Positions 1 through 64,000 of a stretch of DNA of 64,000 nt are shown here, one piece after another. Position 1 is the first letter of the stretch. Each line of letters starts with the position of its first letter. The translations under genes were made by a program, and so were the position numbers. The notes under the pieces were generated by a model. It saw only the letters and a program-made list of their open reading frames with translations, had not been told where the DNA came from and searched no databases. Source of the stretch: Escherichia phage dw-ec. Location of the stretch: sequence record OL739525.1; one strand, given 5' to 3'.

Positions 1-45
1 CTTGGACACTGTGTACGTGAAGTTAACCTGGTTAAAACAGCAACC

Positions 46-321
46 ATGAAAATTGGTTCTATCCTGAAAGCTGACAACACTGAAGCTGCTAAAGCTGAAG
101 CTGCCGATGCTGCTAAAGTTCTGATTTGGACTGATGCTCTGTTCGGTATTGACGATGTAGCAGTAGGTGACACTTTCACCGCAGTCGTTGGCGTACGTGA
201 TCTTACTCTGAACCGCTTTGCAGTATACTACAAAGATGGCTCCCTGGTAGATGAAGCTGGCGTAGCAGCACTGGAAACACATGATCTGAAACTGACCGAA
301 AAAGTCGTTTTCACTTCTTAA
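46..321 (+). CDS. putative head decoration protein (lambda gpD-like position); may be 5' partial
   Basis: 91 aa from ATG at 46, but the frame is open back to position 1 with no obvious RBS, so the gene may start upstream of the window. Small Ala/Val-rich protein directly upstream of the capsid gene, as for lambda D. Sequence resemblance is weak. Confidence 0.4.
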   Translation: MKIGSILKADNTEAAKAEAADAAKVLIWTDALFGIDDVAVGDTFTAVVGVRDLTLNRFAVYYKDGSLVDEAGVAALETHDLKLTEKVVFTS

Positions 322-342
322 TTTTAATAGGAGATTAATATA

Positions 343-1344
343 ATGCCAGCAGTAATTTTAGATCAGGTTGTAGATTTCAGCCCTATGATCGAACTTCAGG
401 ATTCCCCTGATACACTGATTGCCAGCCTGAATCTGTTCAGTGTTGACTATCATTCAACTACCGCTATTGAAATCGGTAAAGAAAAAGCTGAAGATGCTCT
501 GATCTCCGCTCGTGAGCGTGGTGGTGAGCGTAACTTCCTGAGCATGAAAAATCCAGAACTGAAAGCGTTCCGCATTCCGTTCTTCCCTCTGGATAAAAAC
601 ATCAAAGCTCAAGATATTCAATCTTTCCGTAGCTTTGCAATGGCAGGAATCAATGACTCTCTGCGCACAGACGCTGAAGTTGTTAACCGCTATATGTCCC
701 AGATTCTGCGTGACGTAGCAAAAACCAAAGAGAAAATCTTTGCAGAAGCAGTTATGGGTCGTGCCTATAACGGCGTAGGTGGTGCAGCTAACTCTGCATA
801 CAACTGGTATACCGAATGGGGTGCTACCCAGAAATCTGTTGCTGTAGACTTTGCTTCTACCACTGTTTCTCCAGCAGCCACTATCGAGAAAGAAGCTCGT
901 GCTTACATCATCGATACTAAACAAGATGGTTCTACCGCTACTCGTATCGTAGCTCTGTGTTCTCGTGAATTTTTCGCATCTCTGGTTAACTCTCCATTTG
1001 TTCGCCAGGCATATCAGTATTTCCAGGGAACTCCTAACCTTCTGCGTGATCGCCTTAGCGGTAACATGGATGTTCAGGTGTTCGAATGGAACGGTGTAAC
1101 TTACATTGAAGATATCCACGGTAACATCCCTGCTGGTGAAGCATATGTTCTGCCTATGGGTATCGAAGGTATGTTCCAGGCGCACTACGCTCCTGCGGAT
1201 ACTCCAGAACTGGCTAACACCCAGGCTCGTGAACTGTATACCTTCATGATCAGCCAGCACCGCACTATTCAGCTTCAGTCTGAATTCTCGCTGCTCGCAG
1301 TTAACACCCGTCCAGAACTGGTAGTTAAACTGACTACGGCTTAA
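343..1344 (+). CDS. major capsid protein, lambda gpE-type
   Basis: 333 aa, RBS TAGGAGA. The C-terminal stretch NTQARELYTFMISQ resembles lambda E-type capsid proteins as I recall them (unverified). Highly expressed-type codon usage; followed by a hairpin terminator. Confidence 0.75.
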   Translation: MPAVILDQVVDFSPMIELQDSPDTLIASLNLFSVDYHSTTAIEIGKEKAEDALISARERGGERNFLSMKNPELKAFRIPFFPLDKNIKAQDIQSFRSFAMAGINDSLRTDAEVVNRYMSQILRDVAKTKEKIFAEAVMGRAYNGVGGAANSAYNWYTEWGATQKSVAVDFASTTVSPAATIEKEARAYIIDTKQDGSTATRIVALCSREFFASLVNSPFVRQAYQYFQGTPNLLRDRLSGNMDVQVFEWNGVTYIEDIHGNIPAGEAYVLPMGIEGMFQAHYAPADTPELANTQARELYTFMISQHRTIQLQSEFSLLAVNTRPELVVKLTTA

Positions 1345-1364
1345 TAGAACTCTGTTAAGATTAG

Positions 1365-1398
1365 AGGCTCGTCCGTGATGGGCGAGCCTTTTCTGTTT
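1365..1398 (+). terminator. hairpin plus T-run after capsid gene
   Basis: AGGCTCGTCC...GGGCGAGCCT stem followed by TTTTCTGTTT. Confidence 0.55.
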
Positions 1399-1428
1399 AC
1401 AATAAGAGTTTACAACGAGGAGATTGAT

Positions 1429-1773
1429 ATGTCAAACCCAGAATTGAAACGTTACTTTAGTTATCACGAAATGATTCGTGATTTCGAATCGCTTTCACCA
1501 CTGATCGATGCTGATAAAACATTAGTATCTGCGCCACCAATGTCTTTCTATCTGAAAGATGGTCGTATTGCATTAGGTGGAAACTTCATTCACTTCCTCA
1601 CGCGTTTGAGAGAAGAAACAGGTATTCTTGTGCATCCTTTTGCAAGTGAAGAACACATGGGTTACTATCTTGTAAGTTACGAAGACTATGCACCTGTAAA
1701 AATCAAAGAAGAAGTTTTAAAAGTAGAAGCGGTAGACACTCCAGCTAAAAAACGTTCCCTTCGTAAAAAATAA
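1429..1773 (+). CDS. hypothetical structural protein (head completion/neck candidate)
   Basis: The track ORF 1375-1773 begins inside the terminator hairpin; the internal ATG at 1429 has RBS GAGGAG. 114 aa. Confidence 0.5.
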   Translation: MSNPELKRYFSYHEMIRDFESLSPLIDADKTLVSAPPMSFYLKDGRIALGGNFIHFLTRLREETGILVHPFASEEHMGYYLVSYEDYAPVKIKEEVLKVEAVDTPAKKRSLRKK

Positions 1774-1782
1774 GGTGGGCTT

Positions 1783-2331
1783 ATGCTGAATGCGGTAGAG
1801 TTGGCACCACTGATCCGAATTCTTGTTTATAACCCTTCTCAAGAAGTATTGCCAGATGCAATGCTGATTCAGATCATCCAAACTTGGATTGATATTATAG
1901 GGAATGAAGATAAGGATAAGTGTGCAGTATTGTGGAACAGCTTGATTTCTGTTTTAGAGTATTTATGGAACAACGATGTTCTTAACAATAGTACTCAAAC
2001 AGGAGGAGCTATGTCCCGCAGAGAAAAGATGGGTGAAGTCGAAGTTGAAGTTAAATTTAACAACGGTCAAGTAACTTATAAGTCTCCGTGGGAAGATATC
2101 TATCATAACTATTTAAATGGTCTTATGGTCATTCCTGGGTGCACGGCAGGACGAGGGGCAACCAGTAAAGTTCTTATTGGCGGTGTTGATGCTCGTGAGA
2201 TTGATCGAGTAAACAGCGATCCTAACTCTGTGAATGGTCTTGGTAATGTTGCAAGTGTTGATCGTAATACCCGCAACGTTAATTATTTGCGAAATTACGG
2301 ACCTGTTTCTTTTTATCGTAGGGACAAATAA
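1783..2331 (+). CDS. hypothetical structural protein
   Basis: 182 aa ORF with RBS AAGGTGG, in the head-to-tail joining region. Confidence 0.5.
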   Translation: MLNAVELAPLIRILVYNPSQEVLPDAMLIQIIQTWIDIIGNEDKDKCAVLWNSLISVLEYLWNNDVLNNSTQTGGAMSRREKMGEVEVEVKFNNGQVTYKSPWEDIYHNYLNGLMVIPGCTAGRGATSKVLIGGVDAREIDRVNSDPNSVNGLGNVASVDRNTRNVNYLRNYGPVSFYRRDK

Positions 2332-2819
2332 TGGAAAGTGAGATCTTACCAGGTGATGATACAGATTGGGAAACCATTATCAAAAAGATGATGGATCTCG
2401 AACAAGTTCAAATCGAAGCTGGTTTTTTAACAAACAAAAGGCATCCTGAATCAGATCTCACTATTCCTGCAATAGCAGCTATTCAACAATATGGTAATGA
2501 AACAAATAACATACCTGCTCGTCCTTTTATAACAGATGGTGCTGTTATCTCACAGAACAATATCGCTAAAAAGATGAAGCAGGTTTTTGCAAATTACCTA
2601 ATGAACAATGTCGGATTAGCTGTTTTTGAGCCTATAGCGAGAGCCTCTAGAGAAGGAATAGCTCAAGCGATTGCAATGCAACGTTATCGTCCTTTATCTC
2701 CTGTGACAATTAAGATACGACAAGATAAAGGCAACTATTCTAATCATATCTTAATAGATACGGCATATATGATAAATGCAATCGAAACAAAAATCACAAA
2801 AAGCAAGTCTAAAAAATAA
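2331..2819 (+). CDS. hypothetical structural protein
   Basis: 162 aa; start overlaps the previous stop (TAATG), suggesting translational coupling. Confidence 0.5.
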   Translation: MESEILPGDDTDWETIIKKMMDLEQVQIEAGFLTNKRHPESDLTIPAIAAIQQYGNETNNIPARPFITDGAVISQNNIAKKMKQVFANYLMNNVGLAVFEPIARASREGIAQAIAMQRYRPLSPVTIKIRQDKGNYSNHILIDTAYMINAIETKITKSKSKK

Positions 2820-2864
2820 CTTGCATAAACTTTGTTTTTGATGTATACTAAAAAGGAGATACAA

Positions 2865-3281
2865 GTGTTACTAGATCAATTTACTCTCCTTGATCTAACT
2901 GAATACCAAGGTCGTAGACGAGTCTACAAAGAGGCAGTTGGTTCAGTTATTGCTAACTTAGAAAGTAGTGTAGAATATGAACCATTTACTATTGAAGCGG
3001 CAAGCTTACAACCGATATCTGGTAAAACACTGAATGCACTACCTGAAGGTTACAGATCTAAGGCTCAATATAGTTTCTGGACTAAAACAGAAATGAAGGG
3101 GTTACAACAAGGAACAGAACAGTTATCAGATCAGATATTGATAGATGGTAAATGGTATTCTGTTTATTCCCTTAAAGATTGGACCAGAACATCTTTCTTA
3201 GTCCATCATCACTGTGTTGCGATATTAGACGATCAAAACAACTCCTGGTCTTATGGAACAGAAGGAGGAAACTTTGGCTAA
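2865..3281 (+). CDS. hypothetical structural protein
   Basis: Track ORF 2832-3281. A GTG at 2865 follows RBS AAGGAG and is the more plausible start than the TTG at 2832. Confidence 0.4.
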   Translation: MLLDQFTLLDLTEYQGRRRVYKEAVGSVIANLESSVEYEPFTIEAASLQPISGKTLNALPEGYRSKAQYSFWTKTEMKGLQQGTEQLSDQILIDGKWYSVYSLKDWTRTSFLVHHHCVAILDDQNNSWSYGTEGGNFG

Positions 3282-3912
3282 TATTTACCAACAAATAGAA
3301 GCATACGAAAATGCCATCTACTTAAATATAGGTGGCTTCCTTCAAGAATTAGTGGGGTTGCCAGTCTATGTTATGGATAAGCCATTCATTAAACCGGATA
3401 CTCCTTACCTAGCACTACGTATTATCACTTCCAGCGATTCTGGAGGTTGGTCTTACCGAAGCTCTATTCAAAATGATATGTATTCCTACGAGATGGATAA
3501 TACCTACGAGATTGAACTTGTAGCCTATCGTGGAAGACCTACCACTTTGATGAGCTATGTTCTGGCTGCTCTCCGTGGTGCAGAGGAATTAAAATACAAA
3601 CATCTCTATTCTAAAGGTCTTGGTTTTTTAGGAGCCTCTAATATAGCTCAAGCCAATACAATTGTAGACGGAGATAAGACTGAATTAAGAGCGCGTATGG
3701 TTATGACGTTCAACACTCGTATGAGTATTGAAGATATTGCTACTACACCAATAGAAGCAATCAACATGCACATCCGTTCATTCAGAGATAGTTACAATGA
3801 TCCTATCCCTTTAGATTTAATTCTAAACAGGGTTTATGCAATTACTTTGGTTCCAGGCGAATACTCGTCAGTTAATCAAAATGGATCATTATTTAACAAC
3901 CCTACCGAATAA
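3274..3912 (+). CDS. hypothetical structural protein (tail completion candidate)
   Basis: Track start is 3253; an in-frame TTG at 3274 follows RBS AAGGAGG and overlaps the upstream stop by 8 nt. Confidence 0.45.
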   Translation: MANIYQQIEAYENAIYLNIGGFLQELVGLPVYVMDKPFIKPDTPYLALRIITSSDSGGWSYRSSIQNDMYSYEMDNTYEIELVAYRGRPTTLMSYVLAALRGAEELKYKHLYSKGLGFLGASNIAQANTIVDGDKTELRARMVMTFNTRMSIEDIATTPIEAINMHIRSFRDSYNDPIPLDLILNRVYAITLVPGEYSSVNQNGSLFNNPTE

Positions 3913-3946
3913 ACTCATTGGAATTAAGTTTCTAACAGGAGCATAA

Positions 3947-5320
3947 ATGGCAACTTTTCGTGAAAAGGTAGCAACCGTAACTTTACTGTATGGTGCTACA
4001 TCAATTCGTGAAACCCAGTTCGATATTCCCCTGATCCTTACAGGTCAGAACGTAACTGGCGAAGCGATTCAATATTACTCTTCTTCCGATGCACTTTTGG
4101 AAGCAGGTTATGGATTAAATGATCCAGCGTATATTATGGCAGTCAAACTGTTTAACGGTTTGTTCCCACCAGATCAAGTCATGGTTGGTAAGCGTGAAGT
4201 TACAAACTTTACTCTAACTCCAATCGTAGAAGATAGTGCAACTTACACAATTACCATCAAAAATGGTACCAAGAAAAAAGAATTTAAATTCATTGCTGAT
4301 GACACTGCAACTGCACAAGAGATTGTAGTTGGTCTGACTGAAATGATCAATGCAGATCTTGTTTATGGCCCACTGTTTACAGTAGCTAACAACGGCGCTG
4401 CAATGACTTTCACTCCAGTAGAAGGTAAGTTTGGTTCTATTGACAGCACAGGTTTCACTCAAGAAACTGTCTATGCTAATGCTATTACGGAAGATATTGC
4501 TGCTCTGCATGATATTGATAGTAGCTGGTTCTGGACCCTTTCAGATTCCCATGAAACAGAAGATGTTCTAGCTTTGGCTGCATGGGTAGAAGAGAATGAT
4601 AAAGTTTACTTCTTCTCTAGCTCTGAACCTGGAATTAAAACGAAAGCAGAAGATAACGTTCTGGAACGACTGAATGACCTCGGTTATAATAACACTTGCT
4701 TTGCTTTGTGGATGACCGATGCAGATTCTGTATTCCCAGAAGCAGCAGTTGTTGGTGCAATCTGTTCTCGTCAACCTGGTTTAACTACTCTTCACGGTAA
4801 AACACTGGTAGGTGTAGAGATCGAGAAACTGGATCAGACTTCGGAAAACAATATTGTTCAACAGAACGGCAACATCTATCGTAAAGAGCATGGAACTCTG
4901 TTCTATCGTGATGGATTGATGGTTAGCGGTTTCTTTGTTGACTATGTTGTTCATGCTTTGTGGTTTAAAGCTCGCACAGAAGAATCACTGTTTACACTGT
5001 TTAAACAACAGTCTATGCTGGGTGGTGGCGTTCGTGCTACTTCAAACGGTCTGGCTTTGATTCGACAAGCTGTTCTGGCTAACCCGATCCAAGTAGGTAT
5101 CCTCAACGGTTCCATCGCTAATGAAGTTGTTACTTCTGAAGAGACTGGTTTGCGTGTCGATCTGAAACCTATTGTTTATATTCCTTCTCGTGCTGATATG
5201 ACTGATGCGCAAATCAATGCTCGTCTGGTCGATGGGATGAAGATTGAATATGTTTACGCTGGCTTCTTCCATTACGTTAAAGTTCAGGTCAACGTCCTGA
5301 CTAACCGTACTGCAAACTAA
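3947..5320 (+). CDS. tail sheath protein (putative)
   Basis: 457 aa, RBS AGGAG. Conserved myovirus order sheath, tube, chaperone pair, tape measure. No motif verified. Confidence 0.55.
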   Translation: MATFREKVATVTLLYGATSIRETQFDIPLILTGQNVTGEAIQYYSSSDALLEAGYGLNDPAYIMAVKLFNGLFPPDQVMVGKREVTNFTLTPIVEDSATYTITIKNGTKKKEFKFIADDTATAQEIVVGLTEMINADLVYGPLFTVANNGAAMTFTPVEGKFGSIDSTGFTQETVYANAITEDIAALHDIDSSWFWTLSDSHETEDVLALAAWVEENDKVYFFSSSEPGIKTKAEDNVLERLNDLGYNNTCFALWMTDADSVFPEAAVVGAICSRQPGLTTLHGKTLVGVEIEKLDQTSENNIVQQNGNIYRKEHGTLFYRDGLMVSGFFVDYVVHALWFKARTEESLFTLFKQQSMLGGGVRATSNGLALIRQAVLANPIQVGILNGSIANEVVTSEETGLRVDLKPIVYIPSRADMTDAQINARLVDGMKIEYVYAGFFHYVKVQVNVLTNRTAN

Positions 5321-5323
5321 TAC

Positions 5324-5344
5324 GGCGGGGGTTAAGCCCCCGTT
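5324..5344 (+). other. stem-loop between sheath and tube genes
   Basis: CGGGGG-TTAAG-CCCCCG hairpin with no strong T-run; possible attenuator or processing site. Confidence 0.3.
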
Positions 5345-5366
5345 ATCAAAATAAAGAGGATCTATA

Positions 5367-5846
5367 ATGGATAAAATGCTTACTGGCGTAATGGCCTACG
5401 ACCCATCTCAAGTTATCCTTTCATTAGGTGGTTGGGAACCGTGGGGTTTTGCGGCTGATACTAAAATCGTTATTGCTAAATCTAACGATATTATCAACCC
5501 TTATTCAGGGACTGATGGTGACGTTTCACTAGCTTTGAGTCGTAACCGTTTGGGAACACTCACAATGTCTTTGCAACGCACATCTCCAGCTAACGAAGTA
5601 CTTGCAACATATGCACAAACAATGTATTCTACTCGTCAAGTAGCATTCAGCGTTTACTTGGAAGACCCACGTGGCTATTACATTAGCACGATTGGATGGA
5701 TTCAAAGTCAGCCTGAAGATACTATTGGCGAAATGATTACAGAGAACCAATGGGTTATTGGTCTTAAAGATGCAAGCCTTCTGCGTAATGAAGTTGGTGT
5801 AGGTTTGAGCACCCTTAACTCAATCTCTGCTCTGACAATTCAATAA
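5367..5846 (+). CDS. tail tube protein (putative)
   Basis: 159 aa ORF directly after the sheath gene; RBS AGAGGA. Confidence 0.5.
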   Translation: MDKMLTGVMAYDPSQVILSLGGWEPWGFAADTKIVIAKSNDIINPYSGTDGDVSLALSRNRLGTLTMSLQRTSPANEVLATYAQTMYSTRQVAFSVYLEDPRGYYISTIGWIQSQPEDTIGEMITENQWVIGLKDASLLRNEVGVGLSTLNSISALTIQ

Positions 5847-5852
5847 TAAATA

Positions 5853-5876
5853 AAGGGCAGAAATGCCCTTTTTATC
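5853..5876 (+). terminator. rho-independent terminator after tube gene
   Basis: AAGGGCA-GAAA-TGCCCTT stem with GAAA loop, then TTTTT. Confidence 0.6.
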
Positions 5877-5891
5877 ATTAGAGAGGAAAAT

Positions 5892-6374
5892 ATGTCACAA
5901 GAACAAGATAACACAATTCAAAAATATGCTCGACCAGAAGAAGTAGTTGAGATTCCGTTAGATGGAAACAGATCTGTTACTTTCCGTATTATGAAGTGGA
6001 GTCCATCTAAAGTGTTTGACAGGATTCCAGAATTAGGTAGTGTTCTGGTTGTTCCTATGACTATGTATAGCACAGCAACAATGTCCGCAGACGAAGACCT
6101 TGAGTCACGTATTGCTATGGCACTGATCCAACTTTTTGCAGGTTTGGAAGAAAAGAATTTAACTGTCTTTTTGCGTAAAATTTTAGATGAGGTTTATACT
6201 CAAGACGGTTATAACGTTGCAGAAAATTTTGATGAATTATTTATGGCTCACCCAGAACTAGTGTTAGATCTTACTGCTAAAGTTCTGGAGGTAAACTACG
6301 GCCCTTTTTTCAAACGAGGTTTCGGAAAACTGTTCACACAGCTTCAGGCGATGACGAGTTTAGCAGCAAATTAA
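5892..6374 (+). CDS. tail assembly chaperone (G-like, zero-frame product)
   Basis: 160 aa ORF directly upstream of the tape measure gene; contains the slippery heptamer T_TTT_TTC. Confidence 0.6.
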   Translation: MSQEQDNTIQKYARPEEVVEIPLDGNRSVTFRIMKWSPSKVFDRIPELGSVLVVPMTMYSTATMSADEDLESRIAMALIQLFAGLEEKNLTVFLRKILDEVYTQDGYNVAENFDELFMAHPELVLDLTAKVLEVNYGPFFKRGFGKLFTQLQAMTSLAAN

Positions 6375-6640
6375 CACCTGCGATTGAACATGCTATCGAC
6401 ACAGCAACGAAAACCCTTACTTTGAAGTGGTATGAGGTTATTCTTTGCAAAGTCGTTAAAGATACCTCGGAAACACTGAAAACATTGGATAACTACGGTG
6501 TAGATTATCTTTTAAAACTATATGAGTATTTAACATACGAAGAGTATGTTGAAGCCATGTATGTTAAAGACACTTCAATAAAGAGAAAACATCAAAACCA
6601 GACAAATAAAATGTCAGATTTGTTTAAGAAACTTGTTTAA
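5892..6640 (+). CDS. tail assembly chaperone, frameshift-extended form (G-T-like)
   Basis: The -1 frame after 6305-6311 is continuous with ORF 6422-6640, with no stop between 6311 and 6422. Fusion would be about 249 aa. Matches the conserved chaperone frameshift arrangement upstream of tape measure genes. Confidence 0.45.
6305..6311 (+). promoter_or_regulatory. predicted -1 ribosomal frameshift slippery site T_TTT_TTC
   Basis: Zero-frame codons CCT TTT TTC. The -1 frame from 6311 is open through to the stop at 6640. Confidence 0.5.
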
Positions 6641-6660
6641 TCCAACACGAGGAACATACT

Positions 6661-8649
6661 TTGTTAGAAATTAACGCCTCCAAAATTAGTAACGTGGTTA
6701 CGTTTAAGGTGGACAAGAACAGTCTCAAGGAAGCAAAAGATGCCGTGTTGAGTGTTCAGAAGTTTGCAAATAAAATGCAACCCACTATGAACATGACCAA
6801 GTTTAGACAACAAATGAAAGAGATTGAGCGTGAACTTAAGAAAGCTCAAACTCAAAGTCAAAAACCTATGCGAGCACCTACTCCCGCTGGAGCGGGTGCT
6901 CCTGTAGGTGGATCTGGCAGACCAAGAACTCCTAAAACCCCGCAAGGAAGAGAAGAAGAAAAAGCTCGTAAAGCGGCTGAACGCGAAGCTAAAGCAGCAG
7001 CACGTAGGGAAGACTTAGGTAATCTTCGTTTGCAAAACTTTAACTACCGAGCAAAAGCATTTAGTAAAGCCAGCCCTGGCGCTATGCAAGAAGCTAGAGA
7101 CGTTATGGGTAAAGCTGTAGAGCAATACAAAAAGGGTGAAATAACTCTTCAACGTATGAACCAAGCTCTTGCTCACCAGTTAGATGCCTTACGCAGATCT
7201 CATCGTGAAAAGAATGCTGAAATAGAAGACGAGGTTCGCGGTCGTCGCCGTATTCGTAGAGAGCTAGAAGCAGAAGCTAAAATGCGTATACGTATGCGAA
7301 ATCGTGAACTTAGAGATATAGAACGCAACCGTAAGCGTGAATTAGCTCAACAAAAACGTGATCGTGATCGTCGATATGGACAATTAAAAGAAGGTGCAGC
7401 AGGTCTTAATCCACGTATGATTGCATCCTCTTTGATAGGTGCTGGGCTGTTTGCAGGTGGTTCTGTAGTTGGTAACACGTTGATGAATACTAACGAAAGA
7501 ATTAAACTTGTAAGTCGTGGCGCTGAAAACGTTCAGACAAACGCCAACGCTATTTTGGCAATGACAGCTTGGGGTGAACAGAACGGTGTAGACTCTGCAA
7601 ATATTATTAAATCAATAGATAATATTAAAGACGTTCGTGAACGTCTTGGTAATACAGTTTTAGCCTCAAAATGGAATGAGAAAGAAGGGAAGTGGAAAGG
7701 CGGTGATAATGGCATAAATGACATTATGAACTTGTTTGGATGGAATCCAGAACAGCTTAAACCTTTACAGAACGACCCTTTAGCTTTTATTCAGGCTACT
7801 GTTAATGAAGGTGAGCGTCGAGGTATGAACTCTGCTCAAATCGGGCGACTTCTTGAAAACCTTGGTGACGACCTTATGCACTACCAGCGCATGTTTAGTA
7901 AAAACGGCGAAGGGTATAATGAGGTATTGAAAATGCTTCAAAGAACAGGTGCAACATTAACTCAAGAACAAATAGATGCTTCTAAAGAGTTTACTCGTTT
8001 TGCTGCAACAGTTCAGCTTGTAGGTCAAGGTATGCAGAACCATTTCTTAGAGGGTTTTGTGAAAGCCTTACCTAAAGATGATTCTTGGTTGGATAACGTT
8101 AAAGTGCTAGATCAGTTTGCCAAAGATTTAGGTGAAGAACTTGGTAAAACAACAGTTCAACTTGGTGGTTTTGCTAAAGAATTGGGAGATGGTTTCGGAT
8201 CTTTTACCAATTGGCTTAAAGAAACATTCCCAGATACCTTCGGAGACAACACAGATCCTAATAAATCTATGGCACAAAAAGCATACGAGGCAACGCAAAG
8301 TGGAGACAGTAACCCTGTAGCAGATTGGTTGTACAATTTAACAGGTATTGATACACAAGATATTGGTCGTATGTGGAGAGGAGAACAAACAAGGACACGT
8401 GCTTTTGGATTTGGTAATCCTCTTGAAGATTTACGTGAATCAGCCTATACACCTAACGTAAGTTTGGCTCGTAATCAACCTGTTGTTGAGAATACGGTAG
8501 CAATACCAAGTGATCTTATCAAAGTTACGATCAGCCCTTCTTCCGAGTTTGGAAATATTCTTGATGCAAGAATTCAAAATAGCGGAAATAGCATTTTCCA
8601 ACGTTTGTCTCTTTCAACTCTAAGTGGACAATCTAACACTGGTGGTTAA
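6661..8649 (+). CDS. tail tape measure protein
   Basis: 662 aa, TTG start after RBS GAGGAA. Long highly charged coiled-coil region (repeated R/E/K/A runs); located after the chaperone pair. Confidence 0.75.
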   Translation: MLEINASKISNVVTFKVDKNSLKEAKDAVLSVQKFANKMQPTMNMTKFRQQMKEIERELKKAQTQSQKPMRAPTPAGAGAPVGGSGRPRTPKTPQGREEEKARKAAEREAKAAARREDLGNLRLQNFNYRAKAFSKASPGAMQEARDVMGKAVEQYKKGEITLQRMNQALAHQLDALRRSHREKNAEIEDEVRGRRRIRRELEAEAKMRIRMRNRELRDIERNRKRELAQQKRDRDRRYGQLKEGAAGLNPRMIASSLIGAGLFAGGSVVGNTLMNTNERIKLVSRGAENVQTNANAILAMTAWGEQNGVDSANIIKSIDNIKDVRERLGNTVLASKWNEKEGKWKGGDNGINDIMNLFGWNPEQLKPLQNDPLAFIQATVNEGERRGMNSAQIGRLLENLGDDLMHYQRMFSKNGEGYNEVLKMLQRTGATLTQEQIDASKEFTRFAATVQLVGQGMQNHFLEGFVKALPKDDSWLDNVKVLDQFAKDLGEELGKTTVQLGGFAKELGDGFGSFTNWLKETFPDTFGDNTDPNKSMAQKAYEATQSGDSNPVADWLYNLTGIDTQDIGRMWRGEQTRTRAFGFGNPLEDLRESAYTPNVSLARNQPVVENTVAIPSDLIKVTISPSSEFGNILDARIQNSGNSIFQRLSLSTLSGQSNTGG

Positions 8650-8656
8650 TAAAATA

Positions 8657-8678
8657 CCTCGCTTCGGCGGGGTTTTTT
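8657..8678 (+). terminator. rho-independent terminator after tape measure gene
   Basis: CCTCGC-TTCG-GCGGGG stem with UUCG tetraloop, then TTTTTT. Confidence 0.7.
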
Positions 8679-8686
8679 CGTTTCCC

Positions 8687-8716
8687 TTGACACGAAGTTT
8701 CTATATGTGTTACAAT
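8687..8716 (+). promoter_or_regulatory. sigma70-like promoter (TTGACA-N18-TACAAT)
   Basis: -35 TTGACA at 8687-8692 and -10 TACAAT at 8711-8716, in the gap before the baseplate genes. Confidence 0.55.
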
Positions 8717-8726
8717 AATCAATATG

Positions 8727-8749
8727 GGAAGATCTTGCATCTTCCTTTT
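8727..8749 (+). promoter_or_regulatory. promoter-proximal hairpin plus U-run in 5' leader
   Basis: GGAAGAT-CTTGC-ATCTTCC followed by TTTT, just downstream of the predicted start site and upstream of the RBS at about 8765. Confidence 0.3.
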
Positions 8750-8775
8750 GGCATTATCATTACTACGAGGTTATC

Positions 8776-9477
8776 ATGGCAGCAATGACTCCACAACAGT
8801 CGGTGAGAGCCGTCTATAAGGCAGAACAGGAAATCAACTCTACCGAGAATAAAAATACCTCGGCATCTACTGTAAAGGGTGATAATGGTTTCTGCATTTT
8901 AGCAAGTGTTTATAATAGTTCAAGTGATCAATACATTCAAAACTTTAAAGCAATTACTTTCGATTCAGTCCCTGAAATAGGTGTAACTCGTGAGGCAGAT
9001 GTTACAAGTTTTCCAGTAGAATCAGGATCGGATGTAAGCGACCACGTTCAAATAAAAAACAACAGATTTAAACTTTCAGGTATAATTACCGAAACACCAA
9101 TTCGGCTTATGCGAGATCAATTATACAGTGCAGGTGTAAATGGGGCAAGGATTTCTCAAGCAATAGAATATCTAGATCAAATATTTGAGTCAAGACAACC
9201 AATAGTTCTTTTGACAGAACACAGAACTTTTGAAAATGTTATTCTCAAAGGTTATTCATATGATTATAAATCTGAATTTGCTATGCAATTTGATTTAGAG
9301 TTTGAACAAATCCGTCTCGTTTCTAAGGCCACTACTAACGCTATTGCTGTAAAAACAGCACCAAATAAGTCAACTGGTGGTGATGTGAAAGGTCAAGTTG
9401 CTTCTAATGGTCCTAAGTCAGATATTACAGTAAGAACTGCTGAAGCTACTAATACCCCAACAAACAATGGAGGTTAA
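8776..9477 (+). CDS. baseplate/tail assembly protein (hypothetical)
   Basis: 233 aa ORF with RBS, first gene after the tape measure. Confidence 0.4.
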   Translation: MAAMTPQQSVRAVYKAEQEINSTENKNTSASTVKGDNGFCILASVYNSSSDQYIQNFKAITFDSVPEIGVTREADVTSFPVESGSDVSDHVQIKNNRFKLSGIITETPIRLMRDQLYSAGVNGARISQAIEYLDQIFESRQPIVLLTEHRTFENVILKGYSYDYKSEFAMQFDLEFEQIRLVSKATTNAIAVKTAPNKSTGGDVKGQVASNGPKSDITVRTAEATNTPTNNGG

Positions 9478-9479
9478 TA

Positions 9480-9893
9480 GTGACAACTTATTCTAAAACA
9501 ACAAGGTCTACAAGTAATACTGGCTACAGTGCAGTTTATCTGGAGGACCATTCTACTTATTTTGCATGGTATCTGAAAACTGAAGAGTACCCCGATCAAA
9601 CATATACAGTTACATTGGATGGAGTTGATTATGACATTCGTTTAAGGTGGAACACTAGGGACGAATCTTGGCAATGTCAAATGGGATTATCTGGAGATGA
9701 TCCGAGTATAAGTTTCAAAGTTACAAATGGTTTAGATCTTCTTAAACCTTATAAATATCTTGAAAGTGTACCAGATGGTCAATTGTATATAGTAGATACA
9801 GTTAAGATTAATGGTCGTCCTGGGTATACAACTACAGGTCGAGATAAACGTTTTGTATTGGTTTATATTGATAACAAACCTAATCAGGCGTAA
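9480..9893 (+). CDS. hypothetical baseplate protein
   Basis: 137 aa, GTG start after RBS GGAGG. Confidence 0.4.
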   Translation: MTTYSKTTRSTSNTGYSAVYLEDHSTYFAWYLKTEEYPDQTYTVTLDGVDYDIRLRWNTRDESWQCQMGLSGDDPSISFKVTNGLDLLKPYKYLESVPDGQLYIVDTVKINGRPGYTTTGRDKRFVLVYIDNKPNQA

Positions 9894-9902
9894 GGAGATA
9901 AT

Positions 9903-10913
9903 ATGGCAGAAAGAGAGTATACAAAAGCTCCTGCCCCTAATTTAAACAGGGCATACAAATTATTAATTGGTTCTGCCACAAACACAATACAGAAGAGAAC
10001 TAAGAACTCGGCATTTAAATCTACAGTAGATTTGGATACCAAGTTAGGGACAACAGAAAAATCCTCTTCTAATTTGTATTTGTTGCAAGACCATCAAATA
10101 ACCTTCAGTATTAAGAAAGATAATAACAAAGATCCTAACCAAGCAGAGATTGTAGTTTATAACCTTTCAGATGATACTGTTAACTATATAAACCGTGGTA
10201 TCCGAAATAACTTGGCTGTTGCTTTAGCGGTAGGATACGAAGGTGAAGAGTTGGTTATGATCTTCAAAGGAACTATCCAGTGGGTTAGTGATACTTTTGA
10301 CTCGGTAGACAGGAAAACCACTTTACACTGTTTGGATGGTGGTATTAACATTGCAGAAGCAAGAACAAGCCGCAGTTACCCAAAAGGAACTAAAATCAAA
10401 CGTGTTGTGACAGATTTGGTAAAGGATTTAGGGACTACAGAAGGTAATATACATGTAGACAATGACCAAACCCTATCTTCAGCAACAGCTATGTGTGGGA
10501 ACACTTCACATTACCTAGAACATATTTGTAAGAGTATTGATCACAATGTGTCAATACAAGACGGATCTGTTTATGTTACTCCACGTTCCCAAATGTCTAG
10601 TGCACGTAGCGCCTACATTAGTCCTGAAACTGGTTTAATAGGAAGCCCAGAACCATTCCACAACGATATTAAACCTACTAAAAAAGTTACCAAATCCTCT
10701 AAGAAGGCAAAGAAACCTACAGATGGTGTTAAATTTAAATGCCAAATGAATGGTGCAATCTTACCAGAAAAAACAATCTGGTTAAAAAGCCGAGATTATG
10801 ATGGTCCATTTAAAGTAGTCTCTGTTTCCCACAATGGGGATAAAGAAGGTAAAGAGTGGGTTACTGAAGTGGAATGTGTATCCGTGTCTGAAATAATGAC
10901 TAAGGAGAAATAA
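9903..10913 (+). CDS. baseplate hub protein (putative)
   Basis: 336 aa, RBS AAGGAGA, directly upstream of the spike gene. Assignment by position only. Confidence 0.4.
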   Translation: MAEREYTKAPAPNLNRAYKLLIGSATNTIQKRTKNSAFKSTVDLDTKLGTTEKSSSNLYLLQDHQITFSIKKDNNKDPNQAEIVVYNLSDDTVNYINRGIRNNLAVALAVGYEGEELVMIFKGTIQWVSDTFDSVDRKTTLHCLDGGINIAEARTSRSYPKGTKIKRVVTDLVKDLGTTEGNIHVDNDQTLSSATAMCGNTSHYLEHICKSIDHNVSIQDGSVYVTPRSQMSSARSAYISPETGLIGSPEPFHNDIKPTKKVTKSSKKAKKPTDGVKFKCQMNGAILPEKTIWLKSRDYDGPFKVVSVSHNGDKEGKEWVTEVECVSVSEIMTKEK

Positions 10914-11647
10914 TGGACGCATTAAATTTTGTCACAGCAATGCGTGGCTTAATGACAGAACAATTGGCAGAAGTCCATACAGCCCTGCCAGTCCGTGTGA
11001 CTGGCGTTAATTATGGTGCTAAGACTGTCACCTTAGAATCTATTGTTAAAAACACCCGATCTAGCGAAGATGAAATAGATTACCCTACTTTTGAAGATGT
11101 TCCTTTTATGGTTAATGGCGGTGGGACAGGAAGAATCTCATTCCCTATTAAAGCTGGCGATTTAGGAACTGTTATATTTTCTGAAAGAGATCCTTCTAAT
11201 GCACTGCAAACTAGTGGGGAAACCTCTTCATCATCCACTTTTATGCAGCCTTGTGGATTATACCCTATTTGTTTTATTCCTAAAATAGCTACAGGAACAG
11301 ATTCAACAGAAGCTGTAGATTCTGAAAAGGTAGTTATTTCTAATAACAAAAACACGTACGCTTCTTTCGACCCTACAGGTAATATTTCAATATGGAATAG
11401 TCAAGGGATGAAAATAGATATTACTACCTCCGGTATTACTATTACAGACGGCACAGGGACTTTGGATCTAAAAGGTGGTAATTTAACTTTCAAAGGCGGC
11501 GTAGCAGATATCAATGGTCTTAAAATAGATCAGAACGGTTTGATGACAGATGGTAATGGCATCGGATTCCATACTCACACGCACACGGTTCGTAATATTC
11601 AGAGCGGTAGCTCAAGTGCCGAGTCCTTAAAACCAACAGGAGCCTAA
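10913..11647 (+). CDS. baseplate central spike protein (gpV/gp5-like)
   Basis: 244 aa. C-terminal Gly/Thr-rich repeats (TSGITITDGTGTLDLKGGNLTFKGG) ending in HTHTHT, resembling His-x-His tip motifs of membrane-piercing spikes. Confidence 0.5.
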   Translation: MDALNFVTAMRGLMTEQLAEVHTALPVRVTGVNYGAKTVTLESIVKNTRSSEDEIDYPTFEDVPFMVNGGGTGRISFPIKAGDLGTVIFSERDPSNALQTSGETSSSSTFMQPCGLYPICFIPKIATGTDSTEAVDSEKVVISNNKNTYASFDPTGNISIWNSQGMKIDITTSGITITDGTGTLDLKGGNLTFKGGVADINGLKIDQNGLMTDGNGIGFHTHTHTVRNIQSGSSSAESLKPTGA

Positions 11648-11648
11648 C

Positions 11649-12275
11649 ATGGGAATCCCTTTTGACTTAAAACTTGGACCAAACAACGACCTCATCATGG
11701 ACGATGGGGATTTGGTCCTTACCACAACCAGAACAGAAATTGCAGCACAAACTCTTGGGATAACTCTGAACACGTATCGTGGAGAGTGGTTTTTAAATAC
11801 TAACTTCGGTGTGCCTTATTTACAAGAGATTATTGGTGTTGCCAGAAAGAAAGATATTGTAGATAGAATATTTTTAGCAGAGATTGCCAAAAACGTTTAC
11901 GTAGATACAATAAACAGTTATAAATCTGCTTATGATATGGACCAACGTTATTACTCAATGACAGTTATGGTCACAGTTGGAGCAGATACAGTAACATCTA
12001 TATTCAATACTCAACCTTCTGAAGAGTTTATTTACCCTGAAGCTGGTGAAGACAATGCAGCGATCATTTGTGAAGCTTACAGTATTGTTGAGAATTCGAA
12101 TAGACTTTATCGCTTTATCAACTTTGTTGGTTTGCCACGTGATACCTACTCTACTTGGTGGAATGAATGGTCTACAGAGTCAGCAGTGGAAAGAATCATG
12201 GTTAACGAAAAAGGTGATGCATTAGCTACAAACAATGACTTCGGTATAACAGCTATGACAGGAGTAGAAGAGTAA
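11649..12275 (+). CDS. baseplate wedge protein, gp25/GpW-like (putative)
   Basis: 208 aa, directly after the spike gene. Resemblance to the gp25/GpW family is by eye only. Confidence 0.45.
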   Translation: MGIPFDLKLGPNNDLIMDDGDLVLTTTRTEIAAQTLGITLNTYRGEWFLNTNFGVPYLQEIIGVARKKDIVDRIFLAEIAKNVYVDTINSYKSAYDMDQRYYSMTVMVTVGADTVTSIFNTQPSEEFIYPEAGEDNAAIICEAYSIVENSNRLYRFINFVGLPRDTYSTWWNEWSTESAVERIMVNEKGDALATNNDFGITAMTGVEE

Positions 12276-12748
12276 TGGCAGATTTAACTACGATCAAAAT
12301 TTCTGATCTTACACAAACAACCTCTGTGTCTGATACAGATTTCTTTGTAACAGATCAGGCTGGAATAACAAAGAAAACTTCTTTGAAAGTGCTGTTGAGT
12401 GGTGCAGGGGTAACTAGAAACCGTCTGAATGCACGGGGAACAGTAACTAGCACCTTGGCATTAGATATTAGTTCAGCAGAATATTTTTCTGCAACTTTAT
12501 CTTCTGCAACGTGCACAATTAGTTTTACTAATATTCCAGTAGCAACAAATGCAGTTTTAAACTTTACTTTAGCTTTGCGTCAAGGAAGTGGTGCAAATAA
12601 AGTCGTATGGCCTTCTTCTGTAAAATGGAGTTTTGGTCGCCCCCCAGTTTTGAGTTATCGTCAAGGTGCAACAGACACTTTTGAGTTTATCAGTTATGAT
12701 AATGGAGCAACTTGGACAGGTAGCTTAGTTTTAGCAGGAGTTATTTAA
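12275..12748 (+). CDS. hypothetical baseplate or fibre-associated protein
   Basis: 157 aa; N-terminus (ISDLTQTTSVSDTDFFVTDQAG...KTSLKVLL) is of the type seen at the baseplate-attachment ends of fibre proteins. Confidence 0.4.
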   Translation: MADLTTIKISDLTQTTSVSDTDFFVTDQAGITKKTSLKVLLSGAGVTRNRLNARGTVTSTLALDISSAEYFSATLSSATCTISFTNIPVATNAVLNFTLALRQGSGANKVVWPSSVKWSFGRPPVLSYRQGATDTFEFISYDNGATWTGSLVLAGVI

Positions 12749-15624
12749 TGTCAAGAGTTAAGCACAATATTGACAACACGTTTCAGTTGATTGAAGGGTT
12801 GGTTCAGTTTTTGGAAAGAAATACTGGTCTTACCATAGATCCTACGGTTCAGCACTACATTATCAACCCACAAAACGTATTGGCGAACAACAGACACTTT
12901 ATTAACTGGACAGCGCAGGAAGGGCAACCAAACGGTGACGCTACTACCGAAGGTCAATCTGTGCTTATCACTGGTTTTGCTTATGCATATTTGGCTACAG
13001 GAGATAAAAAATATCTTGAATCTGCCGAGAAGTATTGGCAAGCCTATATAGATCACTTCTTCGGGGGCCAACCTATTCCTGATCCTCCAGCTAAGTATCG
13101 TCCCAACTGGATCATCAATGGTAAAGAACCACGTTTAGCACACTACCCTCTCACAGATGATGGGTATCCTACGCACGGTGGGTTCAAAGGTAGCATGATG
13201 ACTTGGATTAACGGAAGGACTGTTATTCCTAAAGGTGCGCCACATTGGGGAGAATACTTAGATAAAGCTTGGTTTGCTTTCAATGGTAATCTTGGTTGGA
13301 ACTCTGTTAACGCAACAGTGTATGCAACTAACCCAGATGGTTCAACCAACTGGAAAGAATATGGAGATCAGTGGGACGTTGAATGGATTATAGATCGTCT
13401 AGGACGTAAAGTTGATTGGGATGGTAACATTTTATCCACTGGGCATAGCTTTGCAGAATATGGAACAGTGCAACTTAAAAACGCTTCTGTGAACGGAGAC
13501 TATAAATTCAACTACGCTACATGCAATCCTGTAGAACACGGTGGATATCTGCTTAAGCGTAATGAGATGTGGCATAACCGTCCTGTAAACGTTCCGGTAG
13601 AGTTAGGTTATCAAGACAATGCTTCCGATGCTGAAACGTGGTGGTGTGATGCAAACTACTTAATGTATCAGATCACAGGAGAGAGAAAATACTGGCTTTG
13701 CTGGCAATCTTCTTTATTGTTGTGTCAAGACTACTCAAACATCGATATGTTTGATAAATTCTTCCGTAGATCTACGACAGCAATAATTCCTTTTACAGAT
13801 GGTATCTCGTATGATTACTCATACCCATCTACAGCAATACCTAAATATTCTCGTGACGAGTTAGGATACACAGTAATTCGCCAAGATGTTGCAGCACAAA
13901 CAACTCTAGAACAACAGGCAGTTTGGTTCAGAGTGGATCAGAATTCAAAACTGCGTATTGAGTTTCAAGGCGTAGATGATGCAGGGGAAGGTGTTCTTTT
14001 CCGTCCAGAGTTAGAATTAAGCAAGACTAAGAGTGAAACAGACACAGTGACATATCGTTGTGGCTTACCTCTTGGTGCAGCTAATATGACTAAGATGGAT
14101 ATACCTTTATCCAGTTTTATGCGCACTGAACCTCCTGGAGGTGGTGTATATATTATTGCCGAACCTAGAATCATTGTTGACTGGGGAAGCAATACTGTGA
14201 TACAATATAAATATGCAACTGGTATTGCTGGGACAAATAGTGATCAGATAGTTTCTGCTAATATGGATTCAGATGGTGGTTTTACTATTGGGTTTTGGTT
14301 AACACCAACTAAAACAACCAATTTAAAATCTATTACGTATCGTTCATACGCAGATGATTTTAACATCACTATTACGGATTCCGCAGGTTGGAGATGGTGG
14401 GCCATGTTAGAAAAAACAAATTCTGCATGGGTTACTAAAGCTTTAAGTCCTGCTGATTTCAAATTAAGTACTTGGCAACCTAATCACAATGACACAGAGA
14501 CAAAACCTTCGTCAATAAACCTGACTGCTGTTGATCAGATGAACATTGCATTGGATTCTGAACCTGCAAATGGCTTGACAGGGGCAATCGACTTTTATTG
14601 CGTTAACGATATCCCATCTTTGTATTCTTCAGCCGCTGGTGATGATTACACAATGTATTTCAGGGTTACAGTTTCATCTGAAAATCCTTATACAGCAAAA
14701 CTTGGAGATTGTACAATACTGGACTACAAACTTGACAGTTTGAATTATACTCCAGGAATCATCCCATTTTCCAATATTAGTGATCCTAATACAGCATTAT
14801 ATGACGGTTGGCGTGGTATTCCTTACCCAGGTTATCAATACCCATCCTTATATTGTTTTAAAGGGAGAGATATTGACTGGGTTCGTATGAACAACAGTAT
14901 AGACTTTTTATATGATTCACAAATGTGGTTTTATAATAAGTTTGCCCCTGTAATGCCTGGGCCAATGGCACAAGCTTATGTTTGGGATCGTTGGGATGCT
15001 CATAAATATGGAAACAAAAATGAGTTCACAATGTATCATTGGAACGATAAAGCTTGGGATGGTTATGAAGCAAGAGCATTCTTCTGTGCGTGTCATACGG
15101 TATACGAACTAAAGCGACGAGGAGCCGAAGTTCCTGAAAAACTTTTAACAGTTTGTAAAAACTGGATCAACTACCTGAAGTGGTTCCAAGATAACAACGA
15201 AGGAAGAACACCAACAATATTTTATCCCAACGGAGAAGTGGCTGCGCCTGTAGATGACTTTACAAGTCACATGTCTGCGCTCTTTATGGCGGGATGTGCT
15301 ATAATGGGGATGGCTGGATATGATTCAGAAATTCCTAACATTAAAATAGTAGCAGATCGCTGTTTTGAACTTATTCAGGAAAATTATATTGTTCTTGGTC
15401 CTAATCACGTTATGAATGGTTGTTGGAGTGCTGCTCCTAGACCAGACAGTGATAACGGAGTCTTCTTTGGCTTCCACGCTGGAGAGTTGTTACGTGGTTT
15501 TGGGTTGTATGCTTTATACAAAAAACTTAATCCCCAAAATGCATTACCTGTTTTGGATTCGAGCAATATTCCTGCACTTACTGTTTTGACAATGGCAAAC
15601 ATTAGTGTGGACGTTACCGAGTAA
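12748..15624 (+). CDS. large tail-associated protein, putative polysaccharide-degrading tailspike (alpha/alpha-barrel hydrolase-like)
   Basis: 958 aa. Segments such as ITGFAYAYLATGDKKYLESAEKYWQAY and FFCACHTVYELKRRG...MSALFMAGCAIMGMAGY resemble alpha/alpha-toroid glycosidase or lyase folds. Unverified. Confidence 0.4.
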   Translation: MSRVKHNIDNTFQLIEGLVQFLERNTGLTIDPTVQHYIINPQNVLANNRHFINWTAQEGQPNGDATTEGQSVLITGFAYAYLATGDKKYLESAEKYWQAYIDHFFGGQPIPDPPAKYRPNWIINGKEPRLAHYPLTDDGYPTHGGFKGSMMTWINGRTVIPKGAPHWGEYLDKAWFAFNGNLGWNSVNATVYATNPDGSTNWKEYGDQWDVEWIIDRLGRKVDWDGNILSTGHSFAEYGTVQLKNASVNGDYKFNYATCNPVEHGGYLLKRNEMWHNRPVNVPVELGYQDNASDAETWWCDANYLMYQITGERKYWLCWQSSLLLCQDYSNIDMFDKFFRRSTTAIIPFTDGISYDYSYPSTAIPKYSRDELGYTVIRQDVAAQTTLEQQAVWFRVDQNSKLRIEFQGVDDAGEGVLFRPELELSKTKSETDTVTYRCGLPLGAANMTKMDIPLSSFMRTEPPGGGVYIIAEPRIIVDWGSNTVIQYKYATGIAGTNSDQIVSANMDSDGGFTIGFWLTPTKTTNLKSITYRSYADDFNITITDSAGWRWWAMLEKTNSAWVTKALSPADFKLSTWQPNHNDTETKPSSINLTAVDQMNIALDSEPANGLTGAIDFYCVNDIPSLYSSAAGDDYTMYFRVTVSSENPYTAKLGDCTILDYKLDSLNYTPGIIPFSNISDPNTALYDGWRGIPYPGYQYPSLYCFKGRDIDWVRMNNSIDFLYDSQMWFYNKFAPVMPGPMAQAYVWDRWDAHKYGNKNEFTMYHWNDKAWDGYEARAFFCACHTVYELKRRGAEVPEKLLTVCKNWINYLKWFQDNNEGRTPTIFYPNGEVAAPVDDFTSHMSALFMAGCAIMGMAGYDSEIPNIKIVADRCFELIQENYIVLGPNHVMNGCWSAAPRPDSDNGVFFGFHAGELLRGFGLYALYKKLNPQNALPVLDSSNIPALTVLTMANISVDVTE

Positions 15625-15632
15625 GGGGTAAA

Positions 15633-17786
15633 ATGAAACAAGCTATATTTACTGTCACGCGAGACAAGAGAGTAAATGCGAGTTCATTTAACTACACGAC
15701 TGTTGACGGAACAGCAGTCGCTGGTAGAGATTATATTGCAAAATCGGGAACACTTGTGTTCCCTGATGATGCTGATTCTGCTACTATTGTGGTTGAAGTA
15801 TTTGAACGACCAAAGAACTCAATAGATCTTAACTTCTCCCTCCAAGTTTCAGGGATTAGTCAAAATAACATGATGGTTGAAACAACCATCAATTGTATTA
15901 TAACTACTATCCAAGAAAATACTACTCCAATAACTTGGACTACAAAAGACGTTAAAATGTTCTCTCCTATGTATTGGACAATAGACTCTCAAGCAACGGA
16001 AAGTTGTTCTATTGTATCTCATGGAGACTCTTTTACTGCAAGATTTGTAAACAGAACAACAGCAGGTTTGGCAGGGGTTATCTGGAGCACAGTTGACAAA
16101 TATGATCACAAAGGTGTTGGGTATTTACCACACACAGATTTAAGTTCAGATAAACTTTGGTTTAAAATGGAAATTAGTCAAAACATGCCAGGTTTTAAAG
16201 AAGAACCTTTGGTGCCGACTTTGACTGTAACTCTCCTGGATAAAAGTGTTCATTATGTCAGTTTAGGATTCTACGCTTCGGATATTTCAGAAGATGGTAA
16301 AACAGCTACAATCAAGTTAGATTTTGGTAATATCTTTTCTGGCCCTAATAATGATATTCCTTTGGATATGAGTGCTGTAGATAATATTTTCTTCTCTTTG
16401 ATTACAGCAAGGTATGAAGAAATAGAAGAGGTTGTACCTATTGACAGTCAAGAGGCTTGGTTTACTTTCACTCTTCTTGAACCTACCTCTGGTTATAGTA
16501 TGATGAAAGTCAGCAACCTTGTCCAGCCTGAACATGATATTCGCATGTGCACATCTTATGATGATATGTATAACCTGACTCCAGAAAGAGTTATTTATAA
16601 TACATATGCGCTAGGTTATCGTGGAATGATTAACCATTACAACGGAATGTCTCACTATTATGAGTTCTCATGGAACGGAACATCTTGGGCTTTAAATAGA
16701 TCTGTTTTCCTGAATCCGGCTACAGAAGCTTGGCTAAATAGTTTCCATTCTATAGCAAACGAGAAGGGCTACACGATAATGAACTCTTTAAGTTTTGAAT
16801 TGATGAGCACAGTTTGTCCTGTAGAATGGGTCCAGCATGATTGGAACGATGCTCTTGCAGCAACAGGGTATGAACCTCCTAGTTATGTGTTGTCTCCAAC
16901 TATTGACGAAGGTATGGAATATTTGCAAAATGTTATTAATAAAATAGCATCTATTTCGCAAGCTAATAATATTCCAGTTGTCATTCAAATTGGTGAGCCT
17001 TGGTGGTGGTATAATACAGCAAGTAAAATGCCTTGCATATATGATTACACTACCAAACTGGCATTCAACACAGAAACAGGTTTATTTGCACAAGATGCAG
17101 GAACAATAGATAATTATAAAACAGGAACGCCGTTTGACGAATACTATGCATTTTTGTCTCGTAAACTAGGATTAAGAGTTACAAAGTTTGCAACAGATAC
17201 TAGAGCAACTTACCCAGGAGCCAAGGTAACATTGCTTCCGTTCTTGCCATCAATTATCGGCAACGGTTTGATGGAGAAAGTTAACTTCCCGTCTGATTAC
17301 TACATTCCTGAAGCTTTTGATTTTTACTGTTCAGAGTGTTATGACTGGCTTCTGGAAGGTAAGATGATGAAAGCATTTGATGCAATTACCATACCACATG
17401 AAAAATTAGGTTTTGAATATTCTGATATTCACTACCTTTCAGGTTTTGTTCCAGATGCTACTCTTGCACCTTTGTATGGCTTTGATCCTAAATCAAACTA
17501 CCGCACATATCTTTGGAAGATGATTATAGGTAACATAGTGTTGAACGCCAATAAGTTTGACGGACTTACACAATATATATGGGCCTATCCTCAAATAATG
17601 CATGATTCTATCACGGTAGTTAATTCTCAATCCCAAGTTTTCTATATGGGTAACGTGCCTTTGAACGTTTATTTACAGGATATCACTCTTAAACAGGTAA
17701 ATGTTGAGATTGCCACCATAAGTGGAATTACATTAGCCACTAAATCTGGAGAAGATTTAGTAACAACACAAAAATTTTATATATAG
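15633..17786 (+). CDS. tail-associated protein with N-terminal Calx-beta-like motif
   Basis: 717 aa. N-terminal NYTTVDGTAVAGRDYIAKSGTLVFPDDADSATIVVEV looks like a Calx-beta signature; the remainder could be an enzymatic domain. Confidence 0.4.
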   Translation: MKQAIFTVTRDKRVNASSFNYTTVDGTAVAGRDYIAKSGTLVFPDDADSATIVVEVFERPKNSIDLNFSLQVSGISQNNMMVETTINCIITTIQENTTPITWTTKDVKMFSPMYWTIDSQATESCSIVSHGDSFTARFVNRTTAGLAGVIWSTVDKYDHKGVGYLPHTDLSSDKLWFKMEISQNMPGFKEEPLVPTLTVTLLDKSVHYVSLGFYASDISEDGKTATIKLDFGNIFSGPNNDIPLDMSAVDNIFFSLITARYEEIEEVVPIDSQEAWFTFTLLEPTSGYSMMKVSNLVQPEHDIRMCTSYDDMYNLTPERVIYNTYALGYRGMINHYNGMSHYYEFSWNGTSWALNRSVFLNPATEAWLNSFHSIANEKGYTIMNSLSFELMSTVCPVEWVQHDWNDALAATGYEPPSYVLSPTIDEGMEYLQNVINKIASISQANNIPVVIQIGEPWWWYNTASKMPCIYDYTTKLAFNTETGLFAQDAGTIDNYKTGTPFDEYYAFLSRKLGLRVTKFATDTRATYPGAKVTLLPFLPSIIGNGLMEKVNFPSDYYIPEAFDFYCSECYDWLLEGKMMKAFDAITIPHEKLGFEYSDIHYLSGFVPDATLAPLYGFDPKSNYRTYLWKMIIGNIVLNANKFDGLTQYIWAYPQIMHDSITVVNSQSQVFYMGNVPLNVYLQDITLKQVNVEIATISGITLATKSGEDLVTTQKFYI

Positions 17787-17794
17787 GAGTAAAA

Positions 17795-19693
17795 ATGTCA
17801 ACTACAATTACTAATTTACCCGAAACATCAAAAGTTAATGGTTCAGATTACCTGGTTTTAGATCAACCTGATAAAACTGTTAAAAGCACAGTTTCCAACT
17901 TTCTTACTGACACTGGGGTGGTTTTAGCCACCCAGTTGAAAGATACAAATGGAGCAGATTTAATACAATCCTCAAATGGTAATACTGTTCAGGAAGAGTT
18001 GAATAACAATCTTCTTAATGATCGTGAACAGTGGCGTCGTAGTCTTGCCGAGGCTGGGTTAACTCTTGTTGATGGTAGTTTTGAAGAAGGGGCTACAGTG
18101 GGCAGTGTAACTGATGCTGTTTGGCACATTTCTGTTGGACAGTGTTATACATGGCATGGCGCTTTCCCTAAAACTGTTCCTGCTGACTCAACCCCTGAAG
18201 CATCTGGTGGTGTTGGTATTGGTGCATGGGTTAGTGTTGGAGATGCATCTTTGAGAAGCAATCTTGCATCTGATGATGGCGCGGGTCTGGTCGGATTTAA
18301 GTCGCCTCTGGCCAACTCTATTAAGCGAGCACTACATGATAAAAATAATGACCTGGTGTCAGTCAAGGACTTTGGAGTTGTTGGCGACGGTGTGACCGAC
18401 GATACCGCCGCATTTCAGGCAGCAATAGATTCGAAAAAGAGTTTATACATACCGGATGGTATTTATCTTATAAGCTCTACTTTAATCATAACTGCCACTG
18501 ATAGTTTATGTATTGTTGGTAATAGTTTTGGACATGTTAATGACCAAACAACAGGTTCAGTAATTAAGTTTACTGGGTTAGCGTCACCCGCCATTCGGGT
18601 TCAAGGTGGTGCGATAGGAGCTAAGATTTCTGGACTTTTTCTGGATATCCAGGATTCATCATCTGATGGCTTTGATTTCGGTGGGGCTTGGTATTTAAAA
18701 CTTCAAGATTGCGTTGTCAGAAACGCTCGATATGGGGTCTATTTACATTACGATAGCCCAGACTATTTTTCCGGAGTAGCTGAGCTAACTTCGTGCTATT
18801 TCGCTAAATGCGCAAATGGCGTAAAAACGTCAAAAGTAGATATCAACGTAGTTAAAGTTGATAATTGCACCTTCTTTGACGGAGTTAACGGTGTTCTTAT
18901 TGGTGACTCAGGTGCTGCAAGTAGTGTGCGAAATTTCATAGTCAGAGACTCTCTATTCGAAGCGAACACAGGTTATGACGTAGGCGTCGTCGCTGGGGGT
19001 GCGCAGCAGTTACTGGTAGATGGTAACTATTTCGAAGAGAATACCGCTTCCTCTTTAGCGAGGGTATATGTTGCAGATGATGTTCGCTCTCCGCGTTCTT
19101 CCTCGGTTTCAATAACTAACAACACGTTTAGTAAAGATACGACAGGCGACCTTGTTTTCTTGTCCGGTGTTTCCGGCGTTCTTGTTAAACAAAACTGGTC
19201 TGCGTTCGGAGGTATAGGTTTTGTACGGGCGATTAATATTGACAATTATGAGATAGATAGATGCTCCACAGTATCAGGTGCGGCTCCATGTAATGTTGTC
19301 ATAGACAACATCTTACAAGTACCGGACACTTCTGTTAATAAGATTTCTATTAACAAGGCCCAAGAATACTCGTTTATTGGGACTACTGTCGTAAAAAGGT
19401 CTAGTGCATGTACACGGGCTATGATTCAATTTAATGGAATTTCTGGGTCGTTAGTGTATGCAGACGGAGCAACTGTATCTAAAACCGGGACCGGTAAATA
19501 TACCATCAACCTATCTAATGCTTTACCCTCTTCCGCATACGCTGTTTCGTGTAGTGTCGGCAATACTACAGGCGGAGAGAAATTAGCAATTAATGTTGTA
19601 AGTACATCCGCTGGTTCTTTTAACCTTGAAGTTTTCGACCTTTCAGGGGCGTATCAGGATTCTGGATACATATCTGCCGCAGTTATTATGTAA
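17795..19693 (+). CDS. tailspike with pectate-lyase-type beta-helix
   Basis: 632 aa. Motif VKDFGVVGDGVTDDTAAFQAAIDS is typical of right-handed beta-helix depolymerases. N-terminus is of the attachment type. Confidence 0.6.
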   Translation: MSTTITNLPETSKVNGSDYLVLDQPDKTVKSTVSNFLTDTGVVLATQLKDTNGADLIQSSNGNTVQEELNNNLLNDREQWRRSLAEAGLTLVDGSFEEGATVGSVTDAVWHISVGQCYTWHGAFPKTVPADSTPEASGGVGIGAWVSVGDASLRSNLASDDGAGLVGFKSPLANSIKRALHDKNNDLVSVKDFGVVGDGVTDDTAAFQAAIDSKKSLYIPDGIYLISSTLIITATDSLCIVGNSFGHVNDQTTGSVIKFTGLASPAIRVQGGAIGAKISGLFLDIQDSSSDGFDFGGAWYLKLQDCVVRNARYGVYLHYDSPDYFSGVAELTSCYFAKCANGVKTSKVDINVVKVDNCTFFDGVNGVLIGDSGAASSVRNFIVRDSLFEANTGYDVGVVAGGAQQLLVDGNYFEENTASSLARVYVADDVRSPRSSSVSITNNTFSKDTTGDLVFLSGVSGVLVKQNWSAFGGIGFVRAINIDNYEIDRCSTVSGAAPCNVVIDNILQVPDTSVNKISINKAQEYSFIGTTVVKRSSACTRAMIQFNGISGSLVYADGATVSKTGTGKYTINLSNALPSSAYAVSCSVGNTTGGEKLAINVVSTSAGSFNLEVFDLSGAYQDSGYISAAVIM

Positions 19694-19728
19694 ATAATGC
19701 TCACTCCAGATATCCATCATGTAAAAAA

Positions 19729-19747
19729 CCCCTCTTCGGAGGGGTTT
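19729..19747 (+). terminator. hairpin terminator after tailspike gene
   Basis: CCCCTC-TTCG-GAGGGG with UUCG tetraloop, then TTTCC (weak U-run). Confidence 0.5.
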
Positions 19748-19770
19748 CCTAGAAAAACAATGAGGTTTAT

Positions 19771-20079
19771 ATGAACGAAATGTTCTCACAAGGTGGTAAG
19801 GGTTCAACTGGAATCTTAACCAACAAACAAGCAGTAGCCCGTCACTTTGGGGTTAAGCAATCTGAGGTTGTTTACTTCTCAGTTGGTGTGGATTTGGGTG
19901 GGTATAAGGTTATCTATGATAAGGAGACGCAAAGGGCGTATTCCCTACCTGCTGATATTGCCCCAGGTACTACTGCCATTAGTCTTAGTGCTGCTGTACT
20001 TGTGCATTCAGCGGGTTCTGTAGACCTTGGGGAATTAGCTGTATCTCGTGATTTAAAAAGTAATGAGAATGCACTATGA
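19771..20079 (+). CDS. hypothetical protein sharing a segment with tailspike 24403-27456
   Basis: 102 aa. Segment YSLPADIAPGTTAISLSAAVLVHSAGSVDLGELAVSRD aligns with YTLPPNITGTLTSLSVSGVMTYSGGSVDLSALAVERG in the 1017-aa tailspike. Confidence 0.4.
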   Translation: MNEMFSQGGKGSTGILTNKQAVARHFGVKQSEVVYFSVGVDLGGYKVIYDKETQRAYSLPADIAPGTTAISLSAAVLVHSAGSVDLGELAVSRDLKSNENAL

Positions 20080-20318
20080 GAAAATTTTTAATAGGTATGT
20101 TCTGTACATATCCTGATAATAAAGTCAGTTCTACGAAAGTCTGGAACGCTGTAGGCATGTCGGTTATGACAGGCATGTTTATCTTTTTAGGAATAGAAAA
20201 AGAAATTCCTGAATGGATGGGTTGGGCTTTTGTTTTCATGATAACTCCTTCTCGCCTCATGAAAAATCTTATTGATTTACGCTGGGGCAGATCACAATCT
20301 ACCAAAGAGGATGACTAA
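20076..20318 (+). CDS. small membrane protein (two predicted TM helices)
   Basis: 80 aa with two hydrophobic segments and a charged C-terminus; holin-like topology but not adjacent to a lysin. Confidence 0.4.
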   Translation: MRKFLIGMFCTYPDNKVSSTKVWNAVGMSVMTGMFIFLGIEKEIPEWMGWAFVFMITPSRLMKNLIDLRWGRSQSTKEDD

Positions 20319-21805
20319 TGGACGAATATGGTTTGACAGATGCGGGATTTGTAATCCCGACTTTTGACGATGTTTTAAACAACTACATGACAGCAGTAAA
20401 AAACACATTTGGTGCAGATGCAGCCACTTCGGAAGATACTGTGATCGGACAACTGTTTAGAATAATTGCATACACAGATTACACATTGTGGGAAGGTATG
20501 CAAGGTGTTTATAATACTCAAACACTGGATGGTGCAGAAGGTATTTATCTTGATGAAATCTTTTCTAAACGCGGTTTCTATCGAGCAGGTGCAGCAGCAA
20601 GTACAGGTTATGCATATGTTAAGAGTAATAACAAAGCAGCTTGGACTTATGAGCTAGGCACGGATATTTACTTCAACTCTGACAGCGATATGAACTACTA
20701 TGTTAGCACACCAACTATGTTGAATGCTAAGATTGCAGCTTATCAAATCTCTCGTGCTAATGCAACTGCTACAGGTGTTCCAAATATTACTTTTTATGCA
20801 CAAAGTGCGGTCGATGGAGGACTAAACAGTAAAACACTTGCACCTGGTTCTTCTACATTTATAACCGATCTTGAAACTTTTATCAAGGCAAATTTAACAG
20901 AAGCTGATCGTAGTCTTGTATTTTCTGATTCAGGTAACTTATCAATTGGTTTTACTTCTTTAACCAGTGATACTCCAGTGGGGCTGGTAACTCCTATTAA
21001 ATTTTATGCTAGTGTTCCGGTTGGAACTAAATGGAGTGAGATTCCGGTAGTTGCAGCAGAGAAAGGATACAATCCTGTTGGTGTGGAGTCTATTACAGGG
21101 ATATCTTCTACCTTTACAGGTTATCTTGACAGTGGTAACTTCTATTCATTTTCTCCTGGTCGAGATGTTGAGACAGACGCAGAATTCCGCTCTCGTTTCA
21201 ATGACAACGTTGATGAAGCTAACGCAGGGACACGAGCAGCTATTGTGAAAGCTCTGTTGCTTACAGATGGTGTTACTAAGGTGAAGATTTATGATAACCC
21301 TACGTTACATGATCAAGAACACGCTCCAGCTATGACTTTCCAGACTATAGTTTATGGTGGCAGTGCAGAAGAAATTGCAAATGTTATCTATAAAACCAAA
21401 CCAATCAACACTTTGACACACGGAACAACTAACATAACAGTTACAACAGAAGATGGAGGACAAGAAATTATTCGCTTCTCCCCTGGTGCTTCTGCTATGT
21501 ATTCTGTAAAACTTGTTTATCAAACTGTCAACGGAACAACTTTAAGTGGAACAGAAAAACAAAACATCGTAGAAGCTTTACAAAACCTGCAAGCTTACTT
21601 TGAGTTAGGTTCTTCAGTAACGAACGATCAAATCAAAGGTGTTATTTATGCAGCACTTGCTTTTGGACGCTTGACTTCTCTTCGTGTTTATGTTAAACTT
21701 AATACTGAGGATGACAGTAAATATACAGAGAATAATATAGTTCCTGCTTATAATGTTGTCCCTTCTTTTGACCTTGATAACATTTCTTACGAGTATGGAG
21801 TGTAA
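20318..21805 (+). CDS. baseplate J-like protein (putative)
   Basis: 495 aa, RBS AGAGGA. Assignment by size and position; resemblance to the J-like family is by eye. Confidence 0.45.
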   Translation: MDEYGLTDAGFVIPTFDDVLNNYMTAVKNTFGADAATSEDTVIGQLFRIIAYTDYTLWEGMQGVYNTQTLDGAEGIYLDEIFSKRGFYRAGAAASTGYAYVKSNNKAAWTYELGTDIYFNSDSDMNYYVSTPTMLNAKIAAYQISRANATATGVPNITFYAQSAVDGGLNSKTLAPGSSTFITDLETFIKANLTEADRSLVFSDSGNLSIGFTSLTSDTPVGLVTPIKFYASVPVGTKWSEIPVVAAEKGYNPVGVESITGISSTFTGYLDSGNFYSFSPGRDVETDAEFRSRFNDNVDEANAGTRAAIVKALLLTDGVTKVKIYDNPTLHDQEHAPAMTFQTIVYGGSAEEIANVIYKTKPINTLTHGTTNITVTTEDGGQEIIRFSPGASAMYSVKLVYQTVNGTTLSGTEKQNIVEALQNLQAYFELGSSVTNDQIKGVIYAALAFGRLTSLRVYVKLNTEDDSKYTENNIVPAYNVVPSFDLDNISYEYGV

Positions 21806-21807
21806 AA

Positions 21808-22437
21808 ATGGCAGTGAGTGTTGACCATGTAACAACTTGGGCCAGTATCAATGAAGACGTTAAAAACCTTCTGATTGAAGATTTTAAATCTTCTCCTAAC
21901 ATTGTCAAGCTCCTCTACATCGTATCCAGTGAAAAGCAAAAGATAGATCAGGCAATGATCTATCTTGCTAAACACCGCTTGATCTCTACAGCTACAGGCA
22001 AATACCTAGATATTCTAGGGGAAGAAATGGGGATCGAACGTAATGGCTCTGATGATGAAGAGTATAGAACAATATTAAAAATCAGGGCTTACCGCGTAGC
22101 CTCATCGGGGACTCGTGGTGACATAATTGATATCTTCGCCCGTTTCACAGGAACAGAGCGTGAAACGCTTAATACTTACGTAGGTTTGAATAAAACCTTT
22201 GATGTGTTTTTCTACAACCTGTGTCTTCAATCTGATCAAGCTTTAGAGCAGTTGCTAAGTGTTTTCCCTATTATTAGTAGCTACCGTCTTGGAGCAAAAG
22301 CAGGATCAGCTTTTGGTTTTAGTTCTTATTATGCTACCAAACCGCCTCATGGTATTGGTGGTTTAGGTTCCCTGTACATGGAATCTACTGGGGATGAAAC
22401 AGGACGCATGTGTACGCTTCTCAAGCAAATAGATTAA
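21808..22437 (+). CDS. baseplate protein (hypothetical)
   Basis: 209 aa ORF coupled to the J-like gene. Confidence 0.4.
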   Translation: MAVSVDHVTTWASINEDVKNLLIEDFKSSPNIVKLLYIVSSEKQKIDQAMIYLAKHRLISTATGKYLDILGEEMGIERNGSDDEEYRTILKIRAYRVASSGTRGDIIDIFARFTGTERETLNTYVGLNKTFDVFFYNLCLQSDQALEQLLSVFPIISSYRLGAKAGSAFGFSSYYATKPPHGIGGLGSLYMESTGDETGRMCTLLKQID

Positions 22438-22446
22438 GGAGTTTAA

Positions 22447-23508
22447 ATGGCGAAGCCAATATATTATCCTGACTGGGCTACACAAACTGTAACGCTCCCA
22501 GGAACTTTAAACACAAACAAAATTAGACCTAAAGAAACCATCCGCACAGTTGGTATGGATTATGGTCAAATCATGACTTGCGAAGAAATGAACTGGATTC
22601 TTAATAATATCGGTTTATGGATTCGCTATTTGGTGGATGACTTTCTTCCAACTTTACCTAATACCTACTTGCCTTTAGTGGGAACTAAGATTACAATGGC
22701 AGGTGATGCTACTGGTGAGGCTACTTGGAACGGTAACAAAGAAGTTACTTTATCTATCCAGGTTCAAGATAACAGTCATAATCACTTGTCGGCAAACATT
22801 ACAGATGCCACTAGTTCAACAGTAACACCAAACGTGCTGGTAAAACGTGATGCGGGTGGTGCTATTTATGGTGGCGATGTTTATGTTAACGGTACTTCCA
22901 CAACAGATCCTGCAACACTGTTCTTCAAAAACTTTGCAGGACAAACAAATGGTGAGATTTCTGCCGAGTATCAAAGCGGAGGTCAGCTTTATATTTATCG
23001 TAGAAATCCTAGCACAGGTAGTGTATCGGCAGGTGTTCGTTTATATGATGCAGGTTATGTTCTAATAGATAGTCCAAGATCAAACAGTGGACAAGATACT
23101 TCTAACGGAAATGCTTTAGTTCGTTTAGATTATCTGAACTCTCGTTTGACTTCCCTTCAGAACACATTGCAGACGAATATTAACACTGTTCAAAACAACT
23201 TGAATAATGTTAACAACAACCTCTCTTCTCGTATAAACAATGTAGAAAGTAATCATCAAAGTCAGATTACAAATAACTACAACTATGCTAACGGAACCTT
23301 TGTAAGAGATATTCGTTATACTAGCCAAGGTGTGTATTATCCACCAGGGAACGAGGTTTCTTGGACTTATATCTGTTCTTCTGGTTATGTTCTTTCTGGT
23401 ATTATCGTACAGGAAACAGGACGTAGCTCTGCGGATAACATCGGTGGGGTTTACTTCAAACGCCTCCAGCGCAACGTTAACGGAAACTGGTACGATATTG
23501 GAGGCTAA
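22447..23508 (+). CDS. tail fibre protein
   Basis: 353 aa with an Asn/Gln-rich periodic shaft segment (NALVRLDYLNSRLTSLQNTLQTNINTVQNNLNNVNNNL); followed by a fibre-assembly gene. Confidence 0.55.
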   Translation: MAKPIYYPDWATQTVTLPGTLNTNKIRPKETIRTVGMDYGQIMTCEEMNWILNNIGLWIRYLVDDFLPTLPNTYLPLVGTKITMAGDATGEATWNGNKEVTLSIQVQDNSHNHLSANITDATSSTVTPNVLVKRDAGGAIYGGDVYVNGTSTTDPATLFFKNFAGQTNGEISAEYQSGGQLYIYRRNPSTGSVSAGVRLYDAGYVLIDSPRSNSGQDTSNGNALVRLDYLNSRLTSLQNTLQTNINTVQNNLNNVNNNLSSRINNVESNHQSQITNNYNYANGTFVRDIRYTSQGVYYPPGNEVSWTYICSSGYVLSGIIVQETGRSSADNIGGVYFKRLQRNVNGNWYDIGG

Positions 23509-24054
23509 ATGATATTTACAAACTTTAAAAAATATATTCCTGAAGACCCTGAACTAAAAGAATTGGTAGAAGCAGAGAACATTCTTTTTCTTCGTTGCGA
23601 TCAAGGTTACGATTGGTATGATTTACGTAGCACAGAATTCAATAACGATAAAATGAAAGTCGTTTTTGATGATCAAAATCGTATTGTGTTTTGGAATACT
23701 GATCCTACACTACTTTGCCCTGAAGATCTTTCTATAGCACAAGTAGACTTTAATATAGATACTTTTGAGGATATTAGGAACAAGGTTCTGGATTTAGAAA
23801 CCTTAACTCTTAAGGATAAAGAGTATTCCCGTGAAGAGTTGATGACACAAGCTAGTGCAAAAATTCGCTCTTTACAAGAAACAGCGGTAGCACTTATAAC
23901 ACCTTTACAGTATGCTAAAGATTTAGAAATGGCTACTGAAGACGAATTAGCTTATCTTAAAAATCTTCAAGTTTATGTAGTTAAACTAAATCGTGTTCCG
24001 CTTCAAAAAGACTATCCTTACGCTATAGATTGGCCTACATTACCGACAGAATAA
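23509..24054 (+). CDS. tail fibre assembly protein (Tfa-like chaperone)
   Basis: 181 aa, immediately downstream of the fibre gene. C-terminal ...YPYAIDWPTLPTE resembles the conserved Tfa C-terminus as I recall it. Confidence 0.55.
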   Translation: MIFTNFKKYIPEDPELKELVEAENILFLRCDQGYDWYDLRSTEFNNDKMKVVFDDQNRIVFWNTDPTLLCPEDLSIAQVDFNIDTFEDIRNKVLDLETLTLKDKEYSREELMTQASAKIRSLQETAVALITPLQYAKDLEMATEDELAYLKNLQVYVVKLNRVPLQKDYPYAIDWPTLPTE

Positions 24055-24063
24055 GGGATCACT

Positions 24064-24399
24064 ATGGAATTTCAAGAAGCATGGGGACTTGCAAAGGATG
24101 CAATAATCCCTTTAATCGGAGTCATCTGGTTCTTTTTCAAACAAAAAATGGATAAATTCGGCTCTGATCTTGAGGAAATGGAGGAGAAAAGTCGAGAGCT
24201 AGAGAAGAAGTTGGTCTTTGTTGAATCAACTTACGCAACTAAAGCCGAACTTACCCAGATGCTAAATCAAATTAACTCTACATTAATGGCAAATAACAAC
24301 ACCCTTGAGCAAAAAATTGAAAAGATTATGGACCTCAAGAATGCGACTATCCAAATGATGCTAGATGACATAGTTAAACGTACACAGAATAAGGGGTAA
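24064..24399 (+). CDS. membrane-anchored coiled-coil protein
   Basis: 111 aa with an N-terminal TM segment (IIPLIGVIWFFF) then a charged helical region; i-spanin-like architecture but no lysis neighbours. Confidence 0.35.
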   Translation: MEFQEAWGLAKDAIIPLIGVIWFFFKQKMDKFGSDLEEMEEKSRELEKKLVFVESTYATKAELTQMLNQINSTLMANNNTLEQKIEKIMDLKNATIQMMLDDIVKRTQNKG

Positions 24400-24402
24400 T
24401 TA

Positions 24403-27400
24403 ATGGCAACATTCCCAACATATCCAGCAACGTCTCTCGAACAGGGCGTAGACCTGGTTATTTTCTCATCTAACCAACTCCATGATGTTATTAATGGAAG
24501 TGCTACAGAGAGTATTGAAACAGAATCAGGGTTGATACCAACCCTGAGAAAAGCCCTTGTTGACAACTTTTTCTTTAAAAGCCCATTGGATTGGGCGCAA
24601 GGCACAAACGAAACAGTTTTTAACCAACTTCGTTATTTCCAGAATGGAGTATTGAGCGGTTATTACTATGCTCCTAACGCTACATTGGTTAACCCAATCC
24701 CTATGCAAGGGACTCCAGTAGGAGATAACAACTGGGTATTGTGGGGACTGAAAACAGAACAATTAGCAACAGAAGTCACCCCGTGGGTATACTCTGGTGC
24801 AACTGGTTATGAAACAGTAATTAGTCCTCCTTACATCTTTGATAGTGCTATTGTTACGATCAATGGTGTTATTCAGGTTCTGGGGGAAGCTTTCCGTATA
24901 GAAGACAGTAAGATCATCTTATCTGAACCTTTGGGACACGATCCTGCAACAGGACTGCCAAACAAGCTTTTTGCTTATATTGGTAAAATCGTAGCTTCAG
25001 CAGATACAGATCCTAATCTAGAGAACCGTCTTGTTAGTTTAGAAACAAAAACGGAAGAACTAACAGAAAGCATGGATAAAGTCCCTCTGCAAACTATTGC
25101 TCGTAAGTATGGTTTGTTAGATGATGAGGTGGCTTACGCAACAGCAGGTCAATCGTTAACAGGGATTAAAGCTCTGTACGATCCGGTAGCACAGTCTTCC
25201 TACACATTACCTCCTAACATCACAGGAACTTTAACATCCTTATCTGTTTCTGGAGTAATGACTTATTCTGGAGGATCTGTAGACCTTTCTGCACTGGCTG
25301 TTGAGCGTGGACAGTTTGTTCATTTGCCTACAAGCTTTGGTAATAACGTAACTCTGACAGCTAAAAATCAGACGATTGGACGTGGTGCTGGTCGTTATCG
25401 TTGGGCTGGAAGTTTACCAAAAAGTATTTTGGCCTCTGATACATTGGAGACAAGCGGAGGATTAGGTCCAAATGCATGGGTTCTGACTAATACAGAAGGA
25501 CTGTTAACCCCTCGTGGTGGAACATACAACGATCTATTCGATGTTGTCTACTTGTCAGAATTTGCTAACAATACAACTACCTATACCACACCAGAAGCAG
25601 CTTTCCAGGCGGCACTGTTAGCAGCAAAAGCTTCGAAAAGCAAGATTCTCGATGCTTACGGTTGCGACATGACTTTCACGACAAGCTCTTTTGATATTCA
25701 AGATATCACTTTGCGTGGTGGTGTGTTCCGTGGTCAACGCGACTATCGTGTGCAGAATGCTACAGTAGAAGGCACAACTTTCCGTAACTCTCGTGTTATG
25801 TATTGGGGTGGTGCTGTGCGCATGTTCGATTGTTTGTGGGACGGTGCTCCTCGCGCAGGTCAAGTTGGTAGCTTGGTATTCCAAGGCAACCCAATATCAG
25901 GTACTTTTGAAATTGATAATTGTACTTTTAAAAACGGGTTATATGGTATTCTTCAACAAGGAACAGGGGAACCAGTAACACGCGGTGTCTTCCGTAACCT
26001 TACCTTCATGGACATGCAAGGTGATGCAATAGAACTGAACGTCATCAATAAACATTATGACGATGGTTGTGTGATTGAGAATATTTACCTGTCTAATATC
26101 GATGGGACTAACGCTCCTATTCCTCTGTCCAACTGGGGTATCGGTATCGGTGTAGCTGGTAAAGGACCATATGGTTACGGAATCCCTGATGATCAATATT
26201 GTAAGAACATTACAATTCGTAACGTTTTTGCAAAACGTTGTCGTCAGATTGTCCACGTAGAAGTTGGTCGTAATATCTCTATCGAAAACATTCATGGCGA
26301 TCCAGATCAAACCGTATCTGTTGGGACAGGTTTGGCAACTGGCGCAGTTGTAATGTATGGAAGTAAAGACTTTACGATTGATGGTGTTTATGGAGAGCCT
26401 AAAACAGACGGTAGCACACTTGCAAGTAATATCCGTATGATTTACTTGGAGTGGGGAACTAACGCAGTTCTGGATGAAGAGGGTAATCCGGTAGTTCCGG
26501 CACAGGGCAGACCTTCAAACCCATGCTTTAACTATTCTGTTCGTAACGTTCACACCAAAACTGGGCGTGTTTTTGCGGGAGTTTCCGCTGGGCCAGGTTA
26601 TGAAAACAGAGTTAGCTTTGAAAATATTCGTTGCGCTGCCTTGCAGTTGTTCGGTATAGCTTCTTGGCTTTCAATGTCTAACATCACCTGTAATATCTTC
26701 GATTGTGTTGGTCAACCTGAATCTGGTCCAGGGACATTTTATGATGGATTCTTCCGTAGAGAAAAATCTGTTCTTGAAATGGTTAACGTAAACTGTTACC
26801 CAGATGGCAAGACGATGGTTACTGGTCGTCCACAGTGGAGCCGTTGCCGTTACTCGGATATTCATCGTGTCAACTGTAATGTTGAAGCTAATATGTATAC
26901 CAATATCGCAGGTGGTATTGGAGCTATTGTAGGGACAACGGGCAAAGTTTATTACTTAGAGCCTAATCCTAGTCGAAACATTGATGGAATGCATTTCCCA
27001 ACAGGGAAAGAGTTTGACAAAGGGGATATGATAGTCAAGGCGGATAATACGTTCTTCCTTGTAACAACAAGTGGGGCATATATTCCAGATATCCCAGCTT
27101 TCGGTATTCGAGCTACACAGGCAGGAGATACCTTCCTGACACAGAACTTGACTCCTAACGGGACAGCAACAAATGCTTCTTGGTTGTATCATTACCCTCT
27201 GTCAGCAGGGACACGTATCCGTATTCCTGGCGCTGGTGTAGGTGGAGCAGATTTGGACACAGTTATTACTCGTGCACCTTATCAAGATAATGATACGTGG
27301 ACTAACCCAGTTAAAATAGACATTGCAGATCCAATTGTAACGCCTACAAGTGCTGGAGTTAGAATTAAAACCATACCTAATGATTCCAGTAATGTTTCTG

Positions 27401-27456
27401 TAGGTAATACTGCGGTTATTCGCCCAACGCCAGTAGTAGATGTGCCAACAACCTAA
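24403..27456 (+). CDS. tailspike or tail fibre (large)
   Basis: 1017 aa. Shares the W-G-x-PK...STP..GG..AW motif with two other fibre proteins; Gly/Asn-rich beta-helix-like repeats. Confidence 0.5.
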   Translation: MATFPTYPATSLEQGVDLVIFSSNQLHDVINGSATESIETESGLIPTLRKALVDNFFFKSPLDWAQGTNETVFNQLRYFQNGVLSGYYYAPNATLVNPIPMQGTPVGDNNWVLWGLKTEQLATEVTPWVYSGATGYETVISPPYIFDSAIVTINGVIQVLGEAFRIEDSKIILSEPLGHDPATGLPNKLFAYIGKIVASADTDPNLENRLVSLETKTEELTESMDKVPLQTIARKYGLLDDEVAYATAGQSLTGIKALYDPVAQSSYTLPPNITGTLTSLSVSGVMTYSGGSVDLSALAVERGQFVHLPTSFGNNVTLTAKNQTIGRGAGRYRWAGSLPKSILASDTLETSGGLGPNAWVLTNTEGLLTPRGGTYNDLFDVVYLSEFANNTTTYTTPEAAFQAALLAAKASKSKILDAYGCDMTFTTSSFDIQDITLRGGVFRGQRDYRVQNATVEGTTFRNSRVMYWGGAVRMFDCLWDGAPRAGQVGSLVFQGNPISGTFEIDNCTFKNGLYGILQQGTGEPVTRGVFRNLTFMDMQGDAIELNVINKHYDDGCVIENIYLSNIDGTNAPIPLSNWGIGIGVAGKGPYGYGIPDDQYCKNITIRNVFAKRCRQIVHVEVGRNISIENIHGDPDQTVSVGTGLATGAVVMYGSKDFTIDGVYGEPKTDGSTLASNIRMIYLEWGTNAVLDEEGNPVVPAQGRPSNPCFNYSVRNVHTKTGRVFAGVSAGPGYENRVSFENIRCAALQLFGIASWLSMSNITCNIFDCVGQPESGPGTFYDGFFRREKSVLEMVNVNCYPDGKTMVTGRPQWSRCRYSDIHRVNCNVEANMYTNIAGGIGAIVGTTGKVYYLEPNPSRNIDGMHFPTGKEFDKGDMIVKADNTFFLVTTSGAYIPDIPAFGIRATQAGDTFLTQNLTPNGTATNASWLYHYPLSAGTRIRIPGAGVGGADLDTVITRAPYQDNDTWTNPVKIDIADPIVTPTSAGVRIKTIPNDSSNVSVGNTAVIRPTPVVDVPTT

Positions 27457-27462
27457 TGGAAT

Positions 27463-27481
27463 AGAGGGGGATTCCCCCTCT
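27463..27481 (+). other. GC-rich hairpin after tailspike gene
   Basis: AGAGGGGG...CCCCCTCT inverted repeat with no clear U-run. Confidence 0.3.
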
Positions 27482-27517
27482 TCTTCCAATAGAATGGTCT
27501 AATGATAGGAGAGATAA

Positions 27518-29542
27518 ATGAATTTAACAAGACCTAATAGTGCGATAGCCGATCTGGTAGAAGCTACTTATCGAAAACGTCGCAGCTTTGAGGCAGGTTT
27601 TACATTACGTAATTCCCGTGAAGTTTTGCTGTTAGCAGCAGAAGGGAATTATTACCAATGGAAAGGAACTTTTCCTAAAGTTGTTCCAGCAAACTCTACG
27701 CCAGCCACCACAGGTGGTATTTCTTCCCTTGCATGGCAAAGTGTTGGGACCGCTGATGATATAGCAATTATCAATGCCAAGTTTACGGCAATGCAGCAAC
27801 AGATTGATGATCTGTCGGAAACAATACCTGAAGCTGGTAAATCGGCTTATCAGATCGCACTTGATAATGGTTTTGTTGGAACAGAAGCACAATGGCTTGC
27901 TTCTTTGAAAGGGGATACTGGTGCTCAACTTAATATTAAAGGATCATTAGCAAACACTAGTGAACTACCATCCACAGGTAACGTTGCAGGGGATGGTTAT
28001 ATCGTAGGTGATGTAATCTACGCTTGGGACGGTTCTGTTTGGAAACTTATTTCTTCTCTTGGGCCAGAAGGTAAATCAGCTTACGAGGTATGGTTGGCAG
28101 ATGGTAATACAGGATCTGTTTATGATTTTCTTACCTCTATAAAAGGTGATAAAGGTGATGTTGGTCCTACAGGGCCACAGGGAGCACCTGGTGTTAACGC
28201 CAACGGTTTTGATTATCGTGGGGATTTGCCTTCTACAAGTAACTTACCACAACCAAACTCTGAAAACGTAAGTCAAGCTTATTCTATCAATGGTAATCTT
28301 TATGTCTCTAATGGGACAGCTTGGGTCAACATGGGTAATATTGTTGGTCCTCAAGGTCCACAAGGTGAGGCAGGTAAAGACGGTCTTGATGGAACAGATG
28401 GAGATGAAGGGAAATCTGCATATCAAAGTTGGCTGGATGCTGGTAATGAAGGGACAGAAGTAGATTTTATTGCCTCACTTAAAGGTCCAAAAGGAGACAA
28501 AGGTGATCAAGGAGAGCGAGGTCCACAAGGTGAACTAGGTCCACAAGGACCAGTGGGTGCAACAGGATCAGGCTTAGATATTATCGGGGTTCTGAACAGT
28601 GAAGCTGAACTTCCTCCTACCGGAGAAGTAGGTGATGCATATAAAATTAATAATGATTTATATGTTTGGGTTCAAGATGCTACGGAATGGATGAATGTTG
28701 GCAGTCTTGGAGGAACATCAATTACAGCTAAAGGTCATGTTCCGAACAGTGAAGCTCTCCCTGTTTATAATAACTATGGCGATGCCTACTTAACTGAAGA
28801 CACTAGTAATCTTTACATCTATACCTACGATCAAGACACCAATTCCGCATCTTTTGTTGACATGGGAAGTATTAAAGGCGACAAAGGTGAAAAAGGGGAT
28901 AAAGGAGATAAGGGTGATCCTGGAACAAACGGAACCAACGGTACTGATGGGACCAACGGTAAGGACGGCGCACAGTGGTTTGTAGCAACAACTAATCCAG
29001 TTGCAGGAGACGGTGTTATCAATGATTACGCCTTCAATACTACCACTGGAGCAGTGTTTAAGAAAACAGATTCTTCTACGTGGACGCTTATAGGCACTCT
29101 TCCTAGTATACCAGAAGCCCCTCAAGACGGCTTGACGTATGGTCGGTCTGATGGAAACTGGATCGAAATATCAGGATCAGATCCTACGGAAGCTATAACA
29201 CCAACTAGAGTTACAGCAGGTTTCATGGAACTTGAAACAACTGCTGCCAACTCTGGAGCATCTTGGACTCCTTCTGGAACTTCCAATATGTATGTTGTTA
29301 CAGTAACTGATGCTCTGACAGTTGGAGCATGGCCTGGTGTCACTGGCTCTACAAAACCTAAAGCGTTTTCAGCAATGATTTATTTGATTCAAGATACAAC
29401 GGGACACACGGTTACACTAGATGCGTCTTATGGAGCACTAAATGATACAGAAATAGCAACTGCTGCTAACGCAGTAACAATTTTGCAATTAACGTATCCT
29501 GGTGTGGGTGATATCGTGGACATGGTTGTTGTAACACGATAA
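27518..29542 (+). CDS. tail fibre with collagen-like and phage-fibre repeats
   Basis: 674 aa. Gly-X-Y runs (GDKGDVGPTGPQGAPG; GPKGDKGDQGERGPQGELGPQGPVGATG; GDKGEKGDKGDKGDPGTNGTNGTDGTNGKDG) and a thrice-repeated GKSAY...W(L)...LKG unit. Confidence 0.75.
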   Translation: MNLTRPNSAIADLVEATYRKRRSFEAGFTLRNSREVLLLAAEGNYYQWKGTFPKVVPANSTPATTGGISSLAWQSVGTADDIAIINAKFTAMQQQIDDLSETIPEAGKSAYQIALDNGFVGTEAQWLASLKGDTGAQLNIKGSLANTSELPSTGNVAGDGYIVGDVIYAWDGSVWKLISSLGPEGKSAYEVWLADGNTGSVYDFLTSIKGDKGDVGPTGPQGAPGVNANGFDYRGDLPSTSNLPQPNSENVSQAYSINGNLYVSNGTAWVNMGNIVGPQGPQGEAGKDGLDGTDGDEGKSAYQSWLDAGNEGTEVDFIASLKGPKGDKGDQGERGPQGELGPQGPVGATGSGLDIIGVLNSEAELPPTGEVGDAYKINNDLYVWVQDATEWMNVGSLGGTSITAKGHVPNSEALPVYNNYGDAYLTEDTSNLYIYTYDQDTNSASFVDMGSIKGDKGEKGDKGDKGDPGTNGTNGTDGTNGKDGAQWFVATTNPVAGDGVINDYAFNTTTGAVFKKTDSSTWTLIGTLPSIPEAPQDGLTYGRSDGNWIEISGSDPTEAITPTRVTAGFMELETTAANSGASWTPSGTSNMYVVTVTDALTVGAWPGVTGSTKPKAFSAMIYLIQDTTGHTVTLDASYGALNDTEIATAANAVTILQLTYPGVGDIVDMVVVTR

Positions 29543-29544
29543 CA

Positions 29545-29570
29545 GAAGCCCCGAAAGGGGCTTTCTTTTT
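29545..29570 (+). terminator. rho-independent terminator
   Basis: GAAGCCCC-GAAA-GGGGCTT stem then CTTTTT. Confidence 0.6.
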
Positions 29571-29583
29571 ATGGAGGGTTTAA

Positions 29584-32256
29584 ATGTTTCCAATTCCAAT
29601 ATTTACTATTATGACCAGCACTGGTGTCGTTCCTCTGCCAGCGGGTATTGTTAAAAAAGTAATCACTTTAGATTACCCAGATAATGCTGGTAATTCTAAC
29701 AGCAGTTTAGCAATTTTGCTTAATGATGGTAGATTGTTTACTCAAGGCGCAAACCTTTTTGGTGAGATTGCAGATGGAACTCGTAGTGCACGATTCAATA
29801 ATTTCCACTTAGCTTCTACTGTAGTAGCGGATGTGTTTACCGCAGATCGTTGTTTTGTTATTAAAACTAACAGCGGGGGATGGCAATATTCAGGATTGAC
29901 AGCAGGGTTGGTAGGATCTATAGCAGCAGGTGGTACGGATGCATGTGTAACTACTTGGACCAGCTTTCCATCTGTAATAACAGGGACTATCTCTTTAGCC
30001 AATCTTAAAGAGGTTAAAGGAGGGTATAACAATACTCTTTGGTTAATGAATAGCGGTGTTCTTTATGGATCGGGTCAAAACACAGTAGGCAGTTTAGGTG
30101 CAAGCACTACTAACGAAGTTTCTACTCCCCGTCAGATAACAAGTTCAGCAGTTGCTTTTGATGCAGGTTATAACCAATGCTCTTATGTCAACAATGCGGG
30201 AACCTTGCGTGTTTGTGGAGCTAGTAAAGGTTTAGCAGGTAATAATAACACAACAACCGCTTTTGTCAATGCCACGATATCCACTACTGAAACAGTGTAT
30301 GTCAAAGATTACATCAATACAGTTTCCCAGACAATAGTTGTAGGAGATACCTCCGGTGGCGCGGGTACAGTAAACTACTTATATGTTAGATCTAATACAG
30401 AAACAACCTACACTAAACTGGACACCTTTGCAGCAGGTTTCTCAACATGGAAATTTCCACCAAGCCGCCACTCTTTTTTCGTTGGGATCAATAATTCCTT
30501 GTGGGCTATTGGTAAGAACTACACTGCAAACTTAGGTTTGGGATATGATTCTGCGAGCGGAGATCCACTCCAAGTGGGAAAACCAGTTAAACCTGAAGGA
30601 GTGGGTTCCTGGGATATAAACAAGCTCACAAGCGTTCATACGTTGAATATGGATATTACTAACCAATTAGGTTATCAAGGAACCTTTTTCGTTTATAACG
30701 GGGATATGTATTATTCCGGTATTTGGAAAGATGGGAAAGCCTCGTATCTGTTCAATAGTGGTCTAAACTATAATAAATTCACACCAATAGCAAGCTCCGT
30801 GATTACGGGGGATGTTCTGGCAACTGGCTTAACTACAGATTCTTTAGGAATTTGTATTGTAGGTGGAACTAAACAGTTGACACATTCTGTTAGCCCAGAA
30901 GGAGGTAAACTTTTCAATATTAAATACACTTCTTCTGCCCCTGCAAACATGACAATATCATCTACTGGTTTAATGACTTTCCATGCAGAAGGTGGTTTTG
31001 ATGCAGGTATGACAGCCTTAAACGCTGAAGGAACAACTTTATCAGATACCTCTGGAGGATATGCTTCAACATTGAGTGTTTACACCCCTAGCTTATCTGC
31101 GATGGATGTAGGAACAACACAAACAATGGTAGCAGAAATAACGCCAACAGGAGCAGCAAGCTTACCTGGTATGGTTGTTGAGTATACAACTACAGATCCT
31201 AATGTTGCTACAGTAGATCCTACAACTGGTGTAATAACTGGTGTTGGTGATGGTGGTTGTAGAATTGGTTGCACAGCTACATATCAAGGTGTTGTTACCG
31301 CTTCTGATAGTTCTTATTTAACGGTGAACGCTGTTGCGGGAAAGGAGTTAGCTCCATCTCCGAGTAGTAGTTTAACGGTTCTAAACGGATATTTCAACCA
31401 CTCGGCAGATGGGGCAATTACGTTCCCAATTTTATCGGGTACTGTCACACCAGCTAACTTTGTAGTTAAGGTGGATGACGTTGTAATACCTTCAAATAAA
31501 GTAATATTTAGAAATAAAGCTTTCTCTACAGTGGATAGTTATCCAGCAGGAGAATATAGACTGGCTATTGAATTTGCAAGTGCTTCAGTAGTGAATAGTG
31601 TTGATGTGTCTATGGAAGCAAATCCAGATCTTTTAGAATTATGGGGCGGCAACAGAATTGGTTATTCTACAAGCCCAGCCTCACAATTCTTAAAAGGTTG
31701 TGCTAACTTAAGACGAATAACTTCTGATTGTTTTAGTAACACATCTTACACCGGAACATCTATAAGTGGTATCTTCTCTGGCTGTACAAGTTTGACAGCT
31801 ATCCCTGAAGGATTATTCAGTGATGCTTTATTTCCTTCAATGACAACAATGTCAAGCACGTTTGAAGGTTGTACATCTTTAACATCTATTCCTTCAGATT
31901 TATTTAAAAATCTATCAAAAGTTACAAGATATTCTTACACCTTTAAAGATTGCACCTCTCTTGCAGAAGTTCCAGCAGGAATGTTTGATAATATTCCAAC
32001 GAAAGTGACCTCTTTAACAGCTACATTCCAAGGTTGTTTAGCACTTACAGATTTTAATAAAATCTTTAATGACAACCCAGGGTTAACTGTTTGTGGTAAA
32101 CGTGGAGCATTATCTTCTTTCTTTAGTGGATGCACAAATCTTACAGGAACAGGAACAACATTAACAAATACATTAGGCGGAGTAGCTAATAGTTACCTAT
32201 TCAGGTATTGCACAAAACTTTCTGATTATAACAATATTCCTTCGGGTTATAAATAA
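29584..32256 (+). CDS. tail fibre/adhesin with Ig-like and BspA-type leucine-rich-repeat C-terminus
   Basis: 890 aa. Big_2-like segment (PNVATVDPTTGVITGVGDGGCRIGCTATYQGVVTAS). C-terminal repeats of the form F.GCTSLT.IP..LF (FSGCTSLTAIPEGLF, FEGCTSLTSIPSDLF, FKDCTSLAEVPAGMF, FQGCLALTDF, FSGCTNLTG). Confidence 0.55.
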   Translation: MFPIPIFTIMTSTGVVPLPAGIVKKVITLDYPDNAGNSNSSLAILLNDGRLFTQGANLFGEIADGTRSARFNNFHLASTVVADVFTADRCFVIKTNSGGWQYSGLTAGLVGSIAAGGTDACVTTWTSFPSVITGTISLANLKEVKGGYNNTLWLMNSGVLYGSGQNTVGSLGASTTNEVSTPRQITSSAVAFDAGYNQCSYVNNAGTLRVCGASKGLAGNNNTTTAFVNATISTTETVYVKDYINTVSQTIVVGDTSGGAGTVNYLYVRSNTETTYTKLDTFAAGFSTWKFPPSRHSFFVGINNSLWAIGKNYTANLGLGYDSASGDPLQVGKPVKPEGVGSWDINKLTSVHTLNMDITNQLGYQGTFFVYNGDMYYSGIWKDGKASYLFNSGLNYNKFTPIASSVITGDVLATGLTTDSLGICIVGGTKQLTHSVSPEGGKLFNIKYTSSAPANMTISSTGLMTFHAEGGFDAGMTALNAEGTTLSDTSGGYASTLSVYTPSLSAMDVGTTQTMVAEITPTGAASLPGMVVEYTTTDPNVATVDPTTGVITGVGDGGCRIGCTATYQGVVTASDSSYLTVNAVAGKELAPSPSSSLTVLNGYFNHSADGAITFPILSGTVTPANFVVKVDDVVIPSNKVIFRNKAFSTVDSYPAGEYRLAIEFASASVVNSVDVSMEANPDLLELWGGNRIGYSTSPASQFLKGCANLRRITSDCFSNTSYTGTSISGIFSGCTSLTAIPEGLFSDALFPSMTTMSSTFEGCTSLTSIPSDLFKNLSKVTRYSYTFKDCTSLAEVPAGMFDNIPTKVTSLTATFQGCLALTDFNKIFNDNPGLTVCGKRGALSSFFSGCTNLTGTGTTLTNTLGGVANSYLFRYCTKLSDYNNIPSGYK

Positions 32257-32257
32257 G

Positions 32258-32287
32258 AAAAGGAGCCATTTGGCTCCTTTCTTTTAT
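32258..32287. terminator. bidirectional hairpin terminator at the convergence point
   Basis: AAAGGAGCC-ATTT-GGCTCCTTT with A-run upstream and T-run downstream, so it reads as hairpin plus U-tract on both strands. Confidence 0.6.
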
Positions 32288-32322
32288 AAAGTTAACTCTT
32301 CCCATGTTCTTGTGCCGCTTCT

Positions 32323-32345
32323 GGGGGGCCCCCCCCCCCCCCCCC
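32323..32345. repeat. homopolymer tract G6C17
   Basis: GGGGGGCCCCCCCCCCCCCCCCC read directly, in the 3' region of ssb between the convergent gene blocks. Confidence 0.9.
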
Positions 32346-32360
32346 TATAGATCAATAAGA

Positions 32361-33248
32361 TCAGAATGGAATATCATCATCGAAGTCCATTGGAGGTTCT
32401 TCTTGATTACTTGGAGTTGGTTCTGGTTGTGGTTCAGGTTTTTTAACTTCTTTCTTCTCTTCTTTCTTAGGTTGTTCTGCGGAACCACGAATGGCAGCAG
32501 CAACTTTATCAGACAAAGCTAGAACTTTACGAGCAGAGTCAATCAAATCTTCTACAGATACAGTCTTAATGGTATGGTCTTTACAAGCATTGAGGATAGC
32601 GTGACCAACAGATGCCCCAAGATCATAATCATTAATGTCAACGCCACGAGATTCAGCAATTTCCGATTTCAGCGTGACAGTTGCAGATTGAACAACCCCA
32701 GCGATATCGAAAGCATCACCTTTAACACCATTACGAATCAGTTCCAGTGCACCATTTACTGCGTGACCAGTTTCCAGACCTACAGTATCACGTTTTTTAT
32801 AGGACTGCTTAGGAGCAGCATCGTTGGAACCTTTATTGCCAGAAGATTTGTTAGACTTCTGAACACCATCGGTAGACAATACTGTAATACGAGATTTTTT
32901 AGTATTGTAGTAAGTTTTACCGCCTTTATTATCAACGCGATCAATATCAATACTTACTTCTACACCTTTTTCAATAGTGATCCAATTATCACCTTCTTTG
33001 ACTTGCAGGTTTTCATAACCTTCTTTCAGTTCAATGTCACCAAGAGAAATCCAAACACCTTTCTCATCTGGTTTAGCACCTTTCTCTTTCAGAACAAGAG
33101 AAGCTCGGTGAGTTGAAACAATCGTTTTTCCTTCCCAATGAAAAGTTTTAGGTTCAGCGAATTTATCCAGTTTAACGTAGTCTACGATACCAGTTGCATA
33201 AGTTACGGTTTTGCCTTTACGATCAGTTTCAGTATTAATTACGGACAT
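32361..33248 (-). CDS. ssb: single-stranded DNA-binding protein
   Basis: 295 aa ending in the SSB-type acidic tail ...PPMDFDDDIPF, preceded by a Pro/Glu/Lys-rich linker. Confidence 0.8.
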   Translation of the reverse strand: MSVINTETDRKGKTVTYATGIVDYVKLDKFAEPKTFHWEGKTIVSTHRASLVLKEKGAKPDEKGVWISLGDIELKEGYENLQVKEGDNWITIEKGVEVSIDIDRVDNKGGKTYYNTKKSRITVLSTDGVQKSNKSSGNKGSNDAAPKQSYKKRDTVGLETGHAVNGALELIRNGVKGDAFDIAGVVQSATVTLKSEIAESRGVDINDYDLGASVGHAILNACKDHTIKTVSVEDLIDSARKVLALSDKVAAAIRGSAEQPKKEEKKEVKKPEPQPEPTPSNQEEPPMDFDDDIPF

Positions 33249-33264
33249 TATTATCTCCTCTACA

Positions 33265-33657
33265 TTACATTAATTTTGCACAGAAAGAGCGGAGTCTTTC
33301 CATATCATCTTGCTCTAACAGGTATTTACCTTTACCTATTCCAACTCCAATTTCACCATTAGGGAAATGAACTATTTGCACTGGAAAACCTCCGAGTTTA
33401 ATTGTGGCAGCTTTGCCTTCTTCGTCTATAACGTTTCGGATTGTATCTTGCAGTGAAATGAATTCTTTGTTTGTAACAGTGGTTTCAATTATTTCAGATG
33501 TTTCAACACGAGCAGTTAGCTTCTTGTTTCCACCTTGAATAACCAAAATTTGAAAATAAAAAGAGTTGTCAAGACCTACAACATTTTTCTCAACTAGTGT
33601 CAAACTGGTATAGTTTCCATAAACAGTTTCAACAGCTATCTTAGAACGTTCAGTCAT
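33265..33657 (-). CDS. hypothetical protein
   Basis: 130 aa ORF directly upstream of ssb. Confidence 0.45.
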   Translation of the reverse strand: MTERSKIAVETVYGNYTSLTLVEKNVVGLDNSFYFQILVIQGGNKKLTARVETSEIIETTVTNKEFISLQDTIRNVIDEEGKAATIKLGGFPVQIVHFPNGEIGVGIGKGKYLLEQDDMERLRSFCAKLM

Positions 33658-33702
33658 TGAATGCTATCCTATCATAAAATGTTTAATATTGTCAAGCTTT
33701 AA

Positions 33703-34296
33703 TTACCAAGGAATATCCTCTTCTTCCAATCTGGTATCTACTTGAGGTGGACGTGGAACCTTAACCTCTTTCACAAAACGAAGATATGGGAAACGTGTAG
33801 CAATTTTAATAACGTGTTTGGCATCTTCTCTAACGTCTTTGTGCAAGAAGCAGATCCCTGTTTCCAAGGTTGTTTCAAAATCTTTAGAATAATAACAATC
33901 CTTCCCATCAAATGCAGCCTGGCAGATGGACAGATCGAACTCATTTAGAAAGGTTGTCATTACGCTTGGTTCCATAATCATAAGGTTGCAAAGCTGACCA
34001 TCACGTTCAAACTCAAAAACGTGTTTAAGACCAGTAACACCTTCATAATTGTCAGAAGCCTCTTTGTTTCCTAGTTTACGAATATTGGTTCCCATTAAAG
34101 CAGATGCAATTAATCCTTGTATTTGTTCTTCAGTCCGATGTGCAGGAAGGGATGTATAGAAATCAAGATCACGTCCAGCAATATCAAGAATACGCCAATC
34201 ACGAACAGCACCGCCAGCCAAGACAGAATTAGGATCAGCGATCTTTAATACGGTAAGAATTTCTTTGGCAATATTGATTTGTTTTGATTTAGTCAT
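33703..34296 (-). CDS. nucleotidyltransferase-fold protein (CCA-adding-enzyme head-like)
   Basis: 197 aa. Motif VLAGGAVRDWRILDIAGRDLDF matches the pol-beta-type GGxVRD...DxD signature of class II tRNA nucleotidyltransferases. C-terminus ends EEEDIPW. Confidence 0.45.
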   Translation of the reverse strand: MTKSKQINIAKEILTVLKIADPNSVLAGGAVRDWRILDIAGRDLDFYTSLPAHRTEEQIQGLIASALMGTNIRKLGNKEASDNYEGVTGLKHVFEFERDGQLCNLMIMEPSVMTTFLNEFDLSICQAAFDGKDCYYSKDFETTLETGICFLHKDVREDAKHVIKIATRFPYLRFVKEVKVPRPPQVDTRLEEEDIPW

Positions 34297-34507
34297 TGAT
34301 ACGCTCCACAGTTACTTTTACAACATCATCCATATTAATCTCATCCCCCAAGACCTCAATAACACCTTCCTCATAAAGTCGAGCACATTCTTCCCACACT
34401 TCAGCTTCCGTCATTCCACCTGCAATCTTATTTGCAAGACCTTTAATAACATCTTCATTTTGTTCATCAACAAGAATTGAAACATTAAAGCTCACTAATT
34501 TACGCAT
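34289..34507 (-). CDS. hypothetical protein
   Basis: 72 aa acidic protein, RBS AAGGAGAA. Confidence 0.4.
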   Translation of the reverse strand: MRKLVSFNVSILVDEQNEDVIKGLANKIAGGMTEAEVWEECARLYEEGVIEVLGDEINMDDVVKVTVERIND

Positions 34508-34517
34508 TGTTTTCTCC

Positions 34518-34685
34518 TTATACTTCTAAACGGAAAGTTTCTTTAGATACAAAATCGTATCCACCTTTTTCAAGCCAGTCATTGTAAACCTCATCGGCTT
34601 GAGACTCTATCATAAAATACCGAGTGGTAATTTCGTCTCCGACAATACGCACAATTTTATAGCAAATCATGATACCATTTCCCAT
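34518..34685 (-). CDS. small hypothetical protein (55 aa, not in ORF track)
   Basis: ATG overlaps the upstream stop (TAATG); the ORF ends at a TAA embedded in the next gene's RBS. Fills an otherwise empty 170-nt gap. Confidence 0.35.
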   Translation of the reverse strand: MGNGIMICYKIVRIVGDEITTRYFMIESQADEVYNDWLEKGGYDFVSKETFRLEV

Positions 34686-34876
34686 TAATCTTCCTCCAGA
34701 TCAATTTCATTATAACAATGTATGCAGAAACCATCATTGTGCATATGTTGTTCATAAGACATATCTTTACCACAAGACCAACAACGGATATCCCCATCGT
34801 CCCATTCACGTTCTTCTTCACCTTCAAATTCATCTGGTAGGTAAGGCATACCAAAATAATCTAAATCGTAACTCAT
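34685..34876 (-). CDS. small zinc-ribbon-like protein
   Basis: Track ORF 34685-34981 overlaps the polymerase gene. The internal ATG at 34876 has RBS AGGAGAAG and gives a protein with CWSCG...CIHC. Confidence 0.45.
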   Translation of the reverse strand: MSYDLDYFGMPYLPDEFEGEEEREWDDGDIRCWSCGKDMSYEQHMHNDGFCIHCYNEIDLEED

Positions 34877-34889
34877 ATCTTCTCCTATA

Positions 34890-34907
34890 AAGGGGCAGAA
34901 GCCCCTT
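34890..34907 (-). other. hairpin between polymerase gene and small gene
   Basis: AAGGGGC-AGAA-GCCCCTT with no U-run; possible processing or stability element. Confidence 0.3.
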
Positions 34908-34925
34908 ATAAAACAATACGTTAGA

Positions 34926-37523
34926 TCAATGACAGGATGCCCAAGAATTCCCCACATCATATCCAGCAGTAAGCTGAACATTAAGATTGTAAAATTCTCC
35001 AGCCTTAGTAACAGCTAAAGCAGCAAGTTCACCTGCCCGACTATAAGCTGTAAACCATCCACCTTTGGGAGATTCATGAATGTTAGCCCAAATTTGCCCT
35101 GTCTCTTTTTCCTTATTATGCTTCCATTCTTCGACTTTAGCAAGGCATTCTTTATCAATTTTCTTTTGTTCTTCAGGATCGTCTACTTTCTTCCAACCTA
35201 ATGATTCAGGTGAAAACCATTTGAATTCTACAAGGTTACGAGAAACTTCAAGCTGGGCTTCATCGTGATATGCAATCATTTGTTGCACGAAGTCTTTATT
35301 CTTCCAGTCATCTTTAAAGAAGTCAACACTTAGCCCTTCTTCTTCGATCATGTCATCATAAATAACCATTGCACGTTTAGCACAGATAACCCCACCGCTT
35401 TGGAACAGAGAGTTAAGAATCGCGTGAGCAGAACGAGTAGGAACCTTACGACCGTCAATACCCAAAACATATTGTTTACCAGTCTTAACCCAGAAATCAT
35501 TTAAACGTTCTTTAAGACGCGCCAATGGGAATGCAGCTTCCCAGAAAGCATCGAACACCAATTGACCTGTAAACTTGTCGCTACCAATTGTTTTAGCAAC
35601 CTTGTCGGCTTGTGCACCATAGGTAATACCATACTTAACAGATTTAGCAGGACTACGTTCAAATTTACGTCCAATAGTTTCAGTGATACGTTTTGCCATC
35701 ATTGTGTGAACATCGTTAGGTTTCTCTAACAACAGAGCGTTACAATATTCGTGTGGCTCTGGCTCGTACCGCCAACAGTAGTGTGATTCAATTTTTGCTT
35801 CCAAAGAGTCGAAGTCGTAGCCAATCTGGAAGTACTTAGGAACCTCTACACCAAACAAGTTACGCATCTCCCATCCAAACAAAGATGTGACACGAGGAAT
35901 ATTAGCTACAGACCTATGCTTCATACGAGAGGTTGCAGCATCACATGTAGCTGCTGGGGTAGGAATACGACCATCCGCCCTTACTGCGGCTAAGAAACCT
36001 TTATCATATTCTTGATCTTCCTCATCTTCTTCCCAATCAGCACCACCGCCTAAAATAGAGTTCCTACGATGCTTATACGTTAAGTATTCTACAATCTGTG
36101 TAGCATAAGGGAATTTCTCACCTAAAGCTTGCAGGTTAGGACAGATTTCTTTTTCCTGACCTTTGGTAAAACATGGGTTAGTCAATACTTTAAGACCGCG
36201 ACCCTTACCTTTTGCTATACGCTCTTGAATCTTCCTCTCCAAGGTTTCCGGTGTGCACTCCAGATGATCACAACGATCCTGACAAAAATTAGAAGACAGA
36301 GTTTGCTCAACGTAAGCTCGAATACCTTTCTGAAGTTCTTCCTCGCTCTTTTTAATCTTGGTGCCAGATTTAAGAGTCAAGTCTTTATCTTTATATTCAG
36401 ACGGTACCCAACCTAATCCTACAAGCCAGTTTTTAATATGGGTAGTATCGTTCAATGTTGCAGGGATATTAGGATCACACAAAGGCTCATCTGCTGCAAC
36501 TGGCAGTTTCCATTCTTTCCCCAACATCACTAACCACCAATCTCCATCCCTCTCTTCCAAATGACCATCATGTTTCTTAGCAAAATTGATCATATGGTTA
36601 GTTGGCTCTAAGTTCTTTTTAATTTGCAACTTAGGTGGAATAAAAGCCTTAAGATAACCTTTTGTTGCTGGTTTAGGTGGCAAAATAGGCTCAACGAGTA
36701 AACGAAGACGCTCCATTTCTGCATCCAAAAAAGCAAGGTTCTCTTCTGCTTGTTTCATGTTAAAAGCAAACCCACGGTGTTCCTGGCGTGTAATAATGTC
36801 TGCTACACGTTGTTCAAGTTCAAATGGACCTTCCCATTTATCATAATCACCCCATTCTTCCATAAGGTAATTATATACGCTCGTATTGGCTTTGTTGTCA
36901 TAGATACAGTAATAAAGCATATCCGCAGCAAAAGTCTTAAATCGATCTTCTTCTGGAATCTCTTTACGGAAATCTATTTTTACATCACCCCCTGCCTTTC
37001 GAGAAAGTGCTGCCAAGCTATGTCCTGATTTGCCCTCAATCTTTCGATCTGGGTTTAACACTTTACTCAAAATCAAGGAGTCAATAAGTTTTACCTTATT
37101 TTTGCCCCACGTATTATATTTAACACTGTAATCTAAACCATAAAACAGTTTTGTAGCCAACCAGTCATAGTTGATACCGTTGTGAGCCACAGCTATTTCA
37201 ACCAGATATTCAGGCTTATCTTTAAAATAACCTTCATGATTAATAAAGTCTGGGAAATCTTTTAGTTGAAAATGTGTGTAATCTTGCGCCACATACTCTT
37301 TAAGAACATATGTGTATTTACCATCTGACTCTTCATAAGAACGCCCATCAAAGATGTATTTAGGGCCATCGTGGAAAGCTACTATTTCTCCTGTTTCATG
37401 GTTCTCTAAGACAATACAGTGCATTTGAAATGTGTCTTTGAGACGATAAGGACTAGCTAAATAATCGATAGTGTCATTATTCAACAATCCGTTTGCTTCA
37501 ATATCCCATGTAAACTTACTCAC
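34926..37523 (-). CDS. DNA polymerase, family A, with 3'-5' exonuclease domain
   Basis: 865 aa. N-terminal WDIEANGL (exonuclease motif) and KYGITYGAQ (motif B-like). Unsegmented. Confidence 0.85.
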   Translation of the reverse strand: MSKFTWDIEANGLLNNDTIDYLASPYRLKDTFQMHCIVLENHETGEIVAFHDGPKYIFDGRSYEESDGKYTYVLKEYVAQDYTHFQLKDFPDFINHEGYFKDKPEYLVEIAVAHNGINYDWLATKLFYGLDYSVKYNTWGKNKVKLIDSLILSKVLNPDRKIEGKSGHSLAALSRKAGGDVKIDFRKEIPEEDRFKTFAADMLYYCIYDNKANTSVYNYLMEEWGDYDKWEGPFELEQRVADIITRQEHRGFAFNMKQAEENLAFLDAEMERLRLLVEPILPPKPATKGYLKAFIPPKLQIKKNLEPTNHMINFAKKHDGHLEERDGDWWLVMLGKEWKLPVAADEPLCDPNIPATLNDTTHIKNWLVGLGWVPSEYKDKDLTLKSGTKIKKSEEELQKGIRAYVEQTLSSNFCQDRCDHLECTPETLERKIQERIAKGKGRGLKVLTNPCFTKGQEKEICPNLQALGEKFPYATQIVEYLTYKHRRNSILGGGADWEEDEEDQEYDKGFLAAVRADGRIPTPAATCDAATSRMKHRSVANIPRVTSLFGWEMRNLFGVEVPKYFQIGYDFDSLEAKIESHYCWRYEPEPHEYCNALLLEKPNDVHTMMAKRITETIGRKFERSPAKSVKYGITYGAQADKVAKTIGSDKFTGQLVFDAFWEAAFPLARLKERLNDFWVKTGKQYVLGIDGRKVPTRSAHAILNSLFQSGGVICAKRAMVIYDDMIEEEGLSVDFFKDDWKNKDFVQQMIAYHDEAQLEVSRNLVEFKWFSPESLGWKKVDDPEEQKKIDKECLAKVEEWKHNKEKETGQIWANIHESPKGGWFTAYSRAGELAALAVTKAGEFYNLNVQLTAGYDVGNSWASCH

Positions 37524-38317
37524 TATTCCTCCTTTCTAATGTTCTCCAGAACCCACTGAAGTTCTTTTAAACTTAAACTTCTTACTCCCGCAGTTTTACT
37601 AGCTTCAGCTTTAAGTAACGGGTAAGCCTCAATGATACGCGTTTTAAGATCAGAAGTCAAGGCTTTTAAAAAATAGGTAGATGCTTCAGATAAAGAATCT
37701 TCTTCTGATAACACTTTACCTGCACTTGCTCCCGCTCTCCTAACGGCTATATCGTAGTCTTTACTGTTACCTAATACGAATAGTCGATTCTCTCCTAAAA
37801 CAACGGGAGAACGCTTCTCGTTGCGTTTAATCCATATCTGGAATACACAAGGAACATCCCAAGGTTCTCCATGAAGAATAAAAGATCCTTTTGGACATTC
37901 TTCTTCGTAAAAAAGATGCATGTGGGGATTTAGTTTGTGTGCAAAAAAGATTTTTTGAAATGTGCGAGGCAAGATAAAACAAATACCACCTTCGTTATCC
38001 AACATTTCAGCACAATGGTTAAAGAACTTAATGGCAAGACTGGCATTTTTTCCAAACGGAGGATTACCGACAAAAGCAGTTACACTACCAACAGACTCAA
38101 CAGATTGAGCTAAAAAATCTGCCTCAATACAATCTTCAAACTTAGGGTCAATATCAAAAGAAGTTATGTTTTTAAAACAAGAAGAGAAAGCTCCTTCTCC
38201 CGCAGATGGTTCTACGTAGTTAGCTTCCTCTCCAAAAATTTCTTTGATCTTATCACATAAGAACCCCGCATAAGCGGGGTTAGTGTAATATTGATCAAGT
38301 ATGTTCAACTTGCTCAA
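37523..38317 (-). CDS. DNA N6-adenine methyltransferase (NPPF type)
   Basis: 264 aa, TTG start after RBS AAGGAGG. Motif I-like VEPSAGEGAF and motif IV NPPFG. Confidence 0.65.
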   Translation of the reverse strand: MSKLNILDQYYTNPAYAGFLCDKIKEIFGEEANYVEPSAGEGAFSSCFKNITSFDIDPKFEDCIEADFLAQSVESVGSVTAFVGNPPFGKNASLAIKFFNHCAEMLDNEGGICFILPRTFQKIFFAHKLNPHMHLFYEEECPKGSFILHGEPWDVPCVFQIWIKRNEKRSPVVLGENRLFVLGNSKDYDIAVRRAGASAGKVLSEEDSLSEASTYFLKALTSDLKTRIIEAYPLLKAEASKTAGVRSLSLKELQWVLENIRKEE

Positions 38318-38326
38318 TAGTCCTCC

Positions 38327-38758
38327 TTAGTTGTTAGCGAACTCAATAGTGAGGTCAACTTTACCATCATCAGAAATAACCATGTTTTTAGTATTTTTAA
38401 AGATGATGTCTACTTTACCTTCACTTACACGACAGAATGCAACACCATCTGCAACTTTATCGATATAATATTTGTAAGAAAGAATACCCACTTTACTACG
38501 ACCAGCACCTTTTGTGAAAGAAGGGCTTACATCGAAACGGAAACCTTTAGAAGAAACAACACGGTAAGAACGTCCAGTTGGGATATGTTCAATAACAGAA
38601 ACATTGTTCTCAACAACTTTTACAGCAAACTCTTCAGGATGATCCTCAACAATCATATGTGGGATGGCAAATGCCAACGCTTGTTTGTGTTTAATAACAC
38701 CAGCACCTAGAGCACCAGCAGCTTTAACTTTTGCATTCAGATCGATTGTCATACGCAT
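38327..38758 (-). CDS. hypothetical protein
   Basis: 143 aa, RBS GAGGAG; first gene after the predicted promoter at 38792-38820. Confidence 0.45.
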   Translation of the reverse strand: MRMTIDLNAKVKAAGALGAGVIKHKQALAFAIPHMIVEDHPEEFAVKVVENNVSVIEHIPTGRSYRVVSSKGFRFDVSPSFTKGAGRSKVGILSYKYYIDKVADGVAFCRVSEGKVDIIFKNTKNMVISDDGKVDLTIEFANN

Positions 38759-38791
38759 TTTTACTTCTCCTCTTGTTTGGTTGATGAGACA

Positions 38792-38820
38792 AGTATAAGT
38801 CCCTTCCGCAAAGTTGTCAA
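38792..38820 (-). promoter_or_regulatory. sigma70-like promoter (TTGACA-N17-TATACT)
   Basis: On the minus strand, -35 TTGACA at 38820-38815 and -10 TATACT at 38797-38792. Confidence 0.55.
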
Positions 38821-38825
38821 CAGGT

Positions 38826-38852
38826 ATTTTTAATAAAAGGGCCGAAGCCCTT
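38826..38852 (-). terminator. rho-independent terminator overlapping primase-helicase stop
   Basis: AAGGGC-TTCG-GCCCTT (UUCG tetraloop) then UUAUUAAAAAU on the minus strand. Confidence 0.55.
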
Positions 38853-40629
38853 AATAGTTGCTATCCGTAGGCAAATTAGCAGGATTGTTGAAATACTGCT
38901 CTTTGTCATGCAGAGTTGCAGTTCTAATGTCATAGTAAAACTGCCCTGCCGGACCAGTTTCCGAGAACTCACGGTTTTTTAGGATAAAGCAATGAGTCGT
39001 ATTGCGTTCTACAGGGTCTTCAGCGGCTTTATCTCGTTCCAAAGCCAAGGTAATACCAGCACCTTTAGCCAAAAAACTACTACCCATTGCATCGTCCTCT
39101 GTTAAGTGTTCATTGCCACCATTAGCCGATTTCTTAACGTGTGAGATGACGATAATAGTTATAGCGTACTCTTTCATGATGCGCTTCAACCATGTTGCTA
39201 ACTCTTCCTGGGCTTGAACATCCATACCAGAAAGCAAATCAGAATAAGGGTCGATAACAAGAATTGTTACTCCAAAATAGATGATCATCTCCAAAACTTT
39301 TTCTTTGATAGACTCCACATCTGCTCCACGATCATCACACACATAAAAACGTGGTGATCCATCTTCTCTTTCGTAAAAATCTAGGATTTTTTCTTTATTC
39401 TCTTCCAAGATTTGAAATTTCTCTTCCGGTGTTTTCCTGTGTAGAGGAATATGCAGGAACGAGGACAACAGGTTACGAGAATATTTCTTATAAGTTGCTT
39501 CCAAGGACAGAATACCCAAGGTATGTTCTGGGTGAGCAACAATAATATGTTTGGTGATCTCGTTCACCATCAAAGTTTTACCGATACTGGTCTTTGCCAG
39601 GATCACTGTAATCTCTTCCTCTACTAAACCACCACCCAGCATATTTGCAGCAACACGCATAAAAGGAGGCAAGGTAATCATCTTGGATTCCAAGCATTCT
39701 AATGCAGCTTCATACAAGACATTAGAAGCATAAACACCTGCTGGGGTGTATAGACGAGCACTCCAAAAAGCTTTTACGAAATCTTTTGCACGACCTTCTT
39801 CCAGATACTGATTGGCATCCTTAAGATCCATCTGCATACGGTAGACTTTGTTACGGGGCAGCACCTTAACAATATTTTCAAATGCCTCATTACCTGCTTT
39901 GTCATTATCCATGCAAACAATAATCTTCTTAAATTTTTCAAAGAAAGGATATTGTGCCTGAACTTGTTTATACATACTGGTTTCACCAGTTGTGCCACTA
40001 ACTACTGCTGGAAGTTCATATTTGTTGTCCAAGTTTTCAGACAACATTTGATAAGCTGCCAGAGCATCGTGTTCACCACCTGTAATTACCACAGTATGAG
40101 AACGGTCTGCAAAACGAATTTGTCCAAAAAGATCTACATCTTTACCTACTTGACCAATAGGTTTACTGAAATCTTTAGGATGGATACGACGCTTAAAACC
40201 AACCAATTCTTTACCGATGGTAGTTGGATATAAACAACTTTCTACTACCATCTGATCCCCTTCCTGACGGTATTCATAACGAACACCATAGAAAGATGAA
40301 ACTTTTTCTTTAATGCCTCGATAACCACGTGGGTTGGTTGATGTTTCTTGAACAATTTTACGATGAATCTGTTTATTAAATTCCGAACCCACAATCTCCT
40401 CCTCTTCTTCTAAAACTTCACCATTTTCTCGTAACCATTCTACGCTAGGAATAGTGTATTCACACGCAAAGCACTTAGCACCTTTATGCTCTCCATTAGA
40501 ATCTAATCCATAAACCATCAGGTTATTACGAGAGCGATCCTTGCCATTTTTCATGCAGCGCGGACAACCTGTATGCCCTTCCTTGCTAAGATCAACATCA
40601 AATCCATATTTAGTTATAATGTGCGACAC
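38851..40629 (-). CDS. DNA primase/helicase (T7 gp4-like)
   Basis: 592 aa. N-terminal Cys4 zinc ribbon (CPRCMKNG...CFACEY) and a C-terminal DnaB-like Walker A (ILAKTSIGKT). Confidence 0.8.
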   Translation of the reverse strand: MSHIITKYGFDVDLSKEGHTGCPRCMKNGKDRSRNNLMVYGLDSNGEHKGAKCFACEYTIPSVEWLRENGEVLEEEEEIVGSEFNKQIHRKIVQETSTNPRGYRGIKEKVSSFYGVRYEYRQEGDQMVVESCLYPTTIGKELVGFKRRIHPKDFSKPIGQVGKDVDLFGQIRFADRSHTVVITGGEHDALAAYQMLSENLDNKYELPAVVSGTTGETSMYKQVQAQYPFFEKFKKIIVCMDNDKAGNEAFENIVKVLPRNKVYRMQMDLKDANQYLEEGRAKDFVKAFWSARLYTPAGVYASNVLYEAALECLESKMITLPPFMRVAANMLGGGLVEEEITVILAKTSIGKTLMVNEITKHIIVAHPEHTLGILSLEATYKKYSRNLLSSFLHIPLHRKTPEEKFQILEENKEKILDFYEREDGSPRFYVCDDRGADVESIKEKVLEMIIYFGVTILVIDPYSDLLSGMDVQAQEELATWLKRIMKEYAITIIVISHVKKSANGGNEHLTEDDAMGSSFLAKGAGITLALERDKAAEDPVERNTTHCFILKNREFSETGPAGQFYYDIRTATLHDKEQYFNNPANLPTDSNY

Positions 40630-40641
40630 TTTGTTCTCCTG

Positions 40642-40920
40642 TTAAAATGGTTCGTTAGTCTCCATCATATATTCTGCTTCTAGTTCTTCCATGTGCTTTC
40701 TAAATTGGAAAGCAATTTCTGCTACAGTTACATTTAAATCTTTTTCAAAAACTTCTGTAGAGCCTTCGTAAAAACGAATACCGTCAATTAAAAGCCCTCC
40801 GTGGTAATCCCAATCACTTTCACGAGAAAGCGGGTTAGGCTCTTCATAATAGTAATCCACCTCCACGACTAAAGCTTTCCCGTTACGAGTGGTGTATTCA
40901 AAATCAAAAGTGTTAATCAT
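40642..40920 (-). CDS. hypothetical protein
   Basis: 92 aa acidic protein. Confidence 0.4.
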   Translation of the reverse strand: MINTFDFEYTTRNGKALVVEVDYYYEEPNPLSRESDWDYHGGLLIDGIRFYEGSTEVFEKDLNVTVAEIAFQFRKHMEELEAEYMMETNEPF

Positions 40921-41864
40921 TATAGCTCCTCAAATAAAAGTCTACGACGCTCATTCAACACATCAATGTGATAATGAGTCCTGACATACTTAGCTAATGC
41001 TAATCCTTTCTCCATGCAAACATCGGGAGCACTTAATAAGTATTCCGTAATATCTTTCCACTCGGAAGGTGTTTCAGCAAAGAATAACAAATCTTTAAAC
41101 TCTTGCGTATGATAATTCTCACGAGGAGAACAGATCAAAGGTAAACCCTTAGCACCTGCCTCAAGAATTTTAAGATTGCTTTTTGCATTATTAAACACGT
41201 TATCAATCAATGGCGCAAGACTGATTTGATGACCATCGTAAGATTCCATGTAGTTGGCATATGGTCTTACACCTTCATAAACACAAGTTGGTGCTACATT
41301 TTCTCTGATTACAGACCATTCACGACTACTTAAAACTTCAGAATCCCTACGAAAACCACATATTGTAAGATCTTTACCAAAATCGGGCAAGATAGCCAAA
41401 TCTTGTTTATGTGTTTCACTTCCAGCCCAGACTAATGGAGTTTTGGAGTAGCGATCACGGGTCAACACAAATTGACCTTCATCGTAAGGAAGTCCATTAG
41501 GGATTATGTGCACATTATCATTGTATTGTGAAAGTTCAACTTGCAAAGCAGGTGTCGTAGTTGTGACAAGATCGCTGTGCTCTAAAAACCATTTTAAATG
41601 TTCACGAATACCTGATTCAAAAATACCTTCTAACATGTGTCCTTTTGGAATAACTAAAGAGTCATCCAAATCCATAACCATTTTAAAGCCTAGGTTTTTA
41701 AGGGCTAAAAAGCCCTGTTTACCTTTTGTTGGCACCCCGTTAAAAACGAAAACGTTGTGTTTAGGTTGTGAAGAGAACTGCCTTGAGTAAGGCAGCACTA
41801 CCCTATGGAAATCGCAGACACTATAATTGATTCCGTTACGATTGTCAAGAATTATTTGTCCCAT
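40920..41864 (-). CDS. glycosyltransferase, GT-B fold (putative)
   Basis: 314 aa, paralogous to the next gene. Motif SNLKILEAGAKGLPLICS resembles the GT4-type nucleotide-sugar binding motif. Confidence 0.5.
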   Translation of the reverse strand: MGQIILDNRNGINYSVCDFHRVVLPYSRQFSSQPKHNVFVFNGVPTKGKQGFLALKNLGFKMVMDLDDSLVIPKGHMLEGIFESGIREHLKWFLEHSDLVTTTTPALQVELSQYNDNVHIIPNGLPYDEGQFVLTRDRYSKTPLVWAGSETHKQDLAILPDFGKDLTICGFRRDSEVLSSREWSVIRENVAPTCVYEGVRPYANYMESYDGHQISLAPLIDNVFNNAKSNLKILEAGAKGLPLICSPRENYHTQEFKDLLFFAETPSEWKDITEYLLSAPDVCMEKGLALAKYVRTHYHIDVLNERRRLLFEEL

Positions 41865-41871
41865 ACTTCAC

Positions 41872-42819
41872 CTACAAACTTTCAATAACCTGGCGTCGCA
41901 ACTCGTTTGCATCTGCCAGATTATAATGTGTTCGAACATGTTCCGCCAAGAACAAACCACGATCTTCCCGATAGTTTGGATTGCGAAGAAGCTTAACAAT
42001 TTCGTAATGCCATTCTGCTTTATTCTCTGCGTAAGCAACAGCGCGAGCATCTACAGGGTTAAAATAAGGTAATACCTTAGAACAAACAATTGGAATACCT
42101 TTTGCTCCAGCTTCCAGGATTTTGAGATTACTTTTACAATTATTAAAATCATTATCTACCAAAGGAGCTATAGCAATAGCATGACTTTCGTAAACACTCA
42201 TGTAATTATCTAAATCTTTTACAGCGGCTTTATATTTGGCATTTGGTAAATTTCTGCGAATCTTAATCCACTCTTGTCCCGTGATGCTTTGTGATGCTTC
42301 ATATCCCGCAATAGTAAGAAGTTCATCATCGAAAGTATTAGAGACTAGTCGTAAATCTGGTTCGTGACTAGCACCGCCAGCCCATACAACAGGGGTACCG
42401 GATGAACGATCATTTGACAAAGTGAATTGTCCACTATCAAAAGGAAGTGCATTTCGGATCACAACAACATTCCTATTTAAGTGACGGATCTTATATGCCA
42501 AATATTCTGTAGTCACAATAACCACATCAGCAAGCTTAACCATAGCTACAATAGCATGAGTGTTTGACTCGTATAGACTTGCTAAATAATGTTCTGGATT
42601 AAGTTGGTAGAAATCATCTAAATCTACAACAATCTTAACACCTTGACGTTTCAAAGATAAAACGTATTCTGCACCTTTAGAGTGGATACGGTTAAACACA
42701 ACAACATCTTTCTTAGGTTGAAGATTATGGTTGTTAAATGGCATAACAATACGATGATAGTCACAACCGCTGTGAGGTTTTGCATCAATTTTTAGTTTAG
42801 ACCATTTTTTATTTGACAT
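41872..42819 (-). CDS. glycosyltransferase, GT-B fold (putative; paralog of 40920-41864)
   Basis: 315 aa. Shares CD(F/Y)HR(V/I)V(L/M)P...SNLKILEAGAKG(L/I)P with the neighbouring gene. Confidence 0.5.
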   Translation of the reverse strand: MSNKKWSKLKIDAKPHSGCDYHRIVMPFNNHNLQPKKDVVVFNRIHSKGAEYVLSLKRQGVKIVVDLDDFYQLNPEHYLASLYESNTHAIVAMVKLADVVIVTTEYLAYKIRHLNRNVVVIRNALPFDSGQFTLSNDRSSGTPVVWAGGASHEPDLRLVSNTFDDELLTIAGYEASQSITGQEWIKIRRNLPNAKYKAAVKDLDNYMSVYESHAIAIAPLVDNDFNNCKSNLKILEAGAKGIPIVCSKVLPYFNPVDARAVAYAENKAEWHYEIVKLLRNPNYREDRGLFLAEHVRTHYNLADANELRRQVIESL

Positions 42820-43492
42820 GTGCTAGTGCCTCCTCATAGGAAATTCGGATTTTCCCATTTTTAATATCCTCTAAAGATGCTTTATATTCTTCCCAGTTAA
42901 TCCCGATAGCAGCTTCTTTCTCTTCTTTTGTCAGATTAGCAAAAGGCATAGGATTGTTTCCAAAAACATCGTCTGGGTGGATATAAGCCATGATACGAAG
43001 TGGACAAGGTGTTGCCTGAATACCATGATTCAAACCAGCAGCTTGTAAACGGTGTCCCCATTCAGCATCTTCAAAACCATAACCATGAGTGTAAGGACGG
43101 AAATAACCCATCTTCTCAACAACGGCACGAGAATACATTGCAAATTGACACATTGCAAGTTCCCAGAGAATAACTTCTCCTTTGCTTCCAACAACTTTAT
43201 CTTTGAAGTACTCCGGCATACCAAAGAAATCCCATCCTCCAGAGACAGCTTGATCTACAAAATATGTTTCCCATCCCTCCATGACTGGGTAGCAATCGTC
43301 GTCAAAAATAAACCAATAATCATAACCTTCTTCATAAAACTGGTGCATAAGTTCATTCCTGGCATAAGCTACACCTTTACGGTCTGGATCGTTGAATACT
43401 CGAAAATCTGCACGTGGATCTGTTACAAGGTAGTCTTTAAGTGGACGGACACCTACAGTGATAACACCCACTCCGATTTTAATATTTTCCAT
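42809..43492 (-). CDS. glycosyltransferase, GT-A fold (putative)
   Basis: 227 aa with DxD-type FIFDDDCYP and HGYGFEDAEWG motifs. Confidence 0.5.
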   Translation of the reverse strand: MENIKIGVGVITVGVRPLKDYLVTDPRADFRVFNDPDRKGVAYARNELMHQFYEEGYDYWFIFDDDCYPVMEGWETYFVDQAVSGGWDFFGMPEYFKDKVVGSKGEVILWELAMCQFAMYSRAVVEKMGYFRPYTHGYGFEDAEWGHRLQAAGLNHGIQATPCPLRIMAYIHPDDVFGNNPMPFANLTKEEKEAAIGINWEEYKASLEDIKNGKIRISYEEALAHVK

Positions 43493-43500
43493 TTTCTCTC

Positions 43501-44064
43501 CTAAATAGTTTTACTGTGATCATGACAGTGTAATAAATGATGTATAGACCGTTGAGGATTTGTTTGACCTAATCTGTAAATGTGAAACAGATACATTCCC
43601 CGCATCAATCCTAACCTCTTCCCTTTTTCATGTAAAGTGCGAGAGAAAATTAAGTCGAATTGGATAGATTTTTCTTCGAAAGGAATTTCATTCCACAAGG
43701 ATTTTCTAAAAAGCAAAAAGAAACCTGCTAGAGGTGTTCCGAAAGGAACTTCTTCAACACTCACTTTATGATATTCTCTTGCAATCTTAGCATATTCTAT
43801 ATGGTTTAGAATATCTGGATCATCGTTAATTTGGTTAGAGAAAAGCTGATAACCACTGCCTAACCTGTTACAAGTTGCACCTATTACATCAAAAGGTGGG
43901 TTTGACATAACAAGCTCTTCAAGCATAGATGGTTGATCAGGTAGGAGGAACATTGTATCGGTATCTCTTAAACACACCCAACTATCATCTGGAAGAACGG
44001 CAATGGCTTCATTGATAGCCTTGCCGATATTTCCTGTCAGATAGGGAGTAATATAATAAATCAT
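43501..44064 (-). CDS. possible glycosyltransferase (GT-A-like)
   Basis: 187 aa. N-terminal YYITPY...LRDTDTMF could be a Rossmann-type strand plus DxD; weak. Confidence 0.3.
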   Translation of the reverse strand: MIYYITPYLTGNIGKAINEAIAVLPDDSWVCLRDTDTMFLLPDQPSMLEELVMSNPPFDVIGATCNRLGSGYQLFSNQINDDPDILNHIEYAKIAREYHKVSVEEVPFGTPLAGFFLLFRKSLWNEIPFEEKSIQFDLIFSRTLHEKGKRLGLMRGMYLFHIYRLGQTNPQRSIHHLLHCHDHSKTI

Positions 44065-44080
44065 TCTCCCCTCCGTTATA

Positions 44081-44272
44081 TTAACTGTCGGCTACAATCC
44101 CGCGTTTAATCATTTCCTGTTGGATTTGGATGACACGATCTCGTGCTTCCATGTATTCTTTAAAAGATTCTTGAAGATGGTCACGAGCTACGTCTCGTAG
44201 CTTAATCAGTTTGTCGTTTGTCACTTCTTGAAGAGAGATTTCGCCAGTTTCATTGGTCCCAAGCGTTTTCAT
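44081..44272 (-). CDS. hypothetical small helical protein
   Basis: 63 aa ORF. Confidence 0.4.
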   Translation of the reverse strand: MKTLGTNETGEISLQEVTNDKLIKLRDVARDHLQESFKEYMEARDRVIQIQQEMIKRGIVADS

Positions 44273-44480
44273 TTACAACCTCCTTAATAGCTACTGCACA
44301 GTTCTTACAAATACATTGACCTTTGTTCTTAGAAATTTCAATGTAAGGTTCATTTTCGTTTTCTCCGCGTCGTGAGTCGTATATTACCGTATTGAAGCAG
44401 ACAACGCAAATGTTTTTAATAACGACATATTTTTGCACTTTCTGTTTAGTGCGAAAATTGACTTCAATGACTTCTCCCAT
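44250..44480 (-). CDS. small zinc-ribbon protein
   Basis: Track ORF 44250-44528. The ATG at 44480 (RBS GGAGA) overlaps the upstream stop as TGATG; protein has CVVC...CICKNC. Confidence 0.4.
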   Translation of the reverse strand: MGEVIEVNFRTKQKVQKYVVIKNICVVCFNTVIYDSRRGENENEPYIEISKNKGQCICKNCAVAIKEVVNENAWDQ

Positions 44481-44764
44481 CAGTGAATCTCCCCTAAAAT
44501 GTTGTTTTGAGACATTACTGCGGAGCATTCTACAGCATCATGAGTCCTTGCAAAACGCTCCCACAACACAGCATCTACTTTAAGAACCATACAAGGATAA
44601 ATACTGTCGTTGATCATGTCAATGCTATATTTATCTACATCCTTTTCACCTTCCATAAACAAAGTAGCATATGCTTCTAAATGCTTACGGGTGTAGTATA
44701 CATCCTCTTCAGTAAGACCGACAACCAGGTAACTTGCTACAACAACAGTATTATCTTCTTGCAT
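44480..44764 (-). CDS. hypothetical protein
   Basis: Track ORF 44480-44827. The internal ATG at 44764 has RBS AAGGGGAG and avoids overlap with the lysin gene. Confidence 0.4.
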   Translation of the reverse strand: MQEDNTVVVASYLVVGLTEEDVYYTRKHLEAYATLFMEGEKDVDKYSIDMINDSIYPCMVLKVDAVLWERFARTHDAVECSAVMSQNNILGEIH

Positions 44765-44765
44765 T

Positions 44766-45287
44766 TTAACTCCCCTTTGGTAGATAGAAACCATGCACTT
44801 TATCTCGATAAACAAGACGCATATCACGTTCCCAGTGTGTCCTTATATTCCGTTTCTTGAAGTATAGAGCACCTTTAGTAACATCTAAAACAGACCGCAA
44901 TTCAGGAAAATGTTTCTCTAAATAAAGTAAACGCTCCGCTATTGCTTTTGCTTCCTGCCACTTATCTTTCTCTGTTACGTTAAAAGTTTTCGCATATGAG
45001 AATTGCCCTTTCTGGAACAAGACTCCTCTGACCGTGTTAGGGAAGTAGGTATCATTTCTTCTGTTGATTACCACATTCCCAACGGCATTCATTCCTTTTT
45101 TACCCAGACCTCGACCTTCTGCGTAAATTGCACAAGCTAATAGAATTTTATCATTATATTGCTTTGTACATTTGTGAACTACTTTAGCGGTTTTTACGTT
45201 TGCAGCTTCGGCTTTCGCCACAACAGGTGTAAATGTAAAAGCAGTTAAGGATAGTAACGCAACTGTTACAAAGTTTTTTATCAGCAA
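44766..45287 (-). CDS. SleB-type cell-wall hydrolase with N-terminal signal sequence (putative endolysin)
   Basis: 173 aa, TTG start after RBS AGGAGG. N-terminal hydrophobic signal (FVTVALLSLTAFTFTPVVAKA). Motif AIYAEGRG...GMNAVGNVVINRRND..YFPNTVRGVLFQKGQFS is typical of the SleB hydrolase family. Confidence 0.6.
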   Translation of the reverse strand: MLIKNFVTVALLSLTAFTFTPVVAKAEAANVKTAKVVHKCTKQYNDKILLACAIYAEGRGLGKKGMNAVGNVVINRRNDTYFPNTVRGVLFQKGQFSYAKTFNVTEKDKWQEAKAIAERLLYLEKHFPELRSVLDVTKGALYFKKRNIRTHWERDMRLVYRDKVHGFYLPKGS

Positions 45288-45319
45288 ATTTTGCCTCCTT
45301 TTTAAGTTAACGAATTTCT

Positions 45320-45348
45320 AGTATAACACGATAGAGGCTTTATTGCAA
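45320..45348 (-). promoter_or_regulatory. sigma70-like promoter (TTGCAA-N17-TATACT)
   Basis: On the minus strand, -35 TTGCAA at 45348-45343 and -10 TATACT at 45325-45320, upstream of the lysin gene. Confidence 0.5.
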
Positions 45349-45368
45349 GAGGGGGATTTCTCCCCCTC
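45349..45368 (-). other. GC-rich hairpin after the TerD-like gene
   Basis: GAGGGGGA-TTTC-TCCCCCTC abutting the -35 element; no U-run. Confidence 0.35.
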
Positions 45369-45386
45369 AAAATCATTTGTTAATTA

Positions 45387-45989
45387 TTATGGACATTCAT
45401 ACCATTCTTTTTTACCACCGAAGGCCATCACCACATCGCAAATATCCAGACCGGCTTTACCTACACCATATGCTTTCAGCTTCCATTCCCCATCTTCACG
45501 AACCAAGGAAGCCACGTGGCAGATTGTGTTACCAGCTACTTCAGGAGCCAGGAAGTCAAAATCCAGAATTTCCACATTACGTTCGGAGTCAAAGATTTTA
45601 AGCATACCTTCAGAAGCATGACCAAAACGTTTCAGACCTGTATCATCATCAATGGTCAGAACAAAGGCAATCTCTTGTGCATCAGGAGAGATTTTAGCCA
45701 GAGTAATATCAATCTGCTCCATGCTGCCAGTCCCATCACGAACATCGTCACCAGCGAAGGTAGAACGTTCAGGATCAAACTTGTTAGCGTAGCAAACCAG
45801 ATGACGTGCAGACAGCATTTCAGGATTGCCAGCGGCATTATGACGACAAACCAGTGCACTTACATCCAGATCCAGTTTAGAATCAGATTTCCAAGAGAAT
45901 TCCAGGCGCAGTTCTTTCAGAGCCGGAGCAACTTTCTTCAGGGAAATTTTTTCGCTAGAGCCTTTTTTCAGGGAAATTTTATCAGTCAT
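45387..45989 (-). CDS. TerD-family protein
   Basis: 200 aa. Aligns by eye along its length to E. coli TerD recalled from memory: N-terminal ISLKKG..ISLKK, DLDVSALV, GDDVRDGTG, FVLTIDD, GEWKLKAYGVG. Confidence 0.7.
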   Translation of the reverse strand: MTDKISLKKGSSEKISLKKVAPALKELRLEFSWKSDSKLDLDVSALVCRHNAAGNPEMLSARHLVCYANKFDPERSTFAGDDVRDGTGSMEQIDITLAKISPDAQEIAFVLTIDDDTGLKRFGHASEGMLKIFDSERNVEILDFDFLAPEVAGNTICHVASLVREDGEWKLKAYGVGKAGLDICDVVMAFGGKKEWYECP

Positions 45990-46004
45990 CTTTTGTCTCC
46001 TCTA

Positions 46005-46274
46005 TTATTTAAGTGTAATACCAGTTACAGTCAATTCTACTTCCAAAAGCTTAGATGTGTTTTGGATTGATACTAATTGTGCATGATGGTTTAGTTCTAC
46101 AGCGGAATAATCATTCTCCCCATCGTCTACTTTTAAATAAACAATGATTTCACTAAGGTCTAAACCATTTTCGTCAAATGCATTTTCATAGACGAAAGTA
46201 TCTCCTACATCCAAATCTTTAATGGTAAGGCATCGTTTATTTACTTTTTGCTCATCAATTTCGAAGTTTAACAC
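46005..46274 (-). CDS. hypothetical protein (paralog of 47296-47574)
   Basis: 89 aa. Shares DLDVGDTFVYENAFDENGLD and a C-terminal TVTGITLK-type motif with the gene downstream of the vWA gene. Confidence 0.45.
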   Translation of the reverse strand: MLNFEIDEQKVNKRCLTIKDLDVGDTFVYENAFDENGLDLSEIIVYLKVDDGENDYSAVELNHHAQLVSIQNTSKLLEVELTVTGITLK

Positions 46275-46503
46275 TTCTTCCTCCTAATGTTATCTCCGGT
46301 TTGTATATACGAAGAATTATAGCATTTTCATTTTCTTTGTCAACCCATTCTTCATAATCGGGCCATACATGAATCTCTACTCTACTTACAATATCTTCCA
46401 TTCGCACAGTCCCAATGAAATACTCTTTGAGACTGCGCATAATGAAAGCTTCTCTCTCGCGCCAATAATTTTCTACGACTTGAGAGGCAAGCTCGTCGAT
46501 CAT
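46255..46503 (-). CDS. hypothetical protein
   Basis: 82 aa ORF coupled to its neighbours. Confidence 0.4.
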   Translation of the reverse strand: MIDELASQVVENYWREREAFIMRSLKEYFIGTVRMEDIVSRVEIHVWPDYEEWVDKENENAIILRIYKPEITLGGRSVKLRN

Positions 46504-47294
46504 TTTTTAGCACCTACTTTAACAACCCACTCTCCGAACTCTTCAGATAAGAGTTTGTCATAAAGCTCTGAATCTGTCAAGTCTAAATCTTTAATGCCAA
46601 TAAAACCAACATTATCATAAGCATTTGCCAGTTCTTTCAGGAAGCCAAACTTCTCATTACCAACGCCAACCATGAACCAATAAATAGGTTTATTCTTATT
46701 CTCTTCAATAAGACGACGAACAGCACTAGGATCACCATTCTCACCATCCGTCTGGAAGAATACAACACCAGGGGTAACGTCAGCACCTGGTTCAGATACA
46801 GCTACAACTTTTTCACGCTCTACAGACACTGTTTCAGTTTTACCAAGCAGACGATTAAAGAAGCCTTTCTTTGGAGCCTCCTCTTGTACCACTTGTTTAG
46901 TGGTAATATATTTGGTAACAGTGCCAAAATACTCATCGTAGATATCTGCCATTACAGGGGCGTAATTTGTTCCACCTCCGATACGAACATTACGCATACA
47001 TTTACCAACATAGTCATCGTAAACGTCTGCTGTTGCTGGAGTAAGCTCTTGGGAACTCGTATTGAAGGCCCACATATCAATTTGTTGATTATCGTCGAAC
47101 AGCATACCAAAAGGAAGCAGTTTACCTACAAAATCACTCACTACCCCACTAGAATATAGACCATGCATACTACCAGAAATATCTAGAGCACATGCTACAC
47201 GAAGAACAATCTTACCTTCATTCAGGTTCTTATTCTTTTTCAGAGAGAAAGCAAGGTTTTCTTGACGTTTTTTCAGGCTGATTTTCTCGGACAT
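46500..47294 (-). CDS. von Willebrand factor A domain protein (TerY-like)
   Basis: 264 aa with MIDAS-type motif DISGSM. N-terminus MSEKISLKK resembles the TerD-like N-terminus. Confidence 0.55.
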   Translation of the reverse strand: MSEKISLKKRQENLAFSLKKNKNLNEGKIVLRVACALDISGSMHGLYSSGVVSDFVGKLLPFGMLFDDNQQIDMWAFNTSSQELTPATADVYDDYVGKCMRNVRIGGGTNYAPVMADIYDEYFGTVTKYITTKQVVQEEAPKKGFFNRLLGKTETVSVEREKVVAVSEPGADVTPGVVFFQTDGENGDPSAVRRLIEENKNKPIYWFMVGVGNEKFGFLKELANAYDNVGFIGIKDLDLTDSELYDKLLSEEFGEWVVKVGAKK

Positions 47295-47295
47295 A

Positions 47296-47574
47296 TTATT
47301 TCTCCTTCTTAAGTGTAATATTGGTAACTTCTAAATCTACTTCCACCATATTTGTATCTGGTGGGATGCAATGAGTATAGCCTCGTTGTGCTAGTGATCC
47401 ATTAATACAAATCGCACTGTTTGTGGAATTTTTAATGAACACCAAGTTACGGTAGGTATCCAACCCTGCGTCTTCATAGGCATCATAATACATGAATGTG
47501 GCCCCTACATCAAGATCTTCGAAAGCAATAGGTAAATCCTGACTTTTTTCTTCTTGAATATTGAATCTAAACAC
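47296..47574 (-). CDS. hypothetical protein (paralog of 46005-46274)
   Basis: Track ORF 47296-47640. A GTG at 47574 after RBS GAGGAGG avoids overlap with the upstream gene. Shares DLDVGATFMYYDAYEDAGLD...VTNITLKK. Confidence 0.4.
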   Translation of the reverse strand: MFRFNIQEEKSQDLPIAFEDLDVGATFMYYDAYEDAGLDTYRNLVFIKNSTNSAICINGSLAQRGYTHCIPPDTNMVEVDLEVTNITLKKEK

Positions 47575-48130
47575 GCATACCTCCTCTACCAATTTTGAAG
47601 CCCAAATCGTAAGCTTCCTTAGTGATCTTTTGTAACTCACTTATAGGAAGTGTTACAAGAGGATCATCTTCTTCAATTTCCATCTTGTCATCTTCTGTTT
47701 CAATGAGAGTATTATGCACTTTGTGATAAGGGTTGTCAACACGTTTAAACTTATTCTTTTCTGTGCTGAAAAAACAATCTGGATCTTCTTCACCATCACC
47801 CCAACCTTGGTTAGGATCTCCGTCAGATTGTTCTGTAGGGATTTCACCTGTAAAGTACTCTTCCAGCACCATAGCGATACCGTCCCTTGGATTTGAGGAA
47901 TGCATCAAATCACAAACCTTACTCCAATCCATAGCCCATTCAAATCGTTCACGAACACCATTTTCATCCTCCTTTCCAGAGAAAACACAACCATAACTAT
48001 CATAGTTGCCATACATCTCTTCAATAACAACACCGTCCTTCAAAAGAAAGAGGTAGCAAGGTGATCCGTCGAAAGAAGTAGAAAGGGCAGCTTTGCCCGA
48101 TTCTTTGCACAAAAAGCTAAAACAACCCAT
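47567..48130 (-). CDS. hypothetical acidic protein
   Basis: 187 aa ORF. Confidence 0.45.
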   Translation of the reverse strand: MGCFSFLCKESGKAALSTSFDGSPCYLFLLKDGVVIEEMYGNYDSYGCVFSGKEDENGVRERFEWAMDWSKVCDLMHSSNPRDGIAMVLEEYFTGEIPTEQSDGDPNQGWGDGEEDPDCFFSTEKNKFKRVDNPYHKVHNTLIETEDDKMEIEEDDPLVTLPISELQKITKEAYDLGFKIGRGGMRV

Positions 48131-48528
48131 TACAAACCCTCCTTCAGATTATCAAGAGCTACAGTGGTTTCACAAAATTCTCCATAAGCTTTATGATGTT
48201 CCAGAAAAGCTTCGGGTCCACCCCAGTCATTATCTTGTGTATTCCAGCCATCTATAAAAGCATCTTCAATGATTGTGATCAGTTCCTGTCGAGTCAACGT
48301 AATGGTATCAGGTTTCTGCGTAGTTTCCACACGGAACCCTGGTTCTTCATAAAAACCTTTAGTTATAATGGATTCTAACTCTTCTGCATCACAGAGGAAG
48401 TAGCCACAAAGATAACACCAACCGTCATCATCTTTCATTACTTCATAAACTTCACCACTTGCCAAATTAGTGAAAAGAGTAGGGTCTGTTACTGTAAGTT
48501 TTAAAAGAATACCTGTTGGATTATACAT
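48130..48528 (-). CDS. hypothetical protein
   Basis: 132 aa ORF with overlapping start and stop. Confidence 0.45.
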   Translation of the reverse strand: MYNPTGILLKLTVTDPTLFTNLASGEVYEVMKDDDGWCYLCGYFLCDAEELESIITKGFYEEPGFRVETTQKPDTITLTRQELITIIEDAFIDGWNTQDNDWGGPEAFLEHHKAYGEFCETTVALDNLKEGL

Positions 48529-48693
48529 CTTCTTCCTCCTCTAAAATATGGAACCCGTAATTACAATAATCCTGAAAGGTTTCGTGTGCAAGATCTTCTA
48601 TATCCTCTTGAGACATATCATCTTCAATTTCGATATCCACAACCTCATTGCATCCACACCAAGCAGTTTCAATATTCACTCGTAGTATTTTCA

Positions 48694-48891
48694 TTACTCC
48701 TCCTCCTCATTGAAGTCAATATCTGCAAGGAGTTCGAATTTACGGAAGTTACGACAACCTTCATAAATATAACAATCACGACAAACTGCTAGAACACTTG
48801 GGGGATATATACCTCCCATCGGCGCGAATCGTTTTTCGTCATCATAACGGACACCAATGTCCTCATCAATTATATAGATACGGATTCTCAT
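48694..48891 (-). CDS. hypothetical small protein
   Basis: 65 aa ORF. Confidence 0.35.
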   Translation of the reverse strand: MRIRIYIIDEDIGVRYDDEKRFAPMGGIYPPSVLAVCRDCYIYEGCRNFRKFELLADIDFNEEEE

Positions 48892-50000
48892 TTACCAAGC
48901 CCTCGTTTCACAGCAGCTACCATCCCGTCTTCCAGAGATTGAACTTCATTAATATAATCAACACGAGCAGCACGGGCTTCCGTATTGATGCGGTTAGTTT
49001 CTTCCAACATCTTAACCAAGTTTTCCTGATCGTGACGCAGAGTTTCAATATCCAACACTTGACGGTTAGCCAGTGCTGCTGCTTCGATCTGATTCTGTGT
49101 GGCAAGATCGCTACCCAGTTTAATTGCCAGGTTAAATTCATCAAGAACGTTATTCTGCGTCTCTGCTGCTTTCATTTGACGTAAGCTCTCGATATACATT
49201 GAGAAGTTAGCAGAGTAAGCAGGAATAACATTATTTACTATGTTACGCGCAGATCGCATTAAGCTTGCAGAAACTTTTTGCATACCTTGTACACGCGGTC
49301 CCATTTGGACACACAGTAGGCGCAATGCTTTTAAATCTGCAATACGAATCTCCAGAAGATCCAAAGTATCTCGGATCACTTGTCGCTGTTCTACTGCATC
49401 TTCTGGAAGAGCAGCCAAAGCTTGTTCTTCTTTTTCATAGGTTGCTGTTAGAAGCTGCATATCTCGGTTCAAACTTGCAGCATATTGTCCAATAGCTTGA
49501 TGTAGCTTTTCAAGATATACCAAGGAATCTTCTTCTTTGCGAATATCCATTTGAAGGTTCTTTACCAACTCTTCAATACGGTTATTAACATTATCAAACT
49601 CCCCGAACAGGTCTTCTTTCATACCCATAACTTTTTTAATGAGTTTAGTAATACCCTTGCTTTGTTTAATAGAGTTTGGATCAAGTTGTTTTGCCTGTTT
49701 AATCAAAGCTGTAAGTCGTTCACTCATCTGATCGCCTTGATTACTACGTTGATGTTTTAACACCTCGGCATTCAAGGAACGCAAGGTTGTTCCTGCCTCT
49801 GCCCCAATCTCTTCAATCTCTTGTCGGGTCATAGAAGGCAAAACTGGAACTTCTTGCGGTGCCGCTGGTGCATAAACAGGACTGGCATCTAACACGCTTG
49901 GAGCGAATACAGATTTACTTGCATCTGTTGTTGCAGCGAATACACTCATTTCAGACTTCTTCTGACCACCAGTAGCTGCTTTTAAAAATGGACTTGTCAT
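48888..50000 (-). CDS. TelA-like (toxic anion resistance family) coiled-coil protein, tentative
   Basis: 370 aa, largely helical, of the size expected for TelA/KlaB-type proteins and flanked by TerD, vWA and TerC genes. No diagnostic motif verified. Confidence 0.4.
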   Translation of the reverse strand: MTSPFLKAATGGQKKSEMSVFAATTDASKSVFAPSVLDASPVYAPAAPQEVPVLPSMTRQEIEEIGAEAGTTLRSLNAEVLKHQRSNQGDQMSERLTALIKQAKQLDPNSIKQSKGITKLIKKVMGMKEDLFGEFDNVNNRIEELVKNLQMDIRKEEDSLVYLEKLHQAIGQYAASLNRDMQLLTATYEKEEQALAALPEDAVEQRQVIRDTLDLLEIRIADLKALRLLCVQMGPRVQGMQKVSASLMRSARNIVNNVIPAYSANFSMYIESLRQMKAAETQNNVLDEFNLAIKLGSDLATQNQIEAAALANRQVLDIETLRHDQENLVKMLEETNRINTEARAARVDYINEVQSLEDGMVAAVKRGLGK

Positions 50001-50587
50001 TCTTCATTCTCCTCTTCTGCATCTCTTATATATGGTGAAACACCGTACTCTTTAGCTACTTTAACCCAATCATCCCATTTATACAACCATAATTTTCCTT
50101 CAGTTCCTTCTTTATCTGATTTCAACCACATGTTAGGTTGCTTGCCTGGGTACATGCGATTAGGTTTACGATTATAACCTCTAACACATCTTGTCGCAAA
50201 CCTATCTACCAGAACAAGAACATATTTATACTCGTGGTTCAACGGCTCTTTGGAAGTGGCTTTAGGATTAGCCCCTAACTCTGCTGCCAGTTTTTGCCAA
50301 TGAGCACCGTGCCTACTAAACTTACCCATACAACCATCAATAGCGTGAGCAATTTCGTGCTTCATTGTATCCACGATCATATCTCTTGTAGAGTTCTTAT
50401 GCAAGTGCCAATTTACAACAACAATTTTATCTCGGTAGTTGCACCAACCGAAAGAGTTATTCACTTTGTTTCTAACACAAGCTTTATATCCTGCTTCACG
50501 TAACATGTTGTAGTAAACAGGAAAATCTTCTTTTATTTCCTGCATCACTTCCCACCACAAGAGTTGCAAGTCTCTCTCGGTATGCAT
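49997..50587 (-). CDS. SprT-like zinc metallopeptidase (putative)
   Basis: 196 aa with HExxH in TMKHEIAHAIDG...HGAHW, arranged as in SprT-family proteins. Confidence 0.5.
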   Translation of the reverse strand: MHTERDLQLLWWEVMQEIKEDFPVYYNMLREAGYKACVRNKVNNSFGWCNYRDKIVVVNWHLHKNSTRDMIVDTMKHEIAHAIDGCMGKFSRHGAHWQKLAAELGANPKATSKEPLNHEYKYVLVLVDRFATRCVRGYNRKPNRMYPGKQPNMWLKSDKEGTEGKLWLYKWDDWVKVAKEYGVSPYIRDAEEENEE

Positions 50588-50589
50588 AC

Positions 50590-51183
50590 TTACACCTTAA
50601 AAGCGAAATGCGTGGTCGTGGCTTCAAAATCAGGGCCAGATAAACTTGCACTGAAATCTGAAATATTTGTAATTAAAAAGCTTTTATGCATACCTAACAC
50701 AGCCACGCTTTCAATATCTTCTACTAACATTTCAATCATGTTAGAAACATGGCTGAACGTATAGTTTTGTTTTTTGATGGTGTAGAAAGAAAGACTCTCA
50801 CCTGCTGTATAAGATACTTCTTCAAAATCTTTAATCGTATACTGTGTCCCATCAGTAAAGAAAATGGTAGCTTTATTAGTAGCACGTTTCTTGTTTTTTG
50901 GTCCTTTTTTACGTTTACTGCGAGTAGGCAAACCGTTTGGAAATACCGTAGCTACAAATTCTTCAGGAGAAACCTCCTTACCGAAATCATAACCGTAAGA
51001 AACAGCGTCTATAAACTCGTCGTCTTCATTTTTAAAATAATGAAAATAGGGCCAATTTGAGAGATTATCGAGCATCTTATGCTCATCCACAGCAGAGAAC
51101 GTATCCCTCAAAGCACGTGTGATTTGCAAAGCATTAGGCAAACTTTTAACACCTGTAATGGAAGTACGGATAGAAATTGTCAT
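50590..51183 (-). CDS. hypothetical protein
   Basis: 197 aa ORF. Confidence 0.45.
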   Translation of the reverse strand: MTISIRTSITGVKSLPNALQITRALRDTFSAVDEHKMLDNLSNWPYFHYFKNEDDEFIDAVSYGYDFGKEVSPEEFVATVFPNGLPTRSKRKKGPKNKKRATNKATIFFTDGTQYTIKDFEEVSYTAGESLSFYTIKKQNYTFSHVSNMIEMLVEDIESVAVLGMHKSFLITNISDFSASLSGPDFEATTTHFAFKV

Positions 51184-51197
51184 TGTTTTTCTCCTTA

Positions 51198-51635
51198 TTA
51201 ACGTCGCTTGCTACGAGATGAACTCTTTTTACTTAAAGGGCTATTGTAAGATTTACGAGTTGTATAGCTACTATTTGTTTTAAAAGTTTGTCTCGGCTTT
51301 TCATAAGTTTTTATCTCTTGTTTAGGCTTACCATAAAAATTAGTTTTCGGTTTAGGTGTATTATAATGCTTATTAATAATCGTTCTGTTATCGTTATAAT
51401 CCCCACTGCTACGATTACTACCGCCACTCATCATATGCCCTAACAACATACCTGTAGCAAACTCACCAACACCGCTACTACTAGAACCGCCACCATTGTT
51501 GATAATAGTTGTATCTCCGTCAGATCCTTGTTGAGCGTATTGTTGAGGAGGTTGTTGGTATTGTGCAGGATTTGTTTCATCCTCGCAAGCTGTTAAAAAG
51601 ATACAACCAATTAAAATCAGGGCTAGTTTTTTCAT
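51198..51635 (-). CDS. lipoprotein (putative)
   Basis: Track ORF 51198-51710. The internal ATG at 51635 (RBS GAGGAAAG) gives MKKLALILIGCIFLTAC with lipobox LTAC, followed by a Gly/Ser-rich region and a basic C-terminus. Confidence 0.5.
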   Translation of the reverse strand: MKKLALILIGCIFLTACEDETNPAQYQQPPQQYAQQGSDGDTTIINNGGGSSSSGVGEFATGMLLGHMMSGGSNRSSGDYNDNRTIINKHYNTPKPKTNFYGKPKQEIKTYEKPRQTFKTNSSYTTRKSYNSPLSKKSSSRSKRR

Positions 51636-51822
51636 ATTTGCTTTCCTCGTTTTGGCTATTAATACATCTGTGTTTGAAATCTCCAGAGAAGCAATAAAGT
51701 TGCTCTCCATCTCGGTATAAACTCACTTTACTGCCGTTGATTACGCTTGTCAATACAAAAATTACAACAAACAACCCTATTGCAAAACAGATATTTTCAA
51801 ACACAACCAACAAGTATTTCAT
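51577..51822 (-). CDS. small membrane protein
   Basis: 81 aa with an N-terminal hydrophobic helix; its 3' end overlaps the lipoprotein gene start. Confidence 0.35.
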   Translation of the reverse strand: MKYLLVVFENICFAIGLFVVIFVLTSVINGSKVSLYRDGEQLYCFSGDFKHRCINSQNEESKYEKTSPDFNWLYLFNSLRG

Positions 51823-52169
51823 TTTAAAAATACCTCATCATCAGTTTCATTATCCCAGAAGAACAAATCCCAACCATTCGGATCATTCCATTTGGCTGCT
51901 GGAGAAGTCCATATTTGTTCAATATCAATATTCAAAACTTCACCGTTTCGTTTTGAAACAGCTTTAGTTAATTCCCAACGAGATACAGGCTCTACTTCTC
52001 CTGAACCACTTCCACAACAAGCTACCACATTAGGAGGCAAATTAATCGGATCTTTGGTCACAATCATAACGCTTACCCCAGGGTAAACTTTTGAAAGATA
52101 ATCTGAAATGTAATCCACATCACCAGGTAAATCCCAAACAAGTTCTTGAATTTCATCAAAATTATTCAT
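51819..52169 (-). CDS. hypothetical protein
   Basis: 116 aa, RBS AGGAGAG. Confidence 0.45.
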   Translation of the reverse strand: MNNFDEIQELVWDLPGDVDYISDYLSKVYPGVSVMIVTKDPINLPPNVVACCGSGSGEVEPVSRWELTKAVSKRNGEVLNIDIEQIWTSPAAKWNDPNGWDLFFWDNETDDEVFLK

Positions 52170-52187
52170 AAGTCTCTCCTATAAAAT

Positions 52188-52205
52188 AGCCTCCCGAAGG
52201 AGGCT
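52188..52205 (-). terminator. hairpin terminator after TerC gene
   Basis: AGCCTCC-TTCG-GGAGGCT on the minus strand, then AUUUUAU. Confidence 0.5.
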
Positions 52206-52211
52206 CATCTA

Positions 52212-53186
52212 TTAAATAGCAGCTTCTTCTTTTTCAGGGAAGATAAAGCTTGCAATAACACCAAGAGCTAATGTGCCTAGAACAATCATCAGACTTACGT
52301 TAGGGGAAATATCATGCGGGAGGAATGACCACTTGGCATGAAGTGTTTCACCGAACGGGTGGTACATAAGTTTAGCACCAACAAACACCAGAACCACAGC
52401 AACAGCTTTCTCTAAGTGAACCAGATATTTCACAGCTACACTCAACACAAAGAAAAGTGCACGTAAACCAAGAACAGCCATCAGCATTGCAGAATAAACT
52501 AGCAGAGGTTCTTGTGTCACACCGATCACAGCCGGAACTGAATCAAAAGAGAAGACAATATCTGTAAGCTCAATAACAAACACACAAAGAAGAGCAGGAG
52601 TTGCATATTTAATACCATTCTTAATGGTGATGAACTTTTCACCATCCAGTGCATTGTGCACAGGCAGAACTTTACCTACTAAACGAACAGCCCAATGCTT
52701 AGAGTAATCAATATCCTCTTCTTCGTCACCACCTTTGATGATAGCCACGGCAGACCAAGCTACAATCAAACCGAACAACACTTGGACCGACCAATGAAGG
52801 TTAAACAAAGCGGTCCCTGCTGCAACAAAAATACCTCGGAAGACAATGGCTCCTGCAATCCCCCAAAGTAGAATCTTATGTTGGAGATGTGTGCTCTTAA
52901 TTCCAAAGCTTGCAAAAATCGCCATGAACACCATCAGGTTATCTACAGAAAGACTCTTTTCCAACACATAGCCACTTAGGAAAAGCGCGGCAAACTCTTT
53001 ACCATGTTCTACCCAAATGAATGCGTAATATCCTAAAGCTAAAGCAATCCAAAAAACAGACCAAAGCAAAGCAGATTTAATTCCAATTTCTTTATTCTCT
53101 TTATGACCAAAGAAATCGATACCAATAGACAATGCCAAAATACCAACTAAAACAACTACATCAATAATTGGGAAACCGAGTTGCAT
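52212..53186 (-). CDS. TerC-family integral membrane protein
   Basis: 324 aa, multiple TM helices. Characteristic GYVLEKSLSVDN and ELTDIVFSFDSVPAV motifs. Confidence 0.7.
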   Translation of the reverse strand: MQLGFPIIDVVVLVGILALSIGIDFFGHKENKEIGIKSALLWSVFWIALALGYYAFIWVEHGKEFAALFLSGYVLEKSLSVDNLMVFMAIFASFGIKSTHLQHKILLWGIAGAIVFRGIFVAAGTALFNLHWSVQVLFGLIVAWSAVAIIKGGDEEEDIDYSKHWAVRLVGKVLPVHNALDGEKFITIKNGIKYATPALLCVFVIELTDIVFSFDSVPAVIGVTQEPLLVYSAMLMAVLGLRALFFVLSVAVKYLVHLEKAVAVVLVFVGAKLMYHPFGETLHAKWSFLPHDISPNVSLMIVLGTLALGVIASFIFPEKEEAAI

Positions 53187-53203
53187 TCTTTTCTCCTCTC
53201 TTT

Positions 53204-53222
53204 GCGGGGAACTATTCCCCGC
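53204..53222 (-). promoter_or_regulatory. 5' leader hairpin upstream of TerC gene
   Basis: GCGGGGA-ACTAT-TCCCCGC between the putative promoter and the RBS AGAGGAGAA. Confidence 0.35.
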
Positions 53223-53234
53223 TTCATGTGATAT

Positions 53235-53262
53235 ATCTTACTCTTTTTAAGAACTATGTCAA
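53235..53262 (-). promoter_or_regulatory. sigma70-like promoter candidate (TTGACA-N16-TAAGAT)
   Basis: On the minus strand, -35 TTGACA at 53262-53257 and -10 TAAGAT at 53240-53235. Confidence 0.4.
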
Positions 53263-53265
53263 CAC

Positions 53266-53487
53266 TTATTTTGTTGAATGAGAGGAAAAGATTCCTCGTA
53301 ATACCGCCAGAATAAACGAAACACAAACCACGGTCCAGAAGGTTACTGGGACAGTGATATCTGCATGACCCATAACTTCAGCAACATAGTTGTAAGCCAG
53401 CAACAGTAACCAAGCTGGAATCAAACTAAGCATAAAAGCAATAACAAAAAAGCTTACCACTGCAACAATACCTGCAAAAACACCCAT
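53266..53487 (-). CDS. small membrane protein (two TM helices)
   Basis: 73 aa, two hydrophobic segments. Confidence 0.4.
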   Translation of the reverse strand: MGVFAGIVAVVSFFVIAFMLSLIPAWLLLLAYNYVAEVMGHADITVPVTFWTVVCVSFILAVLRGIFSSHSTK

Positions 53488-53499
53488 ACTAATCTCCTC

Positions 53500-53973
53500 T
53501 TAAAGTTTATAAATAGTCACATCGTGACCTGTTTTTACTAAAGTTTCTTCAATCATCACTTGGATGATAGCCCAATTACCTCCAGCATATCCAGCGCCAA
53601 TCATAGGTAAGCCGATCTTACATTTTTGGTCACGGAGAAGCAAATCATTAGCCATAGCTATTAGTGCATCGTAAAGTGCATCATAGTCCAACTGACGACC
53701 TTTAGCATTGTATCCATAACGGTATTGCCCGTATAGATTATATACCAAAGGGTCTGATTGTTCGTCTGGCACCCCTAAACTAAAACAACCTAGTTTACTT
53801 TGATCACCAGCCATTGTGTCTAAGTCTGCTGCATATGCGTAAGGAAATGCTTGTTTGATTTGTGGGGCAATACCTGCCCCCATATTACACATACAGTTGC
53901 AACAATGAGCAATAACAGTTACTTCACCTGCTTTAGCGGCATCAATAAGATTACCTCTTTTCATTTTAAGCAT
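53500..53973 (-). CDS. macro-domain-like protein (tentative)
   Basis: Track ORF 53500-54078. The ATG at 53973 follows RBS AAGGAG. Segments VIAHCCNCMCNMGAGIA and KIGLPMIGAGYAGGNW resemble macro-domain motifs; a LOG-like fold is an alternative. Confidence 0.35.
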   Translation of the reverse strand: MLKMKRGNLIDAAKAGEVTVIAHCCNCMCNMGAGIAPQIKQAFPYAYAADLDTMAGDQSKLGCFSLGVPDEQSDPLVYNLYGQYRYGYNAKGRQLDYDALYDALIAMANDLLLRDQKCKIGLPMIGAGYAGGNWAIIQVMIEETLVKTGHDVTIYKL

Positions 53974-53986
53974 TTTTAGCTCCTTA

Positions 53987-54814
53987 TTACAGAATGTGTT
54001 GTTTTGTGTAACGATCCAAGAATTCAAAGTTTTCAGCATACTTTGAAATTCGGTTGTAACCTTCTCCCAAACATCCAAAGAAAAGTTGCTCTACATAGTA
54101 ATGTGGCAATTGGCTAAGAATGATTTTGAAGTCTTCATGATTTTGGCCCATAAGATACTTAATAGGACGAACAAGACACTGTGCATCACGTTCTTCATTA
54201 ATCATTTTAACAAACGCTTCTGGTGTATTAATGTAGTTAAAATTCAGTTTAGCTTCGGTATCTGCTTGATTACCTTCGTATTTTGCAAAATACAAGAAGT
54301 AAACATCATTTTTAACTTGATTTTCATCAAGGATCTCAATCAGTTTGTCTTCATGCGTTCCAGTGATATTTACATCATCAATGAATACAAGCTTCTTATC
54401 ACCCCAGAATTCTTTGTTGCAGTAGAATGTATCCCCATCAATAAGTTTCTTACGACTAGCTTTATCCAAGAAACCATAATCGTTGATATAGCTAACTTTA
54501 CGATGAATAATGTCCAGTTCTGCTGAACGACCTTGATCATATTGTGATTGCAACATATTAAAATAATTAATAAAATGATCTGTCATCATTGTTGCAGCAT
54601 TATGCACATGGTTATAAGGAGAAGGAATGATAACAAATTGTTCCCCAATATGTTTCATTGCCACTTGAGCAAAAAACTGAAGTGCCAATTCTTTACCCAT
54701 ACGACGCGCAGCTTGGTTACTACCAAATTTCAATTTTGAATAATCTTGGATATCAAAAGTAGCAGTTTCCAGGTCATCAAATTTATTTGCAAAAATTTGA
54801 GTTTGATTACGCAT
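53987..54814 (-). CDS. phosphoribosyltransferase-fold protein (PRTase or PRPP-synthetase-like)
   Basis: 275 aa. PRPP-binding-type motif KKLVFIDDVNITGTHEDK. Confidence 0.55.
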   Translation of the reverse strand: MRNQTQIFANKFDDLETATFDIQDYSKLKFGSNQAARRMGKELALQFFAQVAMKHIGEQFVIIPSPYNHVHNAATMMTDHFINYFNMLQSQYDQGRSAELDIIHRKVSYINDYGFLDKASRKKLIDGDTFYCNKEFWGDKKLVFIDDVNITGTHEDKLIEILDENQVKNDVYFLYFAKYEGNQADTEAKLNFNYINTPEAFVKMINEERDAQCLVRPIKYLMGQNHEDFKIILSQLPHYYVEQLFFGCLGEGYNRISKYAENFEFLDRYTKQHIL

Positions 54815-55463
54815 TTACAATTTCTCCTCTTTTAAGTTTCTCTAGTAAGTCGTTAGGGTTCTTAATATGACAGAAGTTAAATCCTAAGTCAACACATTTT
54901 CCATCATATTCTTCACTATCACCTACATGCAACACTTCGTGCCCTAACAGAGGGATCGGAGAATACGTGAGCGTGCGAGCAAAGAATCGCGGATCTGGTT
55001 TACAAAGTAAAGCTTCATCCGAGAAATGGGTGAACTCAAAACAATTCCAACTATCAAACTTACAAGCACGACGCAGGATATCCCCTGATATGAAGTTGGT
55101 ATTGCTCTTAATACTCAAATCATAACGCCCCGAAAGATACAGCAAGTACATCGGCAGATCCACGGCTACGTGTGGTGGAAACTTAAGGAACCACTGTTCA
55201 CACTCGAAACGAAGCTTTGCAGACTTCCAAGGCGTTATCCCAAGTTCAGAACCAAGTCTTTCCCAGGCGTATGCTGCACACTCGGCTTTGCCTTGAAGTG
55301 CTGCATTATCCAGTTCCTTTTTGATCTTTTTATAAGCTGCTCTTGCTTCCACTTCCGTAATATCTCCATATTTTGCGATAGTCCAGGCTCGCATGTCTGC
55401 GTAATTGGAGTTTGCTGTGATCAGTGTGTTCCATACATCAAAAGAGATATGTTTAATAGTCAT
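54807..55463 (-). CDS. HAD-superfamily hydrolase (putative)
   Basis: 218 aa. Motif I-like SFDVWNTLI, LCKPDPRFF and HVGDSEEYDG. Confidence 0.55.
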   Translation of the reverse strand: MTIKHISFDVWNTLITANSNYADMRAWTIAKYGDITEVEARAAYKKIKKELDNAALQGKAECAAYAWERLGSELGITPWKSAKLRFECEQWFLKFPPHVAVDLPMYLLYLSGRYDLSIKSNTNFISGDILRRACKFDSWNCFEFTHFSDEALLCKPDPRFFARTLTYSPIPLLGHEVLHVGDSEEYDGKCVDLGFNFCHIKNPNDLLEKLKRGEIVNA

Positions 55464-55464
55464 A

Positions 55465-56070
55465 TTAAGCCCACCATGCGTCTAAGTTAAGATTACTGTC
55501 CACTACCACTTGTTCTATGTGGTAGCCTTTTATCTGTATCCCACTATTCAAGAGCATATCATACGCTTCATTGAAACGCAACTTATCTTCTGCGGAATAT
55601 AAGCGAGCATTATAAAATCGGTAATCAACTTCTTCAGCATTAGAAGAAATACGGAAGAAGTTTGTTTCTACTTCGGGATCACTTGCTGAAGTCTTAATGT
55701 GAACTTCTCCGTAATTTTCTTTACTTAGATCCATGAAAAGAACACAGGCAACATGTTTAAACATTCGTTCCAGCTTGTAACGAACAACATTGAAACCTGC
55801 ATTCTCAAGTTTTTCTACACACTGCAACATTAAAGTAGTGTCGAGATCGCTTTGATACTTTGTTAACATACGATCACGTTGAGACTTTGTATCCCGATGT
55901 AAATCAATTGTTGTGCATTTGGCACCAATAATCTTAGCTGCTTTCATCAACTCTTCAGAACTAACGTTAGATAAAGTAAGATGAAAATGGGCTTTCCACA
56001 CTTTTTTAGCAGGGACACCAAAAGATTTATCCCCACTATTCGGCATGTTGACTACTACACTATGTTGCAT
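55465..56070 (-). CDS. hypothetical protein (possible divergent 2H phosphoesterase)
   Basis: 201 aa. One clear H-x-T-x motif (AHFHLTLSN); the second (VHIKTS) is poor. Confidence 0.4.
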   Translation of the reverse strand: MQHSVVVNMPNSGDKSFGVPAKKVWKAHFHLTLSNVSSEELMKAAKIIGAKCTTIDLHRDTKSQRDRMLTKYQSDLDTTLMLQCVEKLENAGFNVVRYKLERMFKHVACVLFMDLSKENYGEVHIKTSASDPEVETNFFRISSNAEEVDYRFYNARLYSAEDKLRFNEAYDMLLNSGIQIKGYHIEQVVVDSNLNLDAWWA

Positions 56071-56085
56071 TACTTATCTCCTCAC

Positions 56086-56310
56086 TTAAAATGGAAGTCT
56101 TTGAAGTTCATCTCCTCCGATATCAAGTAATTTAGCAACATCTCGATCAGAAAGCAACTCTTTTCTTTGTAAAATATCCACAAGGGTTGCAAGAATATCC
56201 TTAACGTCCCGATCACTGTTCTTCAAAAGTTCTCCTGCCGTCCCTACTCTATCTCCTACAGCAAAATATGTAACCATAAAACCTCCTAAGTTAATCTGAT
56301 TGCCAACCAC
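56086..56310 (-). CDS. hypothetical small protein
   Basis: 74 aa ORF overlapping the nrdG start region. Confidence 0.35.
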   Translation of the reverse strand: MVGNQINLGGFMVTYFAVGDRVGTAGELLKNSDRDVKDILATLVDILQRKELLSDRDVAKLLDIGGDELQRLPF

Positions 56311-56761
56311 TTGCCGTTTTGGTCCATAATCTTTGATTATCTGACCCTCTGAAAGGTTTTGTAGTTGGATTGTTTATTTCATACTTTCCGTCTACAATAA
56401 TGTCAACAAGATTTTTAATATACAAAGGCACTTCCTCAAAAGTATATCCTGTATACACCATTATATCTTTGCTTGACCCATAAACGTCTCTAACCTTTTC
56501 TATAAGGTTTTTAACATTGTAAATATTCTGCGGATCTAATGGCTCTCCTCCTAAAATTGTTAAACCTTTTACAAACGGTCTTGACAAATCTTTTAAAACT
56601 TGCTCTACATTTTCGTGAGTGAACGGTTTCCCATAAGAATAAGACCAGGCTTTTTGGTTAAAACAGCCACGACAACCGTGGCTACAACCACTAACCCAGA
56701 GGGAGCACCTAACTCCCTCACCATTAATAAGATCTACAGGTTCATATCCTGCAAAATTCAA
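56291..56761 (-). CDS. nrdG: anaerobic ribonucleotide reductase activating protein (radical SAM)
   Basis: 156 aa with CSHGCRGC radical-SAM cluster motif; coupled to nrdD by an ATGA overlap. Confidence 0.8.
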   Translation of the reverse strand: MNFAGYEPVDLINGEGVRCSLWVSGCSHGCRGCFNQKAWSYSYGKPFTHENVEQVLKDLSRPFVKGLTILGGEPLDPQNIYNVKNLIEKVRDVYGSSKDIMVYTGYTFEEVPLYIKNLVDIIVDGKYEINNPTTKPFRGSDNQRLWTKTASGWQSD

Positions 56762-58572
56762 AGATGTTTCTCCCTTTGCAAAACTTCCTGCATTTTACCT
56801 TTGTTGTAAGGCCGTGAATTAGGGGCAGAAAGATACCCTGATACACGTCTAACTACAGAAATAGTTTCTTCTTCATGGTTGCCACAATCAGGACACTCAA
56901 ACCCTTTAGCCGTTGCCTTAAATTCTCCATGAAAACCACACTTAAAGCATTGATCCACGGGCTGATTAATACCAAAATAGTGAATATGTTCATAAGCGTA
57001 GTCTACTAAAGTCTCCAAAGCTTCTAAGTTATTCTTTAAGTTTGGTGTTTCGACATAACTTATGTTACCACCATTGCTAATCTGTGCAAAACCTGCTTCA
57101 TAATCCCATTTTTCAAAAGGATTTGTTACCAACCATACAGGTTGGTGAAAAGAGTTGGTAAGATAGTCTCTTTCTACCAAACCTGGGTATTTTTCATTTA
57201 AAGCTGTTGCAAACTTATAACACAAGGATTCTGCTGGAGTTCCATAGAGACTAAACGCCAACTTAGATCGTTCTTTAAACACAGCACACACATCTTTCAT
57301 ATGTTGCAGAATGCTTTTACCAAGTTCCTTTTTATCTTTTTCTTCTGGATAAAGGATTTCCAAAGCTTCGGCAAGACCTACATAACCAATACTAATAGAA
57401 GCATAACCACCTTCAAACAAAACACCAATTTCATCATTGGCATTTAAACGCGCTAAAGCCCCTTCCATGAAAAGAATAGGGTTTTCAGATGCTTTGGTAT
57501 GTCTGATACGGTTTACACGTAACATGTGAGCATCGTAGGCTATCTCCATATGTTTATTAAGAAGATCGGTGAAAGATTCTCCTTTACTTCTCGCTTCCGC
57601 AGCGATCAGAGGTAAGTTGATAGAAACTACTCCAAGGTTGAATCGTCCATCGTATTTTTCTCCTTGTTCGGTGGCATAGTACGACAAAAAGGAACGACAA
57701 CCCATACTCGTAACAGTGCCATCTGCTGATCCCGTAACTTCTTTGTTCAAAGGAACAGAAATAAAATCTGGATAAATACGATCAGCACAACATGCCAAAG
57801 CTTGTTGCTTAAGGTCATAGTTAGGATCACTAGGTTTCATGTTAACACCTTCTTGTAAAAAGAAAATAACTTTAGGGAATACAGGTGTTACATGATCTTT
57901 GCCTAGACCGTTACTATGAACTTTAAGATAGTTAGCTGTGATCATTCTGCCAAAAACAGAGGTATCCAGACCCATACTGATTGTAATAAAAGGAGATTGT
58001 CCATTAACACTCATTAAAGTATTAACCTGATACAAGAGAGTTTGCATAGCATCATATACATCTTGTTCGGTCATTTCTAGTGCTTCTTTCCTTGCATAAC
58101 AACCGTAGCGACGTTTGGTTATCTCCATGTTTTTAAGGAAACTAGCTTCAACATAAGGACTAAGACCTTTATCAATGTGCGCACACGTCTGACCTCCATA
58201 CTGACTGGAGGCAACAGCTTGGATGATTTGAGTTAGCACTGTGGTAGCTACCCCAATAGATTTTGGTTTTTCTATCTGTGCGGCTCCGATCTTAAAGCCA
58301 TTCTCTAACATATCTTGATAATTAACAAGACAACAGTTTGTAAGAGGAGAGAGTAGATAATCTAAGTCGTGAATATGTCCAAAACCTTCTGTATGCCATT
58401 CTGACAAGTTTTTTGGCAGTATCTGTGTCATTGCCATATGTTTGCTTAAAATCCCCGCCAAGAGATCCCTATGCGTGTTAACGAGGTGGGAAGGTTTGTT
58501 TGCATTCTCTCTAGTGTATGTTTCTGAAGTGCGATCTAAAAAAGAAAAAACATCTTGGTACAAATCTTTCAT
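56758..58572 (-). CDS. nrdD: anaerobic ribonucleoside-triphosphate reductase (class III)
   Basis: 604 aa. C-terminal Cys4 zinc site (CFKCG...CPDCG) followed by the glycyl-radical motif RRVSGYL. Confidence 0.85.
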   Translation of the reverse strand: MKDLYQDVFSFLDRTSETYTRENANKPSHLVNTHRDLLAGILSKHMAMTQILPKNLSEWHTEGFGHIHDLDYLLSPLTNCCLVNYQDMLENGFKIGAAQIEKPKSIGVATTVLTQIIQAVASSQYGGQTCAHIDKGLSPYVEASFLKNMEITKRRYGCYARKEALEMTEQDVYDAMQTLLYQVNTLMSVNGQSPFITISMGLDTSVFGRMITANYLKVHSNGLGKDHVTPVFPKVIFFLQEGVNMKPSDPNYDLKQQALACCADRIYPDFISVPLNKEVTGSADGTVTSMGCRSFLSYYATEQGEKYDGRFNLGVVSINLPLIAAEARSKGESFTDLLNKHMEIAYDAHMLRVNRIRHTKASENPILFMEGALARLNANDEIGVLFEGGYASISIGYVGLAEALEILYPEEKDKKELGKSILQHMKDVCAVFKERSKLAFSLYGTPAESLCYKFATALNEKYPGLVERDYLTNSFHQPVWLVTNPFEKWDYEAGFAQISNGGNISYVETPNLKNNLEALETLVDYAYEHIHYFGINQPVDQCFKCGFHGEFKATAKGFECPDCGNHEEETISVVRRVSGYLSAPNSRPYNKGKMQEVLQREKHL

Positions 58573-58636
58573 TATTAATCCTTATTTTGTGAGTAGAACT
58601 ATTATTCTACCTCTTCCAACCGAAAAAAGCTTTGAG

Positions 58637-58667
58637 GAAAATCAAAAAAGGCGCAAAGTGCGCCTTT
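58637..58667 (-). terminator. rho-independent terminator
   Basis: AAAGGCGC-ACTTT-GCGCCTTT on the minus strand, then UUUUGAUUUU. Confidence 0.6.
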
Positions 58668-58672
58668 AAGTT

Positions 58673-60019
58673 TTATCGTTTGGAGAGGAATTGTCTTCCC
58701 ATGATCTTACCGTTCTTTACAGCGGTCCCATCGTGTCCATTATAATCCCAAGTTCCATCAATGTTACGCAAGAAGCTATCACGAACAGTGTAGGCTTTAC
58801 CGTTCTCTACTTTACTTTCTTCCACAATGATTGCCATAACAAGCTTATTTTCAATTTCGGTAGTAACCGATTCTTTAATACCCTCTGTAACTTCACGATC
58901 ATATTGGATATAAACTCGCTCCTCGGTCACTTGCACGTCTACCACATTTTTAAATGTGTATGTCTGCTGTGTAGTGTAAAGGACACGAACGACACTCTTC
59001 TTACCTACTGGCGGCTTCTGACGACGCTTGCGGTAACGTGGAGACGGGTTAAGTTGAATATAACCTACAATATCTGACCCATCTCCAGAGTGGCTCCAAT
59101 AAAACGTCTCTGCCAAACCTTTTCCTTTGTCCCCATTTCGAAAAAGGATATTAACAGGACCATCACAAGGGCGTCTACCTCCGATGTGGGCTTGGTATTT
59201 TGCTGTTCTTGGGAGAACAAAATATTCTTCAATCTGCCATTCACTGTCGTATTTCTCCCATTCGAAGTGGTTGGCTTTGCATACTTCTAAAACACCATTT
59301 TTGTAACGGACTTGAACAAAGTCCTCACAAGGTTGAATACCTGTATTAGGAATATAGGTAGGCTCTGTGTCTTCTGGTTCAAAAGTCTCTTTTTGTTGTT
59401 CTACATCTTCCACTTTTCTTACATGCTTAGTATAAAACATATCTTTAAACTCCTGTGCTTCAACCTCAACTGCAAATTCATGTTCTCTAACAGCCGGAGG
59501 CACAAGGCTTCCACACTCAAGATGTAGAGCATCCAGACCTGCCATTTTATCGTAAAAGATAACTTTTCGATACTTCTTACCGTCTTCTGGAATAGCAGGG
59601 TCTACTCGTTTAAGACGGGAAGCATCGTTTTTAGTCCAAAAACTCTTCCCTGTTGTATTATTGAAAGTAGTAATCATTTCTCCAATTTCTTCTTCAGAAA
59701 GGTTACTAGTGTCTGTGTAAACATCTTCAATTTTTAGCATTTTAGTTTTCTTAAAAATTAAATCTAGCATTGCATCTCCTGTAAAACGTAGTTCATTATC
59801 TCCTACTGTCGGCTCTCCAGAAAATTCATCAGTCCCGACTGTGTGACAGATGTATGGAAAATTTGTGCAACCGTGTAAAAGAGCATATTGTCCTGTAAGT
59901 TTAGGATCTGTCTCTTTAGTCCAACCATATGCAATCTCAATAGCTTTGCAAAGCCTATCGAACAAGCCCCGATTGTTTGCCGCTGTTACCAAATCTTGCT
60001 TATGTGCATATACATTCAT
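58673..60019 (-). CDS. hypothetical protein
   Basis: 448 aa ORF; no family recognised by eye. Confidence 0.5.
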   Translation of the reverse strand: MNVYAHKQDLVTAANNRGLFDRLCKAIEIAYGWTKETDPKLTGQYALLHGCTNFPYICHTVGTDEFSGEPTVGDNELRFTGDAMLDLIFKKTKMLKIEDVYTDTSNLSEEEIGEMITTFNNTTGKSFWTKNDASRLKRVDPAIPEDGKKYRKVIFYDKMAGLDALHLECGSLVPPAVREHEFAVEVEAQEFKDMFYTKHVRKVEDVEQQKETFEPEDTEPTYIPNTGIQPCEDFVQVRYKNGVLEVCKANHFEWEKYDSEWQIEEYFVLPRTAKYQAHIGGRRPCDGPVNILFRNGDKGKGLAETFYWSHSGDGSDIVGYIQLNPSPRYRKRRQKPPVGKKSVVRVLYTTQQTYTFKNVVDVQVTEERVYIQYDREVTEGIKESVTTEIENKLVMAIIVEESKVENGKAYTVRDSFLRNIDGTWDYNGHDGTAVKNGKIMGRQFLSKR

Positions 60020-60570
60020 AATAATCCTCCCCGTTTTATTGCAATAGATGCCCTAGGCTCTGCGATACCAGTGGCGTATAAATATGGATGACCTTGTGGA
60101 GAAGTTCTCATCCCAAACGAACCTAATTCTAACCCATACATATCTTCCACGTCAAGACCAATATCTGTCTCTATGATTTGAGTTTGAACTTTGTAATACG
60201 TCCAAAAGAAATAGCGCATAGTTTCGGCATATTCTTTGACGGACGCTCCTGGATAAAACTCAATAATTTCCAACTTTAAGAAAATGTTAAAATGAGCATC
60301 ATCCAACTCTTCTTCTGTTCGGTAGCAAGGTGTTAGAGCCATATAAGGATGATCTGTTGAAAATTCAAACCCATCTTTCTCCATCTGGAGGAAAGACTGC
60401 TCTGCACTGGCTACGTAGAACTTACCATTAGGATGCCCCAAGGGGCGATCCTCTTTACCTTCTGGTAATGTATATGCAAGGATATCCGCATCTACAAGAT
60501 AAGGGACTTCCAACATCTCCGCAAATCGCCCGTAGTAATCAATAGCTTGAGCAATAACAGCTACGTTCAT
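60016..60570 (-). CDS. hypothetical protein
   Basis: 184 aa ORF. Confidence 0.45.
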   Translation of the reverse strand: MNVAVIAQAIDYYGRFAEMLEVPYLVDADILAYTLPEGKEDRPLGHPNGKFYVASAEQSFLQMEKDGFEFSTDHPYMALTPCYRTEEELDDAHFNIFLKLEIIEFYPGASVKEYAETMRYFFWTYYKVQTQIIETDIGLDVEDMYGLELGSFGMRTSPQGHPYLYATGIAEPRASIAIKRGGLL

Positions 60571-60818
60571 GATCTTCCTCCTGTGCGGAAAGCGCGTTTA
60601 GTAATGTTGGACATAATGATTAAGTCTTGTAAAGTCATATCTGGGAACTGTTGTTCTAAAACTCCCTCAACAGCACCTATAATATCTGATAATTCAACAA
60701 GTTGCATTATTTTGCAATCCTGTTCAACAGCATCAAAAAGTTCTTCTACTTCCTCTTTAATCTTTTCTATGCTGCCATAAGGTTGTTTCTTAATGTCTGT
60801 TATGTGATACCCTGCCAT
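60567..60818 (-). CDS. small all-helical protein, possibly MazG-like NTP pyrophosphohydrolase
   Basis: 83 aa with acidic helical motifs (EKIKEEVEELFDAVEQD...). Tentative. Confidence 0.3.
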   Translation of the reverse strand: MAGYHITDIKKQPYGSIEKIKEEVEELFDAVEQDCKIMQLVELSDIIGAVEGVLEQQFPDMTLQDLIIMSNITKRAFRTGGRS

Positions 60819-62411
60819 TTAACGATCCTCTCTGATTTGATTAATCTTACGAGCAAGGGCAGCTATAAGCTTATCTTCTTCAGACACAGGAGCCGTGCTC
60901 TTACCTAAACGATGCATGTCTAAAATCTCTTGAACAGTTCGGTTCCATTGTAGACATTTAATACAACGTGTATGTGCAACATACAGAAGATTTCGTTCTG
61001 ATTCTTCAAGACCTACCCACTCACCCTTCTTATCATAATTAGAAGGAAAGTCATTTGCAACAATAACCTGATCCCATTCCAAACCTTTTGATTTGTGGGC
61101 TGTAGTTAAAGTAACTTTAGCCGTTGGAGAGTTACGGTGCATACGTAAAGTGTATGCAATATTATTAGCTTTACCAGAAACAACAATGTTTAAAAGTCGT
61201 TTTGCATCAGGATCTGATTCTGCACACTCTACAAATTCTTCCCAAGAAGTGTAAGGGAGAACTGTCTCATGCTTAACTTTGTCCAAATCACCTCTACGTA
61301 AAGCATTAACACTATCAACCATAGAAATGAAATCTTTGGTATCTACGTTAATAATAATCTCTTCTCCGTTAGCGATTCGGTCCATAGCTTCGAGCAACAG
61401 AGTCAAATTTTTACGGAAAATAATGGTGTAAGGTTTACTATAATCTACCACATCAGAATGAAAACTTCCAGTGACAGTATCATAACCTTTGCCTACCAGC
61501 GGATGCTTCAGAGGTGAGCGATCAGAAAGGATCGCATTAGCAATGTCCGCAACTTTAGGACCAAAGCGAAAACAAGCTGTCAGAGGCAACTCAACCCCAT
61601 ATGTAGCCGTTTGCTTCATCATGTTCTGGCTTCCACGGAACTGATAAATACTCTGAAATTCATCACCCACAACAACAATACGTTTAGCTGATTTAGCATT
61701 GCGAAGGATAGACAGGAATGCAGGGTTAACATCCTGGAATTCATCTCCAAAAATAATATCGTATCCTAAGTCTTCTTTGCTCAATTCAAAGAGTTTCACA
61801 TAGGTGTCATGAGTCATAATGGTTTCTGATTTAGGATCAATACGCTCACGCCAAAGTTGCTTCGCATATTTAACAACTTCGTTAATAAGTTTTTGTTCGT
61901 TGATGTTCTTACGTTTAAGATCTGACATATGCACTTTAGGAAAATGTTTATGTCCGATATGTTCATCGTCAGAAAACTCATATTTAGCTAAAGTTTGTTT
62001 TACCATTAACCCGATCATTGCACGAGTCAGTAGCACTTTACCATTCTTATCAATCAAGTTCTGAATCTTGAATTTTTTGGCAATCTCACTACCAGTTCCA
62101 GCTACGTTAACATATTGACCTTCTGGACGAGACAATTTGTGTCGAAGGTTTTGTGGAAGACGCTGGTAACAGATTGAATGTAGCGTTCGGCACATAACGT
62201 TAGGCGGCATTTTACGTCGAGCTTCCTCTGCCATACTCTTGTTAAAGGCCAAGTATAGAATACTATCATTTGTGCCATTAGCCAACATATACAGTGTTGA
62301 CGTTTTACCTGATCCAGATTTAGCTTGAATTGTAACGAAACGATTTTCTTTATACCCGCTTTCAATAGCGTATTGTTCCTCGGTAGGTGTAAAACTCAAT
62401 TGTGTAGACAC
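60819..62411 (-). CDS. UvrD/Rep/PcrA-type superfamily 1 DNA helicase
   Basis: 530 aa. Walker A AKSGSGKTS, motif II FGDEFQDVNP, motif III VVGDEFQSIYQFRGS, and a C-terminal TAHKSKGLEWDQV motif. Confidence 0.75.
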   Translation of the reverse strand: MSTQLSFTPTEEQYAIESGYKENRFVTIQAKSGSGKTSTLYMLANGTNDSILYLAFNKSMAEEARRKMPPNVMCRTLHSICYQRLPQNLRHKLSRPEGQYVNVAGTGSEIAKKFKIQNLIDKNGKVLLTRAMIGLMVKQTLAKYEFSDDEHIGHKHFPKVHMSDLKRKNINEQKLINEVVKYAKQLWRERIDPKSETIMTHDTYVKLFELSKEDLGYDIIFGDEFQDVNPAFLSILRNAKSAKRIVVVGDEFQSIYQFRGSQNMMKQTATYGVELPLTACFRFGPKVADIANAILSDRSPLKHPLVGKGYDTVTGSFHSDVVDYSKPYTIIFRKNLTLLLEAMDRIANGEEIIINVDTKDFISMVDSVNALRRGDLDKVKHETVLPYTSWEEFVECAESDPDAKRLLNIVVSGKANNIAYTLRMHRNSPTAKVTLTTAHKSKGLEWDQVIVANDFPSNYDKKGEWVGLEESERNLLYVAHTRCIKCLQWNRTVQEILDMHRLGKSTAPVSEEDKLIAALARKINQIREDR

Positions 62412-62425
62412 GTATTTCTCCTCTC

Positions 62426-62941
62426 TTAATAAAAACTCTTGACAATCCTCATCATTTCCTTAGCTCTGCTGGCATAAGGTTCTTTTAGATTAGGTGGCAA
62501 ATGTGCATTAATGTACCCCATTTGTTTTTCCCATGTCCACTTATCTTTAAATCTTGGCATGGTGTCTCCTGCTAAACTGTTTTCTTTTCGTGTTTGAATA
62601 ATCCAATTACATGGAAAATGCACACCACCTTTACGGAAGGGAATATAATGTCCCAATGTGAATGCCTTATTATTCTTTAAACGTCCAGCTAAATTAAGAT
62701 TAACAATAAGACTACGAAACACGTAGTATTGATAAAGATTGTCAACAGTATATACAGAGTAGTATGCTCTAAGTGCATTATCTCTACTAAGATTACCAAC
62801 ATCCAAACTGCACCAGTTTAAATTACTTGGATCGTAGTTGTGATTATCAATCCATTCTTCTCTTTCCTCAAATTCTGCATTAACAGCAGACTGCCCTGCT
62901 GTAGATACAAAAAGAGAATTTGCATCAAAGAACATACTCAC
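62426..62941 (-). CDS. hypothetical protein
   Basis: 171 aa ORF. Confidence 0.45.
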   Translation of the reverse strand: MSMFFDANSLFVSTAGQSAVNAEFEEREEWIDNHNYDPSNLNWCSLDVGNLSRDNALRAYYSVYTVDNLYQYYVFRSLIVNLNLAGRLKNNKAFTLGHYIPFRKGGVHFPCNWIIQTRKENSLAGDTMPRFKDKWTWEKQMGYINAHLPPNLKEPYASRAKEMMRIVKSFY

Positions 62942-62948
62942 TCCCCCT

Positions 62949-63359
62949 TTAGTTTACATCGTTTAGAGCATTACCAATCTTTAAGATAATAGCATCATTA
63001 AGAGCGTCTTCTCCATTAAGGCCAGAGAAAGCAGGAGTAACGAAAGTTACCATATAATAATGGTCTTCTTGTAGGATTGCGATAACGCCGTCTAGTTTAA
63101 CATCTCCTGTGAAACGAAAAACTTTCAACTTTTGTTCTAAAGGAAGATCTCCTTCAACATTTAAAACCATATCTCCGACACCAAACTTTTCTGCCCCGAT
63201 GTAGATGTAAGCTTGGTCCTCTTTTTTATGGTAATACAATGTTGCTTGTTTGTCTTGTAGTGTTGTGATACCAAACACATCCACATCAATAATATTTTTC
63301 AAAAATTCTCCTCCCAAATCCAATAATTGTCTACATAAGTAGGATGCCTTTTGTCCCAC
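62949..63359 (-). CDS. hypothetical protein
   Basis: 136 aa ORF. Confidence 0.45.
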   Translation of the reverse strand: MGQKASYLCRQLLDLGGEFLKNIIDVDVFGITTLQDKQATLYYHKKEDQAYIYIGAEKFGVGDMVLNVEGDLPLEQKLKVFRFTGDVKLDGVIAILQEDHYYMVTFVTPAFSGLNGEDALNDAIILKIGNALNDVN

Positions 63360-63667
63360 TCTTTTCTAGCCCAAGCTACGGCTGCTACCAATACATCTCC
63401 ATGACAAGGTTGAGGTGAGCAGAAGCAAACTAAATCTTTCCCTTCTAACTCTAATAAATCTTCAAGAGTGATCTTACCACAACGAATTTGCTCCCACAAC
63501 CACTCTTTATACCTTTGTATAGTTGATCCTCGTGGCTCATCATCTTTTAACTTAAAAGGGTTTGCAAACTTAGAGGCTTTTAGTCCCATGTGTGGCATTG
63601 CTCTACCAATATAAACAGCACCTTCTGGGATTGTTTTGCCTAAATGGTAAAAGTTTAATACCTTCAT
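63299..63667 (-). CDS. hypothetical protein, DUF4326-like
   Basis: 122 aa with CFCSPQPCHGDVL; resembles a phage-associated domain of unknown function as I recall it. Confidence 0.35.
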   Translation of the reverse strand: MKVLNFYHLGKTIPEGAVYIGRAMPHMGLKASKFANPFKLKDDEPRGSTIQRYKEWLWEQIRCGKITLEDLLELEGKDLVCFCSPQPCHGDVLVAAVAWARKEWDKRHPTYVDNYWIWEENF

Positions 63668-63668
63668 A

Positions 63669-63986
63669 TTAACCTAAACACATACGTGCGATCAGACCCT
63701 GGATGAGTTTATCTGCTTCTTCCCGATCATAGTCGGTATCTTCTATACCACCATCTTCGTCACGATAAACTTTACCTTCCAGGTACCCAGCATCGATCAA
63801 ACCAATAATCAAATCGAACTGCCAGCAAGAGTTACCGAAAGGGCGTTTTCCACTGAAACTATCTTCTTCTTCCCAAAGTGTAGAGAGTAGTCGTCTGAAA
63901 TATTCACGCACAGTAACAGTGCCAAGATCATCGTCTTCAAAAACAACATCTAAAGCATCTGGTTCAGCTTTCTCTACAACAGGCAC
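63669..63986 (-). CDS. hypothetical acidic protein, possibly 5' partial
   Basis: 105 aa from a GTG at 63986; the frame stays open to the window end at 64000. Confidence 0.35.
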   Translation of the reverse strand: MPVVEKAEPDALDVVFEDDDLGTVTVREYFRRLLSTLWEEEDSFSGKRPFGNSCWQFDLIIGLIDAGYLEGKVYRDEDGGIEDTDYDREEADKLIQGLIARMCLG

Positions 63987-64000
63987 ATAACGTTGACCAT

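What the first reader, a model, noticed from the sequence alone, without database searches (positions are those of the whole stretch)
6305..6640. Predicted -1 frameshift joining the two tail-assembly chaperone ORFs
The heptamer T_TTT_TTC lies in the zero frame of ORF 5892-6374, and the -1 frame from 6311 is open with no stop into ORF 6422-6640, which otherwise lacks a convincing start. This matches the conserved chaperone frameshift found immediately upstream of tape measure genes in many tailed phages, and explains the second ORF as the C-terminal extension of a fusion product.
Basis: partly seen in the sequence, partly recalled or inferred. Interest (0 to 1): 0.45.

Follow-up and report, generated by a model that had tools for sequence, protein, structure and literature searches.

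The report
Tail chaperone −1 frameshift, phAPEC8-like phage
The window comes from a phAPEC8-like E. coli phage, and its two small genes ahead of the tail tape measure gene are almost certainly one tail-assembly chaperone made in a short and a long form by a programmed −1 ribosomal slip; this is a well-known phage trick that public records of this phage group have not annotated.

Summary
[quoted passage not shown] The −1 frame is open from 6281 to the stop at 6638-6640, just before the tape measure gene (6661-8649).

In one genome this could be chance, so the case rests on comparison. All 60 related loci examined (Stephanstirmvirinae and Vequintavirinae, chaperone identity down to about 29%) carry the same in-frame heptamer with a −1 extension of at least 101 codons.
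- **Codon choice:** across 48 distinct alleles it is frozen (TTT 48/48, TTC 48/48, preceding base T 48/48). Two other invariant Phe codons vary freely.
- **Second ORF:** it has no conserved start codon and no ribosome-binding site. Its protein conservation begins at the slip site, upstream of TTG 6422.

The predicted products are 160 aa (18.2 kDa) and a 249 aa fusion (28.8 kDa).

No downstream RNA structure was found. A strong Shine-Dalgarno-like GGAGGT lies 12 nt upstream and is a candidate stimulator, but it is not universal in the family.

None of the 20 related records (19 phages) inspected joins the two ORFs. The same mechanism was proposed in 2025 for sister families.

The parts
3947..5320 (+). 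Tail sheath gene (context)
   Evidence: phrog_205 tail sheath, E 2.9e-100; Pfam DUF3383. Annotated as tail sheath in ETEC-TG and phAPEC8.
5367..5846 (+). Tail tube gene (context). This is the protein the long chaperone form would recruit, by analogy with lambda.
   Evidence: phrog_280; weak PF11681 KPP10_Orf10 hit. The phi92 homologue gp131 is the tube protein in the cryo-EM paper PMC13450770.
5852..5871 (+). Terminator-like hairpin between the tube gene and the chaperone gene
   Evidence: Pattern scan. Annotated as a putative terminator at the same place in phAPEC8.
5892..6374 (+). Short chaperone form (TAC-N, gpG analogue): 160 aa, 18.2 kDa, product of standard decoding
6287..6292 (+). Shine-Dalgarno-like GGAGGT, candidate 5' stimulator. 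It lies 12 nt before T_TTT_TTC and 9 nt before C_CCT_TTT.
   Evidence: −10.7 kcal/mol against the anti-SD, in the strongest 0.5% of 8-mers in the 420 nt upstream. The published stimulatory spacing for −1 shifts is 9-14 nt (PMC5009743). A comparably strong element sits at the same position in 29 of 47 distinct alleles. Its function is inferred, not shown.
6302..6311 (+). Slippery tract CCCTTTTTTC, made of the overlapping in-frame heptamers C_CCT_TTT (6302-6308) and T_TTT_TTC (6305-6311)
   Evidence: T_TTT_TTC is invariant in all 60 related loci and 48 distinct alleles. Both heptamers fall in the high-efficiency class H_HH.U_UU.Y for E. coli (PMC4066793).
6311..6640 (+). −1 frame extension (T-domain analogue): 109 codons plus stop. 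Joined to codons 1-140 of 5892-6311 it gives the 249 aa, 28.8 kDa long form (TAC-NC).
   Evidence: tblastn with the whole extension aligns from residue 1 in other genera at 58-66% identity. The RFR motif and the conserved domain start upstream of the TTG at 6422.
6318..6324 (+). GGTTTCG block, 6 nt 3' of the heptamer. It reads Gly-Phe in the zero frame and Arg-Phe-Arg in the −1 frame.
   Evidence: The GGT codon is invariant in 48 of 48 alleles. The block is at least 90% conserved in the 20-sequence alignment and is also present in Pseudomonas phage KPP10. No hairpin support. Most simply explained by dual-coding constraint.
6422..6640 (+). ORF2 as called by gene finders (72 aa, hypothetical protein). 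Here read as a fragment of the long form, not a separate gene.
   Evidence: phrog_16039. No SD match. The phi92 record lists RBS features for genes 132 and 134 but none for 133. Some records leave the stretch unannotated.
6661..8649 (+). Tape measure protein gene (TTG start; GAGGA at 6650-6654)
   Evidence: phrog_16051, E 0. Annotated as tape measure in phAPEC8 and others.

Best explanation
The window is a Phapecoctavirus (phAPEC8-like myovirus of E. coli). Gene 5892-6374 encodes the tail assembly chaperone.

Most ribosomes terminate at TAA 6372-6374 and make the 160-aa short form. A minority slip back one base on CCC-UUU-UUU-C: tandem slippage of tRNA-Phe on U_UUU_UUC at 6305-6311, or of tRNA-Pro and tRNA-Phe on C_CCU_UUU at 6302-6308. 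They continue in the −1 frame from 6311 to 6640. The result is a 249-aa long form whose last 109 residues include everything now called 'ORF2'.

By analogy with lambda gpG/gpGT and P2 E/E+E', both forms would coat the tape measure protein through the shared N-terminal domain. The C-terminal domain of the rare long form would recruit the tail tube protein. Neither form would stay in the virion.

The slip probably needs no downstream RNA structure. In this phage the upstream GGAGGT, pairing with 16S rRNA, may raise its efficiency.

Shown here: the sequence anatomy, the homology and the comparative conservation. Inferred: that the shift happens, its efficiency, the role of the SD-like element, and the protein partners.
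For: 1. **Identity and context.** The region is 99.9% identical to phage ETEC-TG and 99% to phAPEC8. The order is sheath, tube, chaperone (PF21822), ORF2, tape measure.
2. **Site conservation.** A canonical in-frame heptamer with an open −1 frame is present in every one of 16 GenBank and 44 IMG/VR related loci. These span Stephanstirmvirinae and Vequintavirinae, with chaperone identity of 29-100%, and all have −1 extensions of 101-127 codons ending just before the tape measure gene.
3. **Frozen synonymous sites.** In 48 distinct alleles Phe139 is TTT 48/48 and Phe140 is TTC 48/48. The preceding codon ends in T 48/48 even though its amino acid changes (CCT Pro or TGT Cys). The control invariant Phe31 is TTC 23 / TTT 24, and Phe117 is TTT 19 / TTC 29.
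4. **No independent start.** In 40 distinct extensions the first ATG/GTG/TTG falls at alignment columns 41 to 89. It often lies inside or beyond the conserved domain (Hena1, KB57, L030, L034) and has weak SD matches. The window's TTG scores +0.1 kcal/mol.
5. **Conservation from the slip site.** −1-frame protein conservation starts immediately at the heptamer, with the RFR motif and a full-length tblastn alignment from residue 1.
6. **Domain boundary.** The confident part of the AF2 model of the short form ends near residue 141, right at the shift site.
7. **Heptamer efficiency.** Both heptamers belong to the most efficient class in E. coli (PMC4066793).
8. **SD-like element.** GGAGGT lies 12 nt upstream, within the 9-14 nt stimulatory spacing.
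9. **Distant homologue.** The chaperone of Pseudomonas phage KPP10 (hhalign probability 96%) has a poly-T motif at the aligned position and the same RFR in the −1 frame. A 2025 paper argues for the same −1 frameshift in that family (PMC12846349).
Against: - There is no experimental evidence for a fusion product in this phage or its close relatives. None was found in the literature searches.
- No downstream stimulatory structure exists, so efficiency may be low.
- The SD-like element is weak or absent in 12 of 47 alleles. It also coincides with conserved Leu-Glu-Val codons, so its presence could be a by-product of coding.
- Pro/Cys-Phe-Phe is itself a conserved protein motif, which explains part, though not the synonymous part, of the nucleotide conservation.
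- One of the two peptide patterns used for the IMG/VR scan contained FF, so that sample is biased towards the amino acids, though not towards the codons.
- Related sequences are not independent observations.
Confidence: 0.88

Rival explanations
1. ORF2 is an independent gene. It is translated from the TTG at 6422, either de novo or by re-initiation after ribosomes terminate at the chaperone's stop 48 nt upstream. This gives a separate 72-aa protein, and the heptamer is incidental.
For: Gene callers and many GenBank records annotate it this way. TTG is a legal start, and the upstream stop is close enough for coupling in principle.
Against: - There is no SD match before 6422 (+0.1 kcal/mol) and no promoter-like site.
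- The start position is not conserved. In several relatives the first possible start lies deep inside the conserved domain.
- Protein conservation extends 37 codons upstream of the TTG, to the heptamer.
- The −1 frame opens only 9-36 nt before the heptamer in most relatives.
- Independent initiation does not explain the frozen synonymous sites of the heptamer.
- The phi92 record lists RBS features for the flanking genes but none for gene 133.
Confidence: 0.04
2. The same long protein is made, but through transcriptional slippage. RNA polymerase adds one extra U on the run of six T (6305-6310), and the altered mRNA is then decoded normally.
For: A one-base insertion in the T run gives exactly the same protein, so sequence analysis and peptide mass spectrometry cannot separate the two routes. 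Homopolymer runs are known slippage sites (PMC5009743). The conserved feature is a T run in all families examined.
Against: - Productive slippage in bacteria is described for runs of about 9 A or T (PMC5009743). Here the run is only 6.
- What is conserved is a register-specific heptamer, including the 3' C and the zero-frame phase, in 48 of 48 alleles. That is what ribosomal tandem slippage requires; a polymerase has no need for reading-frame register.
- U_UUU_UUC is an experimentally efficient ribosomal shift site in E. coli.
- The SD-like element at the correct spacing has meaning only for ribosomes.
Confidence: 0.05
3. There is no recoding at all. The open −1 frame and heptamer are a chance or relic feature, and the −1 region is untranslated spacer.
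For: In-frame heptamers are common in this A+T-rich genome: 107 in 106 six-frame ORFs, and three in this ORF alone. No stimulatory structure is present.
Against: - A spacer of more than 100 codons would not stay stop-free in the same frame in 60 loci whose chaperones are as little as about 29% identical.
- The −1 translation is conserved as protein (PHROG families 16039 and 10409).
- The synonymous sites of the heptamer are frozen.
Confidence: 0.02

Closest known systems
Phage lambda gpG / gpGT tail assembly chaperone frameshift (Levin et al. 1993; Xu, Hendrix & Duda 2004, 2013, 2014; reviewed in PMC5009743)
   Same: - Two overlapping ORFs lie between the major tail (tube) gene and the tape measure gene.
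- The second ORF is in the −1 frame and has no start of its own.
[quoted passage not shown]
- The result is a short abundant product and a rare C-terminally extended one.
- No downstream structure is evident.
   Different: - The heptamer differs: G_GGA_AAG in lambda (recalled) against T_TTT_TTC here.
- The Pfam scan gave no hit to the lambda gpG or gpT families.
- The host virion is a large contractile-tailed lytic phage, not a siphovirus.
- A candidate upstream SD-like stimulator is present here.
- The product ratio and the binding partners have not been measured here.
Phage P2 E / E+E' frameshift in the FETUD tail operon (Christie et al. 2002, recalled; mentioned in PMC5009743)
   Same: It is a contractile-tailed phage. 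The chaperone pair lies between the tube gene and the tape measure gene. The −1 shift occurs on a run of T (recalled as T_TTT_TTG).
   Different: No sequence homology was detected. P2 is a small temperate phage. The last base of the heptamer differs (C here).
−1 frameshift proposed for the chaperone locus of Vandenendeviridae (Pakpunavirus, Nankokuvirus) and Andersonviridae, with an invariant GTTTTT motif (PMC12846349, December 2025)
   Same: - The chaperone is homologous (hhalign probability 96%, E 2.9e-9, to KPP10 gp013).
- A poly-T motif sits at the aligned C-terminal position, and the −1 frame is open up to the tape measure gene.
- The RFR motif and the GGTTTCG block follow the site.
- The downstream ORF is routinely mis-annotated as a hypothetical protein.
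- The argument there is also purely comparative.
   Different: - In KPP10 the zero-frame register is TCG GTT TTT, so G_GTT_TTT is not a canonical heptamer. Here it is the canonical T_TTT_TTC, with an extra overlapping C_CCT_TTT in Stephanstirmvirinae.
- In the passages I read, that paper analysed the chaperone locus only in Vandenendeviridae and Andersonviridae, not in Stephanstirmvirinae or Vequintavirinae.
E. coli dnaX and IS-element −1 frameshift cassettes (SD-like element, slippery heptamer, hairpin)
   Same: An internal Shine-Dalgarno-like sequence lies 9-14 nt 5' of a −1 slippery heptamer (spacing rule from PMC5009743).
   Different: There is no 3' hairpin or pseudoknot. The heptamer is U-rich rather than A_AAA_AAG. 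The SD-like element is not conserved across the whole family.

Membership tests
G/GT-type tail assembly chaperone programmed frameshift (Xu, Hendrix & Duda 2004) | Two ORFs located between the major tail/tube gene and the tape measure gene | tested here: met
   Tube 5367-5846, chaperone 5892-6374, ORF2 6422-6640, tape measure 6661-8649. The same order is seen in the related records inspected that hold this locus.
G/GT-type tail assembly chaperone programmed frameshift (Xu, Hendrix & Duda 2004) | The second ORF overlaps the 3' end of the first in the −1 (or +1) frame and lacks its own translation start signals | tested here: met
   The −1 frame is open from 6281, giving a 94-nt overlap. The first start codon is TTG 6422, with no SD match and no promoter-like site. 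Start positions are not conserved in 40 alleles.
G/GT-type tail assembly chaperone programmed frameshift (Xu, Hendrix & Duda 2004) | A slippery sequence in the zero frame within the overlap | tested here: met
   T_TTT_TTC at 6305-6311 and C_CCT_TTT at 6302-6308. Both are in the efficient class for E. coli.
G/GT-type tail assembly chaperone programmed frameshift (Xu, Hendrix & Duda 2004) | Architecture and shift site conserved among divergent relatives | tested here: met
   60 of 60 related loci and 48 of 48 distinct alleles carry it. Synonymous sites are frozen, unlike the control Phe codons.
G/GT-type tail assembly chaperone programmed frameshift (Xu, Hendrix & Duda 2004) | A fusion protein is produced in vivo at a low, fixed ratio to the short form | not testable with these tools
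   This needs a western blot, mass spectrometry or ribosome profiling. The predicted products are 18.2 and 28.8 kDa.
G/GT-type tail assembly chaperone programmed frameshift (Xu, Hendrix & Duda 2004) | Both products are required for tail assembly but absent from virions | not testable with these tools
   Only weak support from the literature. Virion mass spectrometry of rV5 lists gp52 and gp53 but not gp50 or gp51. The CB7 record marks sheath, tube and tape measure as 'MS/MS confirmed' but not CB7_19 or CB7_20.
Pfam PF21822 Phage_TAC_15 | Score above the curated gathering threshold | tested here: met
   84.3 bits against a cut-off of 22; E 1.3e-23; profile positions 3-125 of 127.
Structural class of phage tail assembly chaperones (HK97 chaperone 2ob9; YqbN 3klu) | Fold similarity of the N-terminal domain | tested here: inconclusive
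Lambda gpG / gpT sequence families | Sequence match to the lambda-type Pfam families | tested here: not met
   The Pfam scan at E up to 1 returned only PF21822 for the chaperone, and nothing credible for the extension. The system works like lambda G/GT but is not a sequence-family member.
dnaX / IS-type stimulated −1 frameshift cassette | Internal SD-like sequence 9-14 nt 5' of the heptamer | tested here: inconclusive
   It is present and strong in the window (GGAGGT 6287-6292, −10.7 kcal/mol). A comparable element occurs in only 29 of 47 alleles and overlaps conserved codons.
dnaX / IS-type stimulated −1 frameshift cassette | 3' stem-loop or pseudoknot 5-9 nt after the heptamer | tested here: not met
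   The window's z-scores are −0.76 and +0.67. RNAalifold predicts 0 pairs in 20 sequences. In 28 relatives the mean z is +0.34 and none is below −2. No Rfam match covers the site.

The most novel reading that the evidence does not exclude
The shift may be driven by a deeply conserved, structure-free cassette rather than by the heptamer alone. The candidate elements are the near-invariant GGUUUCG block 6-9 nt downstream, shared by Stephanstirmvirinae, Vequintavirinae and Pseudomonas phage KPP10, and in many lineages an SD-like element 12 nt upstream. If so, they would act as linear mRNA signals, for example by contacting the ribosome's mRNA entry channel or rRNA, to set frameshift efficiency. 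That would be a stimulator type not described for phage chaperone genes. My evidence cannot separate this from plain dual-coding constraint (Gly-Phe in frame 0, Arg-Phe-Arg in frame −1).
Probability: 0.1. Interest if true: 0.45.

Novelty: new member of a known kind. Interest (0 to 1): 0.2.

Why it matters
- **Annotation.** tblastn found the chaperone in 358 phage records. In the 20 related records (19 phages) I inspected, the second half of the gene is either a free-standing hypothetical protein or left blank, and none joins it to the chaperone. Several of these phages are studied for phage therapy or biocontrol, so their records could be corrected. Merging the two ORFs removes one 'unknown function' gene family (phrog_16039, phrog_10409).
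- **Phylogenetic reach.** The conserved chaperone frameshift now extends to two more subfamilies of large lytic myoviruses. It links them, through a shared poly-T site and RFR motif, to the Vandenendeviridae and Andersonviridae case proposed in 2025.
- **Scope.** It does not change our understanding of the mechanism.

Tried and rejected
- **Downstream stimulatory structure.**
  - Single-sequence folds of 60 and 109 nt were no better than shuffles.
  - The consensus fold of 20 relatives gave zero pairs.
  - A 50-nt fold in 28 relatives showed none below z = −2.
  - The Rfam scan gave only two sub-threshold sRNA matches away from the site.
- **Small local hairpins around GGTTTCG.** Candidates such as CGA-GGUU-UCG in the window and CGAAA/UUUCG in Seunavirus are too short, too close to the heptamer, and not shared by all clades, so I rejected them as stimulators.
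- **Single-ORF fusion homologues or annotated joined products.** The 249-aa fusion was searched against 5.8 billion proteins. All 41 hits are chaperones of 158-175 aa covering at most 64% of the query.
- **Solved structures by sequence.** Nothing was found for either part.
- **Structure of the fusion.** The extension alone, without an alignment, gave pLDDT 47.7, which is unusable beyond a helical propensity.
- **Literature.** I found no report of this frameshift in phAPEC8, rV5, phi92 or PVP-SE1 type phages. Vladimirov et al. 2022 could not be read.
- **+1 or −2 shifting.** Rejected, because the +1 frame closes at 6387.
Full report
**What the window is**

The stretch 5300-8700 is 99.9% identical to Escherichia phage ETEC-TG and 99% identical to phAPEC8. 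Both belong to the genus Phapecoctavirus, subfamily Stephanstirmvirinae. The local gene order on the + strand is:
- tail sheath, 3947-5320;
- tail tube, 5367-5846;
- a terminator-like hairpin, 5852-5871;
- a 160-aa ORF, 5892-6374;
- a 72-aa ORF, 6422-6640;
- the tape measure gene, 6661-8649.

The 160-aa ORF matches Pfam PF21822 (Phage_TAC_15) at 84.3 bits against a cut-off of 22, and phrog_3840 'tail assembly chaperone' at E 2.8e-55. The 662-aa ORF matches the tape measure family phrog_16051 at E 0.

**Checking the observation**

The sequence reads GGC CCT TTT TTC AAA from 6300, in the frame of the ATG at 5892. T_TTT_TTC at 6305-6311 is therefore a canonical X_XXY_YYZ heptamer in the zero frame, at Phe139-Phe140. 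The −1 frame has a stop at 6278-6280 and is then open to the TAA at 6638-6640. Its first possible start codon is the TTG at 6422.

Two details can be added. A second in-frame heptamer, C_CCT_TTT, overlaps at 6302-6308, and a slip there gives the same protein. The +1 frame closes at 6387, so only a −1 shift is productive.

In this single genome the pattern is suggestive but not compelling. The window's 106 six-frame ORFs of at least 80 aa hold 107 in-frame heptamers. Four of those ORFs combine a heptamer with a −1 extension of at least 60 codons beyond their stop. From their coordinates, two of the other three look like ordinary overlapping gene junctions; the third was not examined.

**Comparative test**

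I collected two sets of related loci:
- 16 annotated GenBank loci: 15 from records that tblastn found with the chaperone protein (phiWec186, muut, KP2025, KP13-16, rV5, SSE121, 18-1-2, Hena1, KB57, CB7, SNUABM_01, UPEC06, CR9 and close relatives) plus Vibrio phage S4-7;
- 44 IMG/VR loci found with an alignment of these chaperones.

[quoted passage not shown] In each, the −1 frame opens only a few codons upstream and runs 101-127 codons, to just before the tape measure gene. Chaperone identity to the window falls to about 29% in this set.

In a codon alignment of 48 distinct alleles:
- Phe139 is TTT in 48 of 48, and Phe140 is TTC in 48 of 48.
- The codon before them ends in T in 48 of 48, although it encodes Pro (CCT) in one subfamily and Cys (TGT) in the other.
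- The two other invariant phenylalanines use both codons freely: Phe31 is TTC 23 / TTT 24, and Phe117 is TTT 19 / TTC 29.

Selection is therefore acting on the nucleotides of the heptamer, not only on the amino acids.

The more distant Vibrio phage S4-7 keeps the architecture but with A_AAT_TTT.

There are two caveats. One of the two scan patterns for IMG/VR contained the residues FF, which biases that sample towards the amino acids but not the codons. Related genomes are also not independent observations.

**Is ORF2 a gene of its own?**

The evidence says no.
- In 40 distinct −1 extensions the first ATG/GTG/TTG falls at alignment columns 41 to 89. In several phages (Hena1, KB57, L030, L034 and others) it lies inside or beyond the conserved domain.
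- Anti-Shine-Dalgarno pairing before these codons is weak. It is +0.1 kcal/mol before the window's TTG.
- No promoter-like site lies between 6311 and 6422.
- Annotators place the start at different points in different records, or leave the stretch blank.
- The phi92 record lists RBS features for genes 132 and 134 but none for 133.

Conversely, the −1-frame translation is conserved from its first residue. There is an Arg-Phe-Arg motif two to four residues after the slip, then a variable Gly/Ser-rich linker, then a conserved domain. That domain begins about 15 residues upstream of the window's TTG. tblastn with the whole 109-aa extension aligns from residue 1 in other genera at 58-66% identity.

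**Products**

Standard decoding gives 160 aa (18.2 kDa). The shift gives 140 + 109 = 249 aa (28.8 kDa) with the junction ...VNYGPFF|QTRFRK....

An AlphaFold model of the short form (pLDDT 72, pTM 0.68) has its confident fold end near residue 141, at the slip site. The zero-frame tail is low confidence.

**Stimulators**

No downstream structure was found.
- The window's 60-nt and 109-nt folds are no better than shuffles (z +0.67 and −0.76).
- RNAalifold on 20 relatives predicts no pairs.
- None of 28 relatives folds better than z = −2.
- The Rfam scan of 5800-6800 gave only two sub-threshold sRNA matches, neither at the shift site.

Both heptamers belong to the class H_HH.U_UU.Y, which Sharma et al. 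list among the most efficient in E. coli. U_UU.U_UU.C and C_CC.U_UU.U shift above 0.1% without any stimulator (PMC4066793).

Upstream, GGAGGT at 6287-6292 lies 12 nt before T_TTT_TTC and 9 nt before C_CCT_TTT. The published stimulatory spacing for −1 shifts is 9-14 nt (PMC5009743). It is the strongest anti-SD match in the 420 nt upstream (−10.7 kcal/mol). An equally placed element of −8 kcal/mol or stronger occurs in 29 of 47 distinct alleles, but it is essentially absent (weaker than −3 kcal/mol) in 12. I treat it as a plausible, lineage-variable enhancer. It also encodes conserved Leu-Glu-Val, so it may be a by-product of coding.

A GGTTTCG block 6-9 nt after the heptamer is nearly invariant. 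It reads Gly-Phe in frame 0 and Arg-Phe-Arg in frame −1. Dual coding is the simplest explanation, and that itself implies both frames are translated there.

**Mechanism and rivals**

The best-supported reading is tandem −1 ribosomal slippage on U_UUU_UUC, or on the overlapping C_CCU_UUU. This produces a minor long chaperone beside the major short one, working like lambda gpG/gpGT. In lambda, the shared part binds the tape measure protein, the extension recruits the tube protein, and neither product remains in the virion (PMC5009743). The protein partners here are inferred by analogy only.

- **Independent initiation at TTG 6422** is contradicted by the points in the ORF2 section above.
- **Transcriptional slippage on the T6 run** would give the same protein and cannot be excluded from sequence. 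However, productive slippage is described for runs of about nine. What is conserved here is a frame-registered heptamer, which is what a ribosome needs and not what a polymerase needs.
- **'No recoding'** is contradicted by the stop-free, protein-conserved −1 frame in 60 loci.

**Relation to what is known**

The chaperone frameshift is a classic (Levin 1993 and Xu 2004, as cited in PMC5009743 and PMC8785237).

None of the 20 related GenBank or RefSeq records (19 phages) that I opened carries a joined CDS. The search of 5.8 billion proteins returned no product covering more than 64% of the fusion. I found no paper describing this shift for phAPEC8, rV5, phi92 or their relatives.

A December 2025 paper argues, on the same kind of comparative grounds, for a −1 frameshift at an invariant GTTTTT in the chaperone locus of Vandenendeviridae and Andersonviridae. 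It notes that those families are related to Vequintavirinae (PMC12846349).

I confirmed the link directly. KPP10 gp013 matches my chaperone alignment (hhalign probability 96%, E 2.9e-9). Its poly-T lies at the aligned position, and its −1 frame again gives ...TRFRR... with the GGTTTCG block. There the register is TCG GTT TTT, which is not a canonical heptamer. Here the heptamer is canonical.

**Verdict**

This is a new, unannotated member of a well-known kind, with strong comparative evidence and no experimental evidence. Interest is low to modest. Its main value is correcting annotation across a large group of phages, some of them studied for therapy, and extending a conserved recoding site across related phage families.

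Noticed in passing
window 6318-6324; L062 (KPP10) 8026-8032: GGTTTCG, 6-9 nt downstream of the slip site, is nearly invariant from E. coli phages to Pseudomonas phage KPP10. The GGT codon is identical in 48 of 48 alleles. The block encodes Gly-Phe in frame 0 and Arg-Phe-Arg in frame −1. No hairpin explains it.
   Followed up: partly
window 6287-6292: A perfect Shine-Dalgarno-like GGAGGT lies inside the chaperone gene, 12 nt before the heptamer. It is the strongest anti-SD match in the 420 nt upstream. A comparable element is present in 29 of 47 alleles but absent from the Certrevirus and Mydovirus type alleles.
   Followed up: partly
GenBank records MG065639, MG065644, MG065650, MG065653, MG065656, MG065658, MG065677 ('Campylobacter phage ...'); OP562383 (Acinetobacter phage vB_AbaM_ABPW7); NC_047994 (Klebsiella phage ZCKP1); OR584014 (Pseudomonas phage PsgM04F): Records named for other hosts carry this tail module at coliphage-like identity: 98.8-100% to the window in ABPW7, ZCKP1 and Campylobacter phage B15; the same values as the coliphages rV5 or muut (35% and 59%) in the other Campylobacter records; 66% in PsgM04F. 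Some host labels may reflect contamination or mislabelling.
   Followed up: no
window 6661-8649: The tape measure ORF starts at TTG 6661, preceded by GAGGA at 6650-6654, as in phAPEC8. The near-identical ETEC-TG record starts it 126 nt later, at an internal ATG.
   Followed up: no
window 5852-5871 and 8656-8673: Terminator-like hairpins flank the chaperone and tape measure block. One lies between the tube and chaperone genes and one after the tape measure gene. The first could lower transcription of the chaperone and tape measure genes relative to sheath and tube.
   Followed up: no
window 8687-8716: A strong sigma-70-like promoter match (TTGACA, 18 nt, TACAAT with an extended TG; 11 of 12) lies just after the tape measure terminator and before the next tail gene at 8776.
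   Followed up: no
window 48133-48139 (−) and 51822-51828 (−): In-frame heptamers GGGTTTG and TTTAAAA lie 3 nt before the stops of two minus-strand ORFs, with long −1 ORFs following. From the coordinates they look like ordinary overlapping gene junctions rather than recoding sites.
   Followed up: no
window 45408 (+), in ORF 45343-45621: An in-frame TTTTTTA heptamer is followed by a 218-codon open −1 frame. This is the third ORF flagged by the window-wide heptamer control. I did not check whether the ORF is a real gene.
   Followed up: no
window 1-64000: ARAGORN finds no tRNA genes in the whole 64-kb window.
   Followed up: no

Follow-up and report, generated by a model that had tools for sequence, protein, structure and literature searches.

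Introduction

The seg and mob genes of phage T4 encode free-standing homing endonucleases, which are located in intergenic spacers of phage genomes and pass through a cycle of gain, degeneration and loss. Hypermutable homopolymers are known from the contingency loci of bacteria, and poly-G tracts have been described in genes of Campylobacter phages. These tracts lie in open reading frames (ORFs) or promoters, they recur across strains and they switch expression. In addition, poly-G tails of reads are a documented artefact of two-colour Illumina sequencing (PMC6129281).

In the present study, we analysed a stretch of phage DNA of 64,000 bases (the window), in which an uninterrupted run of six G is followed by seventeen C (G6C17). 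The tract resembles the contingency loci and the Campylobacter phage tracts in being a long uninterrupted G/C run that should slip in replication. Unlike them, it is located between the stop codon of a putative ssb gene and a terminator, it is present in a single genome and it affects no ORF. The spacer in which it lies resembles the seg/mob type of cycle, as it is empty, occupied by an ORF or relic-bearing among the members of the genus, and 34 nt from the 3' end of this ORF are left in the window; it differs in that the window has neither the endonuclease ORF nor a paralog. The relics already known from this site (DE16 type) are also different, having no homopolymer filler. In comparison with poly-G and contig-end artefacts, the tract shows the same pure G followed by pure C, with poly-G towards the junction on both strands, and the same absence from independent assemblies of near-identical genomes. 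It differs from these artefacts in being internal in an otherwise clean sequence, and a join of former contig ends must be assumed for it. Searches of the literature on homopolymers of Phapecoctavirus, the genus to which the window belongs, or on its relative ETEC-TG found nothing useful.

Results

Identity and quality of the window

The window was assigned to Phapecoctavirus (Stephanstirmvirinae), that is, to a phAPEC8-like E. coli myovirus of ~150 kb. Identity to phage ETEC-TG is 99.5% over 25 kb, and the 47.6 kb aligned with this phage contain 241 substitutions and only 2 gap positions; the sequence of the window is therefore clean. Across the 25 kb, the net length excess over ETEC-TG is exactly 48 nt, and the 48-nt insert described below is the sole sizeable indel inside the aligned blocks. 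The sole difference in homopolymer length from ETEC-TG in the 47.6 kb (C4 vs C5) was found at position 44068, which appears from its context to be within a ribosome-binding-site region (GGAGGGG...ATG, minus strand).

In the structural block, ~2.1 kb at 17956-20075 gave no megablast alignment with ETEC-TG and is flanked by sequence of 99.5% identity; this segment is probably a swapped tail-fibre or receptor-binding module. A tail fibre of 674 aa with collagen-like G-X-Y repeats is encoded at 27518-29542 (plus strand). According to the gene-position index, the exact 674-aa fibre is shared only with ETEC-TG, which carries the short spacer allele. For the 890-aa tail protein of the window, no record was found. 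Furthermore, the records of Campylobacter phage B15, Pseudomonas phage PsgM04F and Acinetobacter phage vB_AbaM_ABPW7 match the genus at ~85%-99% identity, and the host labels of these three records look doubtful.

Position and context of the G6C17 tract

The uninterrupted tract reported in the initial annotation was confirmed, with G6 at 32323-32328 and C17 at 32329-32345 (plus strand); the latter is G17 on the coding strand of the putative ssb. On the plus strand, the order is ...GTGCCGCTTCT, GGGGGG, CCCCCCCCCCCCCCCCC, TATAGATC..., and the tract region is bounded by ...GCTTCTGG on the left and by TATAGATC... on the right. No other homopolymer of 7 or more bases is present in the 64,000 bases of the window, the longest other G run and the longest other C run being of 6 bases (one each). 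From the base composition (C 0.204, G 0.190), ~1.5e-7 runs of C or G of at least 17 are expected per 64 kb, so the tract is not due to chance. As an uninterrupted mononucleotide run, C17 is above the length criterion of ~8 for hypermutable tracts.

The setting also agreed with what had been annotated, namely the junction of two convergent gene blocks in the 3' UTR of ssb, ~35 nt from a terminator. The last gene of the rightward structural block encodes the tail protein of 890 aa (29584-32256, plus strand). The putative ssb (295 aa, with the acidic tip DFDDDIPF) is located at 32361-33248 on the minus strand, and its stop codon (32361-32363) is 15 nt to the right of the tract. The sign of the GC skew flips at ~32 kb. 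A bidirectional intrinsic terminator hairpin of 9-10 bp (32258-32281) is common to both convergent genes and is kept in the relatives with the same tail gene; the tract starts 42 nt from its stem and 36 nt from the end of its T-run. In the ORF list and in the promoter and terminator scan of the window, no ORF or promoter overlapping the tract was found.

The label ssb is putative and is taken only from the annotation of relatives and from the C-terminal acidic tip. The match to SSB families and to E. coli SSB structures is limited to the C-terminal 26-49 residues (...DFDDDIPF), the best PHROG for the body of the protein is phrog_4477 (function unknown), and the product gave no Pfam match. Two genes from the tract, at 33703-34296 (minus strand) and starting ~1.36 kb from it, a product of 197 aa is encoded which is annotated in relatives as nucleotidyltransferase or tRNA nucleotidyltransferase-like; it had no Pfam match at E <= 0.01.

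Alleles of the spacer in the genus

The equivalent gap was compared in related phages. The tract is missing from all 71 GenBank records, 35 of which cover the locus, and from all 10 other public contigs. The conserved spacer of the relatives reads ...TTTTATAAAAACTCTT|TATAGATC..., and its short allele, ...CTTTTATAAAAACTCTT|TATA(G/A)ATCAATAAGATCA, is present in 22 of the 35 records. An intact endonuclease ORF of 135-164 aa occupies the spacer in 8 of the 35, a count in which some phages are included twice as GenBank and RefSeq copies; the carriers are Mt1B1_P17, nepoznato, AV125, phiWec188/190 and PsgM04F. An allele in which the endonuclease is deleted and a relic is left (DE16 type) was found in 5 of the 35 records, with an ssb of 310 aa vs 295 aa. 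Two of the endonuclease ORFs (135 and 143 aa) were scanned; they hit the PHROG 'endonuclease' at 4.8e-40 and 3.3e-40 and also gave HNH / endonuclease VII-like matches. The 5' halves of the endonuclease ORFs are apparently of at least two kinds, the Mt1B1_P17 type and the nepoznato/AV125 type.

The short allele is present in the closest and in distant relatives. Although their flanking 2 kb match the window at 100% identity, MRostami-2023b and ETEC-TG both carry the short allele. Ten contigs from ENA, Logan or NCBI with an identical ssb product have short-type spacers of 56 or 63 nt, and one contig of IMG/VR also has a short-type spacer. In ESCO13 and ECO340P1, the tail-protein gene and the terminator hairpin are different and the short spacer is identical from CTTTTATAAAAACTCTT onward; therefore, a boundary of a recombination module lies at the terminator. 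The same intergenic site contains an endonuclease ORF in some relatives and is empty in others. Judged from these sequences, the spacer between the tail gene and ssb is a hot spot at which a free-standing HNH-type endonuclease gene, encoding a putative homing enzyme, is gained and lost.

The private insertion and the endonuclease relic

The corresponding interval spans 1,947-1,954 nt in the records of relatives vs 2,001 nt in the window. The extra bases amount to 48, and this insertion is private to one genome. It is composed of a GTT insertion of 3 nt at 32291-32293 and of a 45-nt block at 32301-32345, which was defined by alignments and direct reading of 25 related loci and consists of CCCATGTTCTTGTGCCGCTTCT and G6C17. 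The insertion point of the block in the conserved short spacer is exactly CTCTT^TATAG, and the right part of this spacer, TATAGATCAATAAGA (32346-32360), resumes directly after the last C. When the 45-nt block is removed, the short allele is restored to the base, GTT excepted.

A relic of the 3' end of the HNH-type (endonuclease VII-like) free-standing endonuclease ORF was recognised at 32291-32324 (minus strand). It is identical to the intact gene of the relatives at 33 of 34 bases, with 5 small deletions totalling 6 nt. Its local alignment score is 42, and the maximum in 5,000 shuffles and ~5,000 random genomic windows was 27. Against the endonuclease CDS of Mt1B1_P17 and nepoznato, identity is 83.6%. 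The relic is in register with the flank and aligns with the last codons of the endonuclease ORF; on inspection of the alignment, three deleted bases add up to one codon and EA(A)QEHG is still readable. Of the bases in the window, ATAAA and CTCTT also occur in the short allele, and GTT and the following 24 nt in the endonuclease gene. In the relic region, five intact alleles differ from each other by substitutions only. This homology was observed directly. The relic is genuine locus-derived DNA and not junk, and it looks longer than the remnant in the short allele. As the first two G of the tract are included in the relic, where they align with TGG of the endonuclease gene, the tract adjoins the edge of what is taken here as a homing-endonuclease relic.

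Several other sources of the inserted bases were considered and rejected. No endonuclease ORF or paralog was found elsewhere in the 64-kb window, and an in-window paralog was dismissed as the source of the relic. G6 and the first C might be obtained from GGTGCAGAGGACACAGCC by loss of all A and T; the number of G fits, C17 cannot be derived in this way, and we regard the fit as a coincidence. The 22 nt left of the tract have partial likenesses to the Illumina P7 end, BGI read-2, the ONT rapid adapter and Ion P1 (compared by eye with what we take to be their sequences), which are weaker than the match to the endonuclease gene, and an adapter origin was discarded.

No second carrier of the relic or of the tract was found in the collections searched. 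Exact 20-28-mers of the insert are not in IMG/VR, and their matches in JGI metagenomes are two unrelated AT-rich contigs only. The 28-mer of the insert is missing from the genomes of GTDB, and megablast of the insert region against complete E. coli genomes gave nothing. Both the uniqueness of the insertion and its anatomy are direct observations.

G/C tracts in other assemblies

IMG/VR was scanned for G6C12, counting G/C tracts in which each run was at least 6 and the longer run at least 12. At least 120 contigs unrelated to the window were obtained, with 124 such tracts among the matches listed. Among these, 70 of the 124 are located within 50 nt of the locus end, which marks the contig end in this set, and 89 (72%) within 150 nt; this base rate of the artefact class was observed directly. 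The sequence outside the contig-end tracts is, among the matches listed, low-complexity and homopolymer-rich junk. Internal cases also exist among the matches listed, mostly with long open frames that enter the tract from both sides, a statistic which is inflated by high G+C; such frames are as expected of chimeric joins. The left flank ACAACAGCAATCGGA followed by G15 is identical in two different contigs of this set, L059 and L122. A foldback (inverted-duplication) chimera was rejected for the window, where only G6C6 is palindromic and the flanks are not reverse complements; among the matches listed, the flanks are not reverse complements in most IMG/VR cases either.

Discussion

The tract is, in our opinion, an artefact of sequencing or assembly, or else a neutral scar private to this genome, and not a conserved element or a genome end. 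Between the two options of the initial annotation, a hypervariable element or a library or assembly artefact, both are still live, and a conserved element found no support. The site had also been proposed as a plausible physical genome end. The location between two convergent transcription blocks would suit a terminus, or homopolymer tailing of such an end, and the G-then-C order is that which dG-tailing of two 3' ends at a break might be inferred to give. However, the ends of the Schickermooser record are identical direct terminal repeats of 329 bp, reported as 328 bp (Korf et al., PMC6563267). The ssb of Schickermooser is at 95.1 kb, which places the locus ~95 kb from the terminal repeat, and the 329-bp repeat has no match anywhere in the 64-kb window. 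Furthermore, the sequence across the site of the tract is contiguous in all relatives. With the terminal repeat of the genus elsewhere and not in the window, the site is observed not to be a terminus, and this proposal, the least probable of those considered here, was abandoned. A selected element is also highly improbable, whether as a G-quadruplex or i-motif, an extra terminator, a hairpin stabilising the ssb mRNA or a phase-variation switch. A three-tetrad quadruplex could in principle be formed by G17 on the ssb strand, and a 6-bp G:C hairpin is predicted. The G-quadruplex or i-motif potential claimed earlier for the tract holds in the trivial sense that it comes with any G17/C17, but nothing points to a selected role, structural or regulatory, the tract being present in no relative. 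The region folds no better than shuffles (z = -1.1 and -1.6), no T-run follows the G:C hairpin, the scan calls only the terminator at 32258-32281, and no ORF or promoter is affected. With folds equal to shuffles, only the known hairpin in the scan and no match of the tract region in Rfam, an extra terminator or structured RNA was rejected.

We give a probability of about one half to a technical origin of the G6C17 homopolymer, the most likely reading, under which it would not be a faithful copy of the virion sequence. The assembly may have broken in the polymorphic spacer and retained poly-G tails, and these would have been internalised by end joining or by re-orientation of the genome to a conventional start; both the break and the join are steps that we infer. 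Each strand ends in poly-G when it is read towards the G/C junction, as do the no-signal tails of two-colour Illumina reads, and G or C runs longer than 6 are found neither in 131 kb of DNA of the relatives nor in the rest of the window. We know of no in vivo mechanism for such a G/C block in coliphages. The window is offset by ~63-66 kb from the conventionally oriented records, which fits a re-oriented record whose former contig ends would be internal. Against an artefact, the left flank of the tract is complex and homologous to the locus, in contrast to the junk outside the contig-end tracts of IMG/VR. A de Bruijn assembler cannot link poly-G tails to poly-C unless some reads contain the transition, and an artefact therefore requires chimeric molecules or a join made after assembly. 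A reference-guided consensus, with an endonuclease-bearing phage mapped on a short-allele reference, was also considered, since both the mosaic and the deletions would follow from it; it was rejected, as the right flank is purely of the short-allele type. The return to the short allele on removal of the 45-nt block is more easily understood as one biological indel than as a random contig break. The corresponding alternative, to which we would give somewhat under even odds, is that the bases are genuine phage DNA, namely a neutral, strain-private scar beside a homing-endonuclease gene that has decayed or was copied abortively. The G and C bases of the filler would have come from slippage or from non-templated synthesis in break repair, and the tract would now persist in the ssb 3' UTR as a neutral run that is prone to slippage and has no selected function. 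In its favour, the block has the exact boundaries of a single indel (CTCTT^...^TATAG), the relic next to it truly derives from the locus and looks intermediate between the endonuclease-bearing and short alleles, natural relics of the endonuclease gene exist at the same site (DE16 type), and the assembly is otherwise clean. On the other hand, the relic and the tract are in no other genome or contig, and a non-mobile relic would need to have entered a short-allele background with 100% identical flanks. Since the short allele is present in close and distant relatives, the relic would need to have been re-acquired by a conversion tract of <60 nt. In addition, no other run of G or C is longer than 6, growth from a seed of 4-6 nt to 17 is mechanistically unlikely, and 5 deletions vs 1 substitution are an odd spectrum of decay, because the five intact alleles vary there by substitutions only. 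The more specific proposal, in which a G/C filler was produced in vivo where an endonuclease gene was deleted or homing was aborted and now varies in length in the virion population, seems to us rather unlikely. Its source could be reiterative slippage of the PolA-type polymerase of the phage or a terminal-transferase-like activity, for which the nucleotidyltransferase encoded at 33703-34296 would be a candidate.

Conclusion

At present the finding is of little consequence beyond a warning that, in one deposited Phapecoctavirus sequence, there are probably 20-45 bases in need of a check against the reads. Should the tract prove real, it would be an unusual de novo long G/C run at the scar of an endonuclease gene in a coliphage, and it would be of modest interest for break repair and homopolymer instability in phages. 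For the genus, the finding shows the spacer between the tail gene and ssb to be a hot spot where a putative homing endonuclease is gained and lost.

Follow-up and report, generated by a model that had tools for sequence, protein, structure and literature searches.

The stretch of DNA analysed here (the window, 64 kb in length) comes from a phAPEC8-like Phapecoctavirus and carries on its minus strand, at positions 33703-34296, a gene for a minimal nucleotidyltransferase (NTase) of 197 amino acids, which begins with ATG, appears in the list of open reading frames and matches PHROG 10174/1614 (nucleotidyltransferase). The gene is at present labelled "putative tRNA nucleotidyltransferase/poly(A) polymerase". 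The open reading frame given in the preliminary description is confirmed, with SVLAGGAVRDWRILDIAGRDLDFY at residues 24-47 and a C-terminus that reads DTRLEEEDIPW, and the AF2 model divides the protein into a structured core (residues 1-176) and a disordered linker with tail (residues 177-197). The next gene downstream, on the same strand, encodes a protein of 130 amino acids (33265-33657, minus strand; PHROG 16560, function unknown), and it is followed by a gene for an SSB-like protein of 295 amino acids (32361-33248, minus strand; PHROG 4477 and SSB-tail PHROGs), which terminates PPMDFDDDIPF. The earlier placement of a DDDIPF-ending SSB-like gene two genes downstream is thus correct, because it is the second gene downstream that encodes this 295-residue protein. 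Its final 12 residues (EPPMDFDDDIPF; 32364-32399) reproduce the tip of E. coli SSB exactly, and in a BLASTP comparison of the two proteins the C-terminus is the sole matching part; several GenBank records call the gene single-stranded DNA-binding protein. In Stephanstirmvirinae-type loci the 130-aa gene always separates the NTase from the SSB-like gene, and its product (cluster 7 in our neighbourhood comparison) occupies position +1 in 5 dereplicated loci and is also present in the P0020 contig. On the upstream side, a family A DNA polymerase (Pol A; 34926-37523, minus strand; "DNA polymerase I" in relatives) lies four genes from the NTase, and a gp4-like primase-helicase of 592 amino acids (38851-40629, minus strand; "primase/helicase" in phage anhysbys) belongs to the same replication module.

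The assignment of the protein to a minimal NTase of the class II (CCA/PAP) lineage, made at first from the letters of the sequence, is supported by the family profile, by Foldseek and by structure alignments. The alpha/beta palm fold on which this assignment depends is present in the AF2 model (pLDDT 89.5), the top 26 PDB matches in Foldseek are all class II CCA-adding or A-adding tRNA nucleotidyltransferases, and about 150 residues superpose on solved class II enzymes at 2.6-2.9 A. The profile of the family, compared with the PDB, matches class II CCA/poly(A) enzymes only (best E 2.7e-4; 6ibp, 3aqk and 1miv are among the matches). Searched as a single sequence against Pfam, NCBIfam, PDB sequences and PADLOC, the protein gave sub-threshold matches or none: the Pfam family PolyA_pol (PF01743) scores the protein at 13.8 bits, under its gathering score of 23, and recognizes only 17 of 113 family members at E <= 0.01. 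Membership of the MenT, AbiEii or MNT groups was considered and rejected, as neither a closest fold match to these groups nor a toxin-antitoxin gene pair was found.

The catalytic motifs of the Pol-beta superfamily are intact. Motif A (residues 26-47; 34156-34221, minus strand) reads LAGGAVRDW...D43-L-D45-F-Y, contains the two catalytic aspartates and aligns with GGxVRD...DxD of CCA enzymes and PAP I; among the 113 family members G28, G29, D43 and D45 are invariant, and A27, A30, R32, D33 and W34 are conserved in at least 90%. E95 (34012-34014, minus strand), within F-E-F, takes the third-carboxylate position h[DE]h, which is glutamate or aspartate in 77 of the 113. The superfamily patterns hG[GS]/[DE]h[DE]h/h[DE]h, as quoted in PMC7291057, are all present, as A27-G28-G29, D43-L-D45-F and F94-E95-F96, respectively. 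The hhalign alignment of the family with E. coli Cca and PcnB covers motif A only, and motifs B-D were compared with these two enzymes through spacing and local pairwise alignment; what can still be recognised of motifs B, C and D is spaced as in both. The motif-B-like segment (N-E-F-D-L-S-I-C-Q-A, residues 118-127; 33916-33945, minus strand) is the counterpart of RRDLTINA in E. coli Cca: N118-E119-F120-D121 stands where Cca has KRRD and PcnB has QRRD, so that both arginines are replaced, and F120, S123, I124 and C125 are conserved in the short-form family. In class II enzymes, the arginines of the motif B RRD contact the incoming NTP. In the motif-D-like helix (R-E-D-A-K-H-V-I-K-I-A-T-R-F-P, residues 156-170; 33787-33831, minus strand), in which REDAKHVIKIATRF stands opposite REDPVRMLR-AVRF when the protein is aligned locally with PcnB, EDxxH replaces EDxxR. 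Position 161 is H in 71 and Y in 36 of the 113 members, and H in the window protein; K164, R/K168 and F169 are conserved family-wide, whereas E157 and D158 are not, although the window protein itself retains both. As judged from sequence and model, the protein is a phage-restricted minimal NTase of class II lineage, predicted to be catalytically competent, that consists of a head domain followed by the first helix of the neck, and its nucleotide pocket appears to be remodelled from RRD to EFD in motif B and from EDxxR to EDxxH in motif D.

What the protein shares with the class II tRNA nucleotidyltransferases and PAP I (PF01743) is the palm/head fold and motif A. It is, however, half as long, it stops after the motif-D helix without the tRNA-binding body and tail domains, and it lacks motif E; the solved class II chains that it matches have about 370-520 residues (372-517), of which only about 150 align. 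The preliminary description had proposed repair of tRNA 3' ends, and more generally one may envisage a minimal enzyme that adds CCA, CC or A, or a poly(A) polymerase, with a part in the maturation of phage tRNAs or in mending tRNA ends that host defences have damaged. In sequence and structure the protein is indeed matched best by class II CCA/A-adding enzymes and PAP I, E157-D158 of motif D is present, the full-length CCA enzymes of jumbo phages are believed to act in tRNA repair (PMC7824862), and OLD-family nucleases can be tRNases (bioRxiv 10.64898/2026.07.10.737580). The missing domains speak against this proposal, as do the loss of the motif B arginines and the replacement by His or Tyr of the arginine of EDxxR, the motif D signature that serves as an amino-acid template reading CTP/ATP (PMC11784652, PMC8563995) and in which Glu was the only residue that tolerated replacement in selection experiments (PMC11784652). 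The genomic context is that of DNA replication and not, as the class II label would suggest, that of tRNA. No tRNA gene was found in the 64-kb window, a tRNA gene occurs within 7 kb in only 5 of 52 related loci, and no recurrent RNA-repair neighbour (RNA ligase, polynucleotide kinase) was found in these loci; an association of the short family with tRNA arrays was therefore rejected. Two loci point the other way. In GAP31 (Seunavirus) a long homologue of Gad2, a phage protein discussed below, directly follows a large tRNA array, which lends some plausibility to a tRNA-related activity in the wider clade, and one short-form locus (L042), whose NTase has the tail NNIPF, adjoins 11 tRNA genes. 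We found no characterised phage mini-CCA enzyme in the literature. On the sequence and the context, CCA repair is not supported, and we consider an activity on tRNA 3' ends decidedly unlikely for the window protein.

The relatives with which the protein was compared form a short-form family of phage-restricted NTases of about 200 amino acids, whose genes lie mainly in T7-type replication modules. Among 53 dereplicated loci, Pol A (cluster 2) and the gp4-like primase-helicase (cluster 1, PHROG 239 DNA primase/helicase) are each found within five genes of the NTase in 22; one or the other is present in 31 of the 53 within five genes and in 39 within 7 kb. In the P0020 contig the genes follow one another as in the window: primase-helicase, Pol A, NTase, 129-aa gene. 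The family was seen only in phage-like contigs (7 loci, all in MAGs, among 185,579 species genomes), and the N-terminal extensions of some members matched no known domain. This restriction, together with a patchy and host-linked occurrence of NTases in Autographiviridae, where PMC7693777 reports them for 37 of 46 Pectobacterium phages and for 60 of >500 others, is the behaviour of an accessory gene. The position in the replication module may stem from shared early or middle expression timing and not from shared function.

A direct reading of this context is that the enzyme serves replication itself, without a role in defence, as a replisome-tethered terminal transferase that, during normal replication or concatemer processing, tails, or trims and fills, 3' ends on RNA primers, on nascent DNA or at genome termini. 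The repeated same-strand placement between genes for primase-helicase, Pol A, SSB and exonuclease is consistent with such a role, extending a 3'-OH on a nucleic acid is the normal work of a class II catalytic core, and the type of tail that the protein carries is common to SSBs and primase-helicases. However, the patchy host-linked spread and the absence of such an NTase from T7 itself are atypical of a core replication function, and the closest studied relative, Gad2, is an anti-defence protein; we regard this explanation as unlikely, though with some real chance of being right.

The tail consists of a variable linker (residues 177-190; 33727-33768, minus strand), modelled with low confidence (pLDDT 61 for residues 181-190), and an acidic/aromatic tip, E-E-E-D-I-P-W (residues 191-197; 33706-33726, minus strand; pLDDT <50 for residues 192-197). 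The length and sequence of the linker differ among close homologues, and [D/S][I/F]PW is kept in 10/10 homologues down to 58% identity. When the family was clustered at 50% identity, 8 of the 150 representatives ended in IP[FWY], against 0.2 expected, which represents an approximately 40-fold enrichment (binomial P ~5e-11). Across the 53 loci, acidic/aromatic tails occur on 12/15 SSB-type proteins, 6/35 primase-helicases and 6/53 NTases, and on 1/1124 other ORFs (Fisher P 4e-8). Of the roughly 80 ORFs in the window, only three have xP[FWY] as their last residues, namely the NTase, the SSB-like gene and one ORF of 74 amino acids, and D[I/V/T]PW endings are also found on some phage SSB-type proteins. 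Conservation, recurrence and pLDDT thus bear out the SSB-like tail noted earlier as a genuine conserved SSB-Ct-like peptide on a disordered linker. The peptide shares its C-terminal position, its acidic run, its I-P-aromatic end and its disordered linker with SSB-Ct (DDDIPF) and with the tails of T7 gp2.5 and gp4. It differs from E. coli SSB-Ct in having Trp in place of Phe, and from all of these tails in being borne by an enzyme and not by an OB-fold protein or helicase, here in the same operon as an SSB-like protein that bears the host SSB tip. The acidic C-tails of T7 gp4 and gp2.5 dock onto basic patches of gp5 (PMC12593628; PMC12339929), and the DDDIPF peptide of E. coli SSB is described in PMC5872125 as a protein-interaction hub. 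An SSB-tail-bearing NTase was not found in the literature.

The tail may be a chance likeness on a protein that is simply a small NTase. Roughly 85-90% of family members are without an SSB-like tail, those of Justusliebigvirus (within Stephanstirmvirinae) finish in ...EEFKI, and acidic C-termini are common among phage proteins. Yet the tip is conserved despite the variable linker and exceeds expectation by the factor given above, and across the 53 loci such tails are nearly confined to SSBs, primase-helicases and the NTase family, which makes a functionless resemblance very unlikely. Since the majority of the family is tailless, tethering is not required family-wide. We also considered whether the NTase tail tracks the architecture of the SSB tail, and rejected this: Tr1 combines DIPW with an extended SSB, and alia has the same extended SSB and no DIPW.

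The host offers another possible set of partners for the tail. The peptide might act as a decoy that competes for host SSB-Ct binders, such as ExoI, RecQ, RecJ, PriA or defence helicase-nucleases, or might bring the enzyme to these proteins for AMPylation. Minimal NTases elsewhere (MNT/HEPN, GlnE-type) do modify proteins. The NTase tail is closely similar to E. coli SSB-Ct, and the phage SSB-like protein carries the exact host tip, which suggests that the phage exploits the host SSB interactome. Toxicity on overexpression is recorded in PMC7291057 for a small class II-like NTase, gp22 of Klebsiella phage fHe-Kpn01. On the other hand, enzymes of the class II lineage are known as extenders of nucleic-acid 3' ends and not as modifiers of proteins, and the tails of non-enterobacterial members look like the local phage gp2.5/gp4 tails and not like the host SSB tip, which points to a phage partner. 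A decoy or protein modifier is, in our estimate, quite unlikely.

The closest functionally studied relative of the family appears, from profile comparison, to be Gad2, a verified phage inhibitor of the Gabija defence (bioRxiv 10.1101/2023.05.01.538930), and we conclude on the same grounds that the family is homologous to the Gad2 NTase domain. In hhalign the short-form family matches an alignment of nine Gad2 sequences with a probability of 97.5% (E 7e-12, 116 columns) and one verified Gad2 with 95.2%; the corresponding values are 90.3% for phage LKD16 ORF16, 68.6% for PcnB and 41.8% for Cca. Precomputed matches to PF26128 (Gad2) are significant for P0126, weak for P0099 and faint for P0009, P0020 and P0130, with none recorded for the 90% cluster of the window protein itself, and a Gad2 HMM scores many short-form members positive. 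A BLASTP comparison of the window protein with Gad2 was not significant; the evidence for the link is the profile-profile comparison, together with the precomputed Pfam matches of other family members. The homologous part is the N-terminal NTase domain of Gad2 (PF26128; SPbetaL7 ORF_159 and homologues), in which AGG...DxD[IVF]Y, then FDF[TS][VI]C...FD and then a strand/helix are held in common, and both groups are phage or prophage restricted.

The differences are also clear. Gad2 is about 400 amino acids long, the alignment is confined to its residues ~24-142, and its approximately 250 extra C-terminal residues have no counterpart in the 197-aa protein, so that function may not transfer. After GGA, Gad2 has TS where the short-form family has a nearly invariant RDW; an acidic/aromatic or IP[FWY] tip is present in 0/9 aligned Gad2 sequences; and Gad2 is encoded in the anti-Gabija locus of SPbeta-like phages, or beside the GAP31 tRNA array, and not in a replication module. 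No second, full-length Gad2 was found in the 64-kb window with the Gad2 HMM, and the Gad2 of SPbetaL7 is toxic on expression (bioRxiv 10.1101/2023.05.01.538930). The idea of a counter-defence enzyme, first put forward in connection with host tRNA-targeting or nucleotide-based defences, therefore survives in a different form, through homology to the NTase domain of a Gabija inhibitor and the PF26128 matches. Gabija could also be reached through a nucleotide signal, if the enzyme made or consumed a cGAS/DncV-like or alarmone-like molecule, or a decoy of one, for example as an inhibitor of the nucleotide-sensitive GajA. Structural scores against CD-NTases and alarmone synthetases are far under those against class II enzymes, and there is no PADLOC match, so that membership of the CD-NTases (cGAS/DncV-like) was rejected; an SSB-type tether would moreover be hard to reconcile with a diffusible signal, and we consider such a signalling role highly improbable.

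To account for the fold, the homology to Gad2, the replication-module context and the tail together, we propose, tentatively and with slightly less than even confidence, that the protein is a Gad2-like NTase tethered at the replisome/SSB hub, where it would act on replication intermediates, probably in counter-defence. Its site of action is probably replicating phage DNA and not the repair of tRNA, because an SSB-type docking peptide is found on a CCA/Gad2-related enzyme encoded in a replication block. In this proposal, the disordered linker and EEEDIPW would stand in for an RNA-binding domain as the address of the enzyme. The tail would dock at sites that bind SSB tails, on the phage Pol A, a candidate docking partner, or the primase-helicase, and/or on proteins of the host SSB interactome, and docking would concentrate the enzyme on SSB-coated replication intermediates, where it may extend a 3'-OH end, or some other acceptor close by, with nucleotides. 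Phage replication would thereby probably be shielded from host surveillance of replication intermediates by systems such as Gabija or other OLD-type defences. OLD-family defences, Gabija included, reportedly detect ssDNA of phage replication, DNA ends or SSB (bioRxiv 10.64898/2026.07.10.737580).

A broader version of the same proposal can be formulated, in which SSB-type C-terminal peptides are portable phage address labels, carried by enzymes other than SSBs and helicases. A Gad2-like NTase would thereby reach either the intermediates or a surveying host helicase/nuclease, and neutralise the trigger or effector of the defence by nucleotidyl transfer. This generalization seems to us improbable as it stands, though with some real chance of being right. 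If true, it would provide a first hold on the mechanism of Gad2-family proteins, and would account for the many genes in T7-type replication modules that are labelled "putative tRNA nucleotidyltransferase" and have so far lacked an explanation.

The link to Gad2 supplies a much larger and simpler set of sequences from which to work out how Gad2-type enzymes act, and the tail and the replication-module context direct attention to SSB-coated intermediates and SSB-tail binders, where OLD/Gabija-type defences reportedly sense infection. If the tail does dock the enzyme, the interaction "currency" of SSB tails would have been reused to address accessory enzymes, and such reuse would bear on replisome biology, on phage counter-defence and on the drugging of SSB-Ct interactions. 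Phapecoctaviruses serve in E. coli phage-therapy work, for which it is useful to know the defences that they evade.

For the Stephanstirmvirinae-type family, the label tRNA nucleotidyltransferase/poly(A) polymerase is very probably wrong. Small genes with this label are present in dozens of Phapecoctavirus genomes and in many Autographiviridae. Small phage NTases beyond this family are only remotely related to it, and the relabelling applies to the Stephanstirmvirinae-type family. The small "tRNA nucleotidyltransferase" genes of Autographiviridae (LKD16 ORF16, Pectobacterium phage PP47 gp28) encode proteins of about 180-200 amino acids with a class II-like head, which show 13-19% identity to the window NTase in structure alignments. 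LKD16 ORF16 is without an aromatic tail, and in the portions of the published accounts available for the Autographiviridae and fHe-Kpn01 proteins no SSB-like tail is mentioned. A cellular counterpart, NP_344798.1 of Streptococcus pneumoniae (PDB 2la3), is a stand-alone "CCA-adding enzyme head domain" with 13% identity, and is uninformative on mechanism because its PDB title assigns no function. LKD16 ORF16, from a phiKMV-type phage, is a remote homologue by hhalign and by BFVD fold matches, and its gene lies between the helicase and the ligase/Pol A genes; genome maps of Autographiviridae in PMC7693777 likewise place the nucleotidyltransferase (NT) with the replication genes.

The nucleotidyltransferase (NTase) gene lies at 33703..34296 on the minus strand and encodes 197 aa from an ATG start, with an 8-nt overlap with the stop of the upstream ORF. 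Residues 24-47 read SVLAGGAVRDWRILDIAGRDLDFY, and the protein ends in DTRLEEEDIPW. The first gene downstream is a 130-aa ORF (33265..33657, minus strand) and the second encodes a 295-aa SSB-like protein (32361..33248, minus strand) ending in PPMDFDDDIPF; our check of the ORFs agrees with the preliminary description in the reading frame, its coordinates, the quoted sequences and the placement of a gene with an SSB tail two genes downstream. The window represents a phAPEC8-like Phapecoctavirus (Stephanstirmvirinae) with ~99% identity to Escherichia phages ETEC-TG and MRostami-2023b, and GenBank labels the NTase gene 'putative tRNA nucleotidyl transferase / poly(A) polymerase' or 'nucleotidyltransferase'.

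In single-sequence searches, Pfam PolyA_pol matched at 13.8 bits (gathering score 23), the NCBIfam CCA models fell far under their cut-offs, and PDB sequences gave no meaningful match; PHROGs assigned the protein to 'nucleotidyltransferase' families 10174 and 1614. An exhaustive phmmer search recovered 264 cluster representatives at E <=1e-3, mostly of 175-230 aa. Within the family alignment (A2, n=113), G28, G29, D43 and D45 are invariant, A27, A30, R32, D33, W34 and K164 are conserved in at least 90%, and position 95, a glutamate in the window NTase, is E or D in 77/113. Conservation at G28/G29, D43/D45 and E95 leaves all three patterns of the Pol-beta superfamily (hG[GS], [DE]h[DE]h, h[DE]h) intact. 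AlphaFold2 with A2 returned a model (mean pLDDT 89.5, pTM 0.83) with a core structured to about residue 176 and low confidence for residues 181-197, and this model contains the palm fold whose absence had been named in advance as grounds for abandoning the assignment. The top 26 Foldseek matches in the PDB were all class II CCA-adding or A-adding tRNA nucleotidyltransferases (TM ~0.55, query-normalised). These matches and the conservation of motif A bear out the initial reading of a minimal NTase near the class II CCA signature: the protein is a minimal NTase of class II lineage with intact motifs, and very probably an active one. Pol X, TUTases, MenT1 (7.7), alarmone synthetases and CD-NTases (<=6.2) all ranked below the class II enzymes in the structure comparison, and a signal-nucleotide enzyme appears extremely unlikely.

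For motifs B-D, we compared the protein with Cca and PcnB of E. coli MG1655, and remnants of all three motifs were found at canonical spacing. KRRDLTINA of Cca lines up with N118-E-F-D-L-S-I-C-Q-A, and REDPVRMLR-AVRF of PcnB with R156-E-D-A-K-H-V-I-K-I-A-T-R-F, a pairing that local alignment found unaided. Both motif-B arginines of Cca and PcnB are replaced, and F120 is conserved family-wide. In class II enzymes, motif D forms the amino-acid template by which CTP and ATP are read (PMC11784652; PMC8563995), in which selection experiments tolerated replacement at Glu only (PMC11784652). The templating Arg of EDxxR is H161 in the window NTase and H or Y in 107/113 family members, and E157 and D158 are not conserved family-wide in A2. 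Because the protein stops just past the motif-D helix, it lacks the body and tail domains that bind tRNA. Given these losses, none of the four defining class II CCA/PAP features tested is present: what defines a CCA/PAP enzyme has been lost, and the protein is, with high probability, not a CCA enzyme. tRNA genes are also rare nearby, occurring in only 5/52 related loci, and none was found in the 64-kb window. The class II ancestry and the database label would fit the proposed repair of tRNA 3' ends, but the altered motifs, the absent domains and the scarcity of tRNA genes speak against it, making such a role very improbable.

The closest functional connection is instead to Gad2 (PF26128), a phage inhibitor of Gabija. 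Precomputed Pfam annotation of family representatives gives a significant Gad2 match in P0126, a weak one in P0099 and faint ones in P0009, P0020 and P0130. Using Gad2 sequences from the supplement of bioRxiv 10.1101/2023.05.01.538930, hhalign scored A2 at 95.2% against the verified Brevibacillus Gad2 and at 97.5% (E 7e-12, 116 columns) against a 9-sequence Gad2 alignment, stronger than against Cca (41.8%) or PcnB (68.6%); pairwise BLASTP between the window NTase and Gad2 was not significant. The alignment extends from motif A to the helix following FDF[TS][VI]C...FD, and the ~250 C-terminal residues of Gad2 have no counterpart in the window NTase. The family is thus homologous to the NTase domain of Gad2. 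The ~400-aa Gad2 of SPbetaL7 is needed by the phage to overcome Gabija and is toxic, its Brevibacillus homologue blocks Gabija on co-expression, and Gad2 has an NTase domain by AlphaFold prediction with no mechanism proposed (bioRxiv 10.1101/2023.05.01.538930). A 474-aa Gad2 homologue in Cronobacter phage GAP31 (Seunavirus; L097 7001-8425) lies directly downstream of an array of ~26 tRNA genes, which makes a tRNA-related activity conceivable for the wider clade and is a hint that tRNA biology may involve at least some Gad2-like NTases of the long form.

BFVD fold matches and hhalign (90.3%, LKD16 ORF16) also tie the family to the small genes called 'nucleotidyltransferase' in phiKMV-like phages and other Autographiviridae; LKD16 ORF16 sits between helicase and ligase/polymerase genes. 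The literature treats such genes as putative CCA enzymes without a known role, present in 37/46 Pectobacterium Autographiviridae versus 60 of >500 others (PMC7693777). Klebsiella phage fHe-Kpn01 gp22, a small class II-like NTase that we liken to these by description only, is toxic in E. coli (PMC7291057).

The SSB-like tip noted at the outset is kept in close homologues and recurs across the family. All ten homologues at >=58% identity end in [D/S][I/F]PW, preceded by 10-20 residues that differ in length and sequence; the NTase of Citrobacter phage Tr1 (38% identity) ends in KPKDIPW, and that of Justusliebigvirus alia in EEFKI, with no aromatic tip. After clustering of the family at 50% identity, IP[F/W/Y] forms the C-terminus of eight of the 150 representatives (DDIPW twice, NDIPW, DTIPF, DGIPF, PYIPF, KPIPF and ESIPY) versus 0.2 expected (binomial P ~5e-11), the same tripeptide occurs inside the proteins at the expected frequency, and 14/150 have a C-terminal aromatic after at least two acidic residues. 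The disordered linker of the NTase thus ends in an SSB-type tail that is conserved and recurrent, and this putative docking motif is fairly probably functional. Given the recurrence, we consider a tail without function highly unlikely. Only three xP[FWY] C-termini occur in the window, those of the NTase, the SSB-like protein and a 74-aa ORF (56086-56310, minus strand; ...GGDELQRLPF), the last possibly by coincidence. That ORF lies just downstream of ORFs that, read by eye, we take for NrdD/NrdG of anaerobic ribonucleotide reductase.

Scanning IMG/VR with a sequence pattern gave 80 loci, or 53 after dereplication at 80% NTase identity, the window included, in which neighbours were ORFs from a simple greedy caller clustered by BLASTP. 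Within five genes of the NTase, 22/53 loci have a family A DNA polymerase and 22/53 a gp4-like primase-helicase (PHROG 239); one or the other is found within five genes in 31/53 and within 7 kb in 39/53. HNH endonucleases, a 5'-3' exonuclease (PHROG 107) and gp2.5-like SSBs (PHROG 112) also recur. The NTase is thus a resident of the replication module. In effect, the family is confined to phages; scanning one genome for each of 185,579 species gave seven loci, all on MAG contigs. C-termini of the acidic/aromatic or IP[FWY] type, scored over the 1227 ORFs of the 53 loci, are found on 12/15 SSB-type proteins, 6/35 primase-helicases and 6/53 NTases, versus 1/1124 other ORFs (NTase versus other, Fisher's exact P = 4e-8), and one SSB-type cluster ends in D[I/V/T]PW. 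In T7, basic patches of the gp5 polymerase serve as docking sites for the acidic C-tails of gp4 and of gp2.5 (PMC12593628; PMC12339929), and the E. coli SSB tip DDDIPF is a hub for protein interactions (PMC5872125). Given these precedents and the sharing of tails with SSBs and primase-helicases, the NTase carries the address label of replisome components.

We propose that the tail would stand in for the missing RNA-binding domains as a substrate-targeting device, docking the NTase on phage polymerase, phage helicase or host proteins that bind SSB tails, and that the enzyme would act on a 3'-OH or other acceptor at replication intermediates coated with SSB. The phage would probably gain escape from a defence that senses replication, Gabija for example. 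What OLD-family systems (P2 Old, Gabija, retron-OLD) detect is reported to be ssDNA from phage replication, DNA ends or SSB, and P2 Old is a tRNase (bioRxiv 10.64898/2026.07.10.737580). This whole chain, from predicted NTase through putative docking to counter-defence, falls somewhat short of an even chance, and the counter-defence role taken by itself is likewise tentative. The replication neighbourhood would also accommodate a transferase purely accessory to replication, which, given the homology to Gad2, we consider unlikely; a decoy of SSB tails or a protein modifier would account for the tip and is quite improbable. The NTase gene, small phage 'CCA-like' NTases and the reach of the Pfam Gad2 family to some relatives are already known. 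Our literature searches found no report of an SSB-type tail or its recurrence in this family, of near-exclusive tail sharing among SSBs, primase-helicases and these NTases, or of a tie between replication-module 'putative tRNA nucleotidyltransferase' genes and Gad2.

N-terminal extensions of 90-200 aa occur in IMG/VR loci L043, L045, L046 and L058 and in representatives P0054, P0099 and P0127, as repeated ~60-aa modules with a YFK.H..EEY motif or as a small N-terminal domain; a Pfam search of these extensions matched no family. In related loci, and likewise in the P0020 contig, the NTase and SSB-like genes are invariably separated by the gene for the 130-aa protein (33265-33657, minus strand; PHROG 16560, function unknown), a possible partner of either.

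The similarity of the 295-aa protein (32361-33248, minus strand; PHROG 4477, function unknown) to E. coli SSB is confined to the C-terminus, where the last 12 residues, EPPMDFDDDIPF, are identical in both and preceded in both by PSN. Since the match is limited to the tip, the host SSB tip seems to have been copied onto an unrelated phage protein, an apparent case of mimicry. In two other Stephanstirmvirinae, Citrobacter phage Tr1 (L002 6064-7035) and Escherichia phage alia (L003 6026-6973), the SSB-like protein has its DDDIPF or DEDIPF internally; a conserved extension of 15 residues, APIGLQYGRNFLHCF, comes after it, and the canonical tip is therefore away from the free C-terminus. Several Gad1 homologues of RF39 gut phages (Supplementary Table 9, bioRxiv 10.1101/2023.05.01.538930) contain an internal E-I-D-D-D-[I/V]-P-F-E-H, a motif identical to the SSB-Ct core, which may be a chance match. 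Finally, between the ORF of an 890-aa tail protein (end 32256) and the stop of the SSB-like gene (32361), the window has a unique ~47-nt insertion at 32304-32350, reading CCCATGTTCTTGTGCCGCTTCTGGGGGG and then ~18 C on the plus strand. It is absent from MRostami-2023b and ETEC-TG (both otherwise 100% identical), from phage anhysbys and from one IMG/VR contig, and phages nepoznato and Mt1B1_P17 have an endonuclease gene at this intergenic site; the homopolymer is suggestive of an artefact from sequencing or assembly, or else of a scar left at a hotspot for mobile elements.
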